Below are positions 1 to 64,000 of a stretch of 64,000 bases of DNA, in pieces. The stretch spans positions 99,651 through 163,650 of the forward strand of contig JBAZGN010000005.1 of the NCBI GenBank assembly GCA_041652815.1, read 5' to 3'. Position 1 is the first letter of the stretch. Every line of letters starts with the position of its first letter. The translations under genes were made by a program, and so were the position numbers. Origin of the DNA: Candidatus Omnitrophota bacterium. Its GTDB lineage: Bacteria; Omnitrophota; Gorgyraeia; Duberdicusellales; 4484-171. The notes beneath the pieces are model-generated. The model worked only from the letters and a program-made list of their open reading frames with translations. It was not told where the DNA came from and did no database searches.

Positions 1-7
1 AGGCATA

Positions 8-883
8 GTGCCGGAGGCTTTTTTTATTAAAGAAAATGATTTTAAAGACCCCGCCAGATTAAAGAAAAAAATATTGAGCAAAAATCCTTTTTGTATTTTT
101 AATCTATTTGAAGGCTTTAGCGAAGACCCTCAGAAGGAAGTAACATTTGTGAAATTGTTGGAAAGCGTAAATATACCGTTTACCGGGAATTCCTGTTTTA
201 CATTAAGTGCTTGCCTTGACAAAATGAAGGCGAAAAGTATTTTACAAAAAAACAATTTACCGGTTGCGCGTAGTATCTTGGTTAAAAGTGCGAAAAATAT
301 AGCCATTAAAAAAGGGCTTACTTTCCCGCTTTTTATAAAGCCGTGCAGCGAAGATGCCAGTGTTGGAATATACAAAGATTCACTGGCATACAATAAGGAA
401 GAATTAATTGTTGCAATAAAAAAACGCCTTAAGCGGTTTTGCGAAGGCGTAGTCATAGAAGAATTTTTGCCTGGGAAAGAATATAGTGTTGCACTTTTAG
501 GAAACGATTCTTATGAAGTTTTGGGTATCTCTGAAATTGACTATTCTAAATATGAGAAATTTTTGCCATTTTTGACTTATGATGCTAAGTGGGAAAGCAG
601 AACCGCGGAATATCGCGCCATCTTGCCGGATTACGAACCAAAAATAAGCAAAACTTTAAGAAAAAATATAATAGATTTATCCGGTAAAGCTGCGAGGGCT
701 TTGGCCTGCCGAGGTTATTTCCGGGTAGACTTACGGCAAAAAGCCGGGAATCTTTTTATTATGGATATAAATCCTAATCCCGACATAAACACAGATAGCG
801 GCTACATGAAATTAGCCTATAACCGGGGATATACTTATGAGGAAATAATAGATAGAATAGTTCAGCTGTCAGATTGCCATTGA
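8..883 (+). CDS. ATP-grasp enzyme of the D-alanine--D-alanine ligase family. The ORF is open to the window edge, so it is probably 5'-truncated.
   Basis: Its central and C-terminal regions look like Ddl/ATP-grasp (VLHG-like region, EEFLPGKEYSVALLG, Mg/ATP-binding C-terminal block). There is no in-frame stop upstream. Confidence 0.55.
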   Translation: MPEAFFIKENDFKDPARLKKKILSKNPFCIFNLFEGFSEDPQKEVTFVKLLESVNIPFTGNSCFTLSACLDKMKAKSILQKNNLPVARSILVKSAKNIAIKKGLTFPLFIKPCSEDASVGIYKDSLAYNKEELIVAIKKRLKRFCEGVVIEEFLPGKEYSVALLGNDSYEVLGISEIDYSKYEKFLPFLTYDAKWESRTAEYRAILPDYEPKISKTLRKNIIDLSGKAARALACRGYFRVDLRQKAGNLFIMDINPNPDINTDSGYMKLAYNRGYTYEEIIDRIVQLSDCH

Positions 884-1058
884 CAAAAAAGGCAAAGTTA
901 TATATTATCAGATAGAGCGAAAGAGAGTCGAATTGTTATTGTCCCGAAGTGCCTGTATGCTCAAAAAATCTCTCTACGCAAGTACTCGTTCGATATTTTT
1001 CGAGAGCACTTCAGGGTTAAATTTTTCGACTTCGTCTAAAAATCTAAGGAGGTGTAAG

Positions 1059-1274
1059 ATGGAAGAGCAGAATAAGGTTCAAGAAACAGAAGCAAAGAAA
1101 TCTCCGGATACAACAAAAATGATAGGTAAAATCATCTTGGGAATAGTGTTCATACTTCTTGGTTTGATAGCGCTTATCCGCTGGTGGCCAAGCCTTTGGA
1201 CAGTGATTAAGGGATGCATAGGCTTGTTTTTTATTTTGGCTGGCGTAATTACGGTAGCTATAGCTAAAGAATAA
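1059..1274 (+). CDS. Small membrane protein of 71 aa.
   Basis: AGGAGG RBS 8 nt upstream of the ATG; hydrophobic TM segments; followed by a terminator. Confidence 0.45.
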   Translation: MEEQNKVQETEAKKSPDTTKMIGKIILGIVFILLGLIALIRWWPSLWTVIKGCIGLFFILAGVITVAIAKE

Positions 1275-1291
1275 ATTTTATATGGATTAGT

Positions 1292-1330
1292 AAAGGGCAG
1301 GCAGTTTAAGCCTGCCCTTTTATTTTTAAA
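1292..1330 (+). terminator. Rho-independent terminator.
   Basis: AAAGGGCAGGC / GCCTGCCCTTT stem followed by TTTTATTTTT. Confidence 0.7.
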
Positions 1331-1331
1331 A

Positions 1332-1380
1332 AGGTTCCTCGCCTGCCGTAGGCAGGCATCCGTAACTTTCGTAACATAAA
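1332..1380. repeat. Partial copy of the right end of a family A element (GCCTGCC-GTA-GGCAGGC hairpin followed by CATCCGTAACTTTCGTAAC).
   Basis: Near-identical to 46391-46432. Confidence 0.5.
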
Positions 1381-1394
1381 ATAGGGGGTTAAAG

Positions 1395-2324
1395 TTGAAG
1401 ATTGGTCTTGCTTTAGGCGGAGGTGTAGCGCGAGGTTTATATCACGTCGGGTTGCTTAAAGCGCTCGAGAAGCTTGAAATTAAAATTGATATTATTTCCG
1501 GAACGTCCATTGGCGCGATAATCGGCGGGCTTTACGCGTTAACGCAAAATGCAAATGAAGTCGAAGAGAGGCTTTTCAAAATTCTCGACAAACATCAGAA
1601 AGAATTATCGCTGCTAAAAACAAGTTTTTCTCCTGCCAATGTTGAGGCTAAAACTGCATTTTTCGAAAAATGGTGTGATCTTGCCAAGGAGTTTTACATC
1701 TGGAATTTACGTATAGCAAAAACTTCTCTTGTGGATCTCAAGCCTTTTCTTAAGATTTTCCGGGGTTTGTTTGAAGATTTTTCTTTCAAAGATTGTAAGA
1801 TTCCTTTTTCTGTTACTGCGGTGAATTTGCTTACCGCAGAGGTAGTGTCTATTGAAAGCGGGCCGCTGTATAGAGGAGTGCTTGCTTCTTCTTCCTATCC
1901 CGGATTTTTCCCACCGCTTAAAATTGAAGATAAAATTTTAATAGATGGCGGAGTCCTTATGCCTGTACCGGCTAAAATAATAAGAAAAAAGGCCGACTTT
2001 ATAATTGGAGTTAATTTGGAAAGTTCAGGCTACAGATTTCCTATTGTGAGAAATGCGATGGATGTAATGAACCTCGCAGACAGAATCAGATATAAAAGAA
2101 TCATTGAAGAAAGCTTAAACGGCATAGATTTTCTTATTTCTCCAAATCTAGAAAATTTTTCCTGGGGTGATTTTACTATTGCAAGAGAGCTTATGCAAAA
2201 AGGAGAATCCGAAATGCTTGGCCTTGGTAAAGAACTTAAGGCGGCTTTAAGGGCTAATCGTTACAGAGGTTTAATGCCGCTTAAGAAATTTTTCAGTTTC
2301 CGTTTACCTTTTAAGCACAAATAA
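1395..2324 (+). CDS. Patatin-like phospholipase.
   Basis: GGGVARGLYHVG oxyanion/Gly-rich motif, GTSIG (GxSxG) nucleophile, DGG block; TTG start after a GGGGG RBS. Confidence 0.75.
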   Translation: MKIGLALGGGVARGLYHVGLLKALEKLEIKIDIISGTSIGAIIGGLYALTQNANEVEERLFKILDKHQKELSLLKTSFSPANVEAKTAFFEKWCDLAKEFYIWNLRIAKTSLVDLKPFLKIFRGLFEDFSFKDCKIPFSVTAVNLLTAEVVSIESGPLYRGVLASSSYPGFFPPLKIEDKILIDGGVLMPVPAKIIRKKADFIIGVNLESSGYRFPIVRNAMDVMNLADRIRYKRIIEESLNGIDFLISPNLENFSWGDFTIARELMQKGESEMLGLGKELKAALRANRYRGLMPLKKFFSFRLPFKHK

Positions 2325-2380
2325 CCCCATTTTTGGCTTGCCTTTTTGGCATATATGCTTTACAATACTTTCTTTTGAGG

Positions 2381-2490
2381 CACAGATTTCCGCAGATAGA
2401 AAACTTTAATAGAACATTTAGGTATTAACACAGATTATCGCAGATGTTTCCATCTGTGATAATCTGCTTACAAATCTGTGATCATCTGTG
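2381..2490. repeat. Family C palindromic element (CACAGAT / ATCTGTG units), copy 1.
   Basis: Inverted termini CACAGAT..GATCATCTGTG. Shared with 20135-20220 and 33644-33730. Sits immediately upstream of the bioY RBS. Confidence 0.7.
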
Positions 2491-2507
2491 TATAAAAGGA
2501 GGTAATC

Positions 2508-3086
2508 ATGAAAGTTGCAACTCTTAGTCAAAGAAATTACCTTGCCCTGCGTATTTGTGCTATATTTTCTTTTAGCATTTTAATGGTGATTTCTGCTTAT
2601 GTGCGCATACCACTTTTTTTTACGCCTGTCCCGTTTACTTTGCAAACCTTTGTCTTCTATCTTAGTATTGTTTTTTTAAAAAGGCAGGCAGTGTTTTCGC
2701 AGGCAATTTATTTATTTTTAGGTTTAATCGGCCTCCCTGTTTTTACAAATGCCGGAAGCGGCTTACTTTATTTTCTTGGGCCCACCGGGGGCTATCTCGT
2801 TGGTTTTGTGGTAGCGTCATTGATTTTTCCTTTCTTTTCCCCGAAGCTTGATAGCTTTTTTAAAAACTTTTGCTATTTCTCTTCTGTTGCTTTTTGCGTG
2901 TATTTCTTTGGAATAGCCTGGCTTATGTTTATACATAAATTTTCCTTAACTAACGCTCTTATTGCGGGAGCAATGCCGTTTGCCTTAGGTGAAGTATTTA
3001 AAATTGGTTCGGCTTCTTTAATCCGCTTAAGATTGAAATCAGGTTTATTCTCCGGTAAGAACGGCTATCGCAATTACCAGATATAG
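2508..3086 (+). CDS. bioY: BioY-family biotin transporter substrate-specific component.
   Basis: PFTLQTF and GPTGGYLVGF motifs typical of BioY; multi-TM; strong RBS. Confidence 0.7.
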   Translation: MKVATLSQRNYLALRICAIFSFSILMVISAYVRIPLFFTPVPFTLQTFVFYLSIVFLKRQAVFSQAIYLFLGLIGLPVFTNAGSGLLYFLGPTGGYLVGFVVASLIFPFFSPKLDSFFKNFCYFSSVAFCVYFFGIAWLMFIHKFSLTNALIAGAMPFALGEVFKIGSASLIRLRLKSGLFSGKNGYRNYQI

Positions 3087-3175
3087 TCTTTAGTTTCGCA
3101 AATGTTAAAGCAAATATTTATATTGACCTGGCAGCCGTTATGTTATGGTAATTATAGACAGTAGGTTTAATTTCC

Positions 3176-3817
3176 ATGATTGAAAAGAAGTTCTTTATAT
3201 TTGATTTAGATGGGACTTTAGCTGATGCTTACAGGGCTATAGAGAAAAGCCTTAATTTTACGCTGAATAAGCTTGGGTTTTCCAAGGTAAGCTACAAGGA
3301 AGCGAAACAAAAAGTAGGTAGGGGGGATAAAATATTTATGGAAACGTTTTTTCCCCCTGAAGCAATAAAACAAGCTCTTGGTATATATCGCCGGCATCAT
3401 AAGGGTGCGCTTAGAATGTTCTCTAAGCTAAGGCCGCATGCAAGATGGATGCTTAAGCAATTAAAGCGTAAAGGAAAATTGACTGCTATTGCTTCCAACC
3501 GGCCGAGCTATTTTACTAATTTGATTTTAACAACACTTGGTATAAAAAAATATTTTAACATGGTTTTGTGCGCGGATGAGGTTAGGAGCAATAAACCGAA
3601 CCCAAAAATATTAAATGTTTTGATAAAAAAATTAAACGTTGCCAGGGGGGAAACTGTATTTATTGGAGATATGGACATAGATTTAGAAACAGCAAAACGT
3701 GCCAACATTGATGTTGTCTTTATAAAGGGGGGATCAAGCCGCCCGGCGGTTGCAGGTAAATATAAAAATGCGAAAGTAATTTCTTCGTTGAAAGAAATAC
3801 TGAAGTTATACGAATAG
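3176..3817 (+). CDS. HAD-superfamily hydrolase (phosphatase-like).
   Basis: FIFDLDGTLADA motif I, S/T motif II, K..GDMDID motif III/IV. Confidence 0.7.
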   Translation: MIEKKFFIFDLDGTLADAYRAIEKSLNFTLNKLGFSKVSYKEAKQKVGRGDKIFMETFFPPEAIKQALGIYRRHHKGALRMFSKLRPHARWMLKQLKRKGKLTAIASNRPSYFTNLILTTLGIKKYFNMVLCADEVRSNKPNPKILNVLIKKLNVARGETVFIGDMDIDLETAKRANIDVVFIKGGSSRPAVAGKYKNAKVISSLKEILKLYE

Positions 3818-3855
3818 CTTGTTTACTGTATATACCCCTTGCGTCCAGATACCAG

Positions 3856-3897
3856 GGGCTACGGGGTTAAGTCTCCGCCTACGGCGGAGAATTAAGG
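3856..3897. repeat. Family H module (GGGGTTAA-N3-TCCGCCTACGGCGGA-G-AATTAAGGAG) that carries the RBS of the downstream gene.
   Basis: Near-identical module at 47786-47830, also directly before a start codon. Confidence 0.5.
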
Positions 3898-3904
3898 AGT
3901 ATAA

Positions 3905-6900
3905 ATGGACAAGGACTATATGCTTCGCGATGATGGAAGTTTTATTATAAAGAATTATAACAGCAAACATCCATTTTCAAATTTTCTTCCCGGCGTAGCC
4001 GGTGCCTGGGGAGTACCGATGTGGGTTTTTTACGTAAACCGGGCACAGGGAGTTATAAGTTTCGGAGTCAAAGATAAAGATCACGCTATAACCGAATTTT
4101 TCCCGGCGAATAATGCTTATTGTTTTGCGCCGCTTGTAGGCTTTCGTACATTCCTCAAGATAAACGATAAAATTAATTATGAGCCATTTCGTGTAATTTC
4201 AGATTATGAACGTAACGAGGAGATGGTTATAAAAAGCTCATCTTTCAGCATACGCAAAAATAATCCGGAACTTGGCCTTAATTTGCGTATTAAATATTTT
4301 ACGCTTCCAAATAGCGCTGCGGGGGCACTGGTACGTGTTTTATCCGTTAAAAATATTTCCGACAAGGAAATAAAGCTTGAGGTTTTAGACGGGTTACCCA
4401 AAATAATACCCTTTGGATTAAACAACGTGTTGCTCAAAGATTTAGCAAGGACTATGGAAGCATGGATGCGCGCTGAAGTTCATAATAACCTGGCATTCTT
4501 CCGTATGATTGTTGACCCCAAAGATTCAAGCCAGACAAAATATATTGATGGCGCTAATTTCGAATACGCTTTTTATGAAGAAAACGGTAAAAAGGTATCA
4601 CCTTATATAATAGTAGACCCTACTGCAATTTTTGCGCAGGATACTTCCTATTCTGTTCCAGTTAATTTTTATGCAAGCAGTTTCAAAACTCCACTTACAC
4701 AAATTATGGCAGGGAAAACCCCGTGCGCTTTTAACCATTTTACATGGAGTATTCTACCGGGAGAGGTTAAAATATTTTACAGTATGTTTGGTTCTTCTTT
4801 TAAATCGCAGCTTATCAAAGATTTTGTTTCGGGAATAGATGCTAACTTTTTAAAAGAAAAAGAAAAAGAAAATAAAAGTATTATTGAAAATATTAAAGAT
4901 AATTGTTTTTCTGTATGTTCTTCAGACAGGCTGAAAGAGTATGTGAAATGTACTTATCTGGATAATGTTTTGCGCGGCGGTTACCCTTATAAATTTACGG
5001 ATAAAAACAGTTACTATATTTTTTCCCGCAAGCATGGTGACCTGGAAAGAGATTATAATAAGTTTAAGTTACTACCTTCCTATTTTAGTGAGGGCGAGGC
5101 AAATTATCGTGATATAAACCAGAACCGCAGGGTAGATTTATTCTTCAATCCGTCCCTTGGAAAATCAAATATAGTGTATTTCCTAAACCTCATAAAGATT
5201 GACGGATATAATCCGCTGGTAGTAAAAGGCGAAAGGCTGTTTTTTAACCAGGCAGCAGCGCGTAATCTATTAAAACAATTCGGTATAGCTGATAAAAAAA
5301 TAATTTCTCTGATGGTTTCAGGCTTTCATCTTGGTGATTTCTTTAAAATCCTTAAAGAAGAAGGTATTGTTGTCAAGGCGCGAGAAAAATTAGCCGCGGA
5401 ATTAGTTACGAAAGCGCAAAGAGAGCCTCAGGCAACTCATGGCGAAGGGTACTGGATAGATCATTGGCGCTATAACCTTGATTTAATCGAAAACTTCCTT
5501 TATTTTTATCCCGATAAATTAGATGACCTGTTTTTAACCAAGGAATATTATTTTTGGGATGATGAGTGGCGCGTTAAGGAACGCAGCCATCGTTTCCATT
5601 TAAAAGATGGTAAGGTTTACCAGTGGCACTCTGTTGAAGAAGTGGGAGAGAAAAAAGATGTTATAGCTTCGCGCGCAAAATTCGCTAATTTTCTGCGTGA
5701 TAAAAAAGGAAATATTTATACTACAAGCCTTATAGAAAAACTTTTAACTCTTATTCTCAATAAAGCTGCGACTTTAGATCCTGATGGTGTAGGCGTTGAA
5801 ATGGAGGCGGATAAACCAGGCTGGTGCGATTCTCTAAATGGCCTTCCTGCTCTTTTTGGCTCTTCAATATGCGAAACTTTTGAATTAAAGCGCGCCTGCC
5901 TTTTGCTGAGTGAAGCAGCATCAGCTTTAAACAAAAAAGGTACAGCTAATTTTAATTTGGCAGAGGAAGTGTATGAATTTTTAGAAGGGCTTGAAGGGCT
6001 GACTAAGAAATACTCTAACCTGCCGGCAAAACAGCGTGATATGTTCTGGTGGGAAAAATCCAATTCCCTGAAGGAAAGTTTCCGGAAAACAACTTTTGCG
6101 CAGATTAAAGGCAAACAGATAAGCATTCCCGGCCTGCGGCTAGAAAAATTCTTAAATTCGCTGGTTAATAAATTGGATAACGGTATCGAAAAAGCTCTGG
6201 ACAGGGATACAGGAATTTATTCTACGTATTTTAAGTATAGCGTAGAAAAATTTCATGCCAAAGGAAAAATAATTAAGCCGCTTAAGTTTAAAAAAGAGCC
6301 TCTCGCGCATTTCTTGGAAGGTTCGGTTCATGCTCTACGCACGCAAAAAGAAAGTTCTATTTATAGTGCGTTAAAGAAAACAGTTATTTTCGATAAAGTA
6401 TTACGGATGTACCGTCTCAACGCGTCTTTAGAAAAAGAACCTCTTGAAATTGGAAGAAGCAGGATTTTTACACCGGGCTGGCTTGAGAATGAATCCATCT
6501 GGCTGCATATGGAATACAAATACCTTTTGGAAGTGCTTAAAAAAGGTTTGTATGAAGAATTCTACGAAGATTTTCATAATTGCGCGGTATGTTTCTTCGA
6601 CGCGCAAAAATACGGAAGAAATATCCTGGAAAACTCTTCTTTTATTGTAAGCAGCGCTAATTGCGATAAAAATTTATGGAACAAAGGTTTTGTCGCGCGC
6701 TTAAGCGGTGCAACTGTTGAGCTCCTGAATATGTGGATTGTAATGTGCCTGGGTAAGTCGCCATTTAATATTAACGGTAATGGCGAACTAACTCTTAAAT
6801 TTTCCCCTATTCTCAAGTCAGAGCTTTTTACCAAGCAGGAGCAGAAAATCGAATTTAGAGGCAAAAGCGAGATTATTGAAAAAGATTGTTTCGCTTTCAA

Positions 6901-7096
6901 GCTATTTTCAAAAACTCTGGTTGTCTACCACAATCCAAACAGAAAAGATACTTTCAGTAAAAGCTGCAGCGTAAATAGAATAGCGGTAACCGATGGTGCC
7001 AAAAAATATGCAATAGAGGGCAGCAACATAAAATCACCATTGAGCCAGAGAGTAAGAGAGGCTATTATTGACCGTATAGACGTTTATTTTAGTTAA
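3905..7096 (+). CDS. Large conserved protein (1063 aa). It may be a divergent glycoside phosphorylase / (alpha/alpha)6 glycosidase (GH94-like).
   Basis: The N-terminal beta-sandwich-like pattern resembles GH94/GH65 N-domains, and the GWCDSLNG block resembles the GH94 DWND..N acid motif. The assignment is weak. Confidence 0.35.
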   Translation: MDKDYMLRDDGSFIIKNYNSKHPFSNFLPGVAGAWGVPMWVFYVNRAQGVISFGVKDKDHAITEFFPANNAYCFAPLVGFRTFLKINDKINYEPFRVISDYERNEEMVIKSSSFSIRKNNPELGLNLRIKYFTLPNSAAGALVRVLSVKNISDKEIKLEVLDGLPKIIPFGLNNVLLKDLARTMEAWMRAEVHNNLAFFRMIVDPKDSSQTKYIDGANFEYAFYEENGKKVSPYIIVDPTAIFAQDTSYSVPVNFYASSFKTPLTQIMAGKTPCAFNHFTWSILPGEVKIFYSMFGSSFKSQLIKDFVSGIDANFLKEKEKENKSIIENIKDNCFSVCSSDRLKEYVKCTYLDNVLRGGYPYKFTDKNSYYIFSRKHGDLERDYNKFKLLPSYFSEGEANYRDINQNRRVDLFFNPSLGKSNIVYFLNLIKIDGYNPLVVKGERLFFNQAAARNLLKQFGIADKKIISLMVSGFHLGDFFKILKEEGIVVKAREKLAAELVTKAQREPQATHGEGYWIDHWRYNLDLIENFLYFYPDKLDDLFLTKEYYFWDDEWRVKERSHRFHLKDGKVYQWHSVEEVGEKKDVIASRAKFANFLRDKKGNIYTTSLIEKLLTLILNKAATLDPDGVGVEMEADKPGWCDSLNGLPALFGSSICETFELKRACLLLSEAASALNKKGTANFNLAEEVYEFLEGLEGLTKKYSNLPAKQRDMFWWEKSNSLKESFRKTTFAQIKGKQISIPGLRLEKFLNSLVNKLDNGIEKALDRDTGIYSTYFKYSVEKFHAKGKIIKPLKFKKEPLAHFLEGSVHALRTQKESSIYSALKKTVIFDKVLRMYRLNASLEKEPLEIGRSRIFTPGWLENESIWLHMEYKYLLEVLKKGLYEEFYEDFHNCAVCFFDAQKYGRNILENSSFIVSSANCDKNLWNKGFVARLSGATVELLNMWIVMCLGKSPFNINGNGELTLKFSPILKSELFTKQEQKIEFRGKSEIIEKDCFAFKLFSKTLVVYHNPNRKDTFSKSCSVNRIAVTDGAKKYAIEGSNIKSPLSQRVREAIIDRIDVYFS

Positions 7097-7180
7097 AGTT
7101 CTTAAAATAGTAAAATTTCCCTAAAAAGCTTAAAAATCCTTAGATTTATTGCCTTTTTTTGATTTTTTTAAGAAAATTCT

Positions 7181-7215
7181 TGACAAGTCAGGTTTTCTTT
7201 GCTAAAAATGAAGTA
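7181..7215 (+). promoter_or_regulatory. Putative sigma70 promoter upstream of the outer-membrane protein gene.
   Basis: TTGACA, 17 nt spacer, TAAAAA. Confidence 0.3.
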
Positions 7216-7489
7216 GTTGAGCCTGTAAAAATTTTCATTTAAGGCTCATCCTGAGCGCAAGCGAAGGATCTCATTGACAAATTAATTCGGTTATACCATC
7301 CACGGACGGTCTTAAACTGGCAAAGAAGGAGGTGGGGAATAAAATTAAAAAGCCAAGGCTGTCAAAATCATGGATGATATAACTATAGATTGGTAATAAC
7401 AAGGCATTCCCTGTAATTAAGGGGTAGTTAACCTTGTGTGTACATATATATTTTACTTTATACCAAATAGGATCAAAAGGAGGGAACTA

Positions 7490-8893
7490 ATGAGTAAGAG
7501 ACTATTAATTATGGCAGCGATTTTGCTTTTAAGCGTTCCTGCATTTGCTGCTGTAGAAAATATCAAAGTAAGCGGTGATATCAACGAACAGGCAGTAGGC
7601 AGAGATCTTTCTTTGGGCGGCGTGAACAGAGCAGCCGGAGATGGAAGCCCTATGGATTCAGAGAGCTATCTTCTTTCCCAAGTGAGGATAAGATTTGATG
7701 CTGATTTAACAGAAAATGTTTCCGGTGTTGTTCGTTTAATCAACGAAAGAACATGGGGAAACACAGGTACAAGCGATGCGGATACAACGTATGGTGACAA
7801 CGAACACATCGCGTTGGATCTTGCTTACATTGAACTGAAAGAATTTTTGTATCAGCCTCTAAGTATTACAGTAGGCCGCCAGAATCTTCGTTATGGCAGT
7901 GCGTTAATCGTAGGCGATCCTGATACAAACATGACAGTTGAAAGTTCATCTGTCACCAACTATCGTTTTGGCGATTTGTCTTTGAGAAAATCATTCGATT
8001 CAGTAAAAGCTGTTCTTGATTTTTCTCCATGGACAATTGATGCTATTTATGCCAAAATCAATGAACCACACACATACATTAGAGATAATGTAGATCTTTG
8101 GGGTATCAACGCTAATTACCAGTGGGGTTCTTTTGACGGAGTAACTGAAGCTTATTATTTCGGTGCACAAAACAACAGAGATACTTTATCTTATGCCAAA
8201 GTTCTTTCGCAGCCGCCTGAAAACCAGGATATTACCCAGGTAATTGGTGCAAGAACGCAATTTAATCCATTTGAAAAAATGACCCTTGGATTAGAAGGTG
8301 CTTATCAGTTCGGTGATGTGCAGGCTGCGGCAGTTGCTGCAAATCCTGCTAGGCACATAAGCGCATTTGCGATTGAAGCAATGGCTGAATACAGATTTAT
8401 GACCAAGTATAACCCAACACTTGGACTGACCTATGTTTATTTAAGTGGTAATGATGACATAGGCGCAAACGGCAATAGTTATCTAACTGGTTGGGATCCG
8501 ATGTTTGAAGACCAGAGTTTGGGCGAAATTGCCAATGTGCTTTTCCCAAACAGCAACATTCAAGCTGCAAGAGTTAATGGTTCCGTTATGCCGAGGGAAG
8601 ATATTACCCTTGGTGCTTCTTACACTTGGTTGAGGCTAGCAGACAAGCTAACTGAAGCAGATAACTATCCATCATACACTCCACCACTTGGTTACTATTC
8701 CGCAAACACTTATAGCATTAACAACCTAGAAGGCTACCTTGGCAGCGAAGTTGATGCTTTCGCAACTTATGATTATACGGAAGATGTTCAGCTTAAACTT
8801 ACTGGCGCATGGTTTATACCAGGCGATTTCTTTGCAGACAACAATAATGATGTGGCATATTCAGTAAGAGGCGGAGTCAACCTTAACTTCTAA
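7490..8893 (+). CDS. Outer-membrane beta-barrel protein (porin-like).
   Basis: Signal peptide (LLLSVPAFAA), alternating amphipathic beta-strand pattern, C-terminal ...GGVNLNF with terminal Phe; GGAGGG RBS. Confidence 0.6.
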   Translation: MSKRLLIMAAILLLSVPAFAAVENIKVSGDINEQAVGRDLSLGGVNRAAGDGSPMDSESYLLSQVRIRFDADLTENVSGVVRLINERTWGNTGTSDADTTYGDNEHIALDLAYIELKEFLYQPLSITVGRQNLRYGSALIVGDPDTNMTVESSSVTNYRFGDLSLRKSFDSVKAVLDFSPWTIDAIYAKINEPHTYIRDNVDLWGINANYQWGSFDGVTEAYYFGAQNNRDTLSYAKVLSQPPENQDITQVIGARTQFNPFEKMTLGLEGAYQFGDVQAAAVAANPARHISAFAIEAMAEYRFMTKYNPTLGLTYVYLSGNDDIGANGNSYLTGWDPMFEDQSLGEIANVLFPNSNIQAARVNGSVMPREDITLGASYTWLRLADKLTEADNYPSYTPPLGYYSANTYSINNLEGYLGSEVDAFATYDYTEDVQLKLTGAWFIPGDFFADNNNDVAYSVRGGVNLNF

Positions 8894-8915
8894 GTTAATT
8901 ACTTAAGTTAATTAA

Positions 8916-8950
8916 CCCCGTTTCGGGTAACCGAAACGGGGTTTTTTATT
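8916..8950 (+). terminator. Rho-independent terminator.
   Basis: CCCCGTTTCGG-GTAA-CCGAAACGGGG stem then TTTTTTATTT. Confidence 0.75.
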
Positions 8951-9117
8951 TATAGTATCGTGTTTGAATCCAACGCTAATAAAACTGTGATGTGTCATTA
9001 ACGGAGTTTACTTTTAATAAAATTTAAGTATAATTACTAAAGGATATAAATTAATAACTTTTATTATCAAGCTCTCAACGGGCACGTTAAGGATAATTCA
9101 ACCATATAGGAGGTTAG

Positions 9118-9447
9118 ATGGAACAAATTCAATTGCCGGAAGAAGAGATTCGTGACGGTGCGCCTTTTGCTGCTTTATCTTATGTTTTTTTCCTGTGGAT
9201 TTTTACTTTCATCTGGAAGAAAGAAAACCGTTTTGCACATTTTCACGCAAAGCAGGGAATTGCTATGTTTGTCGGAGAGATAGGAGTTGGAGTATTGTCG
9301 CTTATGCCTTTTATAGGTGTAGTATTTTACGCAGCCGGGCTTTTACTTTTTCTTTTCCTTTCTCTTTACGGAATTTATTACGCTTTAACCGGCAGAATGA
9401 AACGCATACCTTTTATAAGTAATGTGGCAGACAGGTTTATAGTTTAA
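9118..9447 (+). CDS. Small membrane protein (DUF4870-like).
   Basis: FHAKQ motif between TM helices; GGAGG RBS. Confidence 0.45.
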   Translation: MEQIQLPEEEIRDGAPFAALSYVFFLWIFTFIWKKENRFAHFHAKQGIAMFVGEIGVGVLSLMPFIGVVFYAAGLLLFLFLSLYGIYYALTGRMKRIPFISNVADRFIV

Positions 9448-9653
9448 TGAGCACATCATTTTTTCAAGCCCTGACCGCCCTGACTGCCCGCAAGGGCAGG
9501 CGTGGCAGGCGTGGCGCAGGAAAAATGATAGTGCGAATTAACCCCGAAGCGCTTCGGTTAAATTTCGCAGAAATTTAACCGATATACAGGCGCAAGGGGT
9601 ATGTATAGTAAAACATGGTATAGAATTTCAAATGAAACCTTCTAAATAAAAAA

Positions 9654-9953
9654 ATGAGAAGTTTTATAAGAGTATGGGAAGAAGTTAATATACAGGAAAT
9701 TGAGAAAACTCTTATTGTTATCGGAGAATTATCAGCAGAATGTTTCTCTTGCCATAAAATTGGGATAGATTCAAAATCGCACGTATGCCCAGCCTGCGGC
9801 ACAAATTTTAAATATGTCGGTTTTAGAAGAAGGGTAGAGGGTGGATATTTGCATAGGATAAAAGAAGAAATGCCTTATGCGATTTTTATTGATTTCGATG
9901 ATTTCAAAAAAGCTGTAGGCAAGAAGGAAGCCAGAAAACTATTGGATTTATAA
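9654..9953 (+). CDS. Hypothetical small protein with a Zn-ribbon.
   Basis: CFSCH..CPACG cysteine pairs; no known family recognised. Confidence 0.35.
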   Translation: MRSFIRVWEEVNIQEIEKTLIVIGELSAECFSCHKIGIDSKSHVCPACGTNFKYVGFRRRVEGGYLHRIKEEMPYAIFIDFDDFKKAVGKKEARKLLDL

Positions 9954-10108
9954 TTATAGGTAAATATGGGTGAGGGTAGAAAAACTTTCGGTCCAACAAA
10001 TAAAAAATATTGTGACCTTCACAAGAAATCGTCCCGCTGCAGAAAAGGAAAAAAGAAATAGCCGCTTTCAATTTCATAGTTTTTTAAATAAATCTATCCT
10101 TATTGTTC

Positions 10109-10182
10109 GCCCCGGTGGCTCAATTGGATAGAGCATCTGGCTTCGGACCAGAGGGTTGCAAGTTCAATTCTTGCTCGGGGCG
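10109..10182 (+). tRNA. tRNA-Arg (anticodon TCG).
   Basis: Cloverleaf folded by hand: 7-bp acceptor GCCCCGG/TCGGGGC, anticodon loop CTTCGGA, T-loop TTCAATT. Confidence 0.8.
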
Positions 10183-10218
10183 TTTGAGTTGTTTGGTAGG
10201 TTTACTTGATATTTTATC

Positions 10219-10307
10219 GGAGAGGTGCCGGAGCGGTTTAACGGGTACGCCTGGAGAGCGTAAGTCTGTCGAAAGACGGACCGAGAGTTCAAATCTCTCC
10301 CTCTCCG
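10219..10307 (+). tRNA. tRNA-Ser (anticodon GGA), long variable arm.
   Basis: Acceptor GGAGAGG/CCTCTCC, anticodon loop CTGGAGA, long variable arm, T-loop TTCAAAT. Confidence 0.8.
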
Positions 10308-10580
10308 TTGTCCTACCTATCGCGAGAAAACATCCAACCAGAAATGGGGATGTTTTCTCGCAACATATAGGAAAAGGACAACGGATTCCGGCGAAGCACC
10401 GCCTGAGCCGGAATATCGTTAATAATATTTCGTAAGCGTAAACCATCAAACCGAAGGGGATGGTTTTCCACAACATCTAGGAAAAGGACAACGGATTCCG
10501 GCGAGCCGACCGAGGACGTAATGTCCGAGGGAGTGCCAAGGCCTCCGGATGAGGCTCCGTCCGAGCCAGAATATAACCCT
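10308..10580 (+). repeat. tRNA-Ser-linked structured element, copy 1, with a degenerate internal tandem duplication.
   Basis: 57 nt identical to 14626-14682, including a 15-bp perfect hairpin CGCGAGAAAACATCC..GGATGTTTTCTCGCA. AGGACAACGG pairs back onto the tRNA 3' trailer CCGTTGTCCT. A second conserved ~100 nt domain (GGATTCCGGCGAG...GCCGGAAT) follows. Confidence 0.6.
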
Positions 10581-10882
10581 ATTGTTAACGCTCAAGCGAA
10601 CCCTGTGATTAGCCTTTCTATGGTTCGTTGGCATCTACGACCACCCACCAGTTGTTGTTCAGTATTTGTAAGATTATCGAAAATTTCCTGTACTTTTATA
10701 ACCAGCACAATACCCTTCTCCGGGCACTATGCTTGTAAAACCATTGTAAATATGATAAAATTTCCAATAAATGAATTTAACTTTTCTTAACGTCTGAGAA
10801 TATAGTAAAAGTTCTACAGGGGCGGATTGGCTGGCGGATAATTCATAAACAGCATTAATCAAGATTTACAAGGAGGATTTAG

Positions 10883-12412
10883 GTGAAGAAAATTTTTTAC
10901 TGCATTGATAAAGCCTCAAAAAGGAAATTAAACCTTCCTTTTTCTTTAAAAAAAGTAAGAAAATTAAAAGATCTGCGTAACAAAGGCCTGTTGGTAGTTG
11001 TTTTTGACGAACATTTTGTGTATAAACATAAGCCATCGATATCCCAGCTTACCGATTGTGCCTGCATTATCCATTTTTGTAAAGAAGACAAAAATAATAT
11101 CGGAAAAGCCAAAATGTATGGTTTTCTGGATTATTTCAGCGATGAAAGTAGTAAGAAGGAAATTATTTTTAAGCTGGGGAAAGCACAAGTTTTTCTGGAG
11201 CAAAGGCAGCGGATTAGTAATTTAGAGAGAGAGCTTTTGAATAAAGATAAAAGAATAAAAGAAATAATTCTTATAGATCCTCTCACTAGCTGCTACAACT
11301 GGCGTTATTTCCTGCATCGGACGCGCCAGGAATTAAGCCGCGCAAGAAGGCATTTGCATAATATATCTTTTATTGCCGTTGATATCGATTATTTCCGGCA
11401 AATAAACGAACTGTATAGTACCGATATTGCTGATTGTATTATAAAAGAGTTGGTGTATCTATTAAAGAAAAGCTTACGAAATGAAGACGTGCTCACACGC
11501 TGGAGAGAAGACGAATTTTTTATTATACTTCCGTTTTTAGCGCGCGAAAACGCTTATCAGGTAGCAGATAGGTTGAAGGATAAAATTTCTCTGCATAAAT
11601 TTATATACAAAAAATTCAGTATAAATATAAAAGTGAGCCTTGGCGTGGTTTCTTTCCCGGGTGACAATGTGTATAATGCAAGAGACATAATAAATGCTTT
11701 GCATGGATGTTTAACCGTGGCAAAGAAAAAAGGCGGCAACAGGGTCGTTCTTTATGCGCCGCATCAACATGAACAGTTTGTAAAAGAAAAAAAAGGAGCA
11801 GGTTTTGATGTTTTCAAAACCAAGATAGAAAAGCTAAACGCCCTTCTCACTCGTGACCTTTTAGAGATGATTTATGGATTCGCGCGGGCAATTGAAGCAA
11901 AAGACTATTATACTGGAAGGCATGTGGAATATACTTCAATGATAGCAGAAAAAATCGCTCAAGAGCTAAATTTACCTCAATCAGAAATAGAGAATATTAA
12001 ACATGCAGCTGCGCTTCACGATTTGGGAAAGGTGGGGATAAACGAGAGTATTCTTTCAAAAAAAGGGCGGTTGAACGAAAAAGAAAAAGAGATAATAAAG
12101 GGGCACCCTTGGACAGCAGCAGAAATTTTAAGAGAAATTCATGCTCTACGCGGAGCTATACCGGCCATTCTTTATCATCATGAGCGATTTGACGGTAAAG
12201 GGTATCCTTTGGGGCTAAAAGGAGAAGAGATACCCCTGAGTGCCAGGATAGTATCGTTAGCTGATGTATATCAAGCGCTTATCTCTGACAGGCCCTACCG
12301 CAAGGCTTATAGTAAAAAGAAAGCAATAGATATCATTAAAAAAGAAACCGGCAACCATTTTGATCCGAAAATTACAAAAATATTTCTTAAGGTAATTAGG
12401 AAAATAAAGTAA
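10883..12412 (+). CDS. Signalling protein: unknown N-domain, degenerate GGDEF (REDEF) and HD-GYP phosphodiesterase.
   Basis: GGDEF-domain blocks with RWREDEF in place of GGDEF; HD-GYP signature HDLGK...HHERFDGKGYP. Confidence 0.75.
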   Translation: MKKIFYCIDKASKRKLNLPFSLKKVRKLKDLRNKGLLVVVFDEHFVYKHKPSISQLTDCACIIHFCKEDKNNIGKAKMYGFLDYFSDESSKKEIIFKLGKAQVFLEQRQRISNLERELLNKDKRIKEIILIDPLTSCYNWRYFLHRTRQELSRARRHLHNISFIAVDIDYFRQINELYSTDIADCIIKELVYLLKKSLRNEDVLTRWREDEFFIILPFLARENAYQVADRLKDKISLHKFIYKKFSINIKVSLGVVSFPGDNVYNARDIINALHGCLTVAKKKGGNRVVLYAPHQHEQFVKEKKGAGFDVFKTKIEKLNALLTRDLLEMIYGFARAIEAKDYYTGRHVEYTSMIAEKIAQELNLPQSEIENIKHAAALHDLGKVGINESILSKKGRLNEKEKEIIKGHPWTAAEILREIHALRGAIPAILYHHERFDGKGYPLGLKGEEIPLSARIVSLADVYQALISDRPYRKAYSKKKAIDIIKKETGNHFDPKITKIFLKVIRKIK

Positions 12413-12419
12413 TACAGTC

Positions 12420-12887
12420 ATGGTTATTCAGCAAAAGTTCTATATGGAGAAAGCTCTGCGCCAAGCGCAATGTGCCCTGGAAGAGGATGAAGTACCCGTT
12501 GGCGCAATTATAGTCTATAAAAATCAGATTATAGCAAAAGCCTATAATCAGGTTGAACGCCTGAAAGACCCTACGGCTCATGCCGAGATGATTGCTATTA
12601 CCCAGGCTACGAATTTTTTAGGCTCAAAATGGATTAATGATTGCACGCTTTATGTTACAGTTGAACCCTGCAGCATGTGTGCAGGCGCGCTTGTCCTTTC
12701 GCGAATTGCAAATGTAGTATTTGGCGCAGACGATCCCAAAACCGGAGCATTTGGCTCAAAAATTAATATCAATAACTTAGGATTAAATCATAGAATCAAG
12801 GTAAAAAAAGGACTGCTTAAAGAGGAGTGCGTTGCTTTCTTGAAAGAATTCTTTCGGAATAAAAGAAAGCCGGCAAAGTTTAATTAG
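12420..12887 (+). CDS. tadA: tRNA-specific adenosine deaminase.
   Basis: HAEMIAI and PCSMCAGAL zinc-binding CDA motifs. Confidence 0.8.
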   Translation: MVIQQKFYMEKALRQAQCALEEDEVPVGAIIVYKNQIIAKAYNQVERLKDPTAHAEMIAITQATNFLGSKWINDCTLYVTVEPCSMCAGALVLSRIANVVFGADDPKTGAFGSKININNLGLNHRIKVKKGLLKEECVAFLKEFFRNKRKPAKFN

Positions 12888-12890
12888 CCC

Positions 12891-14060
12891 ATGTTTGCCC
12901 TTAAAGACATAAAAGACAGTTTGGATAAGTTTGTAATTGACCCTTTAATGGTGATAGACCTGCAAAAAAATATTTGCGTGGTTAATGAGGCGTTACGTTA
13001 TTTAGTTGGCTATAAAGAGGGAGAGCTTGTAGGCAAGAAAGCTGACATTATTTTTAGCGATTGCGAAAAATCTATACTCAAAAAAAGCAATGTGGACAAA
13101 TTGATAGGTACAGGTACCATTCTTAATATTGAAACTTATTATCAGACTAAAGACGGAAGGGAAGTTCCCGTACTTTTTAGCAGTTCGGTAATACACGGAC
13201 AGGGTAATAATGATGCATGGATAGTGTGCACCGCAAGAGATATTAGCGAAAGAAAAAAAGTCGAAGAACAATTGCGCACAGCATATGAACAAATTAAAGA
13301 AGCTCAGGACCAGCTTGTTCAAGCTGAAAAATTAAATGCTATAGGGCTACTCGCCAGCGGTGTTGCCCATGAGGTAAAAAATCCTTTGGGAATAATTATC
13401 CAGGGCATAAATTATCTCCAGGCAAAATTTCCTGATAGCGAAATAGATGTGAATAGTACGTTTTGCATGATGATGGAAAGCGCAAGGAAGGCCAATGGCA
13501 TCGTAAATACGCTTCTTGATTTCGCAAAGACAAAGAATTTGGAATTGAAACTTGAGAATATAAACGCCATTCTCGAAAGTGCTTTGCAATTAGTAAAGAC
13601 ACAAATAAAGTTTGAAAATATAAATATAAATATTGACGCAAAGGCCGATCTTCCTCAGATTCTTGTTGATAAAAATAGGCTTGAGCAGGTATTTTTGAAT
13701 TTGATTATGAATGCCATACAAGCTATGCCAAAAGGAGGAAAGATTTTTATTCGTAGTTATGACAAAAATCTGTTTGAGCCAAAGCGTGGTGTTTCCGGAA
13801 GGGAAGATTACTTTAAATATGGAGAGAAAGTTTTGGTAATTGAAATAGAGGATACAGGTGAAGGAATATCGCCCGAAGTTTTTAAAAAATTATTCAGCCC
13901 TTTTTTTACCACGAAAGGTATGCATGGCGGTTCAGGCATAGGTTTGTATATAAGCCGCAACATTATTGATATGCATAAAGGGTTAATTGAAATTGAGAGT
14001 AAAAAGGGCAAAGGCACAAAAGCAACCATTCTTCTACGAATGCCGAAAGAAAAAGCATAG
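12891..14060 (+). CDS. PAS-domain sensor histidine kinase.
   Basis: H-box SGVAHEVKNPL, N-box LIMNAIQA, G-boxes EDTGEGI and GGSGIGL. Confidence 0.8.
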   Translation: MFALKDIKDSLDKFVIDPLMVIDLQKNICVVNEALRYLVGYKEGELVGKKADIIFSDCEKSILKKSNVDKLIGTGTILNIETYYQTKDGREVPVLFSSSVIHGQGNNDAWIVCTARDISERKKVEEQLRTAYEQIKEAQDQLVQAEKLNAIGLLASGVAHEVKNPLGIIIQGINYLQAKFPDSEIDVNSTFCMMMESARKANGIVNTLLDFAKTKNLELKLENINAILESALQLVKTQIKFENININIDAKADLPQILVDKNRLEQVFLNLIMNAIQAMPKGGKIFIRSYDKNLFEPKRGVSGREDYFKYGEKVLVIEIEDTGEGISPEVFKKLFSPFFTTKGMHGGSGIGLYISRNIIDMHKGLIEIESKKGKGTKATILLRMPKEKA

Positions 14061-14068
14061 GAGGGAAA

Positions 14069-14455
14069 ATGGGTACAAAAAGAGTATTAGTCATTGACGA
14101 TGAGGAAAATTTTTGTAAGCTCGTAAAAATGAATCTTGAACTTGACAGGCTTTTTGTTGTTGAAACGGCTGTTGAGGGGAAAAAAGGTGTAGAATTAGCT
14201 AAGAAATTTAAACCCCATATTATAATCCTCGATATAATGATGCCAAGAATGAGCGGATTTGAAGTTCTGGAAAAATTAAAAAAGAACATAGAAACAATTG
14301 CTATCCCTGTGATTATGCTTAGCGCGAAAGAAGATTTTGATTTTCAGCTAAAGGCTGCGCAATTATATGACGAAATGTACCTTACAAAGCCCGTAGATGC
14401 CCCGACTTTAAAAATAAAAATATTAGAAGTGTTAAAAAGAAGAGGGATCGAATAA
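14069..14455 (+). CDS. Stand-alone response-regulator receiver (CheY-like).
   Basis: VLVIDDE acidic pocket, phospho-Asp in ILDIMMP, T and K positions. Confidence 0.8.
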   Translation: MGTKRVLVIDDEENFCKLVKMNLELDRLFVVETAVEGKKGVELAKKFKPHIIILDIMMPRMSGFEVLEKLKKNIETIAIPVIMLSAKEDFDFQLKAAQLYDEMYLTKPVDAPTLKIKILEVLKRRGIE

Positions 14456-14537
14456 AATATCCGCATGTGGCGGTTTTACCCACCACCAAAAAAGATATTT
14501 AAGAGGACACGCCTCGGGCGGAAAAACCGTTTGTTTT

Positions 14538-14625
14538 GGAGAGGTGGCTGAGCGGTTGAAAGCGCCGGTCTTGAAAACCGGTGTGGGCCTTGTGTCCACC
14601 GTGAGTTCAAATCTCACCCTCTCCG
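14538..14625 (+). tRNA. tRNA-Ser (anticodon TGA), long variable arm.
   Basis: Acceptor GGAGAGG/CCTCTCC, anticodon loop CTTGAAA, T-loop TTCAAAT. Confidence 0.8.
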
Positions 14626-14832
14626 TTGTCCTACCTATCGCGAGAAAACATCCAACCAGAAATGGGGATGTTTTCTCGCAACCTGAGCTCATTAATAAAA
14701 ATATTCAGCGAGGCTTCGCGAAGCGAAGAGGAGGAAAAGGACAACGGATTCCGGCGAGGTAACCGAGGACGTAATGTCCGAGGGAGTGCCAAGGCCTCCG
14801 GACGAGGCTCCGCCCAAGCCGGAATGTAACCC
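14626..14832 (+). repeat. tRNA-Ser-linked structured element, copy 2.
   Basis: Same 57-nt hairpin module and ~100-nt second domain as 10308-10580. Confidence 0.6.
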
Positions 14833-14977
14833 CCGGCTTTATACGCTAAACAATTCAAGCAGTTTTTCTCCGGCACTAGGCATTCCTTTAATCCTTGACT
14901 TTGTCATTCAATTGTGCTATTTTAAATCTATTATTTTACCGGAATTTTTTCGGTTATTTTCTCAAGAGGAGGTAAAT

Positions 14978-15634
14978 ATGAGAAAAAAGTTGTTGTTGTT
15001 TATTCTATTGTTTTGTTTTATTTTTGTTAATGGTTGTGCGGTTATATTTCAGACCGGCAGGCGGTCGGATGCAGAACGTATAAAGACGCTTGAAAAAGAA
15101 CTTGAAGAATTAAGGCATACAAAAGGCCTTCTTGAGCAGACTTTAGAGAAGGAGATAAAAGATAAACAGGTCCGGTTGAGTATGGAGGAAAAAGGGCTTG
15201 TAATTACTTTTGTTTCAGAAGTTCTTTTTGATTCGGGTAAGGCCACCTTAAAGCCTGAAAGTTTTTCAAGCTTGGATAAGGTAGCTAAGATACTTGTAGA
15301 TAATGTCCCGGAAAATAATATAGGTATAGAAGGCTATACCGATAATGAGCCCATAAAGCACTCAAAATGGAAATCAAACTGGGAATTATCGGCTCATCGT
15401 GCATTAAGCGTGCTTGAATATCTGGAAAAAGAAGGTGTTAACTCAGAGAGGCTTTCTGCAAGTGGTTTTGGAGAGTATAAGCCGATCTCATCAAATGATA
15501 CTGCGCAAGGTAGGCAGTTGAATAGAAGAGTAGAAATTGTAATATTACCTAAAACCGTAAAAAAAATGGAAAAGCGAGTTTCGGAGGGTAGCGTCAGTGA
15601 GCCTTCTAGCGAAGGAGAGGAGGAATTGAAATGA
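14978..15634 (+). CDS. OmpA-family lipoprotein (Pal/MotB-like peptidoglycan-binding).
   Basis: Lipobox-like VNGC after a signal peptide; OmpA_C block GYTDNEP...NWELSAHRA...NRRVEI; GAGGAGG RBS. The upstream part of the 14774 ORF is read-through of the repeat. Confidence 0.75.
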   Translation: MRKKLLLFILLFCFIFVNGCAVIFQTGRRSDAERIKTLEKELEELRHTKGLLEQTLEKEIKDKQVRLSMEEKGLVITFVSEVLFDSGKATLKPESFSSLDKVAKILVDNVPENNIGIEGYTDNEPIKHSKWKSNWELSAHRALSVLEYLEKEGVNSERLSASGFGEYKPISSNDTAQGRQLNRRVEIVILPKTVKKMEKRVSEGSVSEPSSEGEEELK

Positions 15635-15969
15635 AAGATAAGCCTCTTATATTGAGTCTATTGGTAGGTTTGATAATGGTACTGGTTGTAGCAGGAGTTT
15701 CTTTGCTGGTTAAGATAAATTCTTTGTCGAGTTTCCGAGAGGAATTAGCTAAGAAAAACATGAATCTCGAAAAAACGATAGAAGATTTGAAAACAGAAAA
15801 TAGTGCAGTTAGCGAAAAGAATAAAGTTCTTACCGAAGACGTTAATAAGGCCAACGAAAAGGTTAATGAGCTAAAAACAGAACTTACTAAACTTGAGAAG
15901 CTTAAAGCCAAATTGGAAGACAATCTTGCAGATGAGCTTATTAAGCAGGATTCAGATGTAAAGAAGTAA
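15631..15969 (+). CDS. Membrane-anchored coiled-coil protein.
   Basis: N-terminal TM segment then heptad-rich K/E/L sequence; 4-nt overlap with the upstream gene. Confidence 0.4.
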   Translation: MKDKPLILSLLVGLIMVLVVAGVSLLVKINSLSSFREELAKKNMNLEKTIEDLKTENSAVSEKNKVLTEDVNKANEKVNELKTELTKLEKLKAKLEDNLADELIKQDSDVKK

Positions 15970-15998
15970 GGAGGCTAATAACTGTTTTTTATTCTTCA

Positions 15999-16030
15999 AG
16001 GGGGCAAAAAAAGCCCCCTTTGTTTTTAAT
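15999..16030 (+). terminator. Rho-independent terminator.
   Basis: AGGGGGC-AAAAAAA-GCCCCCT then TTGTTTTT. Confidence 0.7.
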
Positions 16031-16101
16031 ATGAACCCTGCCCTTCAAAAATAAGGGTTGGGCAAAAATAATAAATTGAAAATACAAGGAGGAAGAGCGG
16101 G

Positions 16102-16806
16102 GTGAATATACCGAAGCACATAGCAATTATAATGGATGGTAACGGCCGGTGGGCAAAGGCGCGAGGATTTTCCCGTATTGCCGGCCACAACGAGGGCGCT
16201 AAAAGAATAAAAGAAATAGTAAAAGCTGCTAAAGAAGCCGGGGTGAAGATTATAACTGTTTTTGCATTTTCTACCGAGAATTGGGATAGGCCTAAAAACG
16301 AAATATCTGCGCTTTTTTCTCATCTGAATGATTTTTTAAATAATTATAAAAATGAATTGGTGAAAGAAAATATAAAGCTTAAAATAATTGGAAAAAGAGA
16401 CAGGCTGGATAAAAATACCATCAAAAAAATAGAAGAAGTTGAGAATGCTACATCTAAAAATGATGCTTTCATTTTTAATATTGCAATAGATTACGGCGGC
16501 AGGTGGGATATAGTAGAAGCAGTGAGAAGGGTTTTAACAGATTTTCAAAATTCCAAAATAACTAAAGAGCAAATAACCGAAGAGTCTTTCGGGAGGTATC
16601 TCGAGCTAGGCAGCTTACCTGACCCTGAATTACTTATAAGGACTTCAGGGGAAGAGCGTATAAGCAACTTTTTACTTTGGAACTTTGCTTATACGGAATT
16701 TTATTTCCCGGATGTCTATTGGCCTGATTTTACAAAGGAAGAGTTGAATAAGGCAATTGAGCTTTATTCCACGCGAGAAAGGAGATTTGGCAAGGTCTAT
16801 GGGTAA
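16102..16806 (+). CDS. uppS: Undecaprenyl pyrophosphate synthase.
   Basis: HIAIIMDGNGRWA and FSTENW motifs; GTG start after a GGAGGAAG RBS. Confidence 0.9.
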   Translation: MNIPKHIAIIMDGNGRWAKARGFSRIAGHNEGAKRIKEIVKAAKEAGVKIITVFAFSTENWDRPKNEISALFSHLNDFLNNYKNELVKENIKLKIIGKRDRLDKNTIKKIEEVENATSKNDAFIFNIAIDYGGRWDIVEAVRRVLTDFQNSKITKEQITEESFGRYLELGSLPDPELLIRTSGEERISNFLLWNFAYTEFYFPDVYWPDFTKEELNKAIELYSTRERRFGKVYG

Positions 16807-17614
16807 AAGGTTATTGAGTTCGCTCTTTTTGGGTATAGTTGTAGTCTTAGCGTCTGTTTATTATCCTGTTTGTGGGTTTATGGTTACTCTTCTTATAGTC
16901 GTAGGATTGTATGAGTTTTTTTACATGGTTGAGAAAAAAGGCGTAAAGTTATTTAAAATTTTTGGGATAGTCATCGGCATTCTTATACCTATAACAACAT
17001 TTTTTCATTTTTCAATAAAAGAGGGTTGGCAGTTTCTGTTCGCTGTCCTTGGGCTTTTTGTCCTTTTCCTTCTTGAGCTTACGAAAAAAGAAAATCATCA
17101 GGCAATACTATCTCTCTCAACGACGGTGTTCGGTATTATCTATATTGCCTGGTGTTTTAGTTTTTTGATAAAAGTAAGACAGCTTCCTGAGGGAGCTTTG
17201 TTGGTTGCGTTTTTGGTGGTAGTTACAAAATCATCAGACATAGGAGCTTATTTATGGGGGAGGAAATACGGGAAAACGCCGCTTCTTGAAAGGATAAGCC
17301 CTAAAAAGTCGCTTGAAGGCGCGGTTGGTGGATTTTTTACCAGTCTGGTAGTAGGAATTATCTTTTCTTTTTTTGTAGAAAGTATAGGTTTTTGGGAGAA
17401 ATTTTTCTTAATTATCATAATCGCGATTATTTCTCAACTTGGAGACCTGTTTGAATCCCTGCTTAAGAGAGATTGCCAGGTTAAGGATTCCGGAAAAATT
17501 TTCCCCGGTATGGGGGGTGTTCTTGATGTGATAGACAGCATAATTTTTACCGCCCCGACTTTCTATCTTTATGTTACGATGATGAAAGAGAGCTTGTCTT
17601 TCCCGGCTTTATAA
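16799..17614 (+). CDS. cdsA: Phosphatidate cytidylyltransferase.
   Basis: CdsA C-terminal signature PKKSLEG..GG...KRD..VKDSG...PGMGGVLDVIDS. The ATG overlaps the uppS stop (ATGGGTAA). Confidence 0.85.
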   Translation: MGKRLLSSLFLGIVVVLASVYYPVCGFMVTLLIVVGLYEFFYMVEKKGVKLFKIFGIVIGILIPITTFFHFSIKEGWQFLFAVLGLFVLFLLELTKKENHQAILSLSTTVFGIIYIAWCFSFLIKVRQLPEGALLVAFLVVVTKSSDIGAYLWGRKYGKTPLLERISPKKSLEGAVGGFFTSLVVGIIFSFFVESIGFWEKFFLIIIIAIISQLGDLFESLLKRDCQVKDSGKIFPGMGGVLDVIDSIIFTAPTFYLYVTMMKESLSFPAL

Positions 17615-17653
17615 TTTAACCCAGAATTTATTATAGAAATTTTTAAAAATAGT

Positions 17654-18790
17654 ATGAAAACGATAAATATTTTTGGCTCAACCGGCTCTATAGGCAAAAA
17701 TGCCTTGGATGTTATAAGGAAAAATAAAAAAGATTTTAAGGTTCTTGGTTTATGTGCGCATACCAATATTGATGCGCTTTACGCTCAGATAAAAGAATTT
17801 TCTCCTTCCTATGTCTGTGTCGTTAATGAAGAAAGCGCCGAAAAGATTAAGAATCTTTCTAAAAAAATAAAATTATTTAAAGGCCAAATTGGCCTTTATG
17901 AGTTTGCTTCTATCAATTGTGATATCTCGCTTATGGCGATTTCAGGTATTTCTGCACTTCGACCGCTTATGATAAATATTGAGCATGCAAAAAAAATTGC
18001 GCTTGCCAATAAAGAGTCTATAGTAACTGCGGGAAATTTTGTTTTAAACAAAGCAAAACAGTTCAAAACGAAAATTCTGCCTGTTGATAGCGAGATAAAT
18101 GCGTTATATCAGCTTTTTACTCCGCAGAGTAATTTCAGCAAAGTATATTTAACTGCTTCAGGAGGAGCGCTTTTTGATTATAAACCGAAAGACTTAAACA
18201 AGGTTTGCGTAAAAACAGTATTGTCGCACCCAACCTGGCGTATGGGTAAGCGTATAACTATTGATAGCGCAACCTTAGTTAATAAGGGTTTTGAGGTAGT
18301 AGAATCTCATTATTTTTTCAATTTACCTTACGAAAATATTGATATAGTTATTCACAGAGAATCCAACGTGCATGCATTCGTAGAATTTAAGGATAAAACG
18401 CTTTTTGCCTGTATGTATCCGCCGGACATGCGGATACCAATTTCGTTTGCTTTAAGTTACCCTAAGCGTATAGACGCGTTGCAGACCCCCAACTTTAGAG
18501 GCAGGTTTTCTCTTTCGTTTGAGCCACTTCACGCAAAACAGTTTCCGCTTTTGGATATAATTCTTAAAGGTGCCAAGCGCGGCGGTAATTCGCTCGCTGT
18601 TTTAAATGGTTGCGATGAGGTGGCAATAGAATATTTTTTAAGCAATAAAATAAAATTTACGGATATCTATAGGGCAATGAATTATATATTCTCGCATTAC
18701 AAGCAGGCTAGGCTAAAAGCATTAGACGATGTTTTTTATTGGGATAATTGGGCAAAAGAAAAAACAAAGGAATACCTGAGGGCATTATGA
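17654..18790 (+). CDS. dxr: 1-deoxy-D-xylulose-5-phosphate reductoisomerase.
   Basis: IFGSTGSIGKNALDV NADPH-binding N-terminus; LANKES; conserved Dxr C-terminal blocks. Confidence 0.9.
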   Translation: MKTINIFGSTGSIGKNALDVIRKNKKDFKVLGLCAHTNIDALYAQIKEFSPSYVCVVNEESAEKIKNLSKKIKLFKGQIGLYEFASINCDISLMAISGISALRPLMINIEHAKKIALANKESIVTAGNFVLNKAKQFKTKILPVDSEINALYQLFTPQSNFSKVYLTASGGALFDYKPKDLNKVCVKTVLSHPTWRMGKRITIDSATLVNKGFEVVESHYFFNLPYENIDIVIHRESNVHAFVEFKDKTLFACMYPPDMRIPISFALSYPKRIDALQTPNFRGRFSLSFEPLHAKQFPLLDIILKGAKRGGNSLAVLNGCDEVAIEYFLSNKIKFTDIYRAMNYIFSHYKQARLKALDDVFYWDNWAKEKTKEYLRAL

Positions 18791-20130
18791 GCTTTATTAT
18801 TTTTATAATAATTTTGAGCATTCTTGTGGTAGCGCATGAATTTGGCCATTATCTTGCCGCGAAGCGTAATAAAGTAAAGGTAGAAAAATTTGCTATTGGT
18901 TTCGGCCCGGCACTTTTTACCAGAAAAGGCAAGGAAACCGATTTTGTAATTTGCCTTTTTCCTTTGGGCGGATATGTTAAATTGGCCGGTGATAACCGTT
19001 TAGAGCTTAAAGGAAAGGATTACGAATTTCTTTCAAAACCGGTATCGGCAAAGATAGAAATTGTATTTGCCGGGCCATTATTTAATTACGTTTTTGCTTT
19101 TGTGCTTTTCTGGTTGGTTGCGATGTTCGGTATGACTTACAAGTATGTTGACCCGGTAGTTGGCATTGTAAAGGCGGATTCTCCGGCCCAAAAAGCCGGC
19201 ATACTTAAGGGTGATGAGATTATTGAAGCTAACGGCAAGCCGGTTAAAGTATGGGATGATTTTGACAAAAGAGTTTATAAGAGCAGCACTAAAGTAGAGT
19301 TAAAAGTTAAAAGAGATAATAAAGTTATAACGTTCGATGTCCCGACCGTGAAGGGCCAGATTTTTGATGAGTTCGGCGCAAAAAGAAAAGTTTATTCCAT
19401 AGGTATTTCAGCGTATATACCGCCGGTTGTCGGTATCCTGATAGAAAATTTTCCCGCGCAGAAAGCCGGTATACAGAAGGGCGATAAAATAATTTCCGTA
19501 AATGGCACAAAAGTTAACCAATGGGAAGATATGACCAACATCATCCATAATTCTAAAGGCCCAATTGCCCTTGTTATTGAGCGTAATAACAAAACTTTTT
19601 CAATTACTGTCCCAACTAAACAGCAGGAAGTTATAGATGAAGCCGGCATCAGGAAAGAAATTTCTTTTATAGGCATTGACCGGTTTATCAAAACCAAGGT
19701 GGTTAAATATAACTTTTTTGAAGCTTTCGTAAAAGGGTTTGAAGAGGTTTACAGGGTTTCTTCCATAACCATACGAGGCTTTGGCGCAATAATTTTCAGG
19801 ATTCTTCCCTTAAAAGATGCAGTAACTGGCCCGTTGGGTATTTATAAAATCACTGCTGATACAGCTAAGCTGGGGTTACTTCCTCTTATTACTTTTATGG
19901 CGATTTTAAGCGTAAGTTTGGCGATAGTAAATTTAATACCGCTTCCTTTGTTTGACGGTGGGCATATACTGACCTTTCTTGTTGAGAAAATAAGAAAAAA
20001 GCCTTTAAGCGAAAAAACAGATAACTTACTTACACGTATCGGGTTCGCAATCATAGCTTTGATAATTGTGTTTGTTTTCTATAACGATATAGTCAGGTTT
20101 GGCCCAAAAATATGGGGAAAATGGTTTTAA
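18787..20130 (+). CDS. rseP: RseP-type site-2 (RIP) zinc metalloprotease.
   Basis: HEFGHY zinc motif, two PDZ-like segments, C-terminal LDGG. The ATG overlaps the dxr stop. Confidence 0.85.
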   Translation: MSFIIFIIILSILVVAHEFGHYLAAKRNKVKVEKFAIGFGPALFTRKGKETDFVICLFPLGGYVKLAGDNRLELKGKDYEFLSKPVSAKIEIVFAGPLFNYVFAFVLFWLVAMFGMTYKYVDPVVGIVKADSPAQKAGILKGDEIIEANGKPVKVWDDFDKRVYKSSTKVELKVKRDNKVITFDVPTVKGQIFDEFGAKRKVYSIGISAYIPPVVGILIENFPAQKAGIQKGDKIISVNGTKVNQWEDMTNIIHNSKGPIALVIERNNKTFSITVPTKQQEVIDEAGIRKEISFIGIDRFIKTKVVKYNFFEAFVKGFEEVYRVSSITIRGFGAIIFRILPLKDAVTGPLGIYKITADTAKLGLLPLITFMAILSVSLAIVNLIPLPLFDGGHILTFLVEKIRKKPLSEKTDNLLTRIGFAIIALIIVFVFYNDIVRFGPKIWGKWF

Positions 20131-20134
20131 TAAG

Positions 20135-20220
20135 CACAGATTATCACAGACGGCAGACGCAGATGACCACAGATAAAATTATCTGCGATTATCTGTTTTC
20201 CAATCTGCGATCATCTGTGT
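20135..20220. repeat. Family C palindromic element, copy 2.
   Basis: CACAGATTATCACAGA ... ATCTGCGATCATCTGTG. Located between rseP and ispG. Confidence 0.7.
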
Positions 20221-20229
20221 AATAAAAAA

Positions 20230-21273
20230 ATGACAAGGACAGTAACATTAGGCAGCTTAAAGATAGGCTCAAAATATCCGGTAAGGATAAAGGGTATGCT
20301 TAAGACCTCATACCAGAATATGGAAGGGCTTATTGCGGAAGCTAAGCTGCTTGAGAAGGAAGGAGCAGAGGCTCTGCGTATCGCGGTTCGTGAGGAAGCT
20401 GATGCAAAAATAGCAAAAGTGCTTAAGAAAGAGATAAAAATACCTATAGTTGCTGACATACATTTTCATTACAAAATTGCGTTAGTTGCTATAGAGAATG
20501 GTTTCGATGGGATAAGGCTTAACCCTTTAAATATCTATAAATTGGCTGAAGTAAAAGCCGTAGCAAAAGAGGCTAAAATATGCAAAATTCCCATAAGGGT
20601 AGGGATAAATTCAGGAGGTTTTAAAAAAGATTTTTCTTCTCCCGGGGTTCTAGCGAAGCAAATGGTTGCAACTGTAGGGCGTTATATTAGGATATTGGAG
20701 AAAGAAAAGTTCTTTGATATAATGGTATCCTTAAAGGGTTCTGATGCGGCTTCTACCATAATTGCAAATGAGCTATTTTCCAAAGAATTCGATTACCCTC
20801 TTCATCTGGGGATAACCGCCACAGGTTCATTTTTAAACGGCGTAGTTAAGTCTTCGATAGGTTTAGGCGAGCTTCTTTCTAAAGGTATTGGAAATATCAT
20901 AAGGGTGTCTCTCACAGCCCCTTCATTTTGGGAAATAAGAGTTGCAAAATATATTCTGCAGGCCCTGGGCTTACGAAAATACGGGCCTGAGATTGTATCT
21001 TGTCCGACTTGCTCGCGCTGTGAGGTAAAACTTATAGATATAGTTGAAAAATTTAATAAAGAACTCGAAAATTCTGGGTTAAGCGTGCCTATCCGGATTG
21101 CACTTATGGGTTGCGTAGTGAATGGCCCGGGCGAAGCTTACCAAGCGGATATAGGTGCTGCTTTTGGCAAGAAAAAAGCCGTTATATTCAGGAAGGATAA
21201 GATTTTAAGGCAGAGCGACGAGAATAATATAATAAAAGATTTGCTTGAAGAAGTGAGGCGGATATGGATATAA
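20230..21273 (+). CDS. ispG: 4-hydroxy-3-methylbut-2-enyl diphosphate synthase.
   Basis: GcpE blocks ADIHFHY, IRLNPLN, CPTCSRC 4Fe-4S cysteines, MGCVVNGPGE. Confidence 0.9.
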   Translation: MTRTVTLGSLKIGSKYPVRIKGMLKTSYQNMEGLIAEAKLLEKEGAEALRIAVREEADAKIAKVLKKEIKIPIVADIHFHYKIALVAIENGFDGIRLNPLNIYKLAEVKAVAKEAKICKIPIRVGINSGGFKKDFSSPGVLAKQMVATVGRYIRILEKEKFFDIMVSLKGSDAASTIIANELFSKEFDYPLHLGITATGSFLNGVVKSSIGLGELLSKGIGNIIRVSLTAPSFWEIRVAKYILQALGLRKYGPEIVSCPTCSRCEVKLIDIVEKFNKELENSGLSVPIRIALMGCVVNGPGEAYQADIGAAFGKKKAVIFRKDKILRQSDENNIIKDLLEEVRRIWI

Positions 21274-22514
21274 AAACTATTAAAAAAGAGTTGCGTAAAG
21301 AATTAAGTTTTTTAGGCGGTGCCGATGCTAAGCTTGAGGAAGAAATTATCCGCGACCGCATAACAAAAATATTTGACTTCTGGGAAAAAGAGAAAAACCG
21401 TACAATTGATAACGCATCAAAAGAAAAAGTCATAAAAGAGCTTTGCGATGAATTTCTAGGATGGGGCCCGCTTCAAAAATTGATGGACGACCCAAATGTA
21501 ACCGAAATAATGATAAACGGGCCTTTTAAAGTTTATATAGAAAAAAACGGAAAAAAAGTAATAACTGAGGTAAAGTTTGATGACGAAACTCACTTGCGCC
21601 ATGCAGTTGAAAAGATGCTTATTCCTGCCGGTAGGCGCGTTGACGAATCTTACCCGTATGTAGATTTTTCTCTAACTGACGGCTCGCGCGTTAATGTTAT
21701 TATCCCGCCGCTTTCAGTCGGGGGTGCCACTGTCACTATCAGAAAATTTTTACGCAGCATAAGTTTGGTAAATGATTTAGTTAATTTAGGCACCATCGAC
21801 GAGAGAATGGCTAAATTTTTGGTTGCCTGCATTAAGGCAAAGGTAAATATCCTTTTTTCGGGGGCTACCGGAAGCGGTAAAACCACGACTCTTGAAGTAC
21901 TTTCTTCGTATATAAATCCGATGGAAAGAATCATAGTTATTGAAGACACTCTTGAGCTTACGCTCAGGCAGGAACACGTTGTGCGCTTGCTGACGCGCCC
22001 GCCTAACATAGAAGGTAAAGGCACGATTGAAATAAGGGACCTGTTCATTAATACCTTGCGGATGAGGCCTACCAGGATTATTTTAGGCGAAATAAGGGGA
22101 GCGGAAGCAATGGATTATCTTCAGGCCCTAAATAGCGGGCACCGAGGCTGCCTTGCGGTAATACATGCCTCAAGCCCGTTTGATGCATTAACCAGGCTTG
22201 AGACAACCGCGCTTTATGCCGGATTATATATGCCGGTATGGGCGATAAGAAAACAAATTGCTTCGGGTGTGGATTTAATTATACAGCACGACCAACTTAC
22301 TGATGGCACAAGAAAAATAACTTATATGACGGAAGTCCTAGATCGTTTAAACGGAGAAGAAATAATTCTTAATGATATTTTCCGTTACGAAATAGACAAA
22401 GTTGATCTGGAAGGAAAAGTAATGGGTTCATTTAAAGCAAAGAATACACCGTTATTTTTCCCATTATTTAAGAAGAAAGGAGTTGAATTAAGCGAAGATA
22501 TATTTAAAGAATAG
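21264..22514 (+). CDS. CpaF/TadA-type type II/IV secretion-system ATPase. It is an orphan: no other pilus genes are nearby.
   Basis: Walker A GATGSGKTT, Walker B IVIEDTLEL, ILGEIRG and His-box SGHRGCLAVIHASSP. Confidence 0.8.
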   Translation: MDIKTIKKELRKELSFLGGADAKLEEEIIRDRITKIFDFWEKEKNRTIDNASKEKVIKELCDEFLGWGPLQKLMDDPNVTEIMINGPFKVYIEKNGKKVITEVKFDDETHLRHAVEKMLIPAGRRVDESYPYVDFSLTDGSRVNVIIPPLSVGGATVTIRKFLRSISLVNDLVNLGTIDERMAKFLVACIKAKVNILFSGATGSGKTTTLEVLSSYINPMERIIVIEDTLELTLRQEHVVRLLTRPPNIEGKGTIEIRDLFINTLRMRPTRIILGEIRGAEAMDYLQALNSGHRGCLAVIHASSPFDALTRLETTALYAGLYMPVWAIRKQIASGVDLIIQHDQLTDGTRKITYMTEVLDRLNGEEIILNDIFRYEIDKVDLEGKVMGSFKAKNTPLFFPLFKKKGVELSEDIFKE

Positions 22515-22595
22515 CTATCAGCTTTCAGCCCCCCCTAAGGGGCGCCCTTGAAGGGCGGCTGGCGGCTGACGACAGAGAGCAGAAAACTTATTAAA

Positions 22596-23825
22596 ATGTT
22601 ATACTCCAAAAGTTTCATTTTTACTTTAAGGGAAGACCCAAAAGTTGCTGAGTGCATAAGTCATAAGCTGCTGCTTAAAGGTTCTTTCCTGTATATGGTT
22701 TCTTCAGGCATATATTCTTATCTTCCTTTAGGCTACAGAGTGCTTGAGAATGTAAGCAACATCATAAGAAAGCATATGGAAGCAAACGGCGCACAGGAAC
22801 TCTTAATGAGTGCGCTTCAACCTATTGAAATGTGGCAAAAGACAGGCCGTGACCAGGTGCTTTCTGAAGTAATGTTTAAGTTTAAGGATAGAAAGAACCG
22901 CACTCTTTGCCTCGGGCCTACCCACGAAGAAGAAGTTACCGAGATAGTAAAAAAACATGTTTCTTCTTACAGGCAATTGCCGTGTATTTTATATCAAATA
23001 CAAACAAAATTCAGGGATGAAGTGCGGCCAAGGTTCGGTATTGTAAGAAGCTGCGAATTTATAATGAAAGACGCCTATAGCTTTGATATGGATGAAGCAG
23101 GCCTGGCCGTAAACTACGATAGTATGCTTTCTGCTTATCAGGCAATATTTAAAGAATGCGGCTTAAATTTTATAATGACCGAAGCTGACCCGGGGGTAAT
23201 GGGAGGAAATATTTCTCACGAATTTATGGTTCCGGCAGAAATCGGAGAGGATGTGCTTTGCCATTGCGCAAAATGCGACAAACATTTTAAAGATATGTCC
23301 AACTGCCCCAATTGCGAGGCAAAATTATCTGAAAGAAGAATGATTGAAATTGGGCACATATTTAAACTCGGAACAAAGTATTCATCAGCCCAGGAGGCGC
23401 TTTTCCTGGATAAAAGCGGAGTACGTAAGCCCATGATTATGGGTTGTTATGGTATCGGCGTAAGCAGAGTGCTTTCCGCGATAGTTGAAACTAATTATGA
23501 CGAAAAGGGCATAATCTGGCCAAAGACAGTCAGTCCTTTTGATGTTGGGCTTATTTGTTTGGATGAAAAACTTCTGGCCCCGGCTACGGCCTTAAGCGGA
23601 ATGCTTGAAGCGAACGGATTTAAAGTTTTGCTTGATGAAAGGAGTGAGCCGGCAGGAGTAAAATTCAACGATGCCTATCTTTTAGGTAATCCTTATATCG
23701 TTATTATGGGGAAAAATTACGTAAATTCCAAAAAAATAGATTTAGAAATTAGAAAGACCAGGCAGAAGCTTAGCATGAGCGAAGAAGAGCTTATGAATTT
23801 TTTAAATAACGAATATGGAAAATAA
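22596..23825 (+). CDS. proS: Prolyl-tRNA synthetase, bacterial-type catalytic core without the INS editing insertion.
   Basis: Class II motifs (FRDE..PRFG..R..EFIMKDAYSF; GCYGIGVSR). Size ~410 aa. CxC-x2-C...C-x2-C cluster where the editing domain would normally be. Confidence 0.8.
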   Translation: MLYSKSFIFTLREDPKVAECISHKLLLKGSFLYMVSSGIYSYLPLGYRVLENVSNIIRKHMEANGAQELLMSALQPIEMWQKTGRDQVLSEVMFKFKDRKNRTLCLGPTHEEEVTEIVKKHVSSYRQLPCILYQIQTKFRDEVRPRFGIVRSCEFIMKDAYSFDMDEAGLAVNYDSMLSAYQAIFKECGLNFIMTEADPGVMGGNISHEFMVPAEIGEDVLCHCAKCDKHFKDMSNCPNCEAKLSERRMIEIGHIFKLGTKYSSAQEALFLDKSGVRKPMIMGCYGIGVSRVLSAIVETNYDEKGIIWPKTVSPFDVGLICLDEKLLAPATALSGMLEANGFKVLLDERSEPAGVKFNDAYLLGNPYIVIMGKNYVNSKKIDLEIRKTRQKLSMSEEELMNFLNNEYGK

Positions 23826-24297
23826 TCTTGGAAAAGCGCTGGAAGAAAAAATTAAAGAAATAGTTGCAGAAGAGGGAGTTGAGATTGTCGATTTTAGACT
23901 TTCTTCCTATGGAAATCAATATTCGTTACGTTGCCTCGTCGATTATAGCGCAGGCGGAATCTCAATAGATAGATGCGCTGTATTGAATAGGAAAATATTT
24001 AATTTTCTTGAAGAGAGCAAAATGCTAGGCGAAGATTTTGTTCTGGAGGTAAATTCTCCCGGGCTGGACCACCCGCTTAAAAATTATAAAGATTTTTTGC
24101 GGATGAAAGGAAGTATTGCCGGTATTTGGCTAAGTATCCCGATAGATACTAAGGCATATATAGAAGGAGAAATAATTGATGCAAATCCGCGCCATGTAGC
24201 ATTGAAAGTAAAAGATAAAATATATACCGTAGAATTAGAAAAAATTAAAATTGGTAAGGCCAGGTTGGATTTGGAACGATCAAAGTGCCGGCATTAA
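23815..24297 (+). CDS. rimP: Ribosome maturation factor RimP.
   Basis: Size, position immediately upstream of nusA-infB, and RimP-like N-domain pattern. Confidence 0.55.
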   Translation: MENNLGKALEEKIKEIVAEEGVEIVDFRLSSYGNQYSLRCLVDYSAGGISIDRCAVLNRKIFNFLEESKMLGEDFVLEVNSPGLDHPLKNYKDFLRMKGSIAGIWLSIPIDTKAYIEGEIIDANPRHVALKVKDKIYTVELEKIKIGKARLDLERSKCRH

Positions 24298-24306
24298 TCA
24301 GGAGGT

Positions 24307-25509
24307 TTGAATATAATGAATAAAGAATTTTTAACAATCTTAGAACAATTAGAAAGAGAAAAAGGCTTGGATAAAAATGTGCTTCTTGAGGCGGTAAAGC
24401 ATGCTTTGACCGTCGCCGCAAAAAAAATTGCAAAAATTACCTCAGCTTCAGAAGATGTAAAAGTAGAGATAGACCCTGCAAAAGGCGATATCCATGTGTA
24501 TATAGGAGAGAAAGAAGTAGTTTCAAGAGAATTTGGCCGCATTGCCGCCCAGACTGCGAGGCAGGTAATTATCCAAAAAATACGCGAAGCAGAAAAAGAT
24601 AATATCTATGCCGAGTTTAAGAAAAAAGAAGGCGACATTGTTAGCGGGGTTGTCTATCGCATCGAAAAAAGAGCCATTATACTCGACCTTATGGGAAAGG
24701 CCGAAGGAATAATCCCTTATTCATTTCTTTCGCCACAAGACCAGTTCAGGCTGGGTGAAAGAGTAAAGGCCTTTGTCTATGAGGTTAAAAAAGATAAAGG
24801 TACCCAGATAATACTTTCAAGGCGCCACGAAGGCCTGGTGAAGAAGCTTTTTGAGCTTGAAGTGCCTGAAATATTTGAGGGAGTGGTAGAAGTAAGGTCT
24901 ATTGCCCGCGAAGCAGGCGAAAGGACAAAGATAGCCGTAATTTCCAAAGACGAAAAAGTCGACTGTGTAGGCGCCTGCGTTGGAATGCGCGGTTCGAGAG
25001 TAAAGAATATAATAGAGGAGTTAAGAGGAGAAAAGATAGATATAGTCCGGTTTAGCGAAGACATAAAAGAATTCATAAAAGCAAGTTTAGCACCGGCAAT
25101 TATTTCGCGCATCGAATTAGATAGGGAAGCTAAAAGAGCCAGAGTGCTTGTTGCTTCTGACCAGTTGTCGTTAGCTATAGGCAAGCGCGGCCAAAACGTG
25201 CGCCTGGCATCCCGGCTTGTCGGCTGGGAAATAGACGTGCGTTCGCGTGAAGCAATCGAAGAAGAAGTAAACGATATTTTACAGCTAAAAAACATCGGCA
25301 AGAAACTTGCCGCAATTTTGGTTGATGCGGGATTTACTTCTTTAGGCAAAATATCAAATGTAACTGCGCAAGACCTTTCCAAGCTAAAAGGGATAGGAGA
25401 GAAAAAGGCTGCGAAAATCATAGAAGAAGCAAAGAAGTTTTTAGAAGAAAAAGCAAGCCAGGCAAAGGAAAAAGAAAAAACAGATTTACCTAAAGAAAAA
25501 CAAGAATAA
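24307..25509 (+). CDS. nusA: Transcription termination/antitermination factor NusA.
   Basis: N-domain, S1 and two KH domains (GACVGMRGSRVKNI, AIGKRGQNVRLAS). Confidence 0.9.
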   Translation: MNIMNKEFLTILEQLEREKGLDKNVLLEAVKHALTVAAKKIAKITSASEDVKVEIDPAKGDIHVYIGEKEVVSREFGRIAAQTARQVIIQKIREAEKDNIYAEFKKKEGDIVSGVVYRIEKRAIILDLMGKAEGIIPYSFLSPQDQFRLGERVKAFVYEVKKDKGTQIILSRRHEGLVKKLFELEVPEIFEGVVEVRSIAREAGERTKIAVISKDEKVDCVGACVGMRGSRVKNIIEELRGEKIDIVRFSEDIKEFIKASLAPAIISRIELDREAKRARVLVASDQLSLAIGKRGQNVRLASRLVGWEIDVRSREAIEEEVNDILQLKNIGKKLAAILVDAGFTSLGKISNVTAQDLSKLKGIGEKKAAKIIEEAKKFLEEKASQAKEKEKTDLPKEKQE

Positions 25510-25522
25510 AAGGTGGTGAATA

Positions 25523-27436
25523 ATGAGAATCCATGAATTAGCCAAGAAGCTTGGCATAGACAGTAAGGAGCTACTTACCAAGCTGCAAAGCTTAAATTTT
25601 CCCGTAAAGAGCCATATGTCAAGCGTTGACGATGAGACCGCCGAAATAATAAAACATGAAATAACCGGGTTAAAAGAGAAAGAAATAGAAGAGAATGTTA
25701 TTGAGGTGGATTTCCCCATTTCCGTAAAAGATTTAGCATTGAAATTGGGGAAAAAACCGTCAGAGCTCCTGTCGGATTTATTGAAGGAAGGTAAGTTCTT
25801 AAATATAAACCAGAATCTTAATGAAGAGCTTGCCGCGCAAATTGCCTATAAATATAAAATTAATTTAAAAAAGAAACCAACCAGAGAAGAAACAATACTG
25901 AAAACCGACTCAGAATCAAAGGAAATTAAGAAACGGGCGCCTATAGTTACGCTCATGGGGCATATTGATCACGGCAAAACAAGTCTTCTTGATTATATAA
26001 GAAAAAGTAAAATTGCCGAAAAAGAAAGTGGGGGAATTACCCAGCATATTGGAGCTTACCAGGTTACTTTGCCGAAAGGTAAAATAACTTTCCTAGATAC
26101 TCCGGGCCATGAAACGTTTACTGCGATGCGCGCGCGAGGGGCAAACATTACGGATGCAGTAATACTTGTGGTTGCTTCTGATGAAGGCGTTAAGCCTCAA
26201 ACTGAAGAGGCTCTTGACCATGCAAAAGCCGCAAATGTCCCGATACTTATAGCTATTACAAAGATGGATAAGCCAAATGCAAACCCCGATATGGTAAAAC
26301 AGCAACTTTCAAAGTTAGGGCTTGCGCCTGAGGAGTGGGGAGGAAAAACTACCGCAGTCGGAGTGTCGGCAAAAACCGGCCAAGGCATAGATGAATTGCT
26401 CGAACTCATACTTTTGCAGGCAGAGTTGCTTGAATTAAAAGCAGATTATGGAAGGCCGGCAGTAGGAGTGGTTGTTGAAGCGCGCCTGTCCAAAGGTAAA
26501 GGCCCTCTTGTTGCTATTCTTGTAAGAGAAGGAGTGCTTAAGCTTGGGGATTGTTGTGTTTGCGGGCACTACTACGGTAAAATCAAGGCCATGAGTGACG
26601 ATAAAGCCAACAATGTTATTGAGGCGCAGCCATCATCGGCGGTTGAGGTGCTTGGTTTAAATGGCGTGCCTAATCCCGGAGACCAGCTTTTTGTTGTCCC
26701 GGATGAAAAAAGCGCAAAAGAGATTGTCGAGCGCAGGCGTGAAGAAGACGCCAAGCTTAAGCTGAAAGCTCCCGCACATTTTAAACTGGAAGACCTCTTT
26801 AAAAAAATAAAAGAAGAGCATTTAAAACAACTCAAAGTGATATTAAAGGCAGATGTGGGAGGTACTCTTGAAGCAGTCGAGGACGCTTTAAAGAAAATTT
26901 CTCATGAAGAGGTAGAACTTGTGTTGACTCATAGAGGGGTAGGCGCTATTAATGCTTCAGACATTTTGCTTGCTGAAGTAACTGATGCTATAGTTGTGGG
27001 TTTTAAGGTAACCATAGATACTCAAGCGAGGGACTTAGCCAAGCAAAAGGGAATAGAAATAAGAGTTTATCAGATAGTTTACGAGCTGATAGATGATATA
27101 AAGGCAGGTTTGGAAGGGTTGCTTACGCCGCAGGTTAAGAAAATTTTTGTTGGCCGCGCACGGGTTAAGGCAGTTTTTAAATTATCTAAATCCGGAATTA
27201 TCGCTGGCTCCATAATTGAAAAAGGAAAGATGCAAAGAAACTTAACTTGCCAGCTGACGCGGGAAAGTAAAATAATATTTGAAGGAAAAATCCAATCGCT
27301 TAAAAGATTTAAAGATGATGTCAGAGAGGTAGCTGAAGGGGTTGAGTGCGGAATAGGGATAGGGTTTGATGAAATCAAAGAAGGCGACATTATAGATGCT
27401 TATAGCGAAGAGCTGATTGCTCGCCGCCTTAAATAA
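25523..27436 (+). CDS. infB: Translation initiation factor IF-2 (short form).
   Basis: G-domain [23 protein letters not shown], and C-terminal IF2 domains. Confidence 0.9.
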
Positions 27437-27496
27437 AGGTTAAGGCTAAGGTTGAGGTTAAGGATTAATTTAGCTTCAACCTAAACTTTTATAACT

Positions 27497-28477
27497 ATGA
27501 AAAAAGTAATATTGAGCGGAATGCGTCCTACCGGTAAGCTTCATCTGGGCCATTGGGTTGGCGCTCTTAGTAATTGGGTTAACCTGCAAAAAGACTATAA
27601 GTGTTTTTTTATGGCCGCCGATTGGCATGCACTAATGAGTGAGTACAAAAATCCCAGTGCAACCAACGATTTTATTTTTGATAATGTATGTGATTGGCTT
27701 AGCTATGGCATAGACCCGAAACACTCGGTAATATTCGTGCAGTCACAGGTGCCGGAGCATCTAGAGCTTTTTGCAATTCTCTCATTCTTGACGCCTTTAG
27801 GCTGGCTTTATCGCTGCCCTACCTTTAAAGAGCAGATTGCTCAGCTTAAAGATAAAGAGATAAATACCTATGCGTTTTTAGGCTATCCGGTTCTGCAGGC
27901 CGCGGATATAACCTTATATAAGGCAAATGCTGTTCCGGTGGGAGATGACCAATTGCCACATTTAGAGCTAGCCCGCGAAATCGTGCGCCGCTTTAATTCT
28001 ACTTATAAAAGGGAAGTTTTATTAGAGCCGCAGGCAATTCTTACTCCAACTCCGCGCCTCTTAGGCCTTGACGGAAGAAAGATGAGCAAAAGTTATAATA
28101 ATTATATCGCTCTCGACGAAGACGATAAATCCATAAAAAACAAAATTTCCAACATGATTACAGACCCGCAGCGTATAAAAAAAGAAGATAAGGGCCGTCC
28201 TGATGTTTGTAATGTGTATAGCTATTACAGTGTTTTTGCCAAGGATAAAGCTAGCGAGGTTTATGATTGGTGTACCGGCGCCAAGAAGGGCTGCGTTGAA
28301 TGTAAAAAGATATTTACTGACCTTCTCATAGAATTTATCGCTCCACACAGAGAAAAAAAGAGAGAATTTTTGAAGAAAAAAGATTACATCTATGATATAC
28401 TAAAAGAAGGTACATCCAAAGCCCGTGAAATAGCTTCTAAAACTATTGTTGAAGCAAAAGAGGCAATGGGGTTGTAA
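27497..28477 (+). CDS. trpS: Tryptophanyl-tRNA synthetase.
   Basis: SGMRPTGKLHLGHW (HIGH-like) and KMSKS motifs. Confidence 0.9.
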   Translation: MKKVILSGMRPTGKLHLGHWVGALSNWVNLQKDYKCFFMAADWHALMSEYKNPSATNDFIFDNVCDWLSYGIDPKHSVIFVQSQVPEHLELFAILSFLTPLGWLYRCPTFKEQIAQLKDKEINTYAFLGYPVLQAADITLYKANAVPVGDDQLPHLELAREIVRRFNSTYKREVLLEPQAILTPTPRLLGLDGRKMSKSYNNYIALDEDDKSIKNKISNMITDPQRIKKEDKGRPDVCNVYSYYSVFAKDKASEVYDWCTGAKKGCVECKKIFTDLLIEFIAPHREKKREFLKKKDYIYDILKEGTSKAREIASKTIVEAKEAMGL

Positions 28478-28490
28478 AACTAGAAGCGGA

Positions 28491-28572
28491 TATCCGCGGA
28501 TCTAAACGCGGATAAACGCCAGCGAGTTACCGTGCGTAAATCCGCGTAAATATCCGCGGCAATCCGCTTCTA
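28491..28572. repeat. Family B palindromic element (CCGCGGAT units, TAGAAGCGGAT...ATCCGCTTCTA termini), copy 1.
   Basis: Near-perfect inverted termini with internal CGCGGAT repeats. Shared with 35144-35234 and 41299-41390. Confidence 0.75.
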
Positions 28573-28585
28573 CTAACTATATACC

Positions 28586-29293
28586 ATGAAAATACGATTA
28601 GACATATTCGAAGGCCCGCTGGATTTACTTCTTTATCTTATTAAAAAAGACCATCTTAATATATATGATATTCCTATATCTACCGTTGTCGGGCAGTATT
28701 TACAGTTCCTGGAGCTTATGAAGTTTTTGGATATAAATATAGCTTCCGAATATATGGTTATGGCAGCAACGCTTATAAATATAAAATCAAAAACTCTTCT
28801 TCCCAAAGAGCAGGCTCCGGAAGCTCCGGAAGAGGACCCTCGCGAAGAGCTGGTAAAGAAGCTTCTTGAATATGAAAAATTCAAGGAGGCAGCGCAATTC
28901 CTTAAGGAAAAGGAAAAAGAACGGCTTAAATATGTAACGCGCTCCGGCTCTGACAATCAGGAAAAAGAAGTATTTCTGGAAGCTTCAATCTTTGATTTAA
29001 TAAGCGCTTTTAAAGGAGCCCTTAAGGACGTTCCCAGGGATATTTTCTTTGAGATTATAAAAGACGAATTTACCGTGGAGCAGAAAATCCACGACCTTTT
29101 GCACCTTTTTCTTGTAAAAGAAACCGTATCTTTGGATGAATTATTTTCTTCGGCTAAAAGTAAACTTGAAGTAGTTGTTATTTTTCTTGCCATACTTGAA
29201 CTTATCAGGCTTTGTGAAATTGTTGCTATCCAAAAAGTGCTTTTTGGGCAAATTTCAATTGCCAGAAGGCAAAATGTTTTAACCTGCCCCTAG
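28586..29293 (+). CDS. scpA: Segregation and condensation protein A.
   Basis: ScpA N-terminal block FEGPLDLLLYLIKKDHLNIYDIPIS..QYL. Confidence 0.75.
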   Translation: MKIRLDIFEGPLDLLLYLIKKDHLNIYDIPISTVVGQYLQFLELMKFLDINIASEYMVMAATLINIKSKTLLPKEQAPEAPEEDPREELVKKLLEYEKFKEAAQFLKEKEKERLKYVTRSGSDNQEKEVFLEASIFDLISAFKGALKDVPRDIFFEIIKDEFTVEQKIHDLLHLFLVKETVSLDELFSSAKSKLEVVVIFLAILELIRLCEIVAIQKVLFGQISIARRQNVLTCP

Positions 29294-29298
29294 AATGT

Positions 29299-29560
29299 CG
29301 GTTACGTTAAACGGTTACGTAACTCGTTACGGTTGCGTTTGACGTAAAACGTTATGGAAGATAAAAAACCTATACGAAGTTTCCATGATTTAGATGATAC
29401 AATGACAAAATCCAACGAAACAATTACTTATGACAAAATTAGTAAGCAGTGTTACAATCTAGCAATTGCCTAGGATAAATTTAACGAACGTAATCCGGGA
29501 CGCAACCGATAGACGATAGACGAAACGGGTCGCGCAACCGTTTTACGAAAAACGCAACCA
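29299..29560. repeat. Family A' composite element (GGTTACG / GGTTGCG / TTTTACGTAAAACG arms) with a ~125-bp internal segment.
   Basis: Arms are related to 34658-34785 (GGTTGCGTTTTACGTAAAACG ... CGATAGACGAAACG..GCGCAACCG). Confidence 0.6.
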
Positions 29561-29561
29561 T

Positions 29562-30599
29562 ATGAATCAAGAGAATGAACGAGTGGTCGATTATTTACAG
29601 GAGAACGAAGAGGAAAAGGTTATAAACCTCTCTCTTCGCCCGCATAGTATTTCTGATTTTATCGGGCAGAAAAATGTTATCAGTGCTTTAGAAATTGCGA
29701 TTGCCGCGGCAAAGAAAAGAGAAGAACCCCTTGAGCACGTCCTTCTTTCCGGCCCCCCCGGCCTTGGTAAAACCAGCCTTGCCTATTGTATTGCTCATGA
29801 AATGGGAAGCAAACTTACTTCAACAAGCGGCCCGGCTATTGAGCGCGCAGGCGACCTGGTCGGTATTTTAACTAACCTTGAAAAAGGAGATATTCTCTTC
29901 ATAGATGAAATCCACCGCCTTTCAAAGATTGTAGAAGAGTTTCTTTATCCTGCCATGGAAAATTTCCAGATAGATTTTGTAATTGATAAAGGCCCTTACG
30001 CAAAAAGCGTAAAATTTAACTTGAAGCCTTTTACACTTATAGGCGCAACAACAAGGAAAGGGTTGTTAAGTGCACCGCTGCGGGGCAGGTTCGGCCTTTT
30101 TTATGATTTTGATTTTTATAAAGCTTCTGATTTGTCTTTAGTTGTTGAAAGAAGCGCAAAACTTCTTGATGTAAAAATTGACAAGGAAAGCGCTCTGGAA
30201 ATTGCGTCTCGCTCCCGTGGTTCGCCGAGGCTTAGTAACCGGCTTTTAAAAAGAGTAAGAGACTATACGCAGGTAAAAGATAAAGGCGCAATCCACCTTG
30301 AAATAACCAGAGAAGCCCTTACGCATTCAAGAATTGATGAAAATGGATTTGATGATTTAGACAGAAAATACCTTCGTGCGTTAATTGAGCTCTACCAGGG
30401 TGGCCCTGTCGGCATTGAGACAATTGCAGCTTCTCTCGGCGAAGATAAGGGTACTCTTGAGGATGTGGTTGAACCTTACCTGTTAAATAAAGGCTTTATA
30501 ATCCGCTCTCCGCGTGGCAGAATCGTTACAGATGCGGCTTACAAGAATTTAAACATTTCTTCCCCTGAGAAATCTATGGAAGGAAGAGATGGCAAATAA
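29562..30599 (+). CDS. ruvB: Holliday junction branch-migration helicase RuvB.
   Basis: AAA+ Walker A GPPGLGKTSLA, Walker B FIDEIHRL, sensor motifs. Confidence 0.9.
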   Translation: MNQENERVVDYLQENEEEKVINLSLRPHSISDFIGQKNVISALEIAIAAAKKREEPLEHVLLSGPPGLGKTSLAYCIAHEMGSKLTSTSGPAIERAGDLVGILTNLEKGDILFIDEIHRLSKIVEEFLYPAMENFQIDFVIDKGPYAKSVKFNLKPFTLIGATTRKGLLSAPLRGRFGLFYDFDFYKASDLSLVVERSAKLLDVKIDKESALEIASRSRGSPRLSNRLLKRVRDYTQVKDKGAIHLEITREALTHSRIDENGFDDLDRKYLRALIELYQGGPVGIETIAASLGEDKGTLEDVVEPYLLNKGFIIRSPRGRIVTDAAYKNLNISSPEKSMEGRDGK

Positions 30600-31185
30600 T
30601 AATCAGACTGATTTCCCACCATATAAAATTTCCAAATCATTCAAATTTTTTATCACTTTATTTTCAATCATAGCTTTGCTATTTCTTGGCTATATTTTAT
30701 TTAAGACAGGTGAAAATTTGCAAGACATTATAAGTATTATTACAGGTGCAATTGGCGGGATTGTTTTAATCGTTTGGCTTGCGCTAGTGAGTATAAAGAA
30801 AATTCGTAATAAAGAAGGTCTGTCAGATAGAGAGTGTTTATATATTGATGATTTGGGGAATTCTAAAATTGTAAATATTATCAAAAAATATATATTTTCA
30901 AATATGGAAATAGGCGATGTTTTGAAATTTATAATTGTGATGGGTTATCTGTTTAAATGGATGTTTTTTGGTGTATTTACTTTTGGAACGATAATAGTAT
31001 TTTGTAGAAATGATACTTTTTTTAGCAAAATCTTGATGCTATCTTTAGGCATAATTTGGTGTCCTTGGCTTGAAAATCTTATTTTGAAAAAGCTTAATTA
31101 CAAGATTGTTTTTATTATTAAGATATTAGCCACTTTTGCTATATTTTGTGCAGGTATTATTATGATAGATAAGAAAGGAGGTTAA
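30589..31185 (+). CDS. Hypothetical polytopic membrane protein in an AT-rich segment.
   Basis: Multiple TM helices; the start overlaps the ruvB stop; local GC is clearly lower than the flanks. Confidence 0.4.
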   Translation: MANNNQTDFPPYKISKSFKFFITLFSIIALLFLGYILFKTGENLQDIISIITGAIGGIVLIVWLALVSIKKIRNKEGLSDRECLYIDDLGNSKIVNIIKKYIFSNMEIGDVLKFIIVMGYLFKWMFFGVFTFGTIIVFCRNDTFFSKILMLSLGIIWCPWLENLILKKLNYKIVFIIKILATFAIFCAGIIMIDKKGG

Positions 31186-31189
31186 GGTT

Positions 31190-31375
31190 ATGTATCAGAA
31201 TATTGGAGCCATTATTGATAAGTTAATTTTCTTTGGATGTGGTATATATTTCATAGTTTTGTCCATAAAAAATAGAGAAAAATTAGGAAATAAAGTAGCC
31301 ATGGTTAGATTCTCTGGGATACTATTGATACTCATAGGCATAGTGTTTACTATAAAGTCAATACTACAGAAATAG
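31190..31375 (+). CDS. Small 2-TM membrane protein.
   Basis: GGAGG RBS 5 nt upstream; two hydrophobic helices. Confidence 0.3.
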   Translation: MYQNIGAIIDKLIFFGCGIYFIVLSIKNREKLGNKVAMVRFSGILLILIGIVFTIKSILQK

Positions 31376-31479
31376 CTAATTTTTAACGCCTTTTCCGTTT
31401 CCCTCCACGCTCAAAAGCCAGAAAATTCTTCCAACTTTCCTAAAATTTTCAATCAGTGCAATCAGTGCTACAAATTTTA

Positions 31480-31497
31480 TAAACTTATGGTATAATT
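31480..31497 (+). promoter_or_regulatory. Putative extended -10 promoter (TGGTATAAT) for the DUF2905/tgt unit.
   Basis: TGnTATAAT match; weak -35. Confidence 0.35.
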
Positions 31498-31544
31498 TGG
31501 ACCCAGATTTTATACAGTGATATTAGGCAAAATTCGCTAAATTT

Positions 31545-32887
<1,343 letters not shown>

Positions 32888-32950
32888 GCCTTTTGTCTTT
32901 GGTCGTCTTGCCCTGAGCGTAGTCGAAGGATTATCTTTGGCCGGATTATT

Positions 32951-33652
32951 ATGATTATCGACGTAATAACTATTTTTCCAAGGATGTTTACGCCGGTTGT
33001 GGATGAATCTATCATCAAAAGGGCTAAAGATAAAGGCCTTTTAAAAATAAATTTACACGACTTAAGAAATTACACTAATGATCCGCATAAAAAAATTGAT
33101 GCCCCTGCTTATGGCGGAGGAGGCATGGTATTTAAGCCAGAGCCAGTATTTGGCGCAGTTGAACATATTCTCGGATATAAAATATATCCGAAAAAAAAGG
33201 CCGGCAAGAATAAAAAGATTATTCTTTTTAGCCCACAGGGGAAAAAATTGAACCAGCAAATTTTAAAAAAATTTCTTAACTATGAAAGGCTAATTCTTAT
33301 AGCCCCGCGTTATGAAGGGGTAGATGAACGGGTAGCCAAGCATTTGGCTGAAGAAGAGCTTTCTATAGGCGATTACATTTTAAGCGGAGCGGAACTTGCG
33401 GCAATGGTTTTTATAGATTCAATTACCAGGCTTATCCCGGGCGTTGTTTCTGATAGAAGCTCGATAGAAAACGAAAGTTTTGAGAACGGACTTCTTGATT
33501 ATCCCGCGTATACAAGGCCGGAGGATTTTCGCGGGCTGAAAGCCCCCGAAGTTTTACTTTCCGGAAACCACGATAAGATAAAAAAATGGCGTAAGGATAA
33601 AGCGTATGAGGCAACAAAAAAGAAAAGGCCTGATTTATTAAAACACAGATGA
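32951..33652 (+). CDS. trmD: tRNA (guanine37-N1)-methyltransferase.
   Basis: MIIDVITIFPRMF N-terminus and SPOUT knot motifs. The stop codon lies inside the family C element. Confidence 0.9.
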   Translation: MIIDVITIFPRMFTPVVDESIIKRAKDKGLLKINLHDLRNYTNDPHKKIDAPAYGGGGMVFKPEPVFGAVEHILGYKIYPKKKAGKNKKIILFSPQGKKLNQQILKKFLNYERLILIAPRYEGVDERVAKHLAEEELSIGDYILSGAELAAMVFIDSITRLIPGVVSDRSSIENESFENGLLDYPAYTRPEDFRGLKAPEVLLSGNHDKIKKWRKDKAYEATKKKRPDLLKHR

Positions 33653-33730
33653 TCACAGACAAGAAATCACAGATGATCGCAGATAAAATCATCTGTGATC
33701 ATCCGCTTACAAATCTGTGCTAATCTGTGT
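33644..33730. repeat. Family C palindromic element, copy 3. It overlaps the trmD stop and precedes the rplS RBS.
   Basis: CACAGATGATCACAGA ... ATCTGTGATCATC...ATCTGTG. The TGA stop of trmD is inside the first unit. Confidence 0.7.
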
Positions 33731-33747
33731 ACCCAAAGGAGGTTAAT

Positions 33748-34095
33748 ATGGATAAACTAATGATGGTCGAACAGGAACTTAAGGAAAGCCTTAAAAAAAA
33801 TTACCCGCAATTTTCAGCAGGGGACATCATCAAGGTTCACTATAAGATTAGAGAAAAAGAAAAAGAAAGAACGCAGCCGCTTGAGGGGGTTGTCATAAAG
33901 CTTCAGGGCGCGCTTCACAGGAAATCTTTTACCATACGAAGGATTGCTTACGGTGAGGCATATGAAGTAACTTTTCCTTACTATTCGCCAAATATCGAAA
34001 AAATCGAGCTTGAGAAAAAGGTCGCAAAAACACCAAGAAGAAAAAGGCTGTATTATTTACGCGAAAGAATCGGCCGGCAAGCAATGGCAGCCTAA
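33748..34095 (+). CDS. rplS: 50S ribosomal protein L19.
   Basis: L19 core (FxxGDxIxVxxxIxEGxKxRxQxFEGVVI) and conserved trmD-rplS adjacency; AGGAGG RBS. Confidence 0.85.
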   Translation: MDKLMMVEQELKESLKKNYPQFSAGDIIKVHYKIREKEKERTQPLEGVVIKLQGALHRKSFTIRRIAYGEAYEVTFPYYSPNIEKIELEKKVAKTPRRKRLYYLRERIGRQAMAA

Positions 34096-34107
34096 ACCTT
34101 TTTTAAT

Positions 34108-34662
34108 ATGATAGTAGGAATTGATGAAGCAGGCCGCGGCCCTTTGGCAGGAATTGTAAGTGCGTGCGCTCTTTATCTTAGTAAAGAGCCGCCGGAAGCT
34201 GTGCGCGATTCAAAAGAGTTAACGCCTTTTGCGCGGCAAAATCTTTTTGGTTGGCTTGTTGAAAATGCTTGTTTTTCCGTAGGTATTGCCAGTCCCCAGG
34301 AAATTGATAAACTCAATATACTTGAGGCGACAATGCTTGCGGCAAACCGGGCGATAAAAAAACTTTTAAACAAAGCGCCTTATCTTAAAAAAGCGCTTTT
34401 TATAATTGACGGCAATATCTTTCGCACCGAACTTGATATAAAATATAAGTGCATAGAAAAAGCAGATAAAACCGTAAAATCAGTTTCCTGCGCTTCAATC
34501 GTTGCGAAAGTGACCAGAGATTATCTGATGATGAATGCGCATTTTCTGTACCCTGAATGGAATTTTGCCAATCACAAAGGTTACCCGACGAAGGAGCACT
34601 ACGCGCTGATTGAAAAACACGCATTATCGCCGTTACATAGAAGGAGTTTTCGGTTAGGGTAA
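34108..34662 (+). CDS. rnhB: Ribonuclease HII.
   Basis: GIDEAGRGPLAG catalytic N-terminus; DSK; HK.GY motifs. Confidence 0.9.
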   Translation: MIVGIDEAGRGPLAGIVSACALYLSKEPPEAVRDSKELTPFARQNLFGWLVENACFSVGIASPQEIDKLNILEATMLAANRAIKKLLNKAPYLKKALFIIDGNIFRTELDIKYKCIEKADKTVKSVSCASIVAKVTRDYLMMNAHFLYPEWNFANHKGYPTKEHYALIEKHALSPLHRRSFRLG

Positions 34663-34785
34663 CGAAGCAAATTGGTTGCGTCAAGCGGTTGCGGTTACGC
34701 GACTCGTCACGGTTGCGTTTTACGTAAAACGTCTAACGATAGACGAAACGAGCAGCGCAACCGATTCACGTAAGACGCAACCATT
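34658..34785. repeat. Family A' element, copy 2.
   Basis: GGTAACGAAG...GGTTGCGTTTTACGTAAAACG...CGATAGACGAAACG...GCGCAACCG, immediately after the rnhB stop. Confidence 0.6.
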
Positions 34786-34800
34786 AATCATCCTGAATAG

Positions 34801-35166
34801 ATGCAAAAAGGTAAGTTTTACGAAGATAAAGCGGCAAATTATCTGAAACTTAAAGGCTACAGTATCCTAAAAAGAAATTTTCGTTCTCCTTTCGGAGAGA
34901 TTGATATTATCGCAACGGATGAGGGCTATATCTGTTTCATTGAAGTAAAAGCAAGAAATTATAATTATCTTGTATCCGGTAAAGAGGCAATAGATTTTAG
35001 AAAAATAGAAAAGATTAAAAAAACCGCTCTTTTTTACGCATCCGGTAATTTAGACAGGCTTTTTAGGTTCGATGTCCTGGAGATAATCCAGGGCAAGGAT
35101 TTTCGTGAATATAACCTCATAAAAGGAGCGTTTGATTGTAGCGTAGAAGCGGATAGCCGCGGATAG
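34801..35166 (+). CDS. yraN: YraN-family (UPF0102) endonuclease-like protein.
   Basis: GE.DIIA...FIEVKAR restriction-endonuclease-like core; conserved rnhB-yraN adjacency. The last ~7 codons are supplied by the family B element. Confidence 0.7.
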   Translation: MQKGKFYEDKAANYLKLKGYSILKRNFRSPFGEIDIIATDEGYICFIEVKARNYNYLVSGKEAIDFRKIEKIKKTALFYASGNLDRLFRFDVLEIIQGKDFREYNLIKGAFDCSVEADSRG

Positions 35167-35234
35167 CAACGCGGATTTACGCAAGCGAATTGTGGGCGGT
35201 TATCCGCGTCAATATCCGCGGTAATCCGCTTCTA
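35144..35234. repeat. Family B palindromic element, copy 2.
   Basis: TAGAAGCGGATAGCCGCGGAT ... ATATCCGCGGTAATCCGCTTCTA. Confidence 0.75.
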
Positions 35235-35249
35235 TAATAAAATGTAAAC

Positions 35250-35765
35250 ATGGAAAAATACAGGGATAATTTTAAAACTTATTTAAAAGATTTAGGCGCG
35301 AAAAAACCTTCCCCCGGAGGAGGCAGCGCTGCTGCGCTGTCAGCCTGTATCGGGATTTCCCTGATTGAAAAAGCCATTAATTACTCCGCTAAAGATAGAA
35401 AATTCCTTAAGGAAATAAGACTTCTTAATAGCCTTAGAAACAAAGCTTTAATCTGTGTCGATAGTGATGGGGAAATTTTTGAAAAAGTTATGCAATCGAA
35501 AGGCAAGAAGCGGCTTTTCTTTTTAAGTAAAAGCAACGCGTTGGTTGTGGATTTGGGTAATATTTGTGTCAGAGTGTCGTGCCTTGCCAAAAAAGTTGAA
35601 TCCGGCATAAAAAAGAGTATAATTAGTGATTTTTATACGGGATTAAATTTTATCCGGGTTTCCCTTAAGGCTTGTATTTATAATCTAAAAGATAACAGCA
35701 GAATTTTAGGCAAACCGGAAAGAAGCATTAATGTTTTTAAGAGGCATTTAAAGGCAGGTGTTTGA
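35250..35765 (+). CDS. Cyclodeaminase / methenyl-THF cyclohydrolase-like protein (FtcD-C / FchA family).
   Basis: PSPGGGSAAALS glycine-rich motif of the formiminotransferase-cyclodeaminase C-domain; adjacent to folD. Confidence 0.55.
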   Translation: MEKYRDNFKTYLKDLGAKKPSPGGGSAAALSACIGISLIEKAINYSAKDRKFLKEIRLLNSLRNKALICVDSDGEIFEKVMQSKGKKRLFFLSKSNALVVDLGNICVRVSCLAKKVESGIKKSIISDFYTGLNFIRVSLKACIYNLKDNSRILGKPERSINVFKRHLKAGV

Positions 35766-36739
35766 TGGCGATGATTCTGGAAGCAAAAGAAATATATGAT
35801 GTGCTTAAGGAGAGGCTAAGAGCGCGCCTCAAGAGCCTGCCTACCTTGACACTTGCTTCTTTAACTATCGGAAAAAATTATTCTTCGCAAGTTTATCGCG
35901 CCTCGCAGAAAAAGCTCGCGGAAAGCCTGGGGGTTAAATATCTATCTTTGGAATTACCGCAGAATATCAGAGTAAAAGACGCACTCGCCAAAATTCAAAG
36001 CTTCAACAAAAATAAAAAAATAACCGGAATTGTCGCCAACAAGCCTTTCCCTTCAAATTTTACCGAAGAAATAATATTTAGCACAATTGACTATAAAAAA
36101 GATATCGAGGGGATGAATCCCTATAACCTTGGGCTGCTTTTTGTCGGAGAGCCTTTGTTTATTTCTCCGACAGTATTAAGTATTCTGGAATTCATAAAAA
36201 TGTCAGGCATTGACCTTTACGGGAAACAGGTAACCATAGTCGGTTTTTCCACACTTATAGGAAAACCTTTAGCGCTTATATTGGGCAGGAAGTTAGCAAC
36301 TGTCACTATCACCCATATAGGCACTTACGAATCGGGGAAGCTGCCGTTTTATGTAAAAAATTCTGATATCGTTGTATCTGCGGTAGGCAAGCCTCACATT
36401 ATAAAGGGTGAGTGGATAAAAAAAGGCGCAGTTATTATAGATGTGGGTATCGGCAAGCTCAATAATAAAGTTGTCGGCGATATAGAATTTGAGGCAGCAA
36501 AGAAAAAAGCCGCTTTTATTACACCTGTCCCAGGCGGCGTGGGGAAACTGACTTCGCTTTTTCTTTTCAAAAACCTGATAGACGCATATTCCCTTTACCA
36601 GAATACCCTGCCCGCCTCCGGCGGGCGAGGTTGCACCCGTGGACAATCAAGGAGCGGGACGTCGCCCCACGGGGCGTATTGCAAGTCCCCACGGGCTGCC
36701 GAAGGCGTACCCATGGGGCTCCAGAAAAAATATGCTTAA
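35762..36739 (+). CDS. folD: Bifunctional methylene-THF dehydrogenase/cyclohydrolase, with a ~35-aa GC-rich C-terminal extension that reads through a repeat element.
   Basis: FolD blocks (YxxxKxK...GIVxNKPFPS, PGGVGKLT). The ORF is ~35 aa longer than typical FolD, and the tail is encoded by the GC-rich segment 36601-36730. Confidence 0.85.
   Translation: MMAMILEAKEIYDVLKERLRARLKSLPTLTLASLTIGKNYSSQVYRASQKKLAESLGVKYLSLELPQNIRVKDALAKIQSFNKNKKITGIVANKPFPSNFTEEIIFSTIDYKKDIEGMNPYNLGLLFVGEPLFISPTVLSILEFIKMSGIDLYGKQVTIVGFSTLIGKPLALILGRKLATVTITHIGTYESGKLPFYVKNSDIVVSAVGKPHIIKGEWIKKGAVIIDVGIGKLNNKVVGDIEFEAAKKKAAFITPVPGGVGKLTSLFLFKNLIDAYSLYQNTLPASGGRGCTRGQSRSGTSPHGAYCKSPRAAEGVPMGLQKKYA
36601..36730. repeat. 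GC-rich hairpin-rich element (repeated CCCCACGGG; GCCCGCC-TCC-GGCGGGC hairpin) at the folD 3' end.
   Basis: Local GC is far above the window average. Similar GC-rich hairpin patches occur at 37380-37450, 9470-9530, 22525-22560 and 61300-61400. Confidence 0.45.
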
Positions 36740-37844
36740 TAATTTAAAATTGAGCGCAATTACTGTTTTAGGGGCAGGAGAAGCCGGCCTTGAATTTATA
36801 AAAAAAACCCGCGAAAAAAATTCCGGCATAAAACTAACCCTTATCGACAAAAATGCGCATTATTTTGACAAATCCAAATTTATCCGTTCTATGGACTTAA
36901 AGGCTTACGTCGATTTGAAGGATTTTGCGCAAAAGCATAACGTTATGTTCATACAGGATACGGTTGAGCGGATAAATCCAAAACAGAAGAAAATTTATTT
37001 TAAACAGAATGAACCAATAGACTTTGAGGTGTTGGTTGTAGCCAGCGGCGTAAAATCCAAAAGCATACCTTTAAAGGGTGAGCGCAGGGAAGGTTTATTC
37101 TATCTTTCAGACATAAATCCTTTTGAGTTTAAAAGTTTGCTTAAGATATCGTCAGAATTGATAATCTATGTAACTACGTTTTTGGGGCTTGAGCTTTGTG
37201 TCTTACTTAAGTCCGCAGGTAAAGAGGTAAGGGTTTTAGGCGATAATTGGAATTTCCTGGCGAGCTACAAGGAGAGAGTTGTTAATTTCTTGAGTGAAAA
37301 ACAAATAAATGTCCATTTAAACGTTACAGTAGATGAAGTAATCGGAGAAGGCCAGGTTAAGGCAACAAAAATAAGCCCGCTTAACCCGCCTTCGCTTGCC
37401 TCGTCGCTTCCGGCGACGGGCGAAGCTTCGGCGAGGTTTCCGCTTGCTCAAAATGAAAAACAGGAACCTATAGGCATAAGTTCAAAGAGCTTCAAAGTGT
37501 TTTCTTCCCAGATGGTTTTTCTGGATACCGGGTTTTCGCCGAACCTTGACTTTTTCGAAGCGCCTATTAATATAACAAATATATTTACGGAGTTTGAAAA
37601 CATCTTTGTTGTGGGCGATTGCGGCAGAATGGATATAGGAAACGATTATTTTTACGCATATAATTCTGATGAAGCGCGCAGCCAGGCGCAGCTTCTAAGC
37701 CAGTTTATACTTGAGGCGAAAGAAGCAAGTTTTGTGCGTAAAATCTTAAGCGAGGAAGATAAACAGAAGATGATAGATGATTTTATAGCTGCAAAGGAAA
37801 ATATAAATTCGGAAAATCAAAATTTAAATAAAACCGTAAATTAA
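36732..37844 (+). CDS. FAD/NAD(P)-dependent pyridine-nucleotide-disulfide oxidoreductase family protein with an in-frame 24-aa GC-rich insertion.
   Basis: Rossmann VLGAGEAG near the N-terminus and a second dinucleotide fold (GDCG). Residues LNPPSLASSLPATGEASARFPLAQ are encoded by a GC-rich hairpin segment. Confidence 0.55.
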   Translation: MLNNLKLSAITVLGAGEAGLEFIKKTREKNSGIKLTLIDKNAHYFDKSKFIRSMDLKAYVDLKDFAQKHNVMFIQDTVERINPKQKKIYFKQNEPIDFEVLVVASGVKSKSIPLKGERREGLFYLSDINPFEFKSLLKISSELIIYVTTFLGLELCVLLKSAGKEVRVLGDNWNFLASYKERVVNFLSEKQINVHLNVTVDEVIGEGQVKATKISPLNPPSLASSLPATGEASARFPLAQNEKQEPIGISSKSFKVFSSQMVFLDTGFSPNLDFFEAPINITNIFTEFENIFVVGDCGRMDIGNDYFYAYNSDEARSQAQLLSQFILEAKEASFVRKILSEEDKQKMIDDFIAAKENINSENQNLNKTVN

Positions 37845-37855
37845 GGAGGTCTAAA

Positions 37856-39016
37856 ATGGCTGAGTGGATTGGTATAGGAAGGCGCGCAAGAAGATGTTAT
37901 GGTTTTGATGAAATCGCTCTCGCTCCTGGGCGTATTACTATAAATCCGGAAGAAGTCGATACATCATGGGAATTCTGCGGCAGGAAGTTTTCTGTCCCGA
38001 TAATGGCTGCAGCAATGGATGGCGTCGTAGACGTTGATTTTGCTGCTGCGATGTCTAAGCTTGGAGGAATAGCTGCCCTTAATTTAGACGGGGTTCAGAC
38101 CAGATACGATAACCCCAAGGAAGTGCTGAAAGATATTTCAAAGGCAACCCCGGAAGAGGCAACAAACCTTATTCAGAAAATATACACAAGCCCGATAAAA
38201 GAAAAACTTATCGGTAAGCGCGTAGAAGAAATAAAGAAAAAAGGCGGCTATGCTGCTGTAAGCTGTATACCGCAAAATGCCGCTAAGTTTGCAAAGATAG
38301 CGCAGGCTGCCGGTGCGGATTGTTTTATTGTGCAATCTACAGTTACAACCACCCAGCACGTTGCCAAGCGCTATATGCCTCTTGATTTGTATAAATTCTG
38401 CAAAGAAACAAAAATTCCCGTAATCCTCGGTAACTGCGTAACTTATAATGTAACGCTGGAGCTTCTTGAAACAGGATGCGCCGCGGTGCTGGTTGGTGTT
38501 GGTCCGGGTGCAGCTTGCACAACCAGAGGCGTTTTAGGTATTGGTGTTCCTCAGGTAACCGCAACTGTTGATTGCGCAGGCGCAAGAGATTTTTATTACC
38601 AGAAAACAGGTAAATACATACCGATAATAACTGATGGCGGAATGCGCCGCGGCGGAGACGTTTGCAAGGCTTTTGCCTGCGGAGCAGATGCAGTTATGAT
38701 AGGTTCTACTTTCGCCAGGGCCAAAGAAGCTCCAGGCAGAGGTTTTCATTGGGGCATGGCGACATCCCACGGTAATTTGCCCCGCGGAACACGTATTTCC
38801 GTTGGAATTTCCGGAAGCCTCGAGCAGATACTTTTTGGCCCGGCGCAGGTTGATGACGGCTCCCAGAATTTAATGGGCGCACTTTCAACTTCGCTGGGCT
38901 CTCTTGGTGCAAAGAATATCAAAGAAATGCATTTTGTAGAAATAATAATAGCTCCTTCCATCCAAACCGAAGGAAAATTATTTCAGGCTTCACAAAGAGT
39001 CGGTATGGGAAAATAA
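37856..39016 (+). CDS. IMP dehydrogenase/GMP reductase-family TIM-barrel protein without a CBS pair (GuaB-like).
   Basis: GFDEIALAPG...NPEEVD N-terminus like IMPDH; IMPDH-type catalytic Cys loop and phosphate-binding C-terminal blocks; adjacent to guaA. Confidence 0.6.
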   Translation: MAEWIGIGRRARRCYGFDEIALAPGRITINPEEVDTSWEFCGRKFSVPIMAAAMDGVVDVDFAAAMSKLGGIAALNLDGVQTRYDNPKEVLKDISKATPEEATNLIQKIYTSPIKEKLIGKRVEEIKKKGGYAAVSCIPQNAAKFAKIAQAAGADCFIVQSTVTTTQHVAKRYMPLDLYKFCKETKIPVILGNCVTYNVTLELLETGCAAVLVGVGPGAACTTRGVLGIGVPQVTATVDCAGARDFYYQKTGKYIPIITDGGMRRGGDVCKAFACGADAVMIGSTFARAKEAPGRGFHWGMATSHGNLPRGTRISVGISGSLEQILFGPAQVDDGSQNLMGALSTSLGSLGAKNIKEMHFVEIIIAPSIQTEGKLFQASQRVGMGK

Positions 39017-39093
39017 ATGGTCCGCGTTACAGTTTTTAAGCTGCAAATTAAAATTTTAATTAGCAGCCAATTTTTTAAAAAAGCGCAGGTGAA

Positions 39094-39723
39094 ATGATGA
39101 AAAAAAAGTTATTTTTATTTGTCTCGTTAATACTATTTACCAATGCCTATTTTTCTTACGCCGACGAGATCGAACAAAAATTCAAAACAATTGGTGAAGC
39201 AATTAAAGAAGAATTTTATAAAACAGTTAAGCCGATAGGCAGCCAATATGAAATATCCGATGAAGAGAGAGAAGATAATTATCTTCACCAAATAAAGCTG
39301 TTTAAGGAATGGCAAAAAGAACTAAAAAAATTAGTCGAAACTAAGCCTAATAGTATTTGGGCTGACGATGCACAGTATTTAATGGCTACATTAAACATCA
39401 AAGATAATAATTCGGATATTAAACAAAGATCATCGGAGCTAGAATATTTGATTGAAAAATATCCTTCTATCCATATAGAACAATGGACAAAGGATAATAT
39501 TGTTTTGGTGCGAATTCCTAAAAAAATCTCGGATGATGTATGGGTAAGGTGCGAATTAATTTTCGAGTATCAACAAATTGGCGATAATAAAAAAGCTGAA
39601 GCGCTTTACAGGAAATCACGTGATGAATTTCCGGACTACGCAGACCTTTTAGCAAGATTTTATGATTCTAAAGATATATCGAAAGCGGAAGTAGAAAAGC
39701 TTAGAAGAAAATATTTCGAATAA
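39094..39723 (+). CDS. Secreted hypothetical protein.
   Basis: Signal peptide LFLFVSLILFTNAYFSYA; no recognisable domain. Confidence 0.4.
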   Translation: MMKKKLFLFVSLILFTNAYFSYADEIEQKFKTIGEAIKEEFYKTVKPIGSQYEISDEEREDNYLHQIKLFKEWQKELKKLVETKPNSIWADDAQYLMATLNIKDNNSDIKQRSSELEYLIEKYPSIHIEQWTKDNIVLVRIPKKISDDVWVRCELIFEYQQIGDNKKAEALYRKSRDEFPDYADLLARFYDSKDISKAEVEKLRRKYFE

Positions 39724-39753
39724 TAATTAATTTCAGCCCCATCCTTAAAGAAA

Positions 39754-41295
39754 ATGAGTAAAGATACAATCTTAATCCTCGATTTTGGTTCACAATACAC
39801 ACAGCTTATTGCGCGCAGAGTGCGTGAGCTTAAGGTCTACAGTATTATTGAGCCTTGCAACATAAGCCCGGCAAAAATAAAGGAGATAAATCCTAAAGGG
39901 ATTATTCTTTCAGGAGGCCCCCACAGCGTTTACGAGAAAGGCGCGCCTTCGCTTAACAAGGAAATACTTAAGCTAAAAGTGCCGATTTTAGGCATCTGTT
40001 ATGGGATGCAAATTTTGGTAAAAACTTTAAACGGCACAGTTAAAGAAGCAAAGAAGCGGGAATATGGAAGAGCTGAAGTATATATCGATAATCACAAAGA
40101 TTTATTTTTCTCTTTACCTTCAAAAATAGTTTCCTGGATGAGCCACACCGACCAGGCAGTTAAGTTACCCCGGGGCTTTGAGGCCCTCGCGCATACGCTG
40201 CATACCGAATTTGCCGCGATAGGAAACAAAAAAGAAAAAATTTACGGCGTTCAATTCCACCCCGAGGTAGCGCATACAGAGCACGGTACGCAAATTATTT
40301 CAAATTTTCTTTTTAGAATTTGTGAATGTTTTGCAAGCTGGCAGCTTGAAGATTTTATCCAAAGCGAAATTAAAGCCATACGCGAAAAAACCGCAGGCAA
40401 AAACGTAATCTGCGGTTTAAGCGGAGGAGTGGATTCTTCTACCGCGGCAGTTTTAATTAATGAGGCGATAGGTAAAAAACTTAAATGTATTTTTGTAAAT
40501 AACGGGTTACTTCGCAAAAACGAGGTAAAACAGGTGCTTTCTGTATTTCGCGGCAACTATAAGATAGACCTTCGTTACGTTGATGCTTCAAATTCTTTTC
40601 TCACCAAGCTTTCCGGCGTAACTGACCCGGAAAAAAAGAGAAAAATAATCGGCCATGAATTTATAAGAGTTTTTGATGCCGAGGCGCATAAAATAAAGAA
40701 TGTGGAATTTCTCGTGCAGGGAACATTGTATCCCGATGTTATAGAGTCAGTTTCCTTTTTCGGCGGTCCTACTTCAAGGATAAAATCTCATCATAATGTC
40801 GGAGGGCTTCCTCTTAATATGAAACTTAAGCTTATTGAGCCTTTCCGCCAGCTTTTTAAAGACGAGGTAAGAGAAATTGCAAAAATCCTGAAATTGCCAA
40901 AGGCCATAGTCGGCAGGCATCCGTTTCCCGGACCCGGGCTGGCGGTAAGAATAATTGGAGAAATCACAAATGAACGTTTAAGGGTTTTACGCGAAGCAGA
41001 CAGCATATTCGAAGACATTATAAAGAAACATAATCTTTACGATGGCATCTGGCAGGCATTTTGCGTGCTGCTGCCGCTTAAAACCGTTGGAGTTATGGGA
41101 GATAAGCGCACCTATGAAAACGTTTGCGCAATAAGAGCAGTAAACAGCTTAGATGGTATGACTGCTGACTGGTCGAAGATTCCCGTAGACGTCCTTGGCG
41201 AGATTTCAAACAGCATAATCAATAAAGTCCGGGGAATTAACCGCGTAGTTTTTGATATAAGTTCAAAGCCTCCCGCAACGATTGAGTGGGAATGA
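39754..41295 (+). CDS. guaA: GMP synthase (glutamine-hydrolysing).
   Basis: GATase ILILDFGSQYTQLIARRVREL, catalytic GICYGMQ, PP-loop SGGVDSS, C-terminal dimerisation domain. Confidence 0.9.
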   Translation: MSKDTILILDFGSQYTQLIARRVRELKVYSIIEPCNISPAKIKEINPKGIILSGGPHSVYEKGAPSLNKEILKLKVPILGICYGMQILVKTLNGTVKEAKKREYGRAEVYIDNHKDLFFSLPSKIVSWMSHTDQAVKLPRGFEALAHTLHTEFAAIGNKKEKIYGVQFHPEVAHTEHGTQIISNFLFRICECFASWQLEDFIQSEIKAIREKTAGKNVICGLSGGVDSSTAAVLINEAIGKKLKCIFVNNGLLRKNEVKQVLSVFRGNYKIDLRYVDASNSFLTKLSGVTDPEKKRKIIGHEFIRVFDAEAHKIKNVEFLVQGTLYPDVIESVSFFGGPTSRIKSHHNVGGLPLNMKLKLIEPFRQLFKDEVREIAKILKLPKAIVGRHPFPGPGLAVRIIGEITNERLRVLREADSIFEDIIKKHNLYDGIWQAFCVLLPLKTVGVMGDKRTYENVCAIRAVNSLDGMTADWSKIPVDVLGEISNSIINKVRGINRVVFDISSKPPATIEWE

Positions 41296-41298
41296 AGA

Positions 41299-41390
41299 TA
41301 GAAGCGGATACACGCGGATTTATACGCGGATAAACGCCAGCGAGTTCGCTTGCGTGAATCCGCGTCAATATCCGCGGATATCCGCTTCTA
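41299..41390. repeat. Family B palindromic element, copy 3.
   Basis: TAGAAGCGGATACACGCGGAT ... ATCCGCGGATATCCGCTTCTA, between guaA and dnaE. Confidence 0.75.
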
Positions 41391-41407
41391 TTATTAAGCA
41401 TATAAAT

Positions 41408-44400
41408 ATGGCTCACAGTGATTTTATACACCTTCACGTTCACACCCAATACAGCCTTCTTGACGGCGCGTGCCAGCTCAACCGCCTTATAGAAAAAGCC
41501 GTTAAATTCAAACTACCCGGCCTTGCCATAACCGACCACGGAAACCTTTTCGGAGCGGTAAAATTCTACGAAGAATGTATGGACGCAGGCATCAAGCCGA
41601 TAATCGGCTGCGAGGTCTACGTTGCACCGGACTCCCGCTTTAAAAAAGAATACAAAAACGAAGACGCCGGCAATTACCATCTTATACTTCTTGCCAAAGA
41701 CGAGCAGGGTTATAAGAATCTAATTAAGCTTGTAAGCCTTGCGCATTTAGAAGGCTTCTATTATAAGCCAAGGATAGATAAAGAAATATTAAGCCAGCAT
41801 AACAAGGGTTTAATCGGCTTAAGCGCCTGCCTTAAAGGAGAAATTGCATCAGCGATAATAGCCGATGACATTAAAGGCGCGTATAAAAAATGCGATGAAT
41901 ATTTGCAGATTTTAGGCAAAGGCAATTTTTACCTTGAAATTATGGAAAATGGCCTTAAGGAACAGGCAAAAGCAAATAAACATCTTCTAAAAATTTCAAA
42001 AGAACTGGATGTGCCGGTGGTAGCGACAAACGATATTCATTACCTTGAAAAAAATGAATCTTTCGCTCACGAAGTGCTTCTGTGCATACAGACGCAAACC
42101 ACGTTAAATGACCCAAACCGTTTTAAATTTAACAGCGATACTTTTTATTTCCGCAGCCCCGATGAAATGAAAGCTATATTTAAGGAAGCCCCCGAAGCGA
42201 TAAAGAATACCCTTGAGGTAATGCAGAAGTGCAATTTGGTTATGGATTTTTCCAAGATTCATCTTCCGCGTTTTCCGATTCCCGAGAATGAAACCGAAAA
42301 CGGGTATTTGCAAAAGATAGTCACTGAAAATTTGCCTAAACGCTACAGCGAAGTTACTGATGAGGTAAATAAGCGCCTTGAATATGAACTGGGAGTAATC
42401 AATAGCACGGGCTTTTCCAGTTATTTTTTGATTATCTGGGACCTTATAAAATATGCCAAAGAAAACAATATTCCGGTTGGCCCGGGCAGGGGCTCTGCTG
42501 CAGGAAGCATTGTAAGTTTTCTTCTCGGTATAACCGATGTTGACCCGCTTAAATACGACCTTCTTTTTGAAAGGTTTCTTAATCCCGCGCGTATTTCAAT
42601 GCCTGATATCGATATGGATTTCTGTTATGAAAAGCGCTCGCGGGTTCTTGAGTATGTAGGCAAAAAATACGGCGAAGCCAACGTTGCCCAGATTATTACT
42701 TTCGGAACAATGCTTGCCCGCGCAGTGGTTAGAGACGTAGGCCGTGCCATGGGCCACAGCTATGCCGATGTCGATAAAATTGCCAAGATGATTCCGGTTA
42801 TTGTCGGCCACCAGGTAACTTTAAAAGAAGCCCTTTCTCAAAGCCCCGAGCTTTCGCAAGTTTATCAATCGGATGCCGGGATAAAACGCTTAATCGATGT
42901 CGCCATACAACTTGAAGGCCTGTCGCGCCACGCCTCAACTCATGCCGCAGGAGTAGTTATTTCCGATAAGCCTTTAATGGAAAGAATACCTTTAATCAGG
43001 GGAGCGGAAGAAGAAATAGTTACCGGCTTTGATATGGAATCTCTTGAAAAGACCGGATTGCTTAAAATGGATTTCCTGGGCCTTAAAACCCTGACCGTAA
43101 TAGATTCGACCGTAAAAATAATCAAAAGAACCAAGGGCGTAGAGGTGGACATTACGAACTTGCCTCTCGATGATAAAAAAACTTTTTCTCTGCTTAGCCA
43201 GGCAGATACAATCGGCGTGTTCCAGCTTGAAAGTAGGGGCATGCGCGAGATATTAAGAAAGCTTATTCCCACCCGCTTTGAAGATTTAATCGCAGTCTTG
43301 GCATTATACAGGCCCGGGCCCTTGGGTAGCGGAATGGTCGATGATTTTATCGAAAGAAAACAGGGCAAAAAACCCGTAAGCTATGGCCATCCAAAGCTTG
43401 AATCAATACTTAAAGAAACCTATGGGATTATCCTTTATCAGGAACAAACTATGCAGATTGCTTCCAAGCTTGCAGGCTTTAGCTTGTCACAGGCAGATTT
43501 GCTACGAAAAGCCATCGGTAAAAAGATTCCCGAAATAATGGAAGAACAACGCAACTTATTTGTAGAAGGAAGCAAAAAAAATGGCGTATCGCAAAGAATC
43601 GCCACACAGATTTTTGATTTAATAGATTATTTTTCCGGCTACGGCTTCAACAAGTCTCACAGCACTGCTTATGCGCTTATTTCCTATCGCACTGCGTATC
43701 TTAAAGCCAATTACCCGGTTGAGTTTATGGCAGCACTTCTAACAAGTGAACGCACCAATACCGATAAAATCGTCGAATACGTAAATGAAGTTAATCATAT
43801 GGGAATGAAAGTGCTTCCGCCGGACATAAATACCAGCTTTGCGAATTTTACGGTTACTGATGAAAAAAATATCAGGTTTGGGCTCTTGGCGATTAAAAAC
43901 GTAGGCACCACTGCCTTGGATAATATAATTGAAATCAGGAAACAGAAAAAATTCGATGATTTTTTTGAATTCTGCGACCGCGTTGACGGCAGAGTTGTAA
44001 ATAAAAAAGTCCTGGAAAGCCTTATAAAATCCGGCGCAATGGATAGTTTTAAACTTAAGCGCGCGCAAATGACAGCTATGCTCGATAAAATTTTAGCAAA
44101 AACTACAAAAAAAGAAGACCCTTCGCAGTTTCTGTTATTTACCGCGCCAAAGAAACAGCAGGAAATACCTGATGTTGAAGAGTGGCCGCTCTTACAAATC
44201 TTAAGCTTTGAAAAATCTCTGCTTGGCATCTACGTAACCAGCCACCCGTTATATTCCTATGCAAATACTGTAAAGCATTTGCATCGGCAGGAAATTATTT
44301 CTCTCTATGAGCAGGAGTCGCGCGAAGAAGTAGTCATTTGCGGCATAGTCGAAAAAGCGCGCATTATAACTACGAAAAGAAGCGGCGAACGTATGGCAAT

Positions 44401-44815
44401 TTTAAAAATTGAAGATGAGACTTCAACTGTCGAGGTTTTTGTCTTTCCCAGGCTTTTTGCCGAAGCTGCTGCCGATATCAAGGAAAAAAGCATAATCGTT
44501 ATAAAGGGTAAACTTGAATCCAAAGAAAGAGCGCCCAAGATTTTAGCCGCTAAGATTATCCCGATTGAGCGTATTTTTGACAATATCAAAGGCCTTAATA
44601 TCGCCATAAACCAGGAGAAATTTCCTCTGGCGAATCTAAAAACCATTTTTTTAAATAATAGAGGAACAACCCCGGTTGTTTTTGCCTTTCGAAACGCAAA
44701 GCTTAATGGTGTTAAAATTAAAACCGCCAATCAATTCTGCCTAAAACTTACTGAAAACGCCCTAAAGGAAATTGGTGCGTTAATAGGGGATGAGAATCTT
44801 TCGTTGAGCCTCTAA
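41408..44815 (+). CDS. dnaE: DNA polymerase III alpha subunit.
   Basis: PHP N-terminus FIHLHVHTQYSLLDGA, palm and fingers blocks, OB fold. The annotated upstream ORF part is read-through of the repeat. Confidence 0.9.
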   Translation: MAHSDFIHLHVHTQYSLLDGACQLNRLIEKAVKFKLPGLAITDHGNLFGAVKFYEECMDAGIKPIIGCEVYVAPDSRFKKEYKNEDAGNYHLILLAKDEQGYKNLIKLVSLAHLEGFYYKPRIDKEILSQHNKGLIGLSACLKGEIASAIIADDIKGAYKKCDEYLQILGKGNFYLEIMENGLKEQAKANKHLLKISKELDVPVVATNDIHYLEKNESFAHEVLLCIQTQTTLNDPNRFKFNSDTFYFRSPDEMKAIFKEAPEAIKNTLEVMQKCNLVMDFSKIHLPRFPIPENETENGYLQKIVTENLPKRYSEVTDEVNKRLEYELGVINSTGFSSYFLIIWDLIKYAKENNIPVGPGRGSAAGSIVSFLLGITDVDPLKYDLLFERFLNPARISMPDIDMDFCYEKRSRVLEYVGKKYGEANVAQIITFGTMLARAVVRDVGRAMGHSYADVDKIAKMIPVIVGHQVTLKEALSQSPELSQVYQSDAGIKRLIDVAIQLEGLSRHASTHAAGVVISDKPLMERIPLIRGAEEEIVTGFDMESLEKTGLLKMDFLGLKTLTVIDSTVKIIKRTKGVEVDITNLPLDDKKTFSLLSQADTIGVFQLESRGMREILRKLIPTRFEDLIAVLALYRPGPLGSGMVDDFIERKQGKKPVSYGHPKLESILKETYGIILYQEQTMQIASKLAGFSLSQADLLRKAIGKKIPEIMEEQRNLFVEGSKKNGVSQRIATQIFDLIDYFSGYGFNKSHSTAYALISYRTAYLKANYPVEFMAALLTSERTNTDKIVEYVNEVNHMGMKVLPPDINTSFANFTVTDEKNIRFGLLAIKNVGTTALDNIIEIRKQKKFDDFFEFCDRVDGRVVNKKVLESLIKSGAMDSFKLKRAQMTAMLDKILAKTTKKEDPSQFLLFTAPKKQQEIPDVEEWPLLQILSFEKSLLGIYVTSHPLYSYANTVKHLHRQEIISLYEQESREEVVICGIVEKARIITTKRSGERMAILKIEDETSTVEVFVFPRLFAEAAADIKEKSIIVIKGKLESKERAPKILAAKIIPIERIFDNIKGLNIAINQEKFPLANLKTIFLNNRGTTPVVFAFRNAKLNGVKIKTANQFCLKLTENALKEIGALIGDENLSLSL

Positions 44816-44818
44816 TTA

Positions 44819-44873
44819 AGGTTACGAAAGTTACGAGGGTTACGCAGGTTACGAAGGTTACGGAAGTTACATT
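44819..44873. repeat. Family A array: six tandem 9-mers of GTTACGNNG (GGTTACGAA type).
   Basis: Strict 9-bp periodicity, directly after the dnaE stop. Confidence 0.75.
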
Positions 44874-44948
44874 TAAAAGACCTGATTTATTGTAATCTAT
44901 GTGATTTTCGTAGCTTTCGCGATCTTAACATATAATTTGTATAAACTC

Positions 44949-44977
44949 TTGACAAATCTCCAAATATATTGTATATA
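44949..44977 (+). promoter_or_regulatory. Sigma70-like promoter for the NTase module.
   Basis: TTGACA, 17 nt, TATATA; about 40 nt upstream of the ATG at 45017. Confidence 0.55.
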
Positions 44978-45016
44978 TTAATACAGAGGGTTGTATAAAA
45001 ACATACAATAAATTGT

Positions 45017-45586
45017 ATGGAATTACGCATAAATAAACAAAAATTGCTTGAAAATATTGGCCTTTGGGATGGTTACTTTAAGCGCAAGGTAAGCCTTATT
45101 GCTTGTGGCGGCACAGCCCTTACGCTTTTAGGGGTTAAGGATTCAACCAAGGACATTGATTTAATCGTTCCTAAAGAAGGTGAGTATGATTATTTGATAA
45201 AGGCTTTAAAGCAATTAGGTTATAAACCGGTAACCGGTGTAGGCTGGGCGAGAGATAGGGGTTTTATCTTTGATTTATTTAAAGGCAATAAAATTCATAC
45301 AACGCAGTTATTGGAATCGCCCCTTGATAATGGAAACAATATGTTGGTTAAAGAGTTTAACCATATCTATTTAGGCGTGCTTAACTATTATGATATCATT
45401 ATCAGCAAATTATTCCGTTCAACTTCCGTGGATATAGAGGATTGCTTGTTATTGGTAGAAAATAAGCGTAAAGATATAGATTTGGAAAAGTTAATTTCGC
45501 GTTTTAAGGAAACTGCAAGCTTCGATGTTTCCGAGGAAAAGGTAAATAAGAATTTAGAATATTTTCTTAAACTTATTGAAAAATAA
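45017..45586 (+). CDS. Pol-beta-superfamily nucleotidyltransferase, AbiEii/DUF1814-like (short).
   Basis: IACGGTALTLLGVKDSTKDIDLIV matches the hG[GS]..x(9-13)..DhD NTase core and the KGGTAL...S.DLDF signature of AbiEii-type toxins; a later acidic residue (DIIISK) is present. Confidence 0.55.
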   Translation: MELRINKQKLLENIGLWDGYFKRKVSLIACGGTALTLLGVKDSTKDIDLIVPKEGEYDYLIKALKQLGYKPVTGVGWARDRGFIFDLFKGNKIHTTQLLESPLDNGNNMLVKEFNHIYLGVLNYYDIIISKLFRSTSVDIEDCLLLVENKRKDIDLEKLISRFKETASFDVSEEKVNKNLEYFLKLIEK

Positions 45587-45588
45587 CT

Positions 45589-46263
45589 ATGGATAAAAAA
45601 GTTTTGCTTCAACAATTACATGCGTTAGGTTTCCCGTTATTAGAGCCGGATTCTTTTCTTAGCGCCGACTTGGTTTTGTGTGAGGTATTTAAAAGCAAAG
45701 ACCCGCGTCTCTGGGAAGGCTTTCCTGTTGTTTTAGCTAATGCTAATCAAAAAGGATTATTTAACTATCAAAGCCTCGCCCGCTCTTTAAAAACGCAATC
45801 GGAAAAATCGCAGCTTAATTCCCTTCTTGTGATGTCATTTGCCCTTTATGAATTTTATAACCTTAAATTCTATTGGGTAAAAGAACTTTTAAAAGCTTTG
45901 CCTGCCGGTTATAAAAATGAATTAGATTTATTTTTAAAAAAACTTAAAAACGATGAAGATTTTAAAGTAAACAATGTTACTATGTCAGCGCAAAGGCTTA
46001 AAGGCGCTTTTAATAATTATTTTAGCCATTTCCAATCAGCATTAGGAGATTTATTAGCGCAAAAACAGGAATTTGGCCTTGAATACGCCCTCTCACAGGT
46101 ATTTTCACCTAAACAAAAAGAATTATTTTTGAAAAAATTAAAAGGCGAAAAACTTACCAAAACCGAAAAAGAATACTTCTCCCGCACAGTTAAAAAGAAG
46201 GTTCAAGCTCTTGCCAATACCGAACTTCATCAATTTTGCAATAAGCTTCTTGACCAGCTATAA
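45589..46263 (+). CDS. Uncharacterised 224-aa partner protein of the NTase (no domain recognised).
   Basis: Starts 2 nt after the NTase stop (operonic); helical, K/L-rich; no match to HEPN Rx4-6H. Confidence 0.4.
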   Translation: MDKKVLLQQLHALGFPLLEPDSFLSADLVLCEVFKSKDPRLWEGFPVVLANANQKGLFNYQSLARSLKTQSEKSQLNSLLVMSFALYEFYNLKFYWVKELLKALPAGYKNELDLFLKKLKNDEDFKVNNVTMSAQRLKGAFNNYFSHFQSALGDLLAQKQEFGLEYALSQVFSPKQKELFLKKLKGEKLTKTEKEYFSRTVKKKVQALANTELHQFCNKLLDQL

Positions 46264-46290
46264 CGTACCTAATTATCTATATCAATTTTA

Positions 46291-46432
46291 GGTTACGAAG
46301 GTTACGAAGGCCAACAGGCCACCCTGTTGGGTAGGTTACGAATGTTACAATAAATCAAGTGATTTAAATGTAACCTTCGTAACTTCCGTAACCTGCCTGC
46401 CGGCAGGCAGGCATCCGTAACCTTCGTAACCT
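46291..46432. repeat. Family A palindromic element (GGTTACGAA arrays in inverted orientation with inner GC hairpins).
   Basis: TAGGTTACGAAGGTTACGAAGG ... TGTAACCTTCGTAACTTCCGTAACC ... CCGTAACCTTCGTAACC. Inner hairpins are CCAACAGG-CCAC-CCTGTTGG and CCTGCCTGCC-GGCAGGCAGG. Confidence 0.75.
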
Positions 46433-46473
46433 AAATTGTAATTCGTGGCAATTCGTCTTTAAAAAGAACCACC

Positions 46474-46502
46474 TTGACACCCCATTCCATAGCGTTAAAA
46501 TA
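46474..46502 (+). promoter_or_regulatory. Putative promoter (CTTGACACCCC, 16 nt, TAAAAT).
   Basis: A -35/-10 match. The same CTTGACACCC -35 context recurs after the family A copy at 49463. Confidence 0.35.
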
Positions 46503-46617
46503 ACCCCAAGTTTCACGGCGTTCGGGGGAAAACTACAATCAGGAGTAAACATCAGAGCGTTGGGAGACCGACGCTTTTTTAATGTTTATAGTTTGGTTGT
46601 AAGAAAAGGAGGTAAAC

Positions 46618-46959
46618 ATGAGATTTATAGTCTTGTTATTGTGTTTTTGTTTATTACCCATTCATGTGTTTTCTGCAGATGAGAAAAATACTATAAAGGT
46701 TCAAGAGTTAAATCGGGAAGAAGCAACTCAGATTTGGACTAAAACCGTATCAGAAGATGTGGCTGTAATAAGTTCAGATTTACGTACAATTACACCGGAA
46801 ACTCCTAAAGAAAAAGTAAATGAAATTTTAGAGGAAGCTTTGAAGAAAGTTCAAAAAATGCGAACAGAGGCAGCCAAACGAGGAGTTATTTTAGAAGGTT
46901 TTTCCATAAATTTAGCATTTCCACCATCGATGACAGTAGATTTTAAGTTTAAAGATTAA
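46618..46959 (+). CDS. Small secreted protein of 113 aa.
   Basis: AGGAGG RBS; signal peptide LLLCFCLLPIHVFSA. Confidence 0.45.
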   Translation: MRFIVLLLCFCLLPIHVFSADEKNTIKVQELNREEATQIWTKTVSEDVAVISSDLRTITPETPKEKVNEILEEALKKVQKMRTEAAKRGVILEGFSINLAFPPSMTVDFKFKD

Positions 46960-47042
46960 TTATACTTATAGCGAGTTCAGGCTCAACCCATTGCTTTGAA
47001 CCAAGGGTTTATCAAAACGTTTGATTTGTTAATGAGGGAAGC

Positions 47043-47687
47043 GTGTGCATGTTTGATTTTTTTAAAAACATTAGACGATATGTCAGAAGCAAAGATGCTT
47101 GTTTGCTTTATATGGTTATTGCTATCGTAATAATCCTTAGTTGTGTTTGTTTTGTAATCGGCAAATTCCTAGGTATTAACAAAGAGTTAGCAACAATTAT
47201 TGTGTTGTTTGCTACTTTAATGGCAATAATCATTTATACCTGGAAAACTTGGCAATATAAAGATCTTGTTTGCGAACAAATCCTATTAGACATAAGGCCT
47301 CTTGTAATTTTTGAATGCTATCACAGAACAATTAGAAATGTGGGTAAGGGGATAGCAAAGGGCATTTGGATTGAAAAAATTCCCATAAATTGCTTTAGAT
47401 TGCTCGGTATAGAAAATTCAGAGGCAAAATTTGTTATTTTTGATAAGGTTGGTTGTTTAGCAGACAAAGATTCATCCCCATACCTTAAGTTTAATCTTTT
47501 CGATGAAAAAGGAACAAAAATTACTGACCCCAATATCAGCGCTCTCATTGCGCGCACGTTGGATGACACCGGTAATTCCTTAGAGAAATTAAAGGTAGTA
47601 ATAGGATATTATGATTTAAAAAATAATGTTTATAGGACTCACATGAAAAACATAAATGGTGTATTTCAAGTTGATCATATCGTATAA
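47043..47687 (+). CDS. Membrane-anchored hypothetical protein.
   Basis: One or two N-terminal TM helices and a soluble C-domain; no known family. Confidence 0.4.
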   Translation: MCMFDFFKNIRRYVRSKDACLLYMVIAIVIILSCVCFVIGKFLGINKELATIIVLFATLMAIIIYTWKTWQYKDLVCEQILLDIRPLVIFECYHRTIRNVGKGIAKGIWIEKIPINCFRLLGIENSEAKFVIFDKVGCLADKDSSPYLKFNLFDEKGTKITDPNISALIARTLDDTGNSLEKLKVVIGYYDLKNNVYRTHMKNINGVFQVDHIV

Positions 47688-47785
47688 TAAATTCCAAGGA
47701 CGCAATACTTAATTATAGAAATACCCCTCGCGCCTGTATATCGTGTAAATTTTCACGCTCACTTCGCTCGCAGAAAATTTACACG

Positions 47786-47830
47786 AAGCGCTTCGGGGTT
47801 AATTTTCCGCCTGCGGCGGAAAATTAAGGA
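47786..47830. repeat. Family H module (GGGGTTAA-TTT-TCCGCCTGCGGCGGA-A-AATTAAGGAGG) that carries the RBS.
   Basis: Near-identical to 3856-3897; preceded by the CGAAGCGCTTCG palindrome also seen at 9551. Confidence 0.5.
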
Positions 47831-47836
47831 GGTATT

Positions 47837-48256
47837 ATGAATAGTTCATTATTTCTCGCAAGATTATTAGGCCCTTTTATTGTGCTAATTAGTATCAGCC
47901 TGCTAATTAATCTGAAGACTTACCGGCAGATTGTAGAAGGGTTTTTAGAGAACACCGCCCTTATCTACGTGACCGGTTTAATTACTTTTGTTGCGGGGCT
48001 GGCGATTGTGATTTTCCATAATTTATGGGTTGTTGATTGGAGAGTGATAATCACGGTTTTTGGTTGGATTACACTTATTAAAGGCGTGTGGCTTACAGTC
48101 TTTCCGGCTAATGCGGTTAAAATCAGCAAGGTATTTGTAAAGAATATTAAATTTGTTGCAATTCCCTGGATTGTGATGTTTGCGTTGGGGCTTTTTTTGG
48201 TTATGCAGGGTTATTTACCGCAACCAAGAATACACGCACCCGCTATGCAAATGTAG
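47837..48256 (+). CDS. 4-TM membrane protein (hypothetical).
   Basis: Four hydrophobic helices; RBS supplied by family H. Confidence 0.45.
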   Translation: MNSSLFLARLLGPFIVLISISLLINLKTYRQIVEGFLENTALIYVTGLITFVAGLAIVIFHNLWVVDWRVIITVFGWITLIKGVWLTVFPANAVKISKVFVKNIKFVAIPWIVMFALGLFLVMQGYLPQPRIHAPAMQM

Positions 48257-48257
48257 A

Positions 48258-48295
48258 AACCAAAGCCCACCTCGTAGGTGGGCTTTGGTTCTAAT
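48258..48295 (+). terminator. Rho-independent terminator.
   Basis: AACCAAAGCCCACC-TCGTAGG-TGGGCTTTGGTT followed by CTAATT. Confidence 0.55.
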
Positions 48296-48327
48296 TCCCA
48301 ACCTACTAACCTATCAACTAAATTTCC

Positions 48328-48357
48328 TTGACATTCATATAGGACATATGGTATATT
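48328..48357 (+). promoter_or_regulatory. Sigma70 promoter with extended -10 for the fic gene.
   Basis: TTGACA, 18 nt, TGgTATATT. Confidence 0.55.
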
Positions 48358-48409
48358 CTAATTGAGCCTATTTATGGGACAAATGTCCTAATGCTAAAAA
48401 GGGGAAAAA

Positions 48410-49315
48410 ATGAAGGTTTTTAGGCTAAGCGATAAAGAGAAACTGCAGAAAATACTTAAAGCTACCGGGGTTTCGCGTTCCGAGCTTGCCCGTCAGCTTG
48501 AGGTAAATTATAAGGCTATTTACCGCTGGCTGGATTGTGGAATTAACCCGCATCCGCGTCAATCCAAAGATATAGACCAGTTATTTAAAAAATACGTTGA
48601 TTTACGCGAAGTGGTCTTGTCTTTACGTAAAAGCGCGAAAGAACCCATAAAGCTTCTTAGGGAGAATAACAAATTACGCGAGAAATTTTTCCTTGAGATG
48701 ACTTATAACTCTAACGCCATAGAGGGCAGCCGGATGACGGTCAAAGAAACCGAGCTTGCCTTTGAGGGTAAAAAGGTTAAAGGCAAAGAGCTATTTGAGG
48801 TGCTGGAAGCGGTAAATCACAAAAATGCGTTAGAGTTTTTGCTGGAGAACATAAAACCTAATTTTAAAATTGATGAACAATACGCCCTTAAACTGCATTC
48901 AATAATAATGTATAATTTTAACAACAAGCTTCCGGGTAAATACCGGACCGGCCACGTAAACCTGACCAATACCGAAAAAGAGCTGCCTTCTGCCCAGGAA
49001 GTTCCTTTAAGGGTGGGTAAGCTGCTAAAAAATATAAATAATTATGGCAAAGATGCCATAGGCAAAATCGCTCTTGACCATTATGAATTCGAAGCAATCC
49101 ACCCATTTTTTGATGGAAACGGCCGCGTTGGCCGGCTGATTACGCTTACTCAAACCTTAAGCAAAGGGTTTGCTCCGGCGCTTCTAAAGGTTGATGACCG
49201 TTATAAATATTATATGGCTTTAGGCAAGGCGGATTTTGGTGATTATAAAAACATTATCCAAATGATTTGTGATAGCATAATAGAGGGTTATAATTTATTC
49301 TTTCAAGCAATTTAG
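48410..49315 (+). CDS. Fic-family protein (AMPylase-type) with an N-terminal HTH.
   Basis: Canonical Fic motif HPFFDGNGRVGR; N-terminal wHTH-like segment (RSELARQLEVNYKAIYRWL). Confidence 0.8.
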   Translation: MKVFRLSDKEKLQKILKATGVSRSELARQLEVNYKAIYRWLDCGINPHPRQSKDIDQLFKKYVDLREVVLSLRKSAKEPIKLLRENNKLREKFFLEMTYNSNAIEGSRMTVKETELAFEGKKVKGKELFEVLEAVNHKNALEFLLENIKPNFKIDEQYALKLHSIIMYNFNNKLPGKYRTGHVNLTNTEKELPSAQEVPLRVGKLLKNINNYGKDAIGKIALDHYEFEAIHPFFDGNGRVGRLITLTQTLSKGFAPALLKVDDRYKYYMALGKADFGDYKNIIQMICDSIIEGYNLFFQAI

Positions 49316-49393
49316 CTTTGTTCCACATACCCAAGACAAAACATAATAATAAGCCTAACTTCCTGCCCTCAAGTAGGTTGCAATAATTCTGTA

Positions 49394-49456
49394 GGTAACC
49401 TTCGTAACTTTCGTAACCTACGTAACCTTCGTAACCAGAGCCAACAGGCTCTTCTA
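49394..49456. repeat. Family A array (GGTAACCTTCGTAAC units, inverted orientation) plus a GC hairpin.
   Basis: Five tandem 9-mers GTAACNTNC, then AGAGCCAACAGGCTCT. Confidence 0.7.
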
Positions 49457-49462
49457 TTACTC

Positions 49463-49492
49463 CCTTGACACCCAAAAAAACAATGATACACT
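49463..49492 (+). promoter_or_regulatory. Putative promoter giving a near-leaderless hup transcript.
   Basis: CTTGACACCC, 17 nt, TACACT; the ATG at 49499 is ~7 nt after the -10. Confidence 0.35.
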
Positions 49493-49498
49493 AAACCT

Positions 49499-49771
49499 AT
49501 GCGTAAACGTGATATTGTCCTAAAAATAAGCCAAAATACAGGCATTAAGCAGGTTGTGGTCAGGGATATTGTCCAGCATACCTTTGACACCATTTTTGAG
49601 GCGCTTAAAAACGGGGAACGCATAGAATTAAGGAATTTTGGGGTTTTCCAGGTAAAGAAAAGAAAGAAAAGAATCGGCAGAAACCCTAAAACAGGGGAAG
49701 TTATCCCAGTTCCGGAAAGGCATACCGTAGTATTTAAGCCTGGCCTTGAGATGAAGCAACTCATTAAATAA
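49499..49771 (+). CDS. hup: HU/IHF-family DNA-binding protein.
   Basis: The whole 90-aa sequence matches the HU/IHF fold (GFGxF arm motif NFGVFQV...R.GRNPKTGE). Confidence 0.8.
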   Translation: MRKRDIVLKISQNTGIKQVVVRDIVQHTFDTIFEALKNGERIELRNFGVFQVKKRKKRIGRNPKTGEVIPVPERHTVVFKPGLEMKQLIK

Positions 49772-49784
49772 TCCCGCACCTTCA

Positions 49785-51077
49785 ATGATAAAAACCTATA
49801 AAAGTATAAGGGGAACTTATGATTTTAGCCCCGCAGAAACCTACCTGTTTAATCAAATAGCCGAAAAGGCAAGGCATATTTTTGCTTTGTACGGTTATGA
49901 CGAAATTATTCTTCCGTTTCTTGAGGAAGAAGGTGTTTTTATAAGAAGCGTTGGCGAGACTACAGACATCGTCGAAAAACAAATTTTTAGAATTGCCAAA
50001 CGCTCTGAAACTGATTCCGACATCGTGTTAAGGCCCGAAGGAACCGCGCAGGTTGTAAGGTATTACCTCGAGCATGCTCTTTATAAACAAAGCGACTTTA
50101 ATAAATTTTCCTACATCGGAGCGATGTTTAGGGGAGAGCGGCCGCAAAAGGGAAGGCTTCGTCAGTTCCACCATATCGGCGCAGAAGCAATGGGCTCAGA
50201 CAGCATTTTTCTTGATGCGGAAATGATTTCATTGAGCCTTAAGTTGCTGGATGAAATAGGCATTACCGAAAGAAAACTTAATATAAATACTTTAGGCTGC
50301 CAGGCAGATAAAGAAAAATTTATGAGTCTGCTTAAGAAAGATTTATCCGCCAGGCGCAATGAGCTTTGCCCGGATTGCCAAAGAAGGCTTCTTAAAAATC
50401 CTTTAAGGATACTTGATTGCAAGCAGGAACACTGTAAGAAAATAGCGGTTTCTTTTTGTCTTTCTGAAACCAGCGGCAAAACTTATCTTTGCAAGGATTG
50501 CGATAGCAAATTTCAGGAACTGTTAAAATTGTTTAAAAGCTCAAATATAGATTATGTTTATAATCCCTGCCTTGTCCGAGGGCTTGATTATTATACAAAT
50601 ACGGTTTTTGAAATTACCTCATCTAGCTTGGGATCGCAAGATGCAATCGGCGCCGGCGGCAGATATAATAATTTAATAAAAAATCTGGGCGGACCGGACA
50701 TACCGGCTTGCGGTTTTGCGCTTGGCGTTGAAAGGGTTATGCTTGCGTTAAATAAAAGCCAAGCGCAAATTGCGCCTGATGTTTTTATCGCGGTAACCGG
50801 AGAAAATTTACGTGATGAATCTTTCAAAATGCTTCAGGTTCTGCGGGCTGCCAACGTGCATTGCGATATGGACTATTGCGCAAAATCACTTAAAGGGCAG
50901 CTGCGCTATGCCGAGAAAAAGGGCATTAATTTTGTTTTAATTGTCGCTGAAGAAGAATACAGTCAAGGATTTGTTATCCTGAAAAATATGGAAGCATCTT
51001 CCCAGGAAAAAATAAAAATAGGAGACCTCACTGAGGTAGTACGCGGGGTTGTAGCAGACGGAGAAGGAATAGCGTAA
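49785..51077 (+). CDS. hisS: Histidyl-tRNA synthetase.
   Basis: Class II motifs and HisRS-specific blocks (YIGAMFRGERPQKGR, GGRYNNL). Carries a Cys-rich insertion CPDC...CKQEHC...CKDC. Confidence 0.9.
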   Translation: MIKTYKSIRGTYDFSPAETYLFNQIAEKARHIFALYGYDEIILPFLEEEGVFIRSVGETTDIVEKQIFRIAKRSETDSDIVLRPEGTAQVVRYYLEHALYKQSDFNKFSYIGAMFRGERPQKGRLRQFHHIGAEAMGSDSIFLDAEMISLSLKLLDEIGITERKLNINTLGCQADKEKFMSLLKKDLSARRNELCPDCQRRLLKNPLRILDCKQEHCKKIAVSFCLSETSGKTYLCKDCDSKFQELLKLFKSSNIDYVYNPCLVRGLDYYTNTVFEITSSSLGSQDAIGAGGRYNNLIKNLGGPDIPACGFALGVERVMLALNKSQAQIAPDVFIAVTGENLRDESFKMLQVLRAANVHCDMDYCAKSLKGQLRYAEKKGINFVLIVAEEEYSQGFVILKNMEASSQEKIKIGDLTEVVRGVVADGEGIA

Positions 51078-51096
51078 AAAAATATTTTGATATTCA

Positions 51097-51202
51097 GGTT
51101 ACGAAAGTTACGAAGGTTACGCAGGTTACGAATGTTACAATAAATCAAGTGTTTCAAGTGTAACTTTCGTAACATTCGTAACTTCCCGTAACATCCGTAA
51201 CC
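51097..51202. repeat. Family A long palindrome: five GGTTACGAA 9-mers, a ~25-nt centre, then five inverted 9-mers.
   Basis: GGTTACGAAAGTTACGAAGGTTACGCAGGTTACGAATGTTACA ... TGTAACTTTCGTAACATTCGTAACTTCCCGTAACATCCGTAACC. Confidence 0.8.
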
Positions 51203-51216
51203 TAAAAAAGGGACTT

Positions 51217-52599
51217 ATGTTAAGAACACATACATGCGGAGAGCTTAACCAGGATAATTTAAATCAGGAAGTGGTTTTGTGCGGCTGGGTGCATTCGCGC
51301 CGCGACCACGGTAAACTGATTTTTATCGACATAAGAGATAGATACGGTATTACGCAGGTTGTATTTTTCCCAAAACCAAACAAAGAAACTTACGAAAAAG
51401 CCAAGAGCCTGCGCAGCGAAGATGTAATTAAGGTTAAGGGGCCAGTTAATTTACGGCCTAAAGGAACTGAAAATCCTAAGCTTAAAACAGGTTTCGTCGA
51501 AATAGGTGGCCTCGAGCTTGAAATTATAAATTCATCATTGGATTTGCCTTTTCCTATTGATGATACAATTGAACCCGGAGAAGAAGTAAAGCTTACTTAT
51601 CGTTATCTTGATTTGCGCCGGCCAAAGACACTTGAAAAAATGGTTTTGCGGCATAATTTTAACCAAGCCTTAAGGGAATTTTTAAACGATAAAAATTTTA
51701 TTGAAGTGGAAACACCGTTTCTTACCAAGTCTACGCCGGAAGGCGCGCGCGATTTTCTTGTTCCTTCCAGGCTTAGCCCTAATAAGTTTTACGCGCTTCC
51801 GCAGTCACCGCAGCTTTTCAAACAGATTCTTATGGTTGCCGGCTTTGACAGATATTATCAGGTGGTTAGGTGTTTCAGGGACGAGGATTTAAGGAAAGAC
51901 CGCCAGCCGGAATTTACCCAGCTTGATATTGAAATGTCTTTTGTCGATGAAGATGATATAATTTCACTGATGGAATCTTTTATTGCCTATACTTTCAAAA
52001 AAGTCCTGGGTAAAGAAATAAAAACCCCTTTCTTAAGAATACCTTACACTGAGGCAATGGAAAAATATAAGAGCGATAAGCCTGATGTGGGCGAAGGCGA
52101 ATACCGTTTTTGCTGGGTAGTGGATTTTCCGCTTTTCGAATATAATGATGAAGAGAAAAAATGGCAGTCATGCCATCACCCTTTTACCTCTCCAAAAATT
52201 GACAGCCTTGAGCTTCTCGATGGAGATTTGTCAAAAGTGAAAGCCCGCGCTTACGACCTTATCTTAAACGGAGAAGAAATTGCCGGCGGCTCAATAAGAA
52301 TACATTCTTCGCAATTACAACAAAAAATATTTTCTATTTTAGGCATATCCGAAGAGGATGCTAAGCATAAATTCGGGTTTTTGCTGGATGCTTTTAAGTA
52401 TGGCGCGCCAATACACGGCGGTATAGCTTTTGGTTTGGACAGGCTTTATGCAATTATTACAAAATCGGACAGCATAAGGGAAGTTATAGCGTTTCCCAAA
52501 ACACAAAAAGGAGTTTGCCTTTTATCGGACGCGCCGTCACAGGTTGAGCCTAAGCAGCTTAAGGAAATTTACATAAAGATGATAGAGGAAGAAAAGTAA
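51217..52599 (+). CDS. aspS: Aspartyl-tRNA synthetase, bacterial-type core lacking the GAD insertion domain.
   Basis: QSPQLFKQILMVAGFDRYYQVVRCFRDEDLRKDRQPEFTQLDIEMSF; 460 aa rather than ~590. Confidence 0.9.
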   Translation: MLRTHTCGELNQDNLNQEVVLCGWVHSRRDHGKLIFIDIRDRYGITQVVFFPKPNKETYEKAKSLRSEDVIKVKGPVNLRPKGTENPKLKTGFVEIGGLELEIINSSLDLPFPIDDTIEPGEEVKLTYRYLDLRRPKTLEKMVLRHNFNQALREFLNDKNFIEVETPFLTKSTPEGARDFLVPSRLSPNKFYALPQSPQLFKQILMVAGFDRYYQVVRCFRDEDLRKDRQPEFTQLDIEMSFVDEDDIISLMESFIAYTFKKVLGKEIKTPFLRIPYTEAMEKYKSDKPDVGEGEYRFCWVVDFPLFEYNDEEKKWQSCHHPFTSPKIDSLELLDGDLSKVKARAYDLILNGEEIAGGSIRIHSSQLQQKIFSILGISEEDAKHKFGFLLDAFKYGAPIHGGIAFGLDRLYAIITKSDSIREVIAFPKTQKGVCLLSDAPSQVEPKQLKEIYIKMIEEEK

Positions 52600-52678
52600 G
52601 CTTTCAGTTGTCAGCCGTCAGCTATCAGCAGGTTTTATAGAAGCTGAAGACTGAAAGCTGAGAGCTGACAGCTTAAAG
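52600..52678. repeat. Family G palindrome (CAGCTATCAGC / GCTGACAGC units).
   Basis: GCTTTCAGTTGTCAGCCGTCAGCTATCAGC...GCTGAAGACTGAAAGCTGAGAGCTGACAGC. A partial relative is at 22515-22560. Confidence 0.6.
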
Positions 52679-52695
52679 CAAAAAAGGAGGGTTCC

Positions 52696-53217
52696 ATGAA
52701 GTATTTAATTGCGTTACTGGGGATTGTTTTTTTAGGCGGATGTCTTAGCAGGACTTATACCATAGAAAAACCGCGTACTAATTTAGAAATACATGGTAAT
52801 CAGGGTTATTTATTCGGCACCCCAAAAGAAGAACCCAAACCGAATAAATTCGGTGAAACAAGAAAAGTTTCAGTACTTGAAGTGGAGCTGGGTGCGCATC
52901 CAAGAAAAAAAGCCAAAAAAGAAGAAGTAAAACCACAAGAAGAAATGGTTGTTGAAGAAGAAATTATTGAAGAAGAACCAATGGTTGAAGAGCCTTTGGC
53001 TGCCTCTGAGGCAAAGTATGAATTATATACCGTCCAGAAAAATGATACTCTTCAGAAAATTTCAGAAAAATTCTACGGAACAACGAAAAAATGGAAAATG
53101 ATTTATGATAATAACCGGGATGTGTTAAAAACTCCGGATAGAGTTTATCCCGGCAAAACCATAAAGATACCTATTTTGAGCAATAAAGCGCAGAATACAG
53201 ATTATCAATATAAATAA
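52696..53217 (+). CDS. LysM-domain lipoprotein.
   Basis: Lipobox LGGC; E/K-rich linker; C-terminal LysM (YTVQKNDTLQKISEKFYG...PGKTIKIP). Confidence 0.6.
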   Translation: MKYLIALLGIVFLGGCLSRTYTIEKPRTNLEIHGNQGYLFGTPKEEPKPNKFGETRKVSVLEVELGAHPRKKAKKEEVKPQEEMVVEEEIIEEEPMVEEPLAASEAKYELYTVQKNDTLQKISEKFYGTTKKWKMIYDNNRDVLKTPDRVYPGKTIKIPILSNKAQNTDYQYK

Positions 53218-53276
53218 AAAAGTTACTCTGTGCTTGTGAGTTTATCCGGTAATCCAGCCTAAGAGGCAAGGTTAGG

Positions 53277-54248
53277 ATGGAAAAGATAATCAACATTCAG
53301 GATTTTTCGCATATACGGGAAGTTTTTGGTATCGAAGACAGAAACTTAAAATTTCTTGAAAAGAGGTTTAAGGTAACGATTTCACTAAAACCGCACGGCC
53401 TTTCCATAAAGGGGCCGGGCGATAAGGTTGGGATAGTAGAAAATTTTATAAAGAAAATGATGGAATTAAGCAAGCAAGGTTTAGTTTTAAACGGAGACGA
53501 ACTCAAGGCATATGCCGGCGCGAAAAGTTTAGAAGAGGGTTTTGAATCCGGGAAGAATTTAAAAGAAGGAGAAGTCGGCATAAGAGTTTTTTCTGCGCAT
53601 AAAAAGTTTGTTTTTGCTAAAACATCCGGCCAGCAGGAATACGTAAAAGCAATGAGAGAACACGATATTGTTTTTTCGGTAGGCCCGGCAGGCACCGGTA
53701 AAACTTATCTTGCTATGGCTATGGCAGTAAATTCTCTTATGAGTAAAAAAGTAGGAAGGATAATCCTGACTCGGCCGGCGATTGAGGCCGGGGAATCGCT
53801 CGGGTTTTTACCGGGAGATATGCATGAAAAGTTAGGGCCGTATCTCAGGCCGCTTTATGATGCGCTTTACGATATGATGGAGGCAGACACAATAGAAGAC
53901 TACATAGAAACAGGGGTAATCGAGGTTGCCCCCTTGGCATATATGCGCGGAAGAACCCTGAATAACGCATTTATTATTCTTGATGAAGCGCAGAATTGTA
54001 CATCTGAACAGCTAAAAATGTTTATTACCCGTTTTGGCTTTGATTCAAAAGCTGTCATAACCGGCGACATCACGCAGAGCGACCTGCCGGGAGGCAGGCC
54101 TACAGGCCTTATGGAAGGCATTGATATTTTAAAGCCCATAAAAGATATAAGGTTTATTACGCTTGGCAGAAAAGATGTTGTAAGGCACCCGCTGGTACAA
54201 AAAATAATTCAGGCATATGAAGATTTTTTCAGAGAAAAAACAGTTTGA
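53277..54248 (+). CDS. ybeZ: PhoH-like ATPase.
   Basis: Walker A GPAGTGKTYLA, Walker B ILDEAQN, and a KH-like N-domain. Confidence 0.85.
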   Translation: MEKIINIQDFSHIREVFGIEDRNLKFLEKRFKVTISLKPHGLSIKGPGDKVGIVENFIKKMMELSKQGLVLNGDELKAYAGAKSLEEGFESGKNLKEGEVGIRVFSAHKKFVFAKTSGQQEYVKAMREHDIVFSVGPAGTGKTYLAMAMAVNSLMSKKVGRIILTRPAIEAGESLGFLPGDMHEKLGPYLRPLYDALYDMMEADTIEDYIETGVIEVAPLAYMRGRTLNNAFIILDEAQNCTSEQLKMFITRFGFDSKAVITGDITQSDLPGGRPTGLMEGIDILKPIKDIRFITLGRKDVVRHPLVQKIIQAYEDFFREKTV

Positions 54249-55581
54249 TATATTTTCACAGATTTTTTTAACGGCAATTTTTTTTATTGTTTCCGGTGTT
54301 GTATTTTTTAAATACTCAATAGATATATCGCCGCTAATATTTGCTCTCCTGCTTCTTCTATATACATTTTATTTTAAAAAAGTTGACGTGGTAATTTATC
54401 CCCACGATTTATGCCTTTTAGCTGCTTTGGCTGTATTTGTTTCCATTTTTACCGCAATTACTTTACGCCTTCCCGGGTATGCTATTCCGGCAATTGGTTT
54501 TACCATATTGATTACGCTTTTGTTCGATAGCCTGGAATTTTCTTTTCTTTTTTCGCTTTTTTTCTTTTCTCTCGGCGCCAGCATTGAAGGAGGAAATCTT
54601 TCTGTAGGTACAAGTCTGTTTGCTGGTGCGTTAAGCGCGGCCTTGTTGTCTTTTAGGGTAAGAAAAAGATTCGAAGTGATAAAAGCCGGAGTGGCTGCTG
54701 GTTTTATCCAGTTTTTAGTTGCTTTTGTTATTGAGAAAGTTAAAACCGAACAAGGTTTTGTTTCCGGTTTTCGGCCGGACCTTAATCTTTTAATAATCTG
54801 CCTTTTAAACGGAATAGCCGCGTCAGTAGTGCTCGTGATTTTGCCTATTTTCGAATATATTTTTAGAGTGGTTACGAACCCATCTTTGCTTGAGCTGTCG
54901 GACTTAAATCACCCCTTGCTGCGCAGGTTAATACTTGAAGCCCCCGGCACATACCAACACTCGCTGGTTGTTGCTAATTTAAGCGAATCTGCCGCGGAAT
55001 CAATTGGCGCTAATGCGCTTTTAGCGCGGGTTGGCTCTTATTATCATGATATCGGAAAAATGATAAAACCTAATTATTTTGTGGAAAATATTATAGGATT
55101 TAAAGATATACATAAAGACCTTAAGCCGTCAATGAGCAAGCTGATTATTACAAATCACGTAAAAGACGGAGTTGACCTTGCCAAAAAATACCGTATTAAT
55201 CCAAGGATAATTGATTTTATAAGCGAGCATCACGGAAAAACCCTTGTGTATTTTTTTTACCAGAGGGCAAAAGAGCTCGAGCCGCAGGTGCAGCATGAGG
55301 AAGAATACCGTTATGGCGGGCCTAAGCCCCAAAGCAAAGAAACTGCTATTGTTTCTCTCGCAGATACCATAGAAGCTTTATCGCGCACAGTCGATGAGCC
55401 CACGCCTTCCAGGATAGAAGAAATAGTAAGAGAAGTCGTAAGGAAAAGATTTATGGAAGGGGAACTTGACGAAAGCAACCTTACGCTCAAGGACCTTGAA
55501 AAAATCACGCAAAAGTTTACCCATGTCCTAAATGCACTTTTCCATACCCGCATAAATTACCCTAAAGATGAGCCACGCTGA
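54217..55581 (+). CDS. 7TM-receptor-coupled HD hydrolase (YqfF/PgpH-like).
   Basis: Multi-TM N-terminal half; HD domain H..VA....A..G......GLYHDIGK...HH; phoH-yqfF-ybeY synteny. Confidence 0.75.
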   Translation: MKIFSEKKQFDIFSQIFLTAIFFIVSGVVFFKYSIDISPLIFALLLLLYTFYFKKVDVVIYPHDLCLLAALAVFVSIFTAITLRLPGYAIPAIGFTILITLLFDSLEFSFLFSLFFFSLGASIEGGNLSVGTSLFAGALSAALLSFRVRKRFEVIKAGVAAGFIQFLVAFVIEKVKTEQGFVSGFRPDLNLLIICLLNGIAASVVLVILPIFEYIFRVVTNPSLLELSDLNHPLLRRLILEAPGTYQHSLVVANLSESAAESIGANALLARVGSYYHDIGKMIKPNYFVENIIGFKDIHKDLKPSMSKLIITNHVKDGVDLAKKYRINPRIIDFISEHHGKTLVYFFYQRAKELEPQVQHEEEYRYGGPKPQSKETAIVSLADTIEALSRTVDEPTPSRIEEIVREVVRKRFMEGELDESNLTLKDLEKITQKFTHVLNALFHTRINYPKDEPR

Positions 55582-56050
55582 ATTGAGAGCACTTCAGTCT
55601 TTCGAAATAACCAATCAGCAGAGAATAAAGCGAATAAAAATTAAAAATATCAGAGAGGTTTTAAATCGTATTTTACCTTTGCTGGGAATGCCCTACGCAA
55701 AGGTGTCAATTTTGTTTTGCGATAATAAATTTATCCGTAAGCTTAATAGAAAGTTTTTCAATGAGAGCGGCGTTACGGATGTAATTTCTTTTCCTTTAAA
55801 AGATGCAACTTACCCGCAATATCTGGGAGAGGTAATTATTTGCGTGGAAGAAGCAAAAAAAGCAGCTAAACTTTACGGAAATACCTGGCAGGAAGAGCTG
55901 GTTTTCTATCTCATACATGGAATTTTGCACCTTATGGGATATAATGATATAAAGAATAAACAAAAAATAATTATGGAGCGAAAACAGGAAGAAATACTTT
56001 CGAAAATATTAAAAAAGCATAAAAAGATTGTTAATAATATAGGCAAATAA
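55568..56050 (+). CDS. ybeY: Endoribonuclease YbeY.
   Basis: HGILHLMGYNDI zinc motif. Confidence 0.85.
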   Translation: MSHAELRALQSFEITNQQRIKRIKIKNIREVLNRILPLLGMPYAKVSILFCDNKFIRKLNRKFFNESGVTDVISFPLKDATYPQYLGEVIICVEEAKKAAKLYGNTWQEELVFYLIHGILHLMGYNDIKNKQKIIMERKQEEILSKILKKHKKIVNNIGK

Positions 56051-56059
56051 TTGATTAAA

Positions 56060-56210
56060 TAACCAAGCTCCAAGATACAATAACCAAACAATGACCAATA
56101 ATCAAATTCCAATAACCAAACGAAAAAGAATAAAACTGTTTGGTCATTGGTTATTGGATATTGGAATTTGTTTGTATCTTGTACCTTGGTTATTGGTTAT
56201 TTTATAAAGA
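56060..56210. repeat. Family F imperfect palindrome (CCAATAACCAAAC / GTTTGGTCATTGGTTATTGG units).
   Basis: ATAACCAAG...CCAATAACCAAAC - centre - GTTTGGTCATTGGTTATTGG...CCTTGGTTATTGGTTAT. Confidence 0.6.
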
Positions 56211-56221
56211 TTTCCTAAGCT

Positions 56222-56944
56222 ATGGTTACAAAAGATTTAGGTTTTTTATTAAAGCGTTACAATTTCAGGGAAACCAGCGTAATTGCTTCTTTCTATACGC
56301 AGAAATTCGGCAAAATTACCGGTATTTTAAAAGGGTTCTATACGCAAAAAAAAGAATTTTCCTCTCACCTGGATAGCCTTAGTTTAAATGAGCTTGTTTT
56401 TTATCCAAAGAAAAGCGATATATGGCTTGTTTCTTTTGCCGACCTTGTGTGTGATTATGATTTCTTACGCAGCGACATTTCACGGGCAGCCGTTGCGTCT
56501 ATTTTTTTGAATCTGATAGATAAAACCATGCAGCCGCTGGATAAAAATCCCGAAGTTTTTCAATTGCTTAAAGATTGCCTTTCTTCGCTTAAGGGAGAAA
56601 GCGCAAAAAAAGCTTTATATGTTTTTCTGATAAAATTTCTAACTCTTTCCGGCTTTAAGCCGGAGTTTGGAAAATGCCTCATCTGTCATAAGCCAGCAGA
56701 CGAAGAAACGCAATTTAGCGTATCCAGAGGAGGGCTGGTATGTAAAAAATGCGGCGCAAAAGAACAGGACACAAGGAAAATAGGCGCAGATACGATTGCT
56801 TCTTTATTTTATATCCAAAACAACGATTTTCCTCTGGCGCTTAGAATTAATCCGACAGTTACTTGCGAAAAAGAAATGGCTTATCTTTTACGAGAGTTTC
56901 TCTGCTGCCATTTGGATATCGATATTTCCCCTAAACTTTCATAA
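56222..56944 (+). CDS. recO: DNA repair protein RecO.
   Basis: RecO OB-fold N-terminus (LKRYNFRETSVIASFYT..GKI) and a C4 zinc motif CLICH...CKKCG. Confidence 0.8.
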   Translation: MVTKDLGFLLKRYNFRETSVIASFYTQKFGKITGILKGFYTQKKEFSSHLDSLSLNELVFYPKKSDIWLVSFADLVCDYDFLRSDISRAAVASIFLNLIDKTMQPLDKNPEVFQLLKDCLSSLKGESAKKALYVFLIKFLTLSGFKPEFGKCLICHKPADEETQFSVSRGGLVCKKCGAKEQDTRKIGADTIASLFYIQNNDFPLALRINPTVTCEKEMAYLLREFLCCHLDIDISPKLS

Positions 56945-56966
56945 AACTTCTGGTATAATAACCGCT

Positions 56967-57395
56967 ATGATTTATGAAGACAGACGCATCGACCCGCTTG
57001 AAGAAAAAGCTAAGAAAACCATAGGCAAAACATATCTTTCAAAAGATATAGATACTTCAATTCTGCAAACTATTGAATACGAATATCCCGGAAAGAAAAT
57101 AAACGTCGAATTAAGCACAACTGAATTTACTTCAATCTGCCCTTTTTCCGGCCTGCCTGATTTTGCTAACCTTACCATTAATTATGTCCCTAGGGCTAAA
57201 CTCATAGAACTTAAGTCTTTAAAGTATTATCTTTATTCTTACCGCAATATAAAAATATATAATGAGCATGTGGTAAATAAAGTAATCGAGGACTTAAAGA
57301 AAGTACTTAATCCTTACGAAATAACCATAACTGCAGAATTTACAATAAGAGGCGGCATAAAAAATAAAGTTACCGTCCACCACAAAAAGAAGTAG
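56967..57395 (+). CDS. queF: NADPH-dependent 7-cyano-7-deazaguanine reductase.
   Basis: EFTSICPFSGLPDFA catalytic Cys motif and the IELKSLKYYLYSYRN QueF motif. A TGGTATAAT extended -10 sits 8 nt upstream of the ATG. Confidence 0.8.
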   Translation: MIYEDRRIDPLEEKAKKTIGKTYLSKDIDTSILQTIEYEYPGKKINVELSTTEFTSICPFSGLPDFANLTINYVPRAKLIELKSLKYYLYSYRNIKIYNEHVVNKVIEDLKKVLNPYEITITAEFTIRGGIKNKVTVHHKKK

Positions 57396-57410
57396 AGAAT
57401 AAAGATAAAC

Positions 57411-57495
57411 AATAAATTTCTATCAATTTCATAATTTCTACCAATTTCAATTGCCGTTGAAATTCATAGAAATTCGCTTCGCGAAATTGGTTGAA
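57411..57495. repeat. Family E palindrome (AATTTC / GAAATT units).
   Basis: AATTTCTATCAATTTCATAATTTCTACCAATTTCAATTG ... TTGAAATTCATAGAAATTCGC..GCGAAATTGGTTGAAATTCATTG. Confidence 0.6.
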
Positions 57496-57539
57496 ATTCA
57501 TTGTTTAATAGGATATCTCTACTCATAAAGATATAAATT

Positions 57540-59294
57540 ATGAAAAACCAAGAAGTATCCCGTATTTTCAGGGATATTGCTAAAATACTGGAATTAAAGG
57601 GAGAAAATATTTTTAGAATCCGTGCCTATGAGCGCGCAGCCCAGGCAGTAGATAATTTACAGGAAAACCTTGAAGGGGTAATTAAAAAAGAAGAACTTAC
57701 TTCAATACCCGGTATCGGCGCAGATTTATCCGTAAAAATTAAAGAAATTGCCGCAACTGGCCGTCTTAAGTATTATGAAGAGCTTAAGAAAAAAACTCCG
57801 CAGGGCCTTATCGCAATGATGGAAATACCCGGGCTTGGCCCAAAAACAGTTAAAAAGCTATATGAGCAATTAAAGATAAACACGGTAGAAAAATTAGAAA
57901 AGGCTGCCAAGAGCGGCAAACTGTTAAAACTCGAAGGTATAAGGGAAAAAACCGAAGATAATATTTTAAGGGGCATTAACCTTGTAAGGAAAGGCGGGGA
58001 AAGGCAGACGCTTAATTCTGGCTTGCTACTTTCGAAAAGTTTTGTTGATAAGTTAAAAAGCCTTAAAGCCATAGATGATATCGAGGTGGCAGGTTCGGTA
58101 AGAAGGAAAAAAGATACCATAAAAGATATAGACATCCTTGTTACTTCAAAAAAACCCAAGGAAGTAATGGATAAATTTATACATCTTGATTTGGTCAAAG
58201 AAGTTTTGGCGCACGGAGAAACAAAATCTTCGGTAATCGCGAAGGAAAATAATATGCAGGTAGACTTGCGTGTCCTTAAACACGAAAGTTTCGGCTCGGC
58301 GCTTTTATATTTTACCGGCTCCAAAGAATTTAATATCCGGCTTCGCCAGCTTGCTATAAAAATGGGATACAAAATAAACGAATACGGGGTATTTCCTGCC
58401 ACCTCAATGAAAAATACAGGCGGGCCCGCCTCTGGCGGACAGAAAGATAAAAAACTTGCCGGAAAAACCGAAGAAGAAATTTTTTCACTATTAAAAATGG
58501 CGTATATCCCTCCTGAGCTAAGAGAAGACAGGGGAGAAATCGACGCTGCGCTGGAAAACAAATTACCCAAGCTCATAGAATTGAACGATATTAAAGGGGA
58601 TTTCCATATCCATTCAAGATACAGCGATGGCTTAGCCTCGATTGCGGATATCGCGAAAAAACTGGAAGAGTTTGACTATGAATATGCTGCGATATGCGAC
58701 CACTCGCAGAGCTTAAAAATTGCCGGAGGGCTTTCAGAGAAAGAAGTTTATAAGAAACTTAAAGAACTTAAAAAAGTAAACCAAAAAAGTAAAATAAAAC
58801 TTTTTGCCGGGACAGAAGTTGATATAGCCTCGGACGGCACGCTTGATTATTCAAATAACTTGCTTAAAGAATTTGACGTGGTCGTTGCGGCGATACACTC
58901 TGGGTTCAAACAAACAAAAGCACAGCTTACAAAACGGATTGTTAATGCCTGCAAAAATAAATATACAAATATAATCGCTCATCCAACAGGCAAATTATGG
59001 GGCGCGCGGGAAGCCTATGATATTGATATTGATGAAATTTGCCGTGCGGCAGCCGATAACCAGGTAGCCCTTGAGATAAATTGCTATCCGCAAAGATTAG
59101 ACTTAAACGATATTAATGTGATGAGAGCTAAAAAACACGGTGTTAAGCTTACATTAGGCACAGACAGCCATCAGCTTAATCAATTGTGGTCTATGGAATT
59201 AGGGGTAGCTGTTGCCAGGCGCGGCTGGCTGGAGAAGGGCGATATTATAAATTGTCTTTCCTTAAATGGGGTAATTAAATGGTTAAAAAAATGA
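57540..59294 (+). CDS. polX: Family X DNA polymerase with a C-terminal PHP domain.
   Basis: Pol-beta-like N-terminus (IFRDIAKILELKGENIFRIRAYERAA, HhH GIG motifs), catalytic Asp region, PHP HxH...H motifs. Confidence 0.85.
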   Translation: MKNQEVSRIFRDIAKILELKGENIFRIRAYERAAQAVDNLQENLEGVIKKEELTSIPGIGADLSVKIKEIAATGRLKYYEELKKKTPQGLIAMMEIPGLGPKTVKKLYEQLKINTVEKLEKAAKSGKLLKLEGIREKTEDNILRGINLVRKGGERQTLNSGLLLSKSFVDKLKSLKAIDDIEVAGSVRRKKDTIKDIDILVTSKKPKEVMDKFIHLDLVKEVLAHGETKSSVIAKENNMQVDLRVLKHESFGSALLYFTGSKEFNIRLRQLAIKMGYKINEYGVFPATSMKNTGGPASGGQKDKKLAGKTEEEIFSLLKMAYIPPELREDRGEIDAALENKLPKLIELNDIKGDFHIHSRYSDGLASIADIAKKLEEFDYEYAAICDHSQSLKIAGGLSEKEVYKKLKELKKVNQKSKIKLFAGTEVDIASDGTLDYSNNLLKEFDVVVAAIHSGFKQTKAQLTKRIVNACKNKYTNIIAHPTGKLWGAREAYDIDIDEICRAAADNQVALEINCYPQRLDLNDINVMRAKKHGVKLTLGTDSHQLNQLWSMELGVAVARRGWLEKGDIINCLSLNGVIKWLKK

Positions 59295-60352
59295 GTCAAA
59301 TAACAGGTAAAAAAACATCTGCCATTCCTTCGACTCGGCCTTTAGCCTCGCTCAGGATTTCCTTCGGTCGCTGCAATCTGCTATCTGCTATCCATTTGGA
59401 CTTTTTGTTTCTATTTTTTGGCCTTGTATTTCTTACTTCTTGCGCAAAGCCCATGCATAAAGATAAATTCGTAATCGCAGGCACTTTCCTTGAGGTAATG
59501 TCAACAGATGCGCGGGCGTCACAAATAGTATATGAAGAGTTTAAGCGCTTGGATAAAATATTTAATTTCTATGATAAAAATTCCGAGATAAGCCGGCTTA
59601 ATAGTACTTATAATACGCCCGTTAAAGTTTCACCGGAACTATTGGAAGTTTTACGCTTGTCGCAGCAGCTAAACCAAATGACTAACGGGGCTTTTGATGT
59701 AAGTTACGGTAGCCTTTATGATTTCTGGAAAGAGCTTATTAAAAAGGGAAGTATCAAAGAATTGCCGTCAAAAGAGACGATAGATAGCATTATGAAAAAT
59801 TGCGGTATGGATAAGATAAAAATAGATGCGGCAGATTCGACAGTTACTCTTCAAAAAGAAGGCTTGAAAATTGATTTGGGTGCAATCGCCGAAGGCTACA
59901 TGGTAGATAAGGCGGTAATTGCATTAAAGAAGAAAGGAATATCCAGCGCTCTTATAAACGCCGGAGGAGATATTTATTGTTTGGGTACAAACCGTAAAAA
60001 TCCCTGGAGGGTCGGGATAAAAAACCCAAGCGAAATTGAAGGTATAATCGAAAATGAAGACCTTGTAGATGAAGCAATAACAACTTCAGGCAACTATGAG
60101 CAATTCTTCGATTTAGGCGGCAAGCGCTATTCTCATATAATTGACCCACGCACCGGATTTCCGGTAGCTACTCACGTAATAAGTGCGAGCGTTATAACTA
60201 AGAATTGCACAACAGCTGACGGGCTGGCTACAGCTTTTTTTGTAGGCGGAATTTCCGGAGTAAATGATTTTCTTTCTAAGTATCGATCAACGATGAGAAT
60301 ATTTTTAGTTACGCAGGAAGGTAAACAGAAAAGAGTGCATGTCTTTAGATAA
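59291..60352 (+). CDS. apbE: FAD:protein FMN transferase (ApbE family) lipoprotein.
   Basis: Lipobox LTSC; ApbE blocks (NGAFDVS, DLGAIAEGY, INAGGDIY, TSGNYE); overlaps the polX stop. Confidence 0.75.
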   Translation: MSQITGKKTSAIPSTRPLASLRISFGRCNLLSAIHLDFLFLFFGLVFLTSCAKPMHKDKFVIAGTFLEVMSTDARASQIVYEEFKRLDKIFNFYDKNSEISRLNSTYNTPVKVSPELLEVLRLSQQLNQMTNGAFDVSYGSLYDFWKELIKKGSIKELPSKETIDSIMKNCGMDKIKIDAADSTVTLQKEGLKIDLGAIAEGYMVDKAVIALKKKGISSALINAGGDIYCLGTNRKNPWRVGIKNPSEIEGIIENEDLVDEAITTSGNYEQFFDLGGKRYSHIIDPRTGFPVATHVISASVITKNCTTADGLATAFFVGGISGVNDFLSKYRSTMRIFLVTQEGKQKRVHVFR

Positions 60353-60399
60353 CAGAAACCAGAGTACAGAAACCAGAAGGCAAATAACAAGGAAGAGAG

Positions 60400-61266
60400 A
60401 TGGGTAAAATAACCATAGAACAAATTAAGGCAAAGAAGGGCAAAGGGAAAATTACAATGCTTACCTGCTACGATTATTCTTTTGCCAAAGCGCTTGATGC
60501 AACTGATTTGGATATAGTTTTGATTGGGGATTCTCTGGCGAATGTTGTGCTTGGCCTTGAAGATGTAAAGAAAGTAAGTATTAATGAAATGCTTAACCAT
60601 ACAAAGGCTGTTACCGGTGCTATAACCAGAAGTTTGGTTGTAGCTGACATGCCCTATGCCAGCTATCAGAAGAATCCGAAAAAATGCCTTTATTATGCAG
60701 AAAAATTTATCAAAGCCGGAGCTGACGCAGTTAAGATAGAATGGTTTGAGTCTTGTCCGGAGGTAATTTCAAAGCTCGTCAAAAATAAAATACCGGTAAT
60801 GGGCCATATCGGCCTCACCCCTCAGACTGCGCATCTTTTGGGTGGATTTAAGGTGCAGGGCAAAGATAAAGAATCAGCAAAAATAATTATGCGCCAGGCA
60901 GAAACTCTTTGTTCGCTTGGTGTATTTGCAATAGTTTTAGAATGTGTTCCTTATCAACTTTCACGTTACATTACGCAAGCAATAGATGTTCCAACCATAG
61001 GTATCGGCGCCGGAAAATTTTGTAACGGCCAGGTCCTCGTGCTTTATGATGTTATCGGCCTTTACAAGAGAATCATACCCAAATTCGTAAGGGCATATGC
61101 TGATTTTTCATTGCAAACTGAAAAAATAGCCGAAAGATTTATTAAAGATGTCAAATCCGGTAAATTTCCGGCGCCAAAAGAAACTTTTTCTATCAAGAGT
61201 AACGAATGGAAAAAAATGTTTGTTGAATTAAAGCAGGCAGGATGTAAAGCTAATAATAAGCTATGA
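60400..61266 (+). CDS. panB: 3-methyl-2-oxobutanoate hydroxymethyltransferase.
   Basis: ITMLTCYDYSFA, VLIGDSLA, ADAVKIE, GHIGLTPQ motifs. Confidence 0.9.
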   Translation: MGKITIEQIKAKKGKGKITMLTCYDYSFAKALDATDLDIVLIGDSLANVVLGLEDVKKVSINEMLNHTKAVTGAITRSLVVADMPYASYQKNPKKCLYYAEKFIKAGADAVKIEWFESCPEVISKLVKNKIPVMGHIGLTPQTAHLLGGFKVQGKDKESAKIIMRQAETLCSLGVFAIVLECVPYQLSRYITQAIDVPTIGIGAGKFCNGQVLVLYDVIGLYKRIIPKFVRAYADFSLQTEKIAERFIKDVKSGKFPAPKETFSIKSNEWKKMFVELKQAGCKANNKL

Positions 61267-61477
61267 TTCATTTAGCTTTTTTAATGCTAAACCTCGATTG
61301 ACCCATTCGACGGCGCCCAAGTTTCGGATTTTGAGCCGGGCTAAAAGGCGCTGCTCAGGGTCAACCCTGAGCAAACGGAGCGTGCCGAAGGGTTGACTTA
61401 TTCTTTTTGATTGATAAAATATAACGTAAGCACTAGAAGCGGAAAACCGTTTCTGTAAATTTAAAGGAGGTGTCAAG

Positions 61478-62137
61478 ATGAGAAGAATTTCGGTTATGGT
61501 GTTACTTTTGTGTTTAGTCCTTTCTTTTTCAGCGTATGCCGAAGATAAATATGTTCAATCTTCCGTAGAAAAGGCAAAGCAGGGTTTTACAAACCTGATT
61601 ACAGGTTGGTTAGAAGTGCCTTATCAGATAGTTAAAGGCTATAAGGGCGGCTTTGGCAAGGAAAAAAAGAATAAAATTCTCGGCGGCACGTTCGGTATTT
61701 TTAGAGGAGTAATTCATGGTGTTGGACGCACTGCAGATGGCGCATATGAATTAGTAACATTTGCCCTGCCTAATCCTAAAGATAACGCAGGCGTGGGCAT
61801 ACCTTTAGATAGCAGAAATGTGTGGGAAGATGGTACGCAATATTCACTTGTGAATAACGGATTCTCTCCTGTAGGTAAAAAAGCAAAGAGAGGCATAATC
61901 AATGCCGCTCTTGGAATATTTGATTTGCCCGCTCAGATTGGTAAAGGTTTTAGCCAGGACAAACCGATTAAGGGTTTAGCTAAGGCAATAGTTTATCCTC
62001 TGGGAAGAATTTCTTCCGGTGTTTATGATGTTGTAACATTCTTCCTTCCTAATAATGTTGAAGGCTATGGTTATCCTTTATCCGAAAAATATCCTTGGGA
62101 TGGTTTTGATAAAAAGACCTGGGATAGCGGTTTGTAA
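61478..62137 (+). CDS. Secreted two-repeat protein resembling the exosortase-system-associated family (TIGR04073-like).
   Basis: Signal peptide; two internal repeats each with G..N..TGW.E.P / G....LP..I motif and ...YE.VTF.LPN; AGGAGG RBS. Confidence 0.4.
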   Translation: MRRISVMVLLLCLVLSFSAYAEDKYVQSSVEKAKQGFTNLITGWLEVPYQIVKGYKGGFGKEKKNKILGGTFGIFRGVIHGVGRTADGAYELVTFALPNPKDNAGVGIPLDSRNVWEDGTQYSLVNNGFSPVGKKAKRGIINAALGIFDLPAQIGKGFSQDKPIKGLAKAIVYPLGRISSGVYDVVTFFLPNNVEGYGYPLSEKYPWDGFDKKTWDSGL

Positions 62138-62151
62138 TTGAAAACATTAAT

Positions 62152-62204
62152 CACGAATTACCACGAATAAAACCGTTTCCCATTCGTGGTAATTCGTGAA
62201 TTCG
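62152..62204. repeat. Family D palindrome (CACGAAT / ATTCGTG units).
   Basis: TCACGAATTACCACGAAT - centre - ATTCGTGGTAATTCGTGAATTCG. A fragment ATTCGTGGCAATTCGTC is also at 46441-46457. Confidence 0.6.
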
Positions 62205-62388
62205 ATTGACGCAATAGGCTCGTTCTGGTATTATATTTAAGTAACATTTTCTTAGGCCGGGTGAGCAGTTTCTGTTGTTCACCTCAACTTTTCCGCAAGG
62301 CAAGAGAATTAATCCGTTACATATAAAATAATAAAATATGGCGATTTGCAGATTTTCGTAATGCAATTGCCTTTTTTAGCGTGCATTT

Positions 62389-63678
62389 ATGATTGAAAGA
62401 TATACTCCAAAAGAAATAGGAAAAATCTGGAGCGACGAGGAGAAATTCAAAAGATTTCTTGAAATAGAGGCTCTTCTAGTTGAAGCTCTCGAAGGCTCTA
62501 AAAAGATTCCCCGCGGAAACGCAGCCAAGGTGAGAAAAGCCAGGATTTCCGTGCGAAGCATAAAAAAAATAGAAGAAAAAACCCACCACGATATCATTGC
62601 ATTTATAAAAAGCATATCTCCCCAGATAGGCAAGTCGGCAAAATACCTTCATGCAGGGATGACTTCTTCTGACCTGCTCGATACGACATTGGCCTGGCAG
62701 ATAAAAGATGCAACAGCTATTATTCTAAAAGACCTCGACTCGCTTATCAAGGCAGTTGCGGGAAAAGCTCAAAAGTATAAAGAATTTTTGTGTGTAGCAA
62801 GAACGCATGGTGTGCACGCGGAAATTTATTCCTTCGGCCTTAAATTTTTATATCTTTATGATGACCTTAAAAGAGAGTATGGCTTGCTTAAGGAAAGCCT
62901 GGAATATGTAGCCAGCGGAAAAATTTCCGGTGCGGTAGGCACTTTTGCGCACTTTAGCCCGAAAATAGAGGAATATATCTGTAAAAAAATAGGGATAAAC
63001 TACGCAAAAATTTCAACACAGATAGTTTCCAGAGAAAGGTTTGCATATTACCTCTCGTTACTTTCTCTCGTTGGCTCAACACTCGAAAGATTTGCTACCG
63101 AAATACGGCATTTGCATCGCACTGAGGTAGCTGAAGCAAAAGAGCCGTTCTATAAAGGGCAGAAAGGCTCAAGCGCTATGCCTCACAAGCAAAACCCTAT
63201 TATTTGTGAGCGTCTTTGCGGCCTTGCGCGGCTGCTTCGCGGAAATATGCTGGTTGCTTACGAAAACATTAATCTATGGCACGAAAGAGATATCTCTCAT
63301 TCGTCGGTTGAACGGATAATTATTCCTGATTCAACTATAATTGCTGATTATATGATAAAAAAGAGCGAAGAGGTCGTAAAGGGATTACGGGTAAACCGGG
63401 AAAATATGCTAAATAATATCGAGCTTAACCGGGGACTGATTTATTCCCAAAAAATATTGCTTAAACTTATGGAGAAAGGGCTTGCCAGGATGCTCGCCTA
63501 TGACATCGTGCAGAATGTATCTTTGGATGTCATAAACAATAATTCCAATTTCAAAGAAGAGGTTGCTAAAGATAAAAAAATAAATCAATACCTTACAAAA
63601 AAAGAAATAGAAGAAATATTCAATCCCTATACTTATCTTGATAACATAGATAAAATTTATAAGCGCGCAGGGTTGTAA
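62389..63678 (+). CDS. purB: Adenylosuccinate lyase.
   Basis: MIERYTPKEIGKIWSDE N-terminus; fumarate-lyase signature GSSAMPHKQNP. Confidence 0.9.
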   Translation: MIERYTPKEIGKIWSDEEKFKRFLEIEALLVEALEGSKKIPRGNAAKVRKARISVRSIKKIEEKTHHDIIAFIKSISPQIGKSAKYLHAGMTSSDLLDTTLAWQIKDATAIILKDLDSLIKAVAGKAQKYKEFLCVARTHGVHAEIYSFGLKFLYLYDDLKREYGLLKESLEYVASGKISGAVGTFAHFSPKIEEYICKKIGINYAKISTQIVSRERFAYYLSLLSLVGSTLERFATEIRHLHRTEVAEAKEPFYKGQKGSSAMPHKQNPIICERLCGLARLLRGNMLVAYENINLWHERDISHSSVERIIIPDSTIIADYMIKKSEEVVKGLRVNRENMLNNIELNRGLIYSQKILLKLMEKGLARMLAYDIVQNVSLDVINNNSNFKEEVAKDKKINQYLTKKEIEEIFNPYTYLDNIDKIYKRAGL

Positions 63679-63739
63679 GTTAGTTGACTTCAATCTTTTT
63701 TGCCGCTAAAATCAATTGCCTAACTGCCACCACCCTTAA

Positions 63740-64000
63740 ATGATTTGGCGAATAGATGTTTTCCCAAAACAAGAAGTTTCTTCAAAAGACCTGGCCGCTC
63801 AGATTAAAGATTTGGGTATACAGAAGGCTCTCAAAGTATTTTGCAAGAAGGTATATTTCATTGAGGGAAAGTTTTCAAAAAGCGACATAGAGGCAGTTGT
63901 GAGCTCTTTATTGGTAGACCCGGTTACGGAAAAATATCTTATTGGTGAAGGGCTTTTTAAAGAAAAGCCTGATTTAAACGAAATAATAATTACCTATAAC
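63740..64000 (+). CDS. purS: PurS-like protein (FGAM synthase PurS subunit or N-terminal PurS domain). The 3' end runs off the window.
   Basis: Hand translation gives MIWRIDVFPKQEVSSKDLAAQIKDLG...LLVDPVTEKYLIGEGLF, resembling PurS (..LL.N.VIE.Y). It is not in the ORF track because it is open at the window edge. Confidence 0.4.
   Translation, partial: MIWRIDVFPKQEVSSKDLAAQIKDLGIQKALKVFCKKVYFIEGKFSKSDIEAVVSSLLVDPVTEKYLIGEGLFKEKPDLNEIIITYN

Follow-up and report, generated by a model that had tools for sequence, protein, structure and literature searches.

Several classes of short repeats are known from the spacers between bacterial genes. REP elements are single GC-rich palindromes of 20–40 nt with a GTAG/CGTC head, and their effect is tied to the stop codon and to termination-proximal translation. 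REPINs are REP doublets, hairpins of about 100 nt made of two inverted halves, which are mobilised by RAYT transposases, long-lived and vertically inherited. As a group, REP/BIME elements and REPINs are multi-copy extragenic palindromes that often lie between cistrons or within about 15 nt of stop codons, are transcribed as stem-loops, form mosaics with short motifs and persist vertically. MIRUs are also intercistronic in operons, keep one orientation relative to transcription and abut the flanking stop and start codons with their ends, but they are direct tandem repeats of 46–101 bp with small coupling ORFs and not palindromes. Cyanobacterial heptamer arrays (STRR) and pneumococcal BOX elements are intergenic, consist of short tandem units or modules (about 45 nt in BOX) with predicted folding, and are of unknown function. 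Iterons and centromere-like sites (R1 parC, the omega heptads of pSM19035, origins of mobile elements) are short phased direct and inverted repeats, bound cooperatively by small proteins, at a single locus beside a rep or par gene. MITEs typically have inverted repeats of 4–30 bp (PMC10969869) that are not tandem arrays, and young copies carry target duplications. Correia elements (CREE) of Neisseria and ERIC elements of Enterobacteria measure 100–150 nt, possess terminal inverted repeats, target AT-rich intergenic DNA, have flanks rich in TA, are co-transcribed as stable hairpins processed by RNases, and vary in presence between relatives (PMC10969869, PMC2649163).

The DNA analysed here (the window, a stretch of 64,000 nt) comes from the Omnitrophota, an uncultured, widespread phylum with compact, almost fully co-directional operons, on whose non-coding DNA our literature search found no paper; a Candidatus Omnitrophica MAG encodes a protein that matches its HisRS with 100% identity. 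An imperfect palindrome of about 105 nt, which we call family A, is present five times in the window, with four of the copies within 6.5 kb. With REP/BIME elements and REPINs the family shares the group traits listed above (transcription as stem-loops being a prediction here), including the hairpin of about 100 nt with two inverted halves, and like MITEs it is short (<500 bp), non-coding, multi-copy and dispersed, with terminal inverted repeats and insertion polymorphism. Size, AT-rich intergenic targets and TA-rich flanks it has in common with Correia and ERIC elements. It differs from REP elements in its arms, which are phased 9-mers of moderate GC content and carry no tag, from REPINs in that no RAYT was found with it (tblastn with IS608 and IS200 TnpA queries in incomplete genomes), and from MITEs in arms of about 45 nt composed of tandem units, with no demonstrable target duplication and no known parent insertion sequence. 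The intercistronic position, the single orientation and the ends at stop and start codons recall MIRUs, but no conserved ORF runs through family A, and small coupling ORFs were not seen either, as the short ORFs read from the sequences are not conserved among copies. STRR and BOX elements differ in units, taxa and architecture, STRR lacking two-arm elements with a conserved centre, although heptamer-based palindromes (families B and C) do occur in the same window. Iterons and partition sites occupy one locus, whereas family A is dispersed with housekeeping or cargo genes, and no rep or par gene, as neighbours. Family A belongs neither to the attC sites nor to the terminators, iteron sets or Rfam families. 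As a whole it is probably best explained as a lineage-restricted, non-autonomous palindromic repeat of Omnitrophota of the REP/BIME–REPIN–MITE class, and the MITE/REP-like palindromy and dispersal recognised in an earlier note on this DNA hold. Unusual are the phased 9-mer arms with a near-invariant 6-nt core, the 46:1 orientation and the presence of several unit-based palindrome families competing for spacers; to our knowledge, REP elements have not been reported to show a 46:1 bias of this kind.

We counted the 9-mer GGTTACGAA with at most one mismatch in the window and in 100 dinucleotide-preserving shuffles. The window contains 42 occurrences and the shuffles 12.0 ± 3.7, with 42 reached in 0 of 100, and so the arrays are real and non-random, as had been claimed. 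Period-9 arrays were located by TRF at 44818–44870, 46290–46310, 46370–46394, 49395–49436, 51096–51138 and 51160–51201, and their 9-nt unit is [G/A/T]GTTACGNN, i.e. GTTACG plus a 3-nt spacer. The full element in forward orientation (51097–51202, plus strand) lies in the hisS–aspS spacer and comprises 106 nt. Its left arm (51097–51139) reads GGTTACGAA AGTTACGAA GGTTACGCA GGTTACGAA TGTTACA, four full 9-mers followed by a truncated GTTACA unit; the centre (51140–51159) has 20 nt, and the right arm (51160–51202) consists of five units, one of them of 10 nt (TTCCCGTAAC). This copy scored 98.5 bits forward and 68.0 bits reverse in nhmmer. It had been described as a near-perfect palindrome with arms of five tandem 9-mers; the length of about 105 nt and the palindromy stand, but it is near-perfect in the hexamers only, as the arm mismatches sit at spacer positions, and the left arm falls short of five full units. 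The compound palindrome with inner GC hairpins reported at 46291 was borne out as a mosaic (46291–46431, plus strand) with a GC hairpin inserted in each arm. On the left, outer units (46291–46308), a GTAG-tagged, REP-like hairpin named module A (46309–46333) and inner units (46334–46349) precede the centre (46350–46369); on the right, inner units (46370–46393) are followed by a second GC hairpin, module B (46394–46413), and outer units (46414–46431).

Two further copies had been taken for one-sided arrays starting at 44819 and 49394, a reading we replace by that of full elements with one decayed arm. The first (44820–44927, plus strand) keeps an intact 6-unit GTTACG arm (44820–44871), a centre (44872–44891) and a point-mutated right arm (44892–44927); all 36 of 36 hexamer bases are kept in the intact arm, about a quarter of the bases are changed in its partner, and the orientation is ambiguous, with about 50 nhmmer bits on either strand. 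The second, a remnant at 49373–49436 (plus strand), retains the innermost unit and centre (AGGTTGCAATAATTCTGTAG, 49373–49394) and an intact 5-unit CGTAAC arm (49395–49436), 3’ of which a small hairpin (49437–49452) and then the promoter of the HU gene follow. The terminal part of locus L190 contains an orthologous, more decayed counterpart that shares this promoter. What had been listed as a fragment at 1332 is a partial copy indeed (1333–1376, plus strand), consisting of GGTT, a module B hairpin (1341–1357) and two outer right-arm units (ATCCGTAAC TTTCGTAACA). A full element occupies the same site in the relative L179, with flanks of 80–84% nucleotide identity, and by this comparison the fragment is a deletion derivative of the element retained there.

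A scan of a genome collection for three phased GTTACG units returned much noise and the same palindromes at six loci of five Omnitrophota MAGs. MAGs that carry family A include JBAZGZ01, JBAYMZ01, JALOBR01 and JAQTOI01. A metagenome scan for the symmetric two-arm architecture gave 105 loci, about 70 of which are low-GC contigs with a family A element, mostly from two metagenomes, and an nhmmer profile built from 16 copies identified 83 elements in the low-GC loci and the window. About 80 further copies are thereby available from related MAGs and the two metagenomes, and the family is restricted to a clade of Omnitrophota. Rfam yielded only tRNAs at the gathering score, and an E-value search of 44700–52800 gave nothing better than E = 0.25. 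No description of the family was found in the literature, plasmid and phage searches returned no member, and neither did the eight viral-contig matches; the viral, plasmid and phage matches were coding Gly-Val-Thr repeats and phage iterons only. High-GC DNA (actinomycetes, soil contigs, Acinetobacter, Bathyarchaeota) also contains inverted arrays of GTTACG 9-mers, which adjoin DUF3631 or AAA_25/RepA-like genes, look like iterons of mobile elements and were recovered because the search pattern selects for such arrays. A protein partner shared by GTTACG arrays across phyla was considered and dropped, as nothing indicates homology of the high-GC arrays to family A.

The alignments define family A as one sequence rather than a loose array. 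Elements measure 60–145 nt (canonically about 105 nt), with two inverted arms of about 45 nt, each of 4–5 phased 9-nt units. In the canonical form a TTWAG flank is followed by the left arm GGTTACGAA (A/T)GTTACGAA AGTTACGCA GGTTACGAA GGTTAC, by an asymmetric centre of about 21 nt, A(A/C)TAAATCACGAGGTTTTAAAT, and by the right arm GTAAC(Y)TTC GTAACTTCCC GTAACATCC GTAACCTTC GTAAC(C/A), after which TAAA follows. Consensus flanks are T-W-A-G|GTTAC (left) and GTAAC-M-T-A-A-A (right); they lengthen the palindrome as far as TTWAG/CTWAA. Each arm has its own conserved order of spacers, and one 10-nt unit is conserved as well, which argues that copies were copied from a master sequence and did not arise by local repeat expansion. 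As the arms differ in fixed ways, an orientation can be assigned to each element.

Gain of copies can be followed at the hisS–aspS site. The gene order dnaE-HU-hisS-aspS-LysM-phoH is common to four relatives (L224, L226, L228 and L229), in which no family A copy is found in about 20 kb of synteny. Where the window has a spacer of 139 nt with the element, its closest relative L229 (HisRS 89% identical to that of the window) has 9 nt with a Shine-Dalgarno sequence only, L228 (81%) has 23 nt without an element, L224 (82%) has 93 nt of unrelated sequence, which we also read as an unrelated palindrome, and L226 (82%) has 110 nt with a different palindrome of the CACGTAACACG type. Similar pairs exist elsewhere: L159 and L180 are filled where the spacer of L214 has 3 nt, the LysM–phoH spacer is filled in L061 (syntenic with 51.8–57.6 kb of the window) and not in the window, and L205 carries family A where L172 has a family of the CACGTAAC type. 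Since relatives have minimal spacers or other palindromes at these sites, the copies are insertions. Judged by synteny, the hisS–aspS copy is one of them, family A is shown to have been gained at sites with minimal spacers in relatives, and intercistronic spacers appear as ground colonised by several palindrome families. The presence/absence polymorphism at orthologous spacers that the earlier note proposed to look for was found in this way; the target-site duplications sought with it were not demonstrable. A permutation test over 288 length/offset combinations revealed no copy-specific duplication for k = 2–9 at any offset, the best direct-repeat signal had z = 3.8 (3 of 65 copies), and an invariant TA/TAA duplication is inseparable from the conserved termini. 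Separately, TAAAAAA flanks the 51097 insert on both sides, a single weak case.

In 13 element pairs both relatives carry a copy at the same site, with flanks 72–96% identical. The earlier note had set ancient, collinear sites against mobile or expanding repeats; many copies are collinear, but filled and empty sites occur too, and so the family is both historically mobile and long-lived. Orthologous copies differ by indels of whole units, and GC hairpin modules have been gained or lost. Across the 13 pairs, 11 of 422 hexamer positions have diverged (2.6%), compared with 155 of 734 (21%) in spacers and centre. When positions were classed by predicted pairing, divergence was 2.7% in paired and 5.8% in unpaired hexamer positions, 15% in other paired and 30% in other unpaired positions, from which it follows that pairing and hexamer identity are both constrained. 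These alignments show copies that, once present, were inherited vertically while undergoing whole-unit indels and acquiring nested small GC hairpins, the hexamer staying almost invariant.

The predicted RNA folds are very stable, with MFE −43.1 kcal/mol (z = −8.7) for the 51097 element and −83.2 kcal/mol (z = −12.5) for the 46291 element, in which the side hairpins branch off the main stem. Applied to 37 copies, RNAalifold settled on a shifted register, with a double change in 1 of 25 pairs; as the hexamers are invariant, no compensatory changes support the stem. Both arms show hexamer variants to a similar extent (GTTGCG five times in the left, four times in the right), and G-U-compatible variants show no arm bias. 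Outside the arrays GTTACG occurs at background (18 observed, 22 expected), for which reason restriction or avoidance of the hexamer was rejected. Together with the intact arm at 44820, the symmetric variants and the background frequency indicate that the constraint is not purely one of RNA pairing, and the data point to a constraint on the sequence itself, possibly at the DNA level.

We also weighed a DNA-level array, in which an oligomerising host protein (nucleoid-associated, roadblock or centromere-like) would occupy the 9-bp-phased GTTACG units in a convergent 5+5 arrangement and palindromy would be secondary. It is consistent with a conservation of the hexamers that is, between orthologous copies, about five times that of the remaining paired positions, with a variant spectrum that is identical in both arms when read in the hexamer sense, with the intact arms at 44820 and 49395 that have no pairing partner, and with the equal fold energy of both strands. 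We regard it as unlikely, albeit compatible with a mobile repeat, as no candidate protein is known, GTTACG is not depleted or enriched outside the arrays, and the 30% and 15% divergence of unpaired and paired non-hexamer positions shows that pairing is constrained too; moreover, location and architecture recur in at least four more families, built of different units, each of which would need its own binder, and a symmetric array does not predict a 46:1 orientation. Of the earlier suggestion of a binding array, the part that stands is a hexamer conserved far beyond pairing needs, which fits a putative sequence-specific binder. Within the mobile repeat that we favour, the phased hexamers are probably recognition sites of a putative protein that moves or binds the element. 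It is a doubtful but specific extension, drawn by analogy, that an oligomeric protein reads the 4–5 GTTACG/GUUACG repeats at 9-nt spacing, as TRAP does on RNA or omega/ParR on DNA, and opens, closes or marks the hairpin. If this were true, Omnitrophota would possess a repeat-based punctuation and tuning of operons, families A, A’, B and C would be parallel repeat–protein pairs, and orientation would reflect function and not insertion history; should there be neither a partner protein nor an effect at the RNA level, family A would be one more small repeat family.

Position relative to genes was evaluated for 68 oriented, non-identical elements. From the stop codon of the same-strand upstream ORF to the first GTTAC the median distance is 9 nt (54 of 62 within 30 nt), and from the last GTAAC to the downstream same-strand start codon it is 20 nt (47 of 55 within 39 nt). 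By a count from these distances, roughly twenty copies supply the stop codon themselves with their terminal TAAG or TAG. The claim that each copy in the window starts within a few nucleotides of a stop codon applies to 44820 (4 nt past the dnaE stop codon at 44813–44815), 51097 (19 nt), 46291 (27 nt), 29299 and 34658. It fails for 49395 (79 nt) and for 1333, where the distance is 58 nt and a terminator-like hairpin precedes the copy. Copies are dispersed among housekeeping genes (hisS–aspS, dnaE, tRNA flanks). The spacers are filled, and the median of 20 nt to the next start codon is too short for a promoter; the element would consequently be transcribed within a polycistronic mRNA. The operon mRNA would then fold into a long imperfect hairpin that starts about one ribosome footprint past the stop codon and ends just before the next Shine-Dalgarno sequence. 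Most likely such an intercistronic stem-loop would set the stability and processing of mRNA segments and the termination-proximal behaviour of ribosomes, as for REP, ERIC and Correia elements. Effects on mRNA stability and processing have been reported for ERIC and Correia elements (PMC10969869, PMC2649163).

The earlier note considered terminator–insulator units instead, in which the hairpin would end upstream transcription and a following promoter restart it. The great stability of the hairpin, the strong promoter-like sites after two window copies and the canonical terminator-like hairpin preceding the 1333 remnant would suit this reading. The consensus after the stem, however, is (C/A)TAAA(A/T) with no T-run, a terminator scan lists no family A element, the start codon within 39 nt in 47 of 55 cases is too close for a promoter, and housekeeping pairs such as hisS–aspS would be uncoupled. 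As a general function we consider it highly improbable. The two sigma-70-like promoters in question lie at 46474–46501 (plus strand, TTGACA-16-TAAAAT, an 11/12 match 43 nt downstream of the 46291 element) and at 49465–49492 (plus strand, TTGACA-16-TACACT with TG, ahead of the HU gene). Both are conserved in L190, the former together with its leader. Neither forms part of the repeat; one belongs to the neighbouring gene island, the other to the HU gene. A shared CTTGACACCC −35, at 46473 and 49464, follows only two of the five window copies (46291 and 49395), and the motif is not enriched, with three matches at up to one mismatch against 1.4 expected (not significant). A scan detected no promoter within the element; the combination GTAACA-18-TAnAAT at its right end was rejected because transcription would start inside the Shine-Dalgarno sequence.

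Between co-directional genes, 46 of 47 orientable elements point the same way, with the G-rich arm 5’ relative to the genes (27 +,+,+; 19 −,−,−; one discordant). Orthologous copies are not independent, and restriction to unique sites reduces the sample from 47 to roughly 33, in which the bias is still overwhelming. As the search pattern is symmetric, the bias was not created by the search, and hairpin stability does not explain it, since forward and reverse RNAs fold with equal energy (61 elements, Wilcoxon p = 0.28). As far as the comparisons reach, they show insertion into, or survival only in, spacers of co-directional genes, nearly always in one orientation. All carrier loci have a gene-strand bias of about 100% with matching GC skew, which makes transcription and replication inseparable as its cause. 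One option is that the reverse orientation is counter-selected inside operons, where it would place a C-rich, G-poor arm right after the stop codon and could recruit Rho; the other is strand-specific single-strand insertion of the IS200/RAYT kind.

The latter corresponds to mobilisation by an HUH/Y1 transposase (IS200/IS605 or RAYT type), with family A as an analogue of REPINs, the folded strand as substrate and a bias that is mechanistic, strand-specific relative to replication and not selective. The absence of target-site duplications, the conserved imperfections of the stem (the 10-nt unit and fixed mismatches), an orientation that tracks replication equally well (gene strand about 100%, GC skew of the same sign), the REPIN-like longevity and vertical inheritance of copies and the nesting of the GTAG-tagged module A in the arrays all agree with it. 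We nevertheless regard it as possible rather than likely, as the element has conserved, palindromic sequence at either end (TTWAG...CTWAA), in which it differs from IS200/IS605, its arms have neither a GTAG nor a CGTC tag, and tblastn with IS608 and IS200 TnpA queries, a weak test, found no Y1 transposase in about 1.5 Mb of partial genomes. More generally, no transposase or autonomous partner was present in the window, the island or the ~1.5 Mb of fetched DNA.

Three family A copies bound or divide a gene island at 45017–49315 (about 4.5–4.6 kb), with the 44820 element as its left boundary. Beside four unknown ORFs it carries genes for a DUF6036 nucleotidyltransferase and for a defence-type Fic protein, the latter matching defence-candidate models in searches of the island proteins with PADLOC, Pfam and NCBIfam; the same searches gave no transposase or recombinase domain. 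Four relatives lack the island and have an unrelated gene of 419–431 aa there, and L190 has the 46291-type element with promoter and leader and the 49395-type boundary with the HU promoter as in the window, with different cargo. The pair 44820/49395 around this island is the only widely separated arm pair; elsewhere in the fetched loci no more than about 40 nt separates opposed arms, and no ORF is enclosed. At the island the outer arms are intact and the inner arms decayed, a pattern compatible with a larger unit that would have the arms as its ends or points of recombination. Read as cassette recombination sites (attC-like or composite transposon ends), the outer arms at 44820 and 49395 would mobilise the DUF6036/Fic island, an idea to which the arm decay, the absence of the island with other genes in its place, the exchanged cargo of L190 and the Fic matches to defence candidates all lend something. 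We hold it to be very unlikely, since there is no integrase or transposase in or near the island and no duplication flanking it, copies are for the most part spread over the chromosome, among housekeeping genes, and not gathered in one array near IntI, and the attC core motifs RYYYAAC/GTTRRRY are unmatched: the ends of family A are GGTTACG...CGTAACC, with GTTACGA departing from GTTRRRY, and relative to the genes they run GTT...AAC in place of AAC...GTT. The copies at the edges of this variable island fit the recombination hotspots suggested earlier only loosely.

As a dispersed mobile repeat, family A adds to a picture in which the gene spacers of Omnitrophota have been repeatedly colonised by several palindrome families of short phased units. 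Insertion gain, long retention, a strict 6-nt core and a single orientation together make a stronger case for constraint than can be made for most repeat families in bacteria, and give a handle on the question whether REP/MITE-like elements are parasites, domesticated regulators or both. In practice the elements likely cause assembly breaks and are useful as strain markers in metagenomes.

The GC hairpin modules lie inside arrays in 17 of 19 cases, and the same modules are found at other loci. Module A (GTAGGCCAACAGGCCACCCTGTTGGG) is a GTAG-tagged GC hairpin of REP form nested in the arrays (compare PMC3733652). Other families (A’, B, C and the CACGTAAC type) occupy the same kind of spacers in other lineages, and of these B (7-nt GCTGA units) and C (7-nt ATTGG units) are represented in the window. 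The sequences at 29299 and 34658, first listed as GGTTGCG variants of family A, form the separate family A’, which has no strict 9-nt phase in an alignment with L149. The longer copy (34658–34790, plus strand) has GGTTGCG/GGTTACG motifs around the perfect palindrome ACGTTTTACGTAAAACGT and an RNA MFE of −54.4 kcal/mol, a shorter copy is found at 29299–29340, and family A’ copies are present at two other spacers in L061.

Besides family A, the roughly 105-nt palindrome with arms of phased 9-nt GTTACG units, the window carries a second palindrome type, family B, which lies in the spacer between aspS and the LysM gene (52600-52679) and fills the interval between stop codon and Shine-Dalgarno sequence. 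The arms consist of 7-nt units (xxTCAGC / GCTGAxx), and the RNA MFE of this copy is -41.8 kcal/mol. A shorter orthologue was found at 12787-12840 of L226, a relative sharing the dnaE-HU-hisS-aspS-LysM-phoH synteny, and further family B arrays are present in the fetched loci L172, L221, L091, L124 and L126. Heptamer units (CCAAT / ATTGG, TTGGTTA) also build the family C palindrome in the recO-to-queF spacer (56058-56202), with an RNA MFE of -51.5 kcal/mol and 98% identity to L207 3317-3461. The same site is occupied by another palindrome in L226 and by family A' in L061, while in L224, a further syntenic relative, the spacer measures 22 nt.

The GGTTGCG/GGTTACG motifs of family A' had been taken in the earlier note for variants of family A. 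They show no 9-nt phase and flank a perfect 18-nt palindrome, ACGTTTTACGTAAAACGT, and an outer repeat, CGGTTGCG...CGCAACCG; family A' is a family of its own and not a variant copy. It was identified at 29299-29340 and 34658-34790 of the window, at 1825-1923 in L149 (92% conserved) and at two other spacers in L061, at about 5180-5330 and 1560-1720. A further palindrome family, GTATCACGTAACACG ... CGTGTTAC..GATAC, is located in L226 (11310-11385) and L172 (4905-4975), in spacers where the window and L205 have family A.

Module A, the GTAG-tagged GC hairpin nested inside family A arrays (CCAACAGGCCACCCTGTTGG), was found once away from 9-mer arrays, at L184 10434-10485. Because this copy is instead nested within yet another palindrome, TCCTCGGGCTTTAGG...GTAGCCCGTAGGA, module A is suggested to be a REP-like unit that moves independently. 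GTTACG 9-mers are also found in actinomycetes and high-GC soil contigs, arranged as inverted sets that have additional single copies in between (L063 6560-6700, L068 2530-2670, L116 6765-6900, L137 5338-5399 and L139 7883-7947). These adjoin DUF3631 and AAA_25/RepA-like plus wHTH genes and probably represent iterons from mobile elements of an integrative or replicative kind; nothing points to homology with family A.

Between dnaE and the HU gene the window contains a variable island (45017-49315) encoding a Fic protein, a DUF6036 nucleotidyltransferase with a 224-aa ORF beside it, and three further small, unknown ORFs. The Fic protein is a match (E = 8e-37) to PDC-S04 and SoFic, which PADLOC lists as candidate defence models. 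In four relatives this position is taken instead by an unrelated gene of 419-431 aa. The stretch 46474-46583 comprises a strong promoter (TTGACA-16-TAAAAT) and, downstream of it, about 80 nt resembling a leader or small RNA, which end with a terminator-like hairpin and T-run (46554-46577) and have no Rfam match. L190 has this segment at 84-204, conserved at 86% but with different genes downstream.

The window AspRS (51217-52599) comprises only 460 aa, and its counterparts in relatives 460-463 aa, the short length of the archaeal/non-discriminating type; bacterial AspRS typically has roughly 590 aa. Gene-strand bias is extreme, with 99% of ORF length on one strand in the window and 75-100% in the Omnitrophota loci, and the sign of the GC skew is constant throughout all of them.
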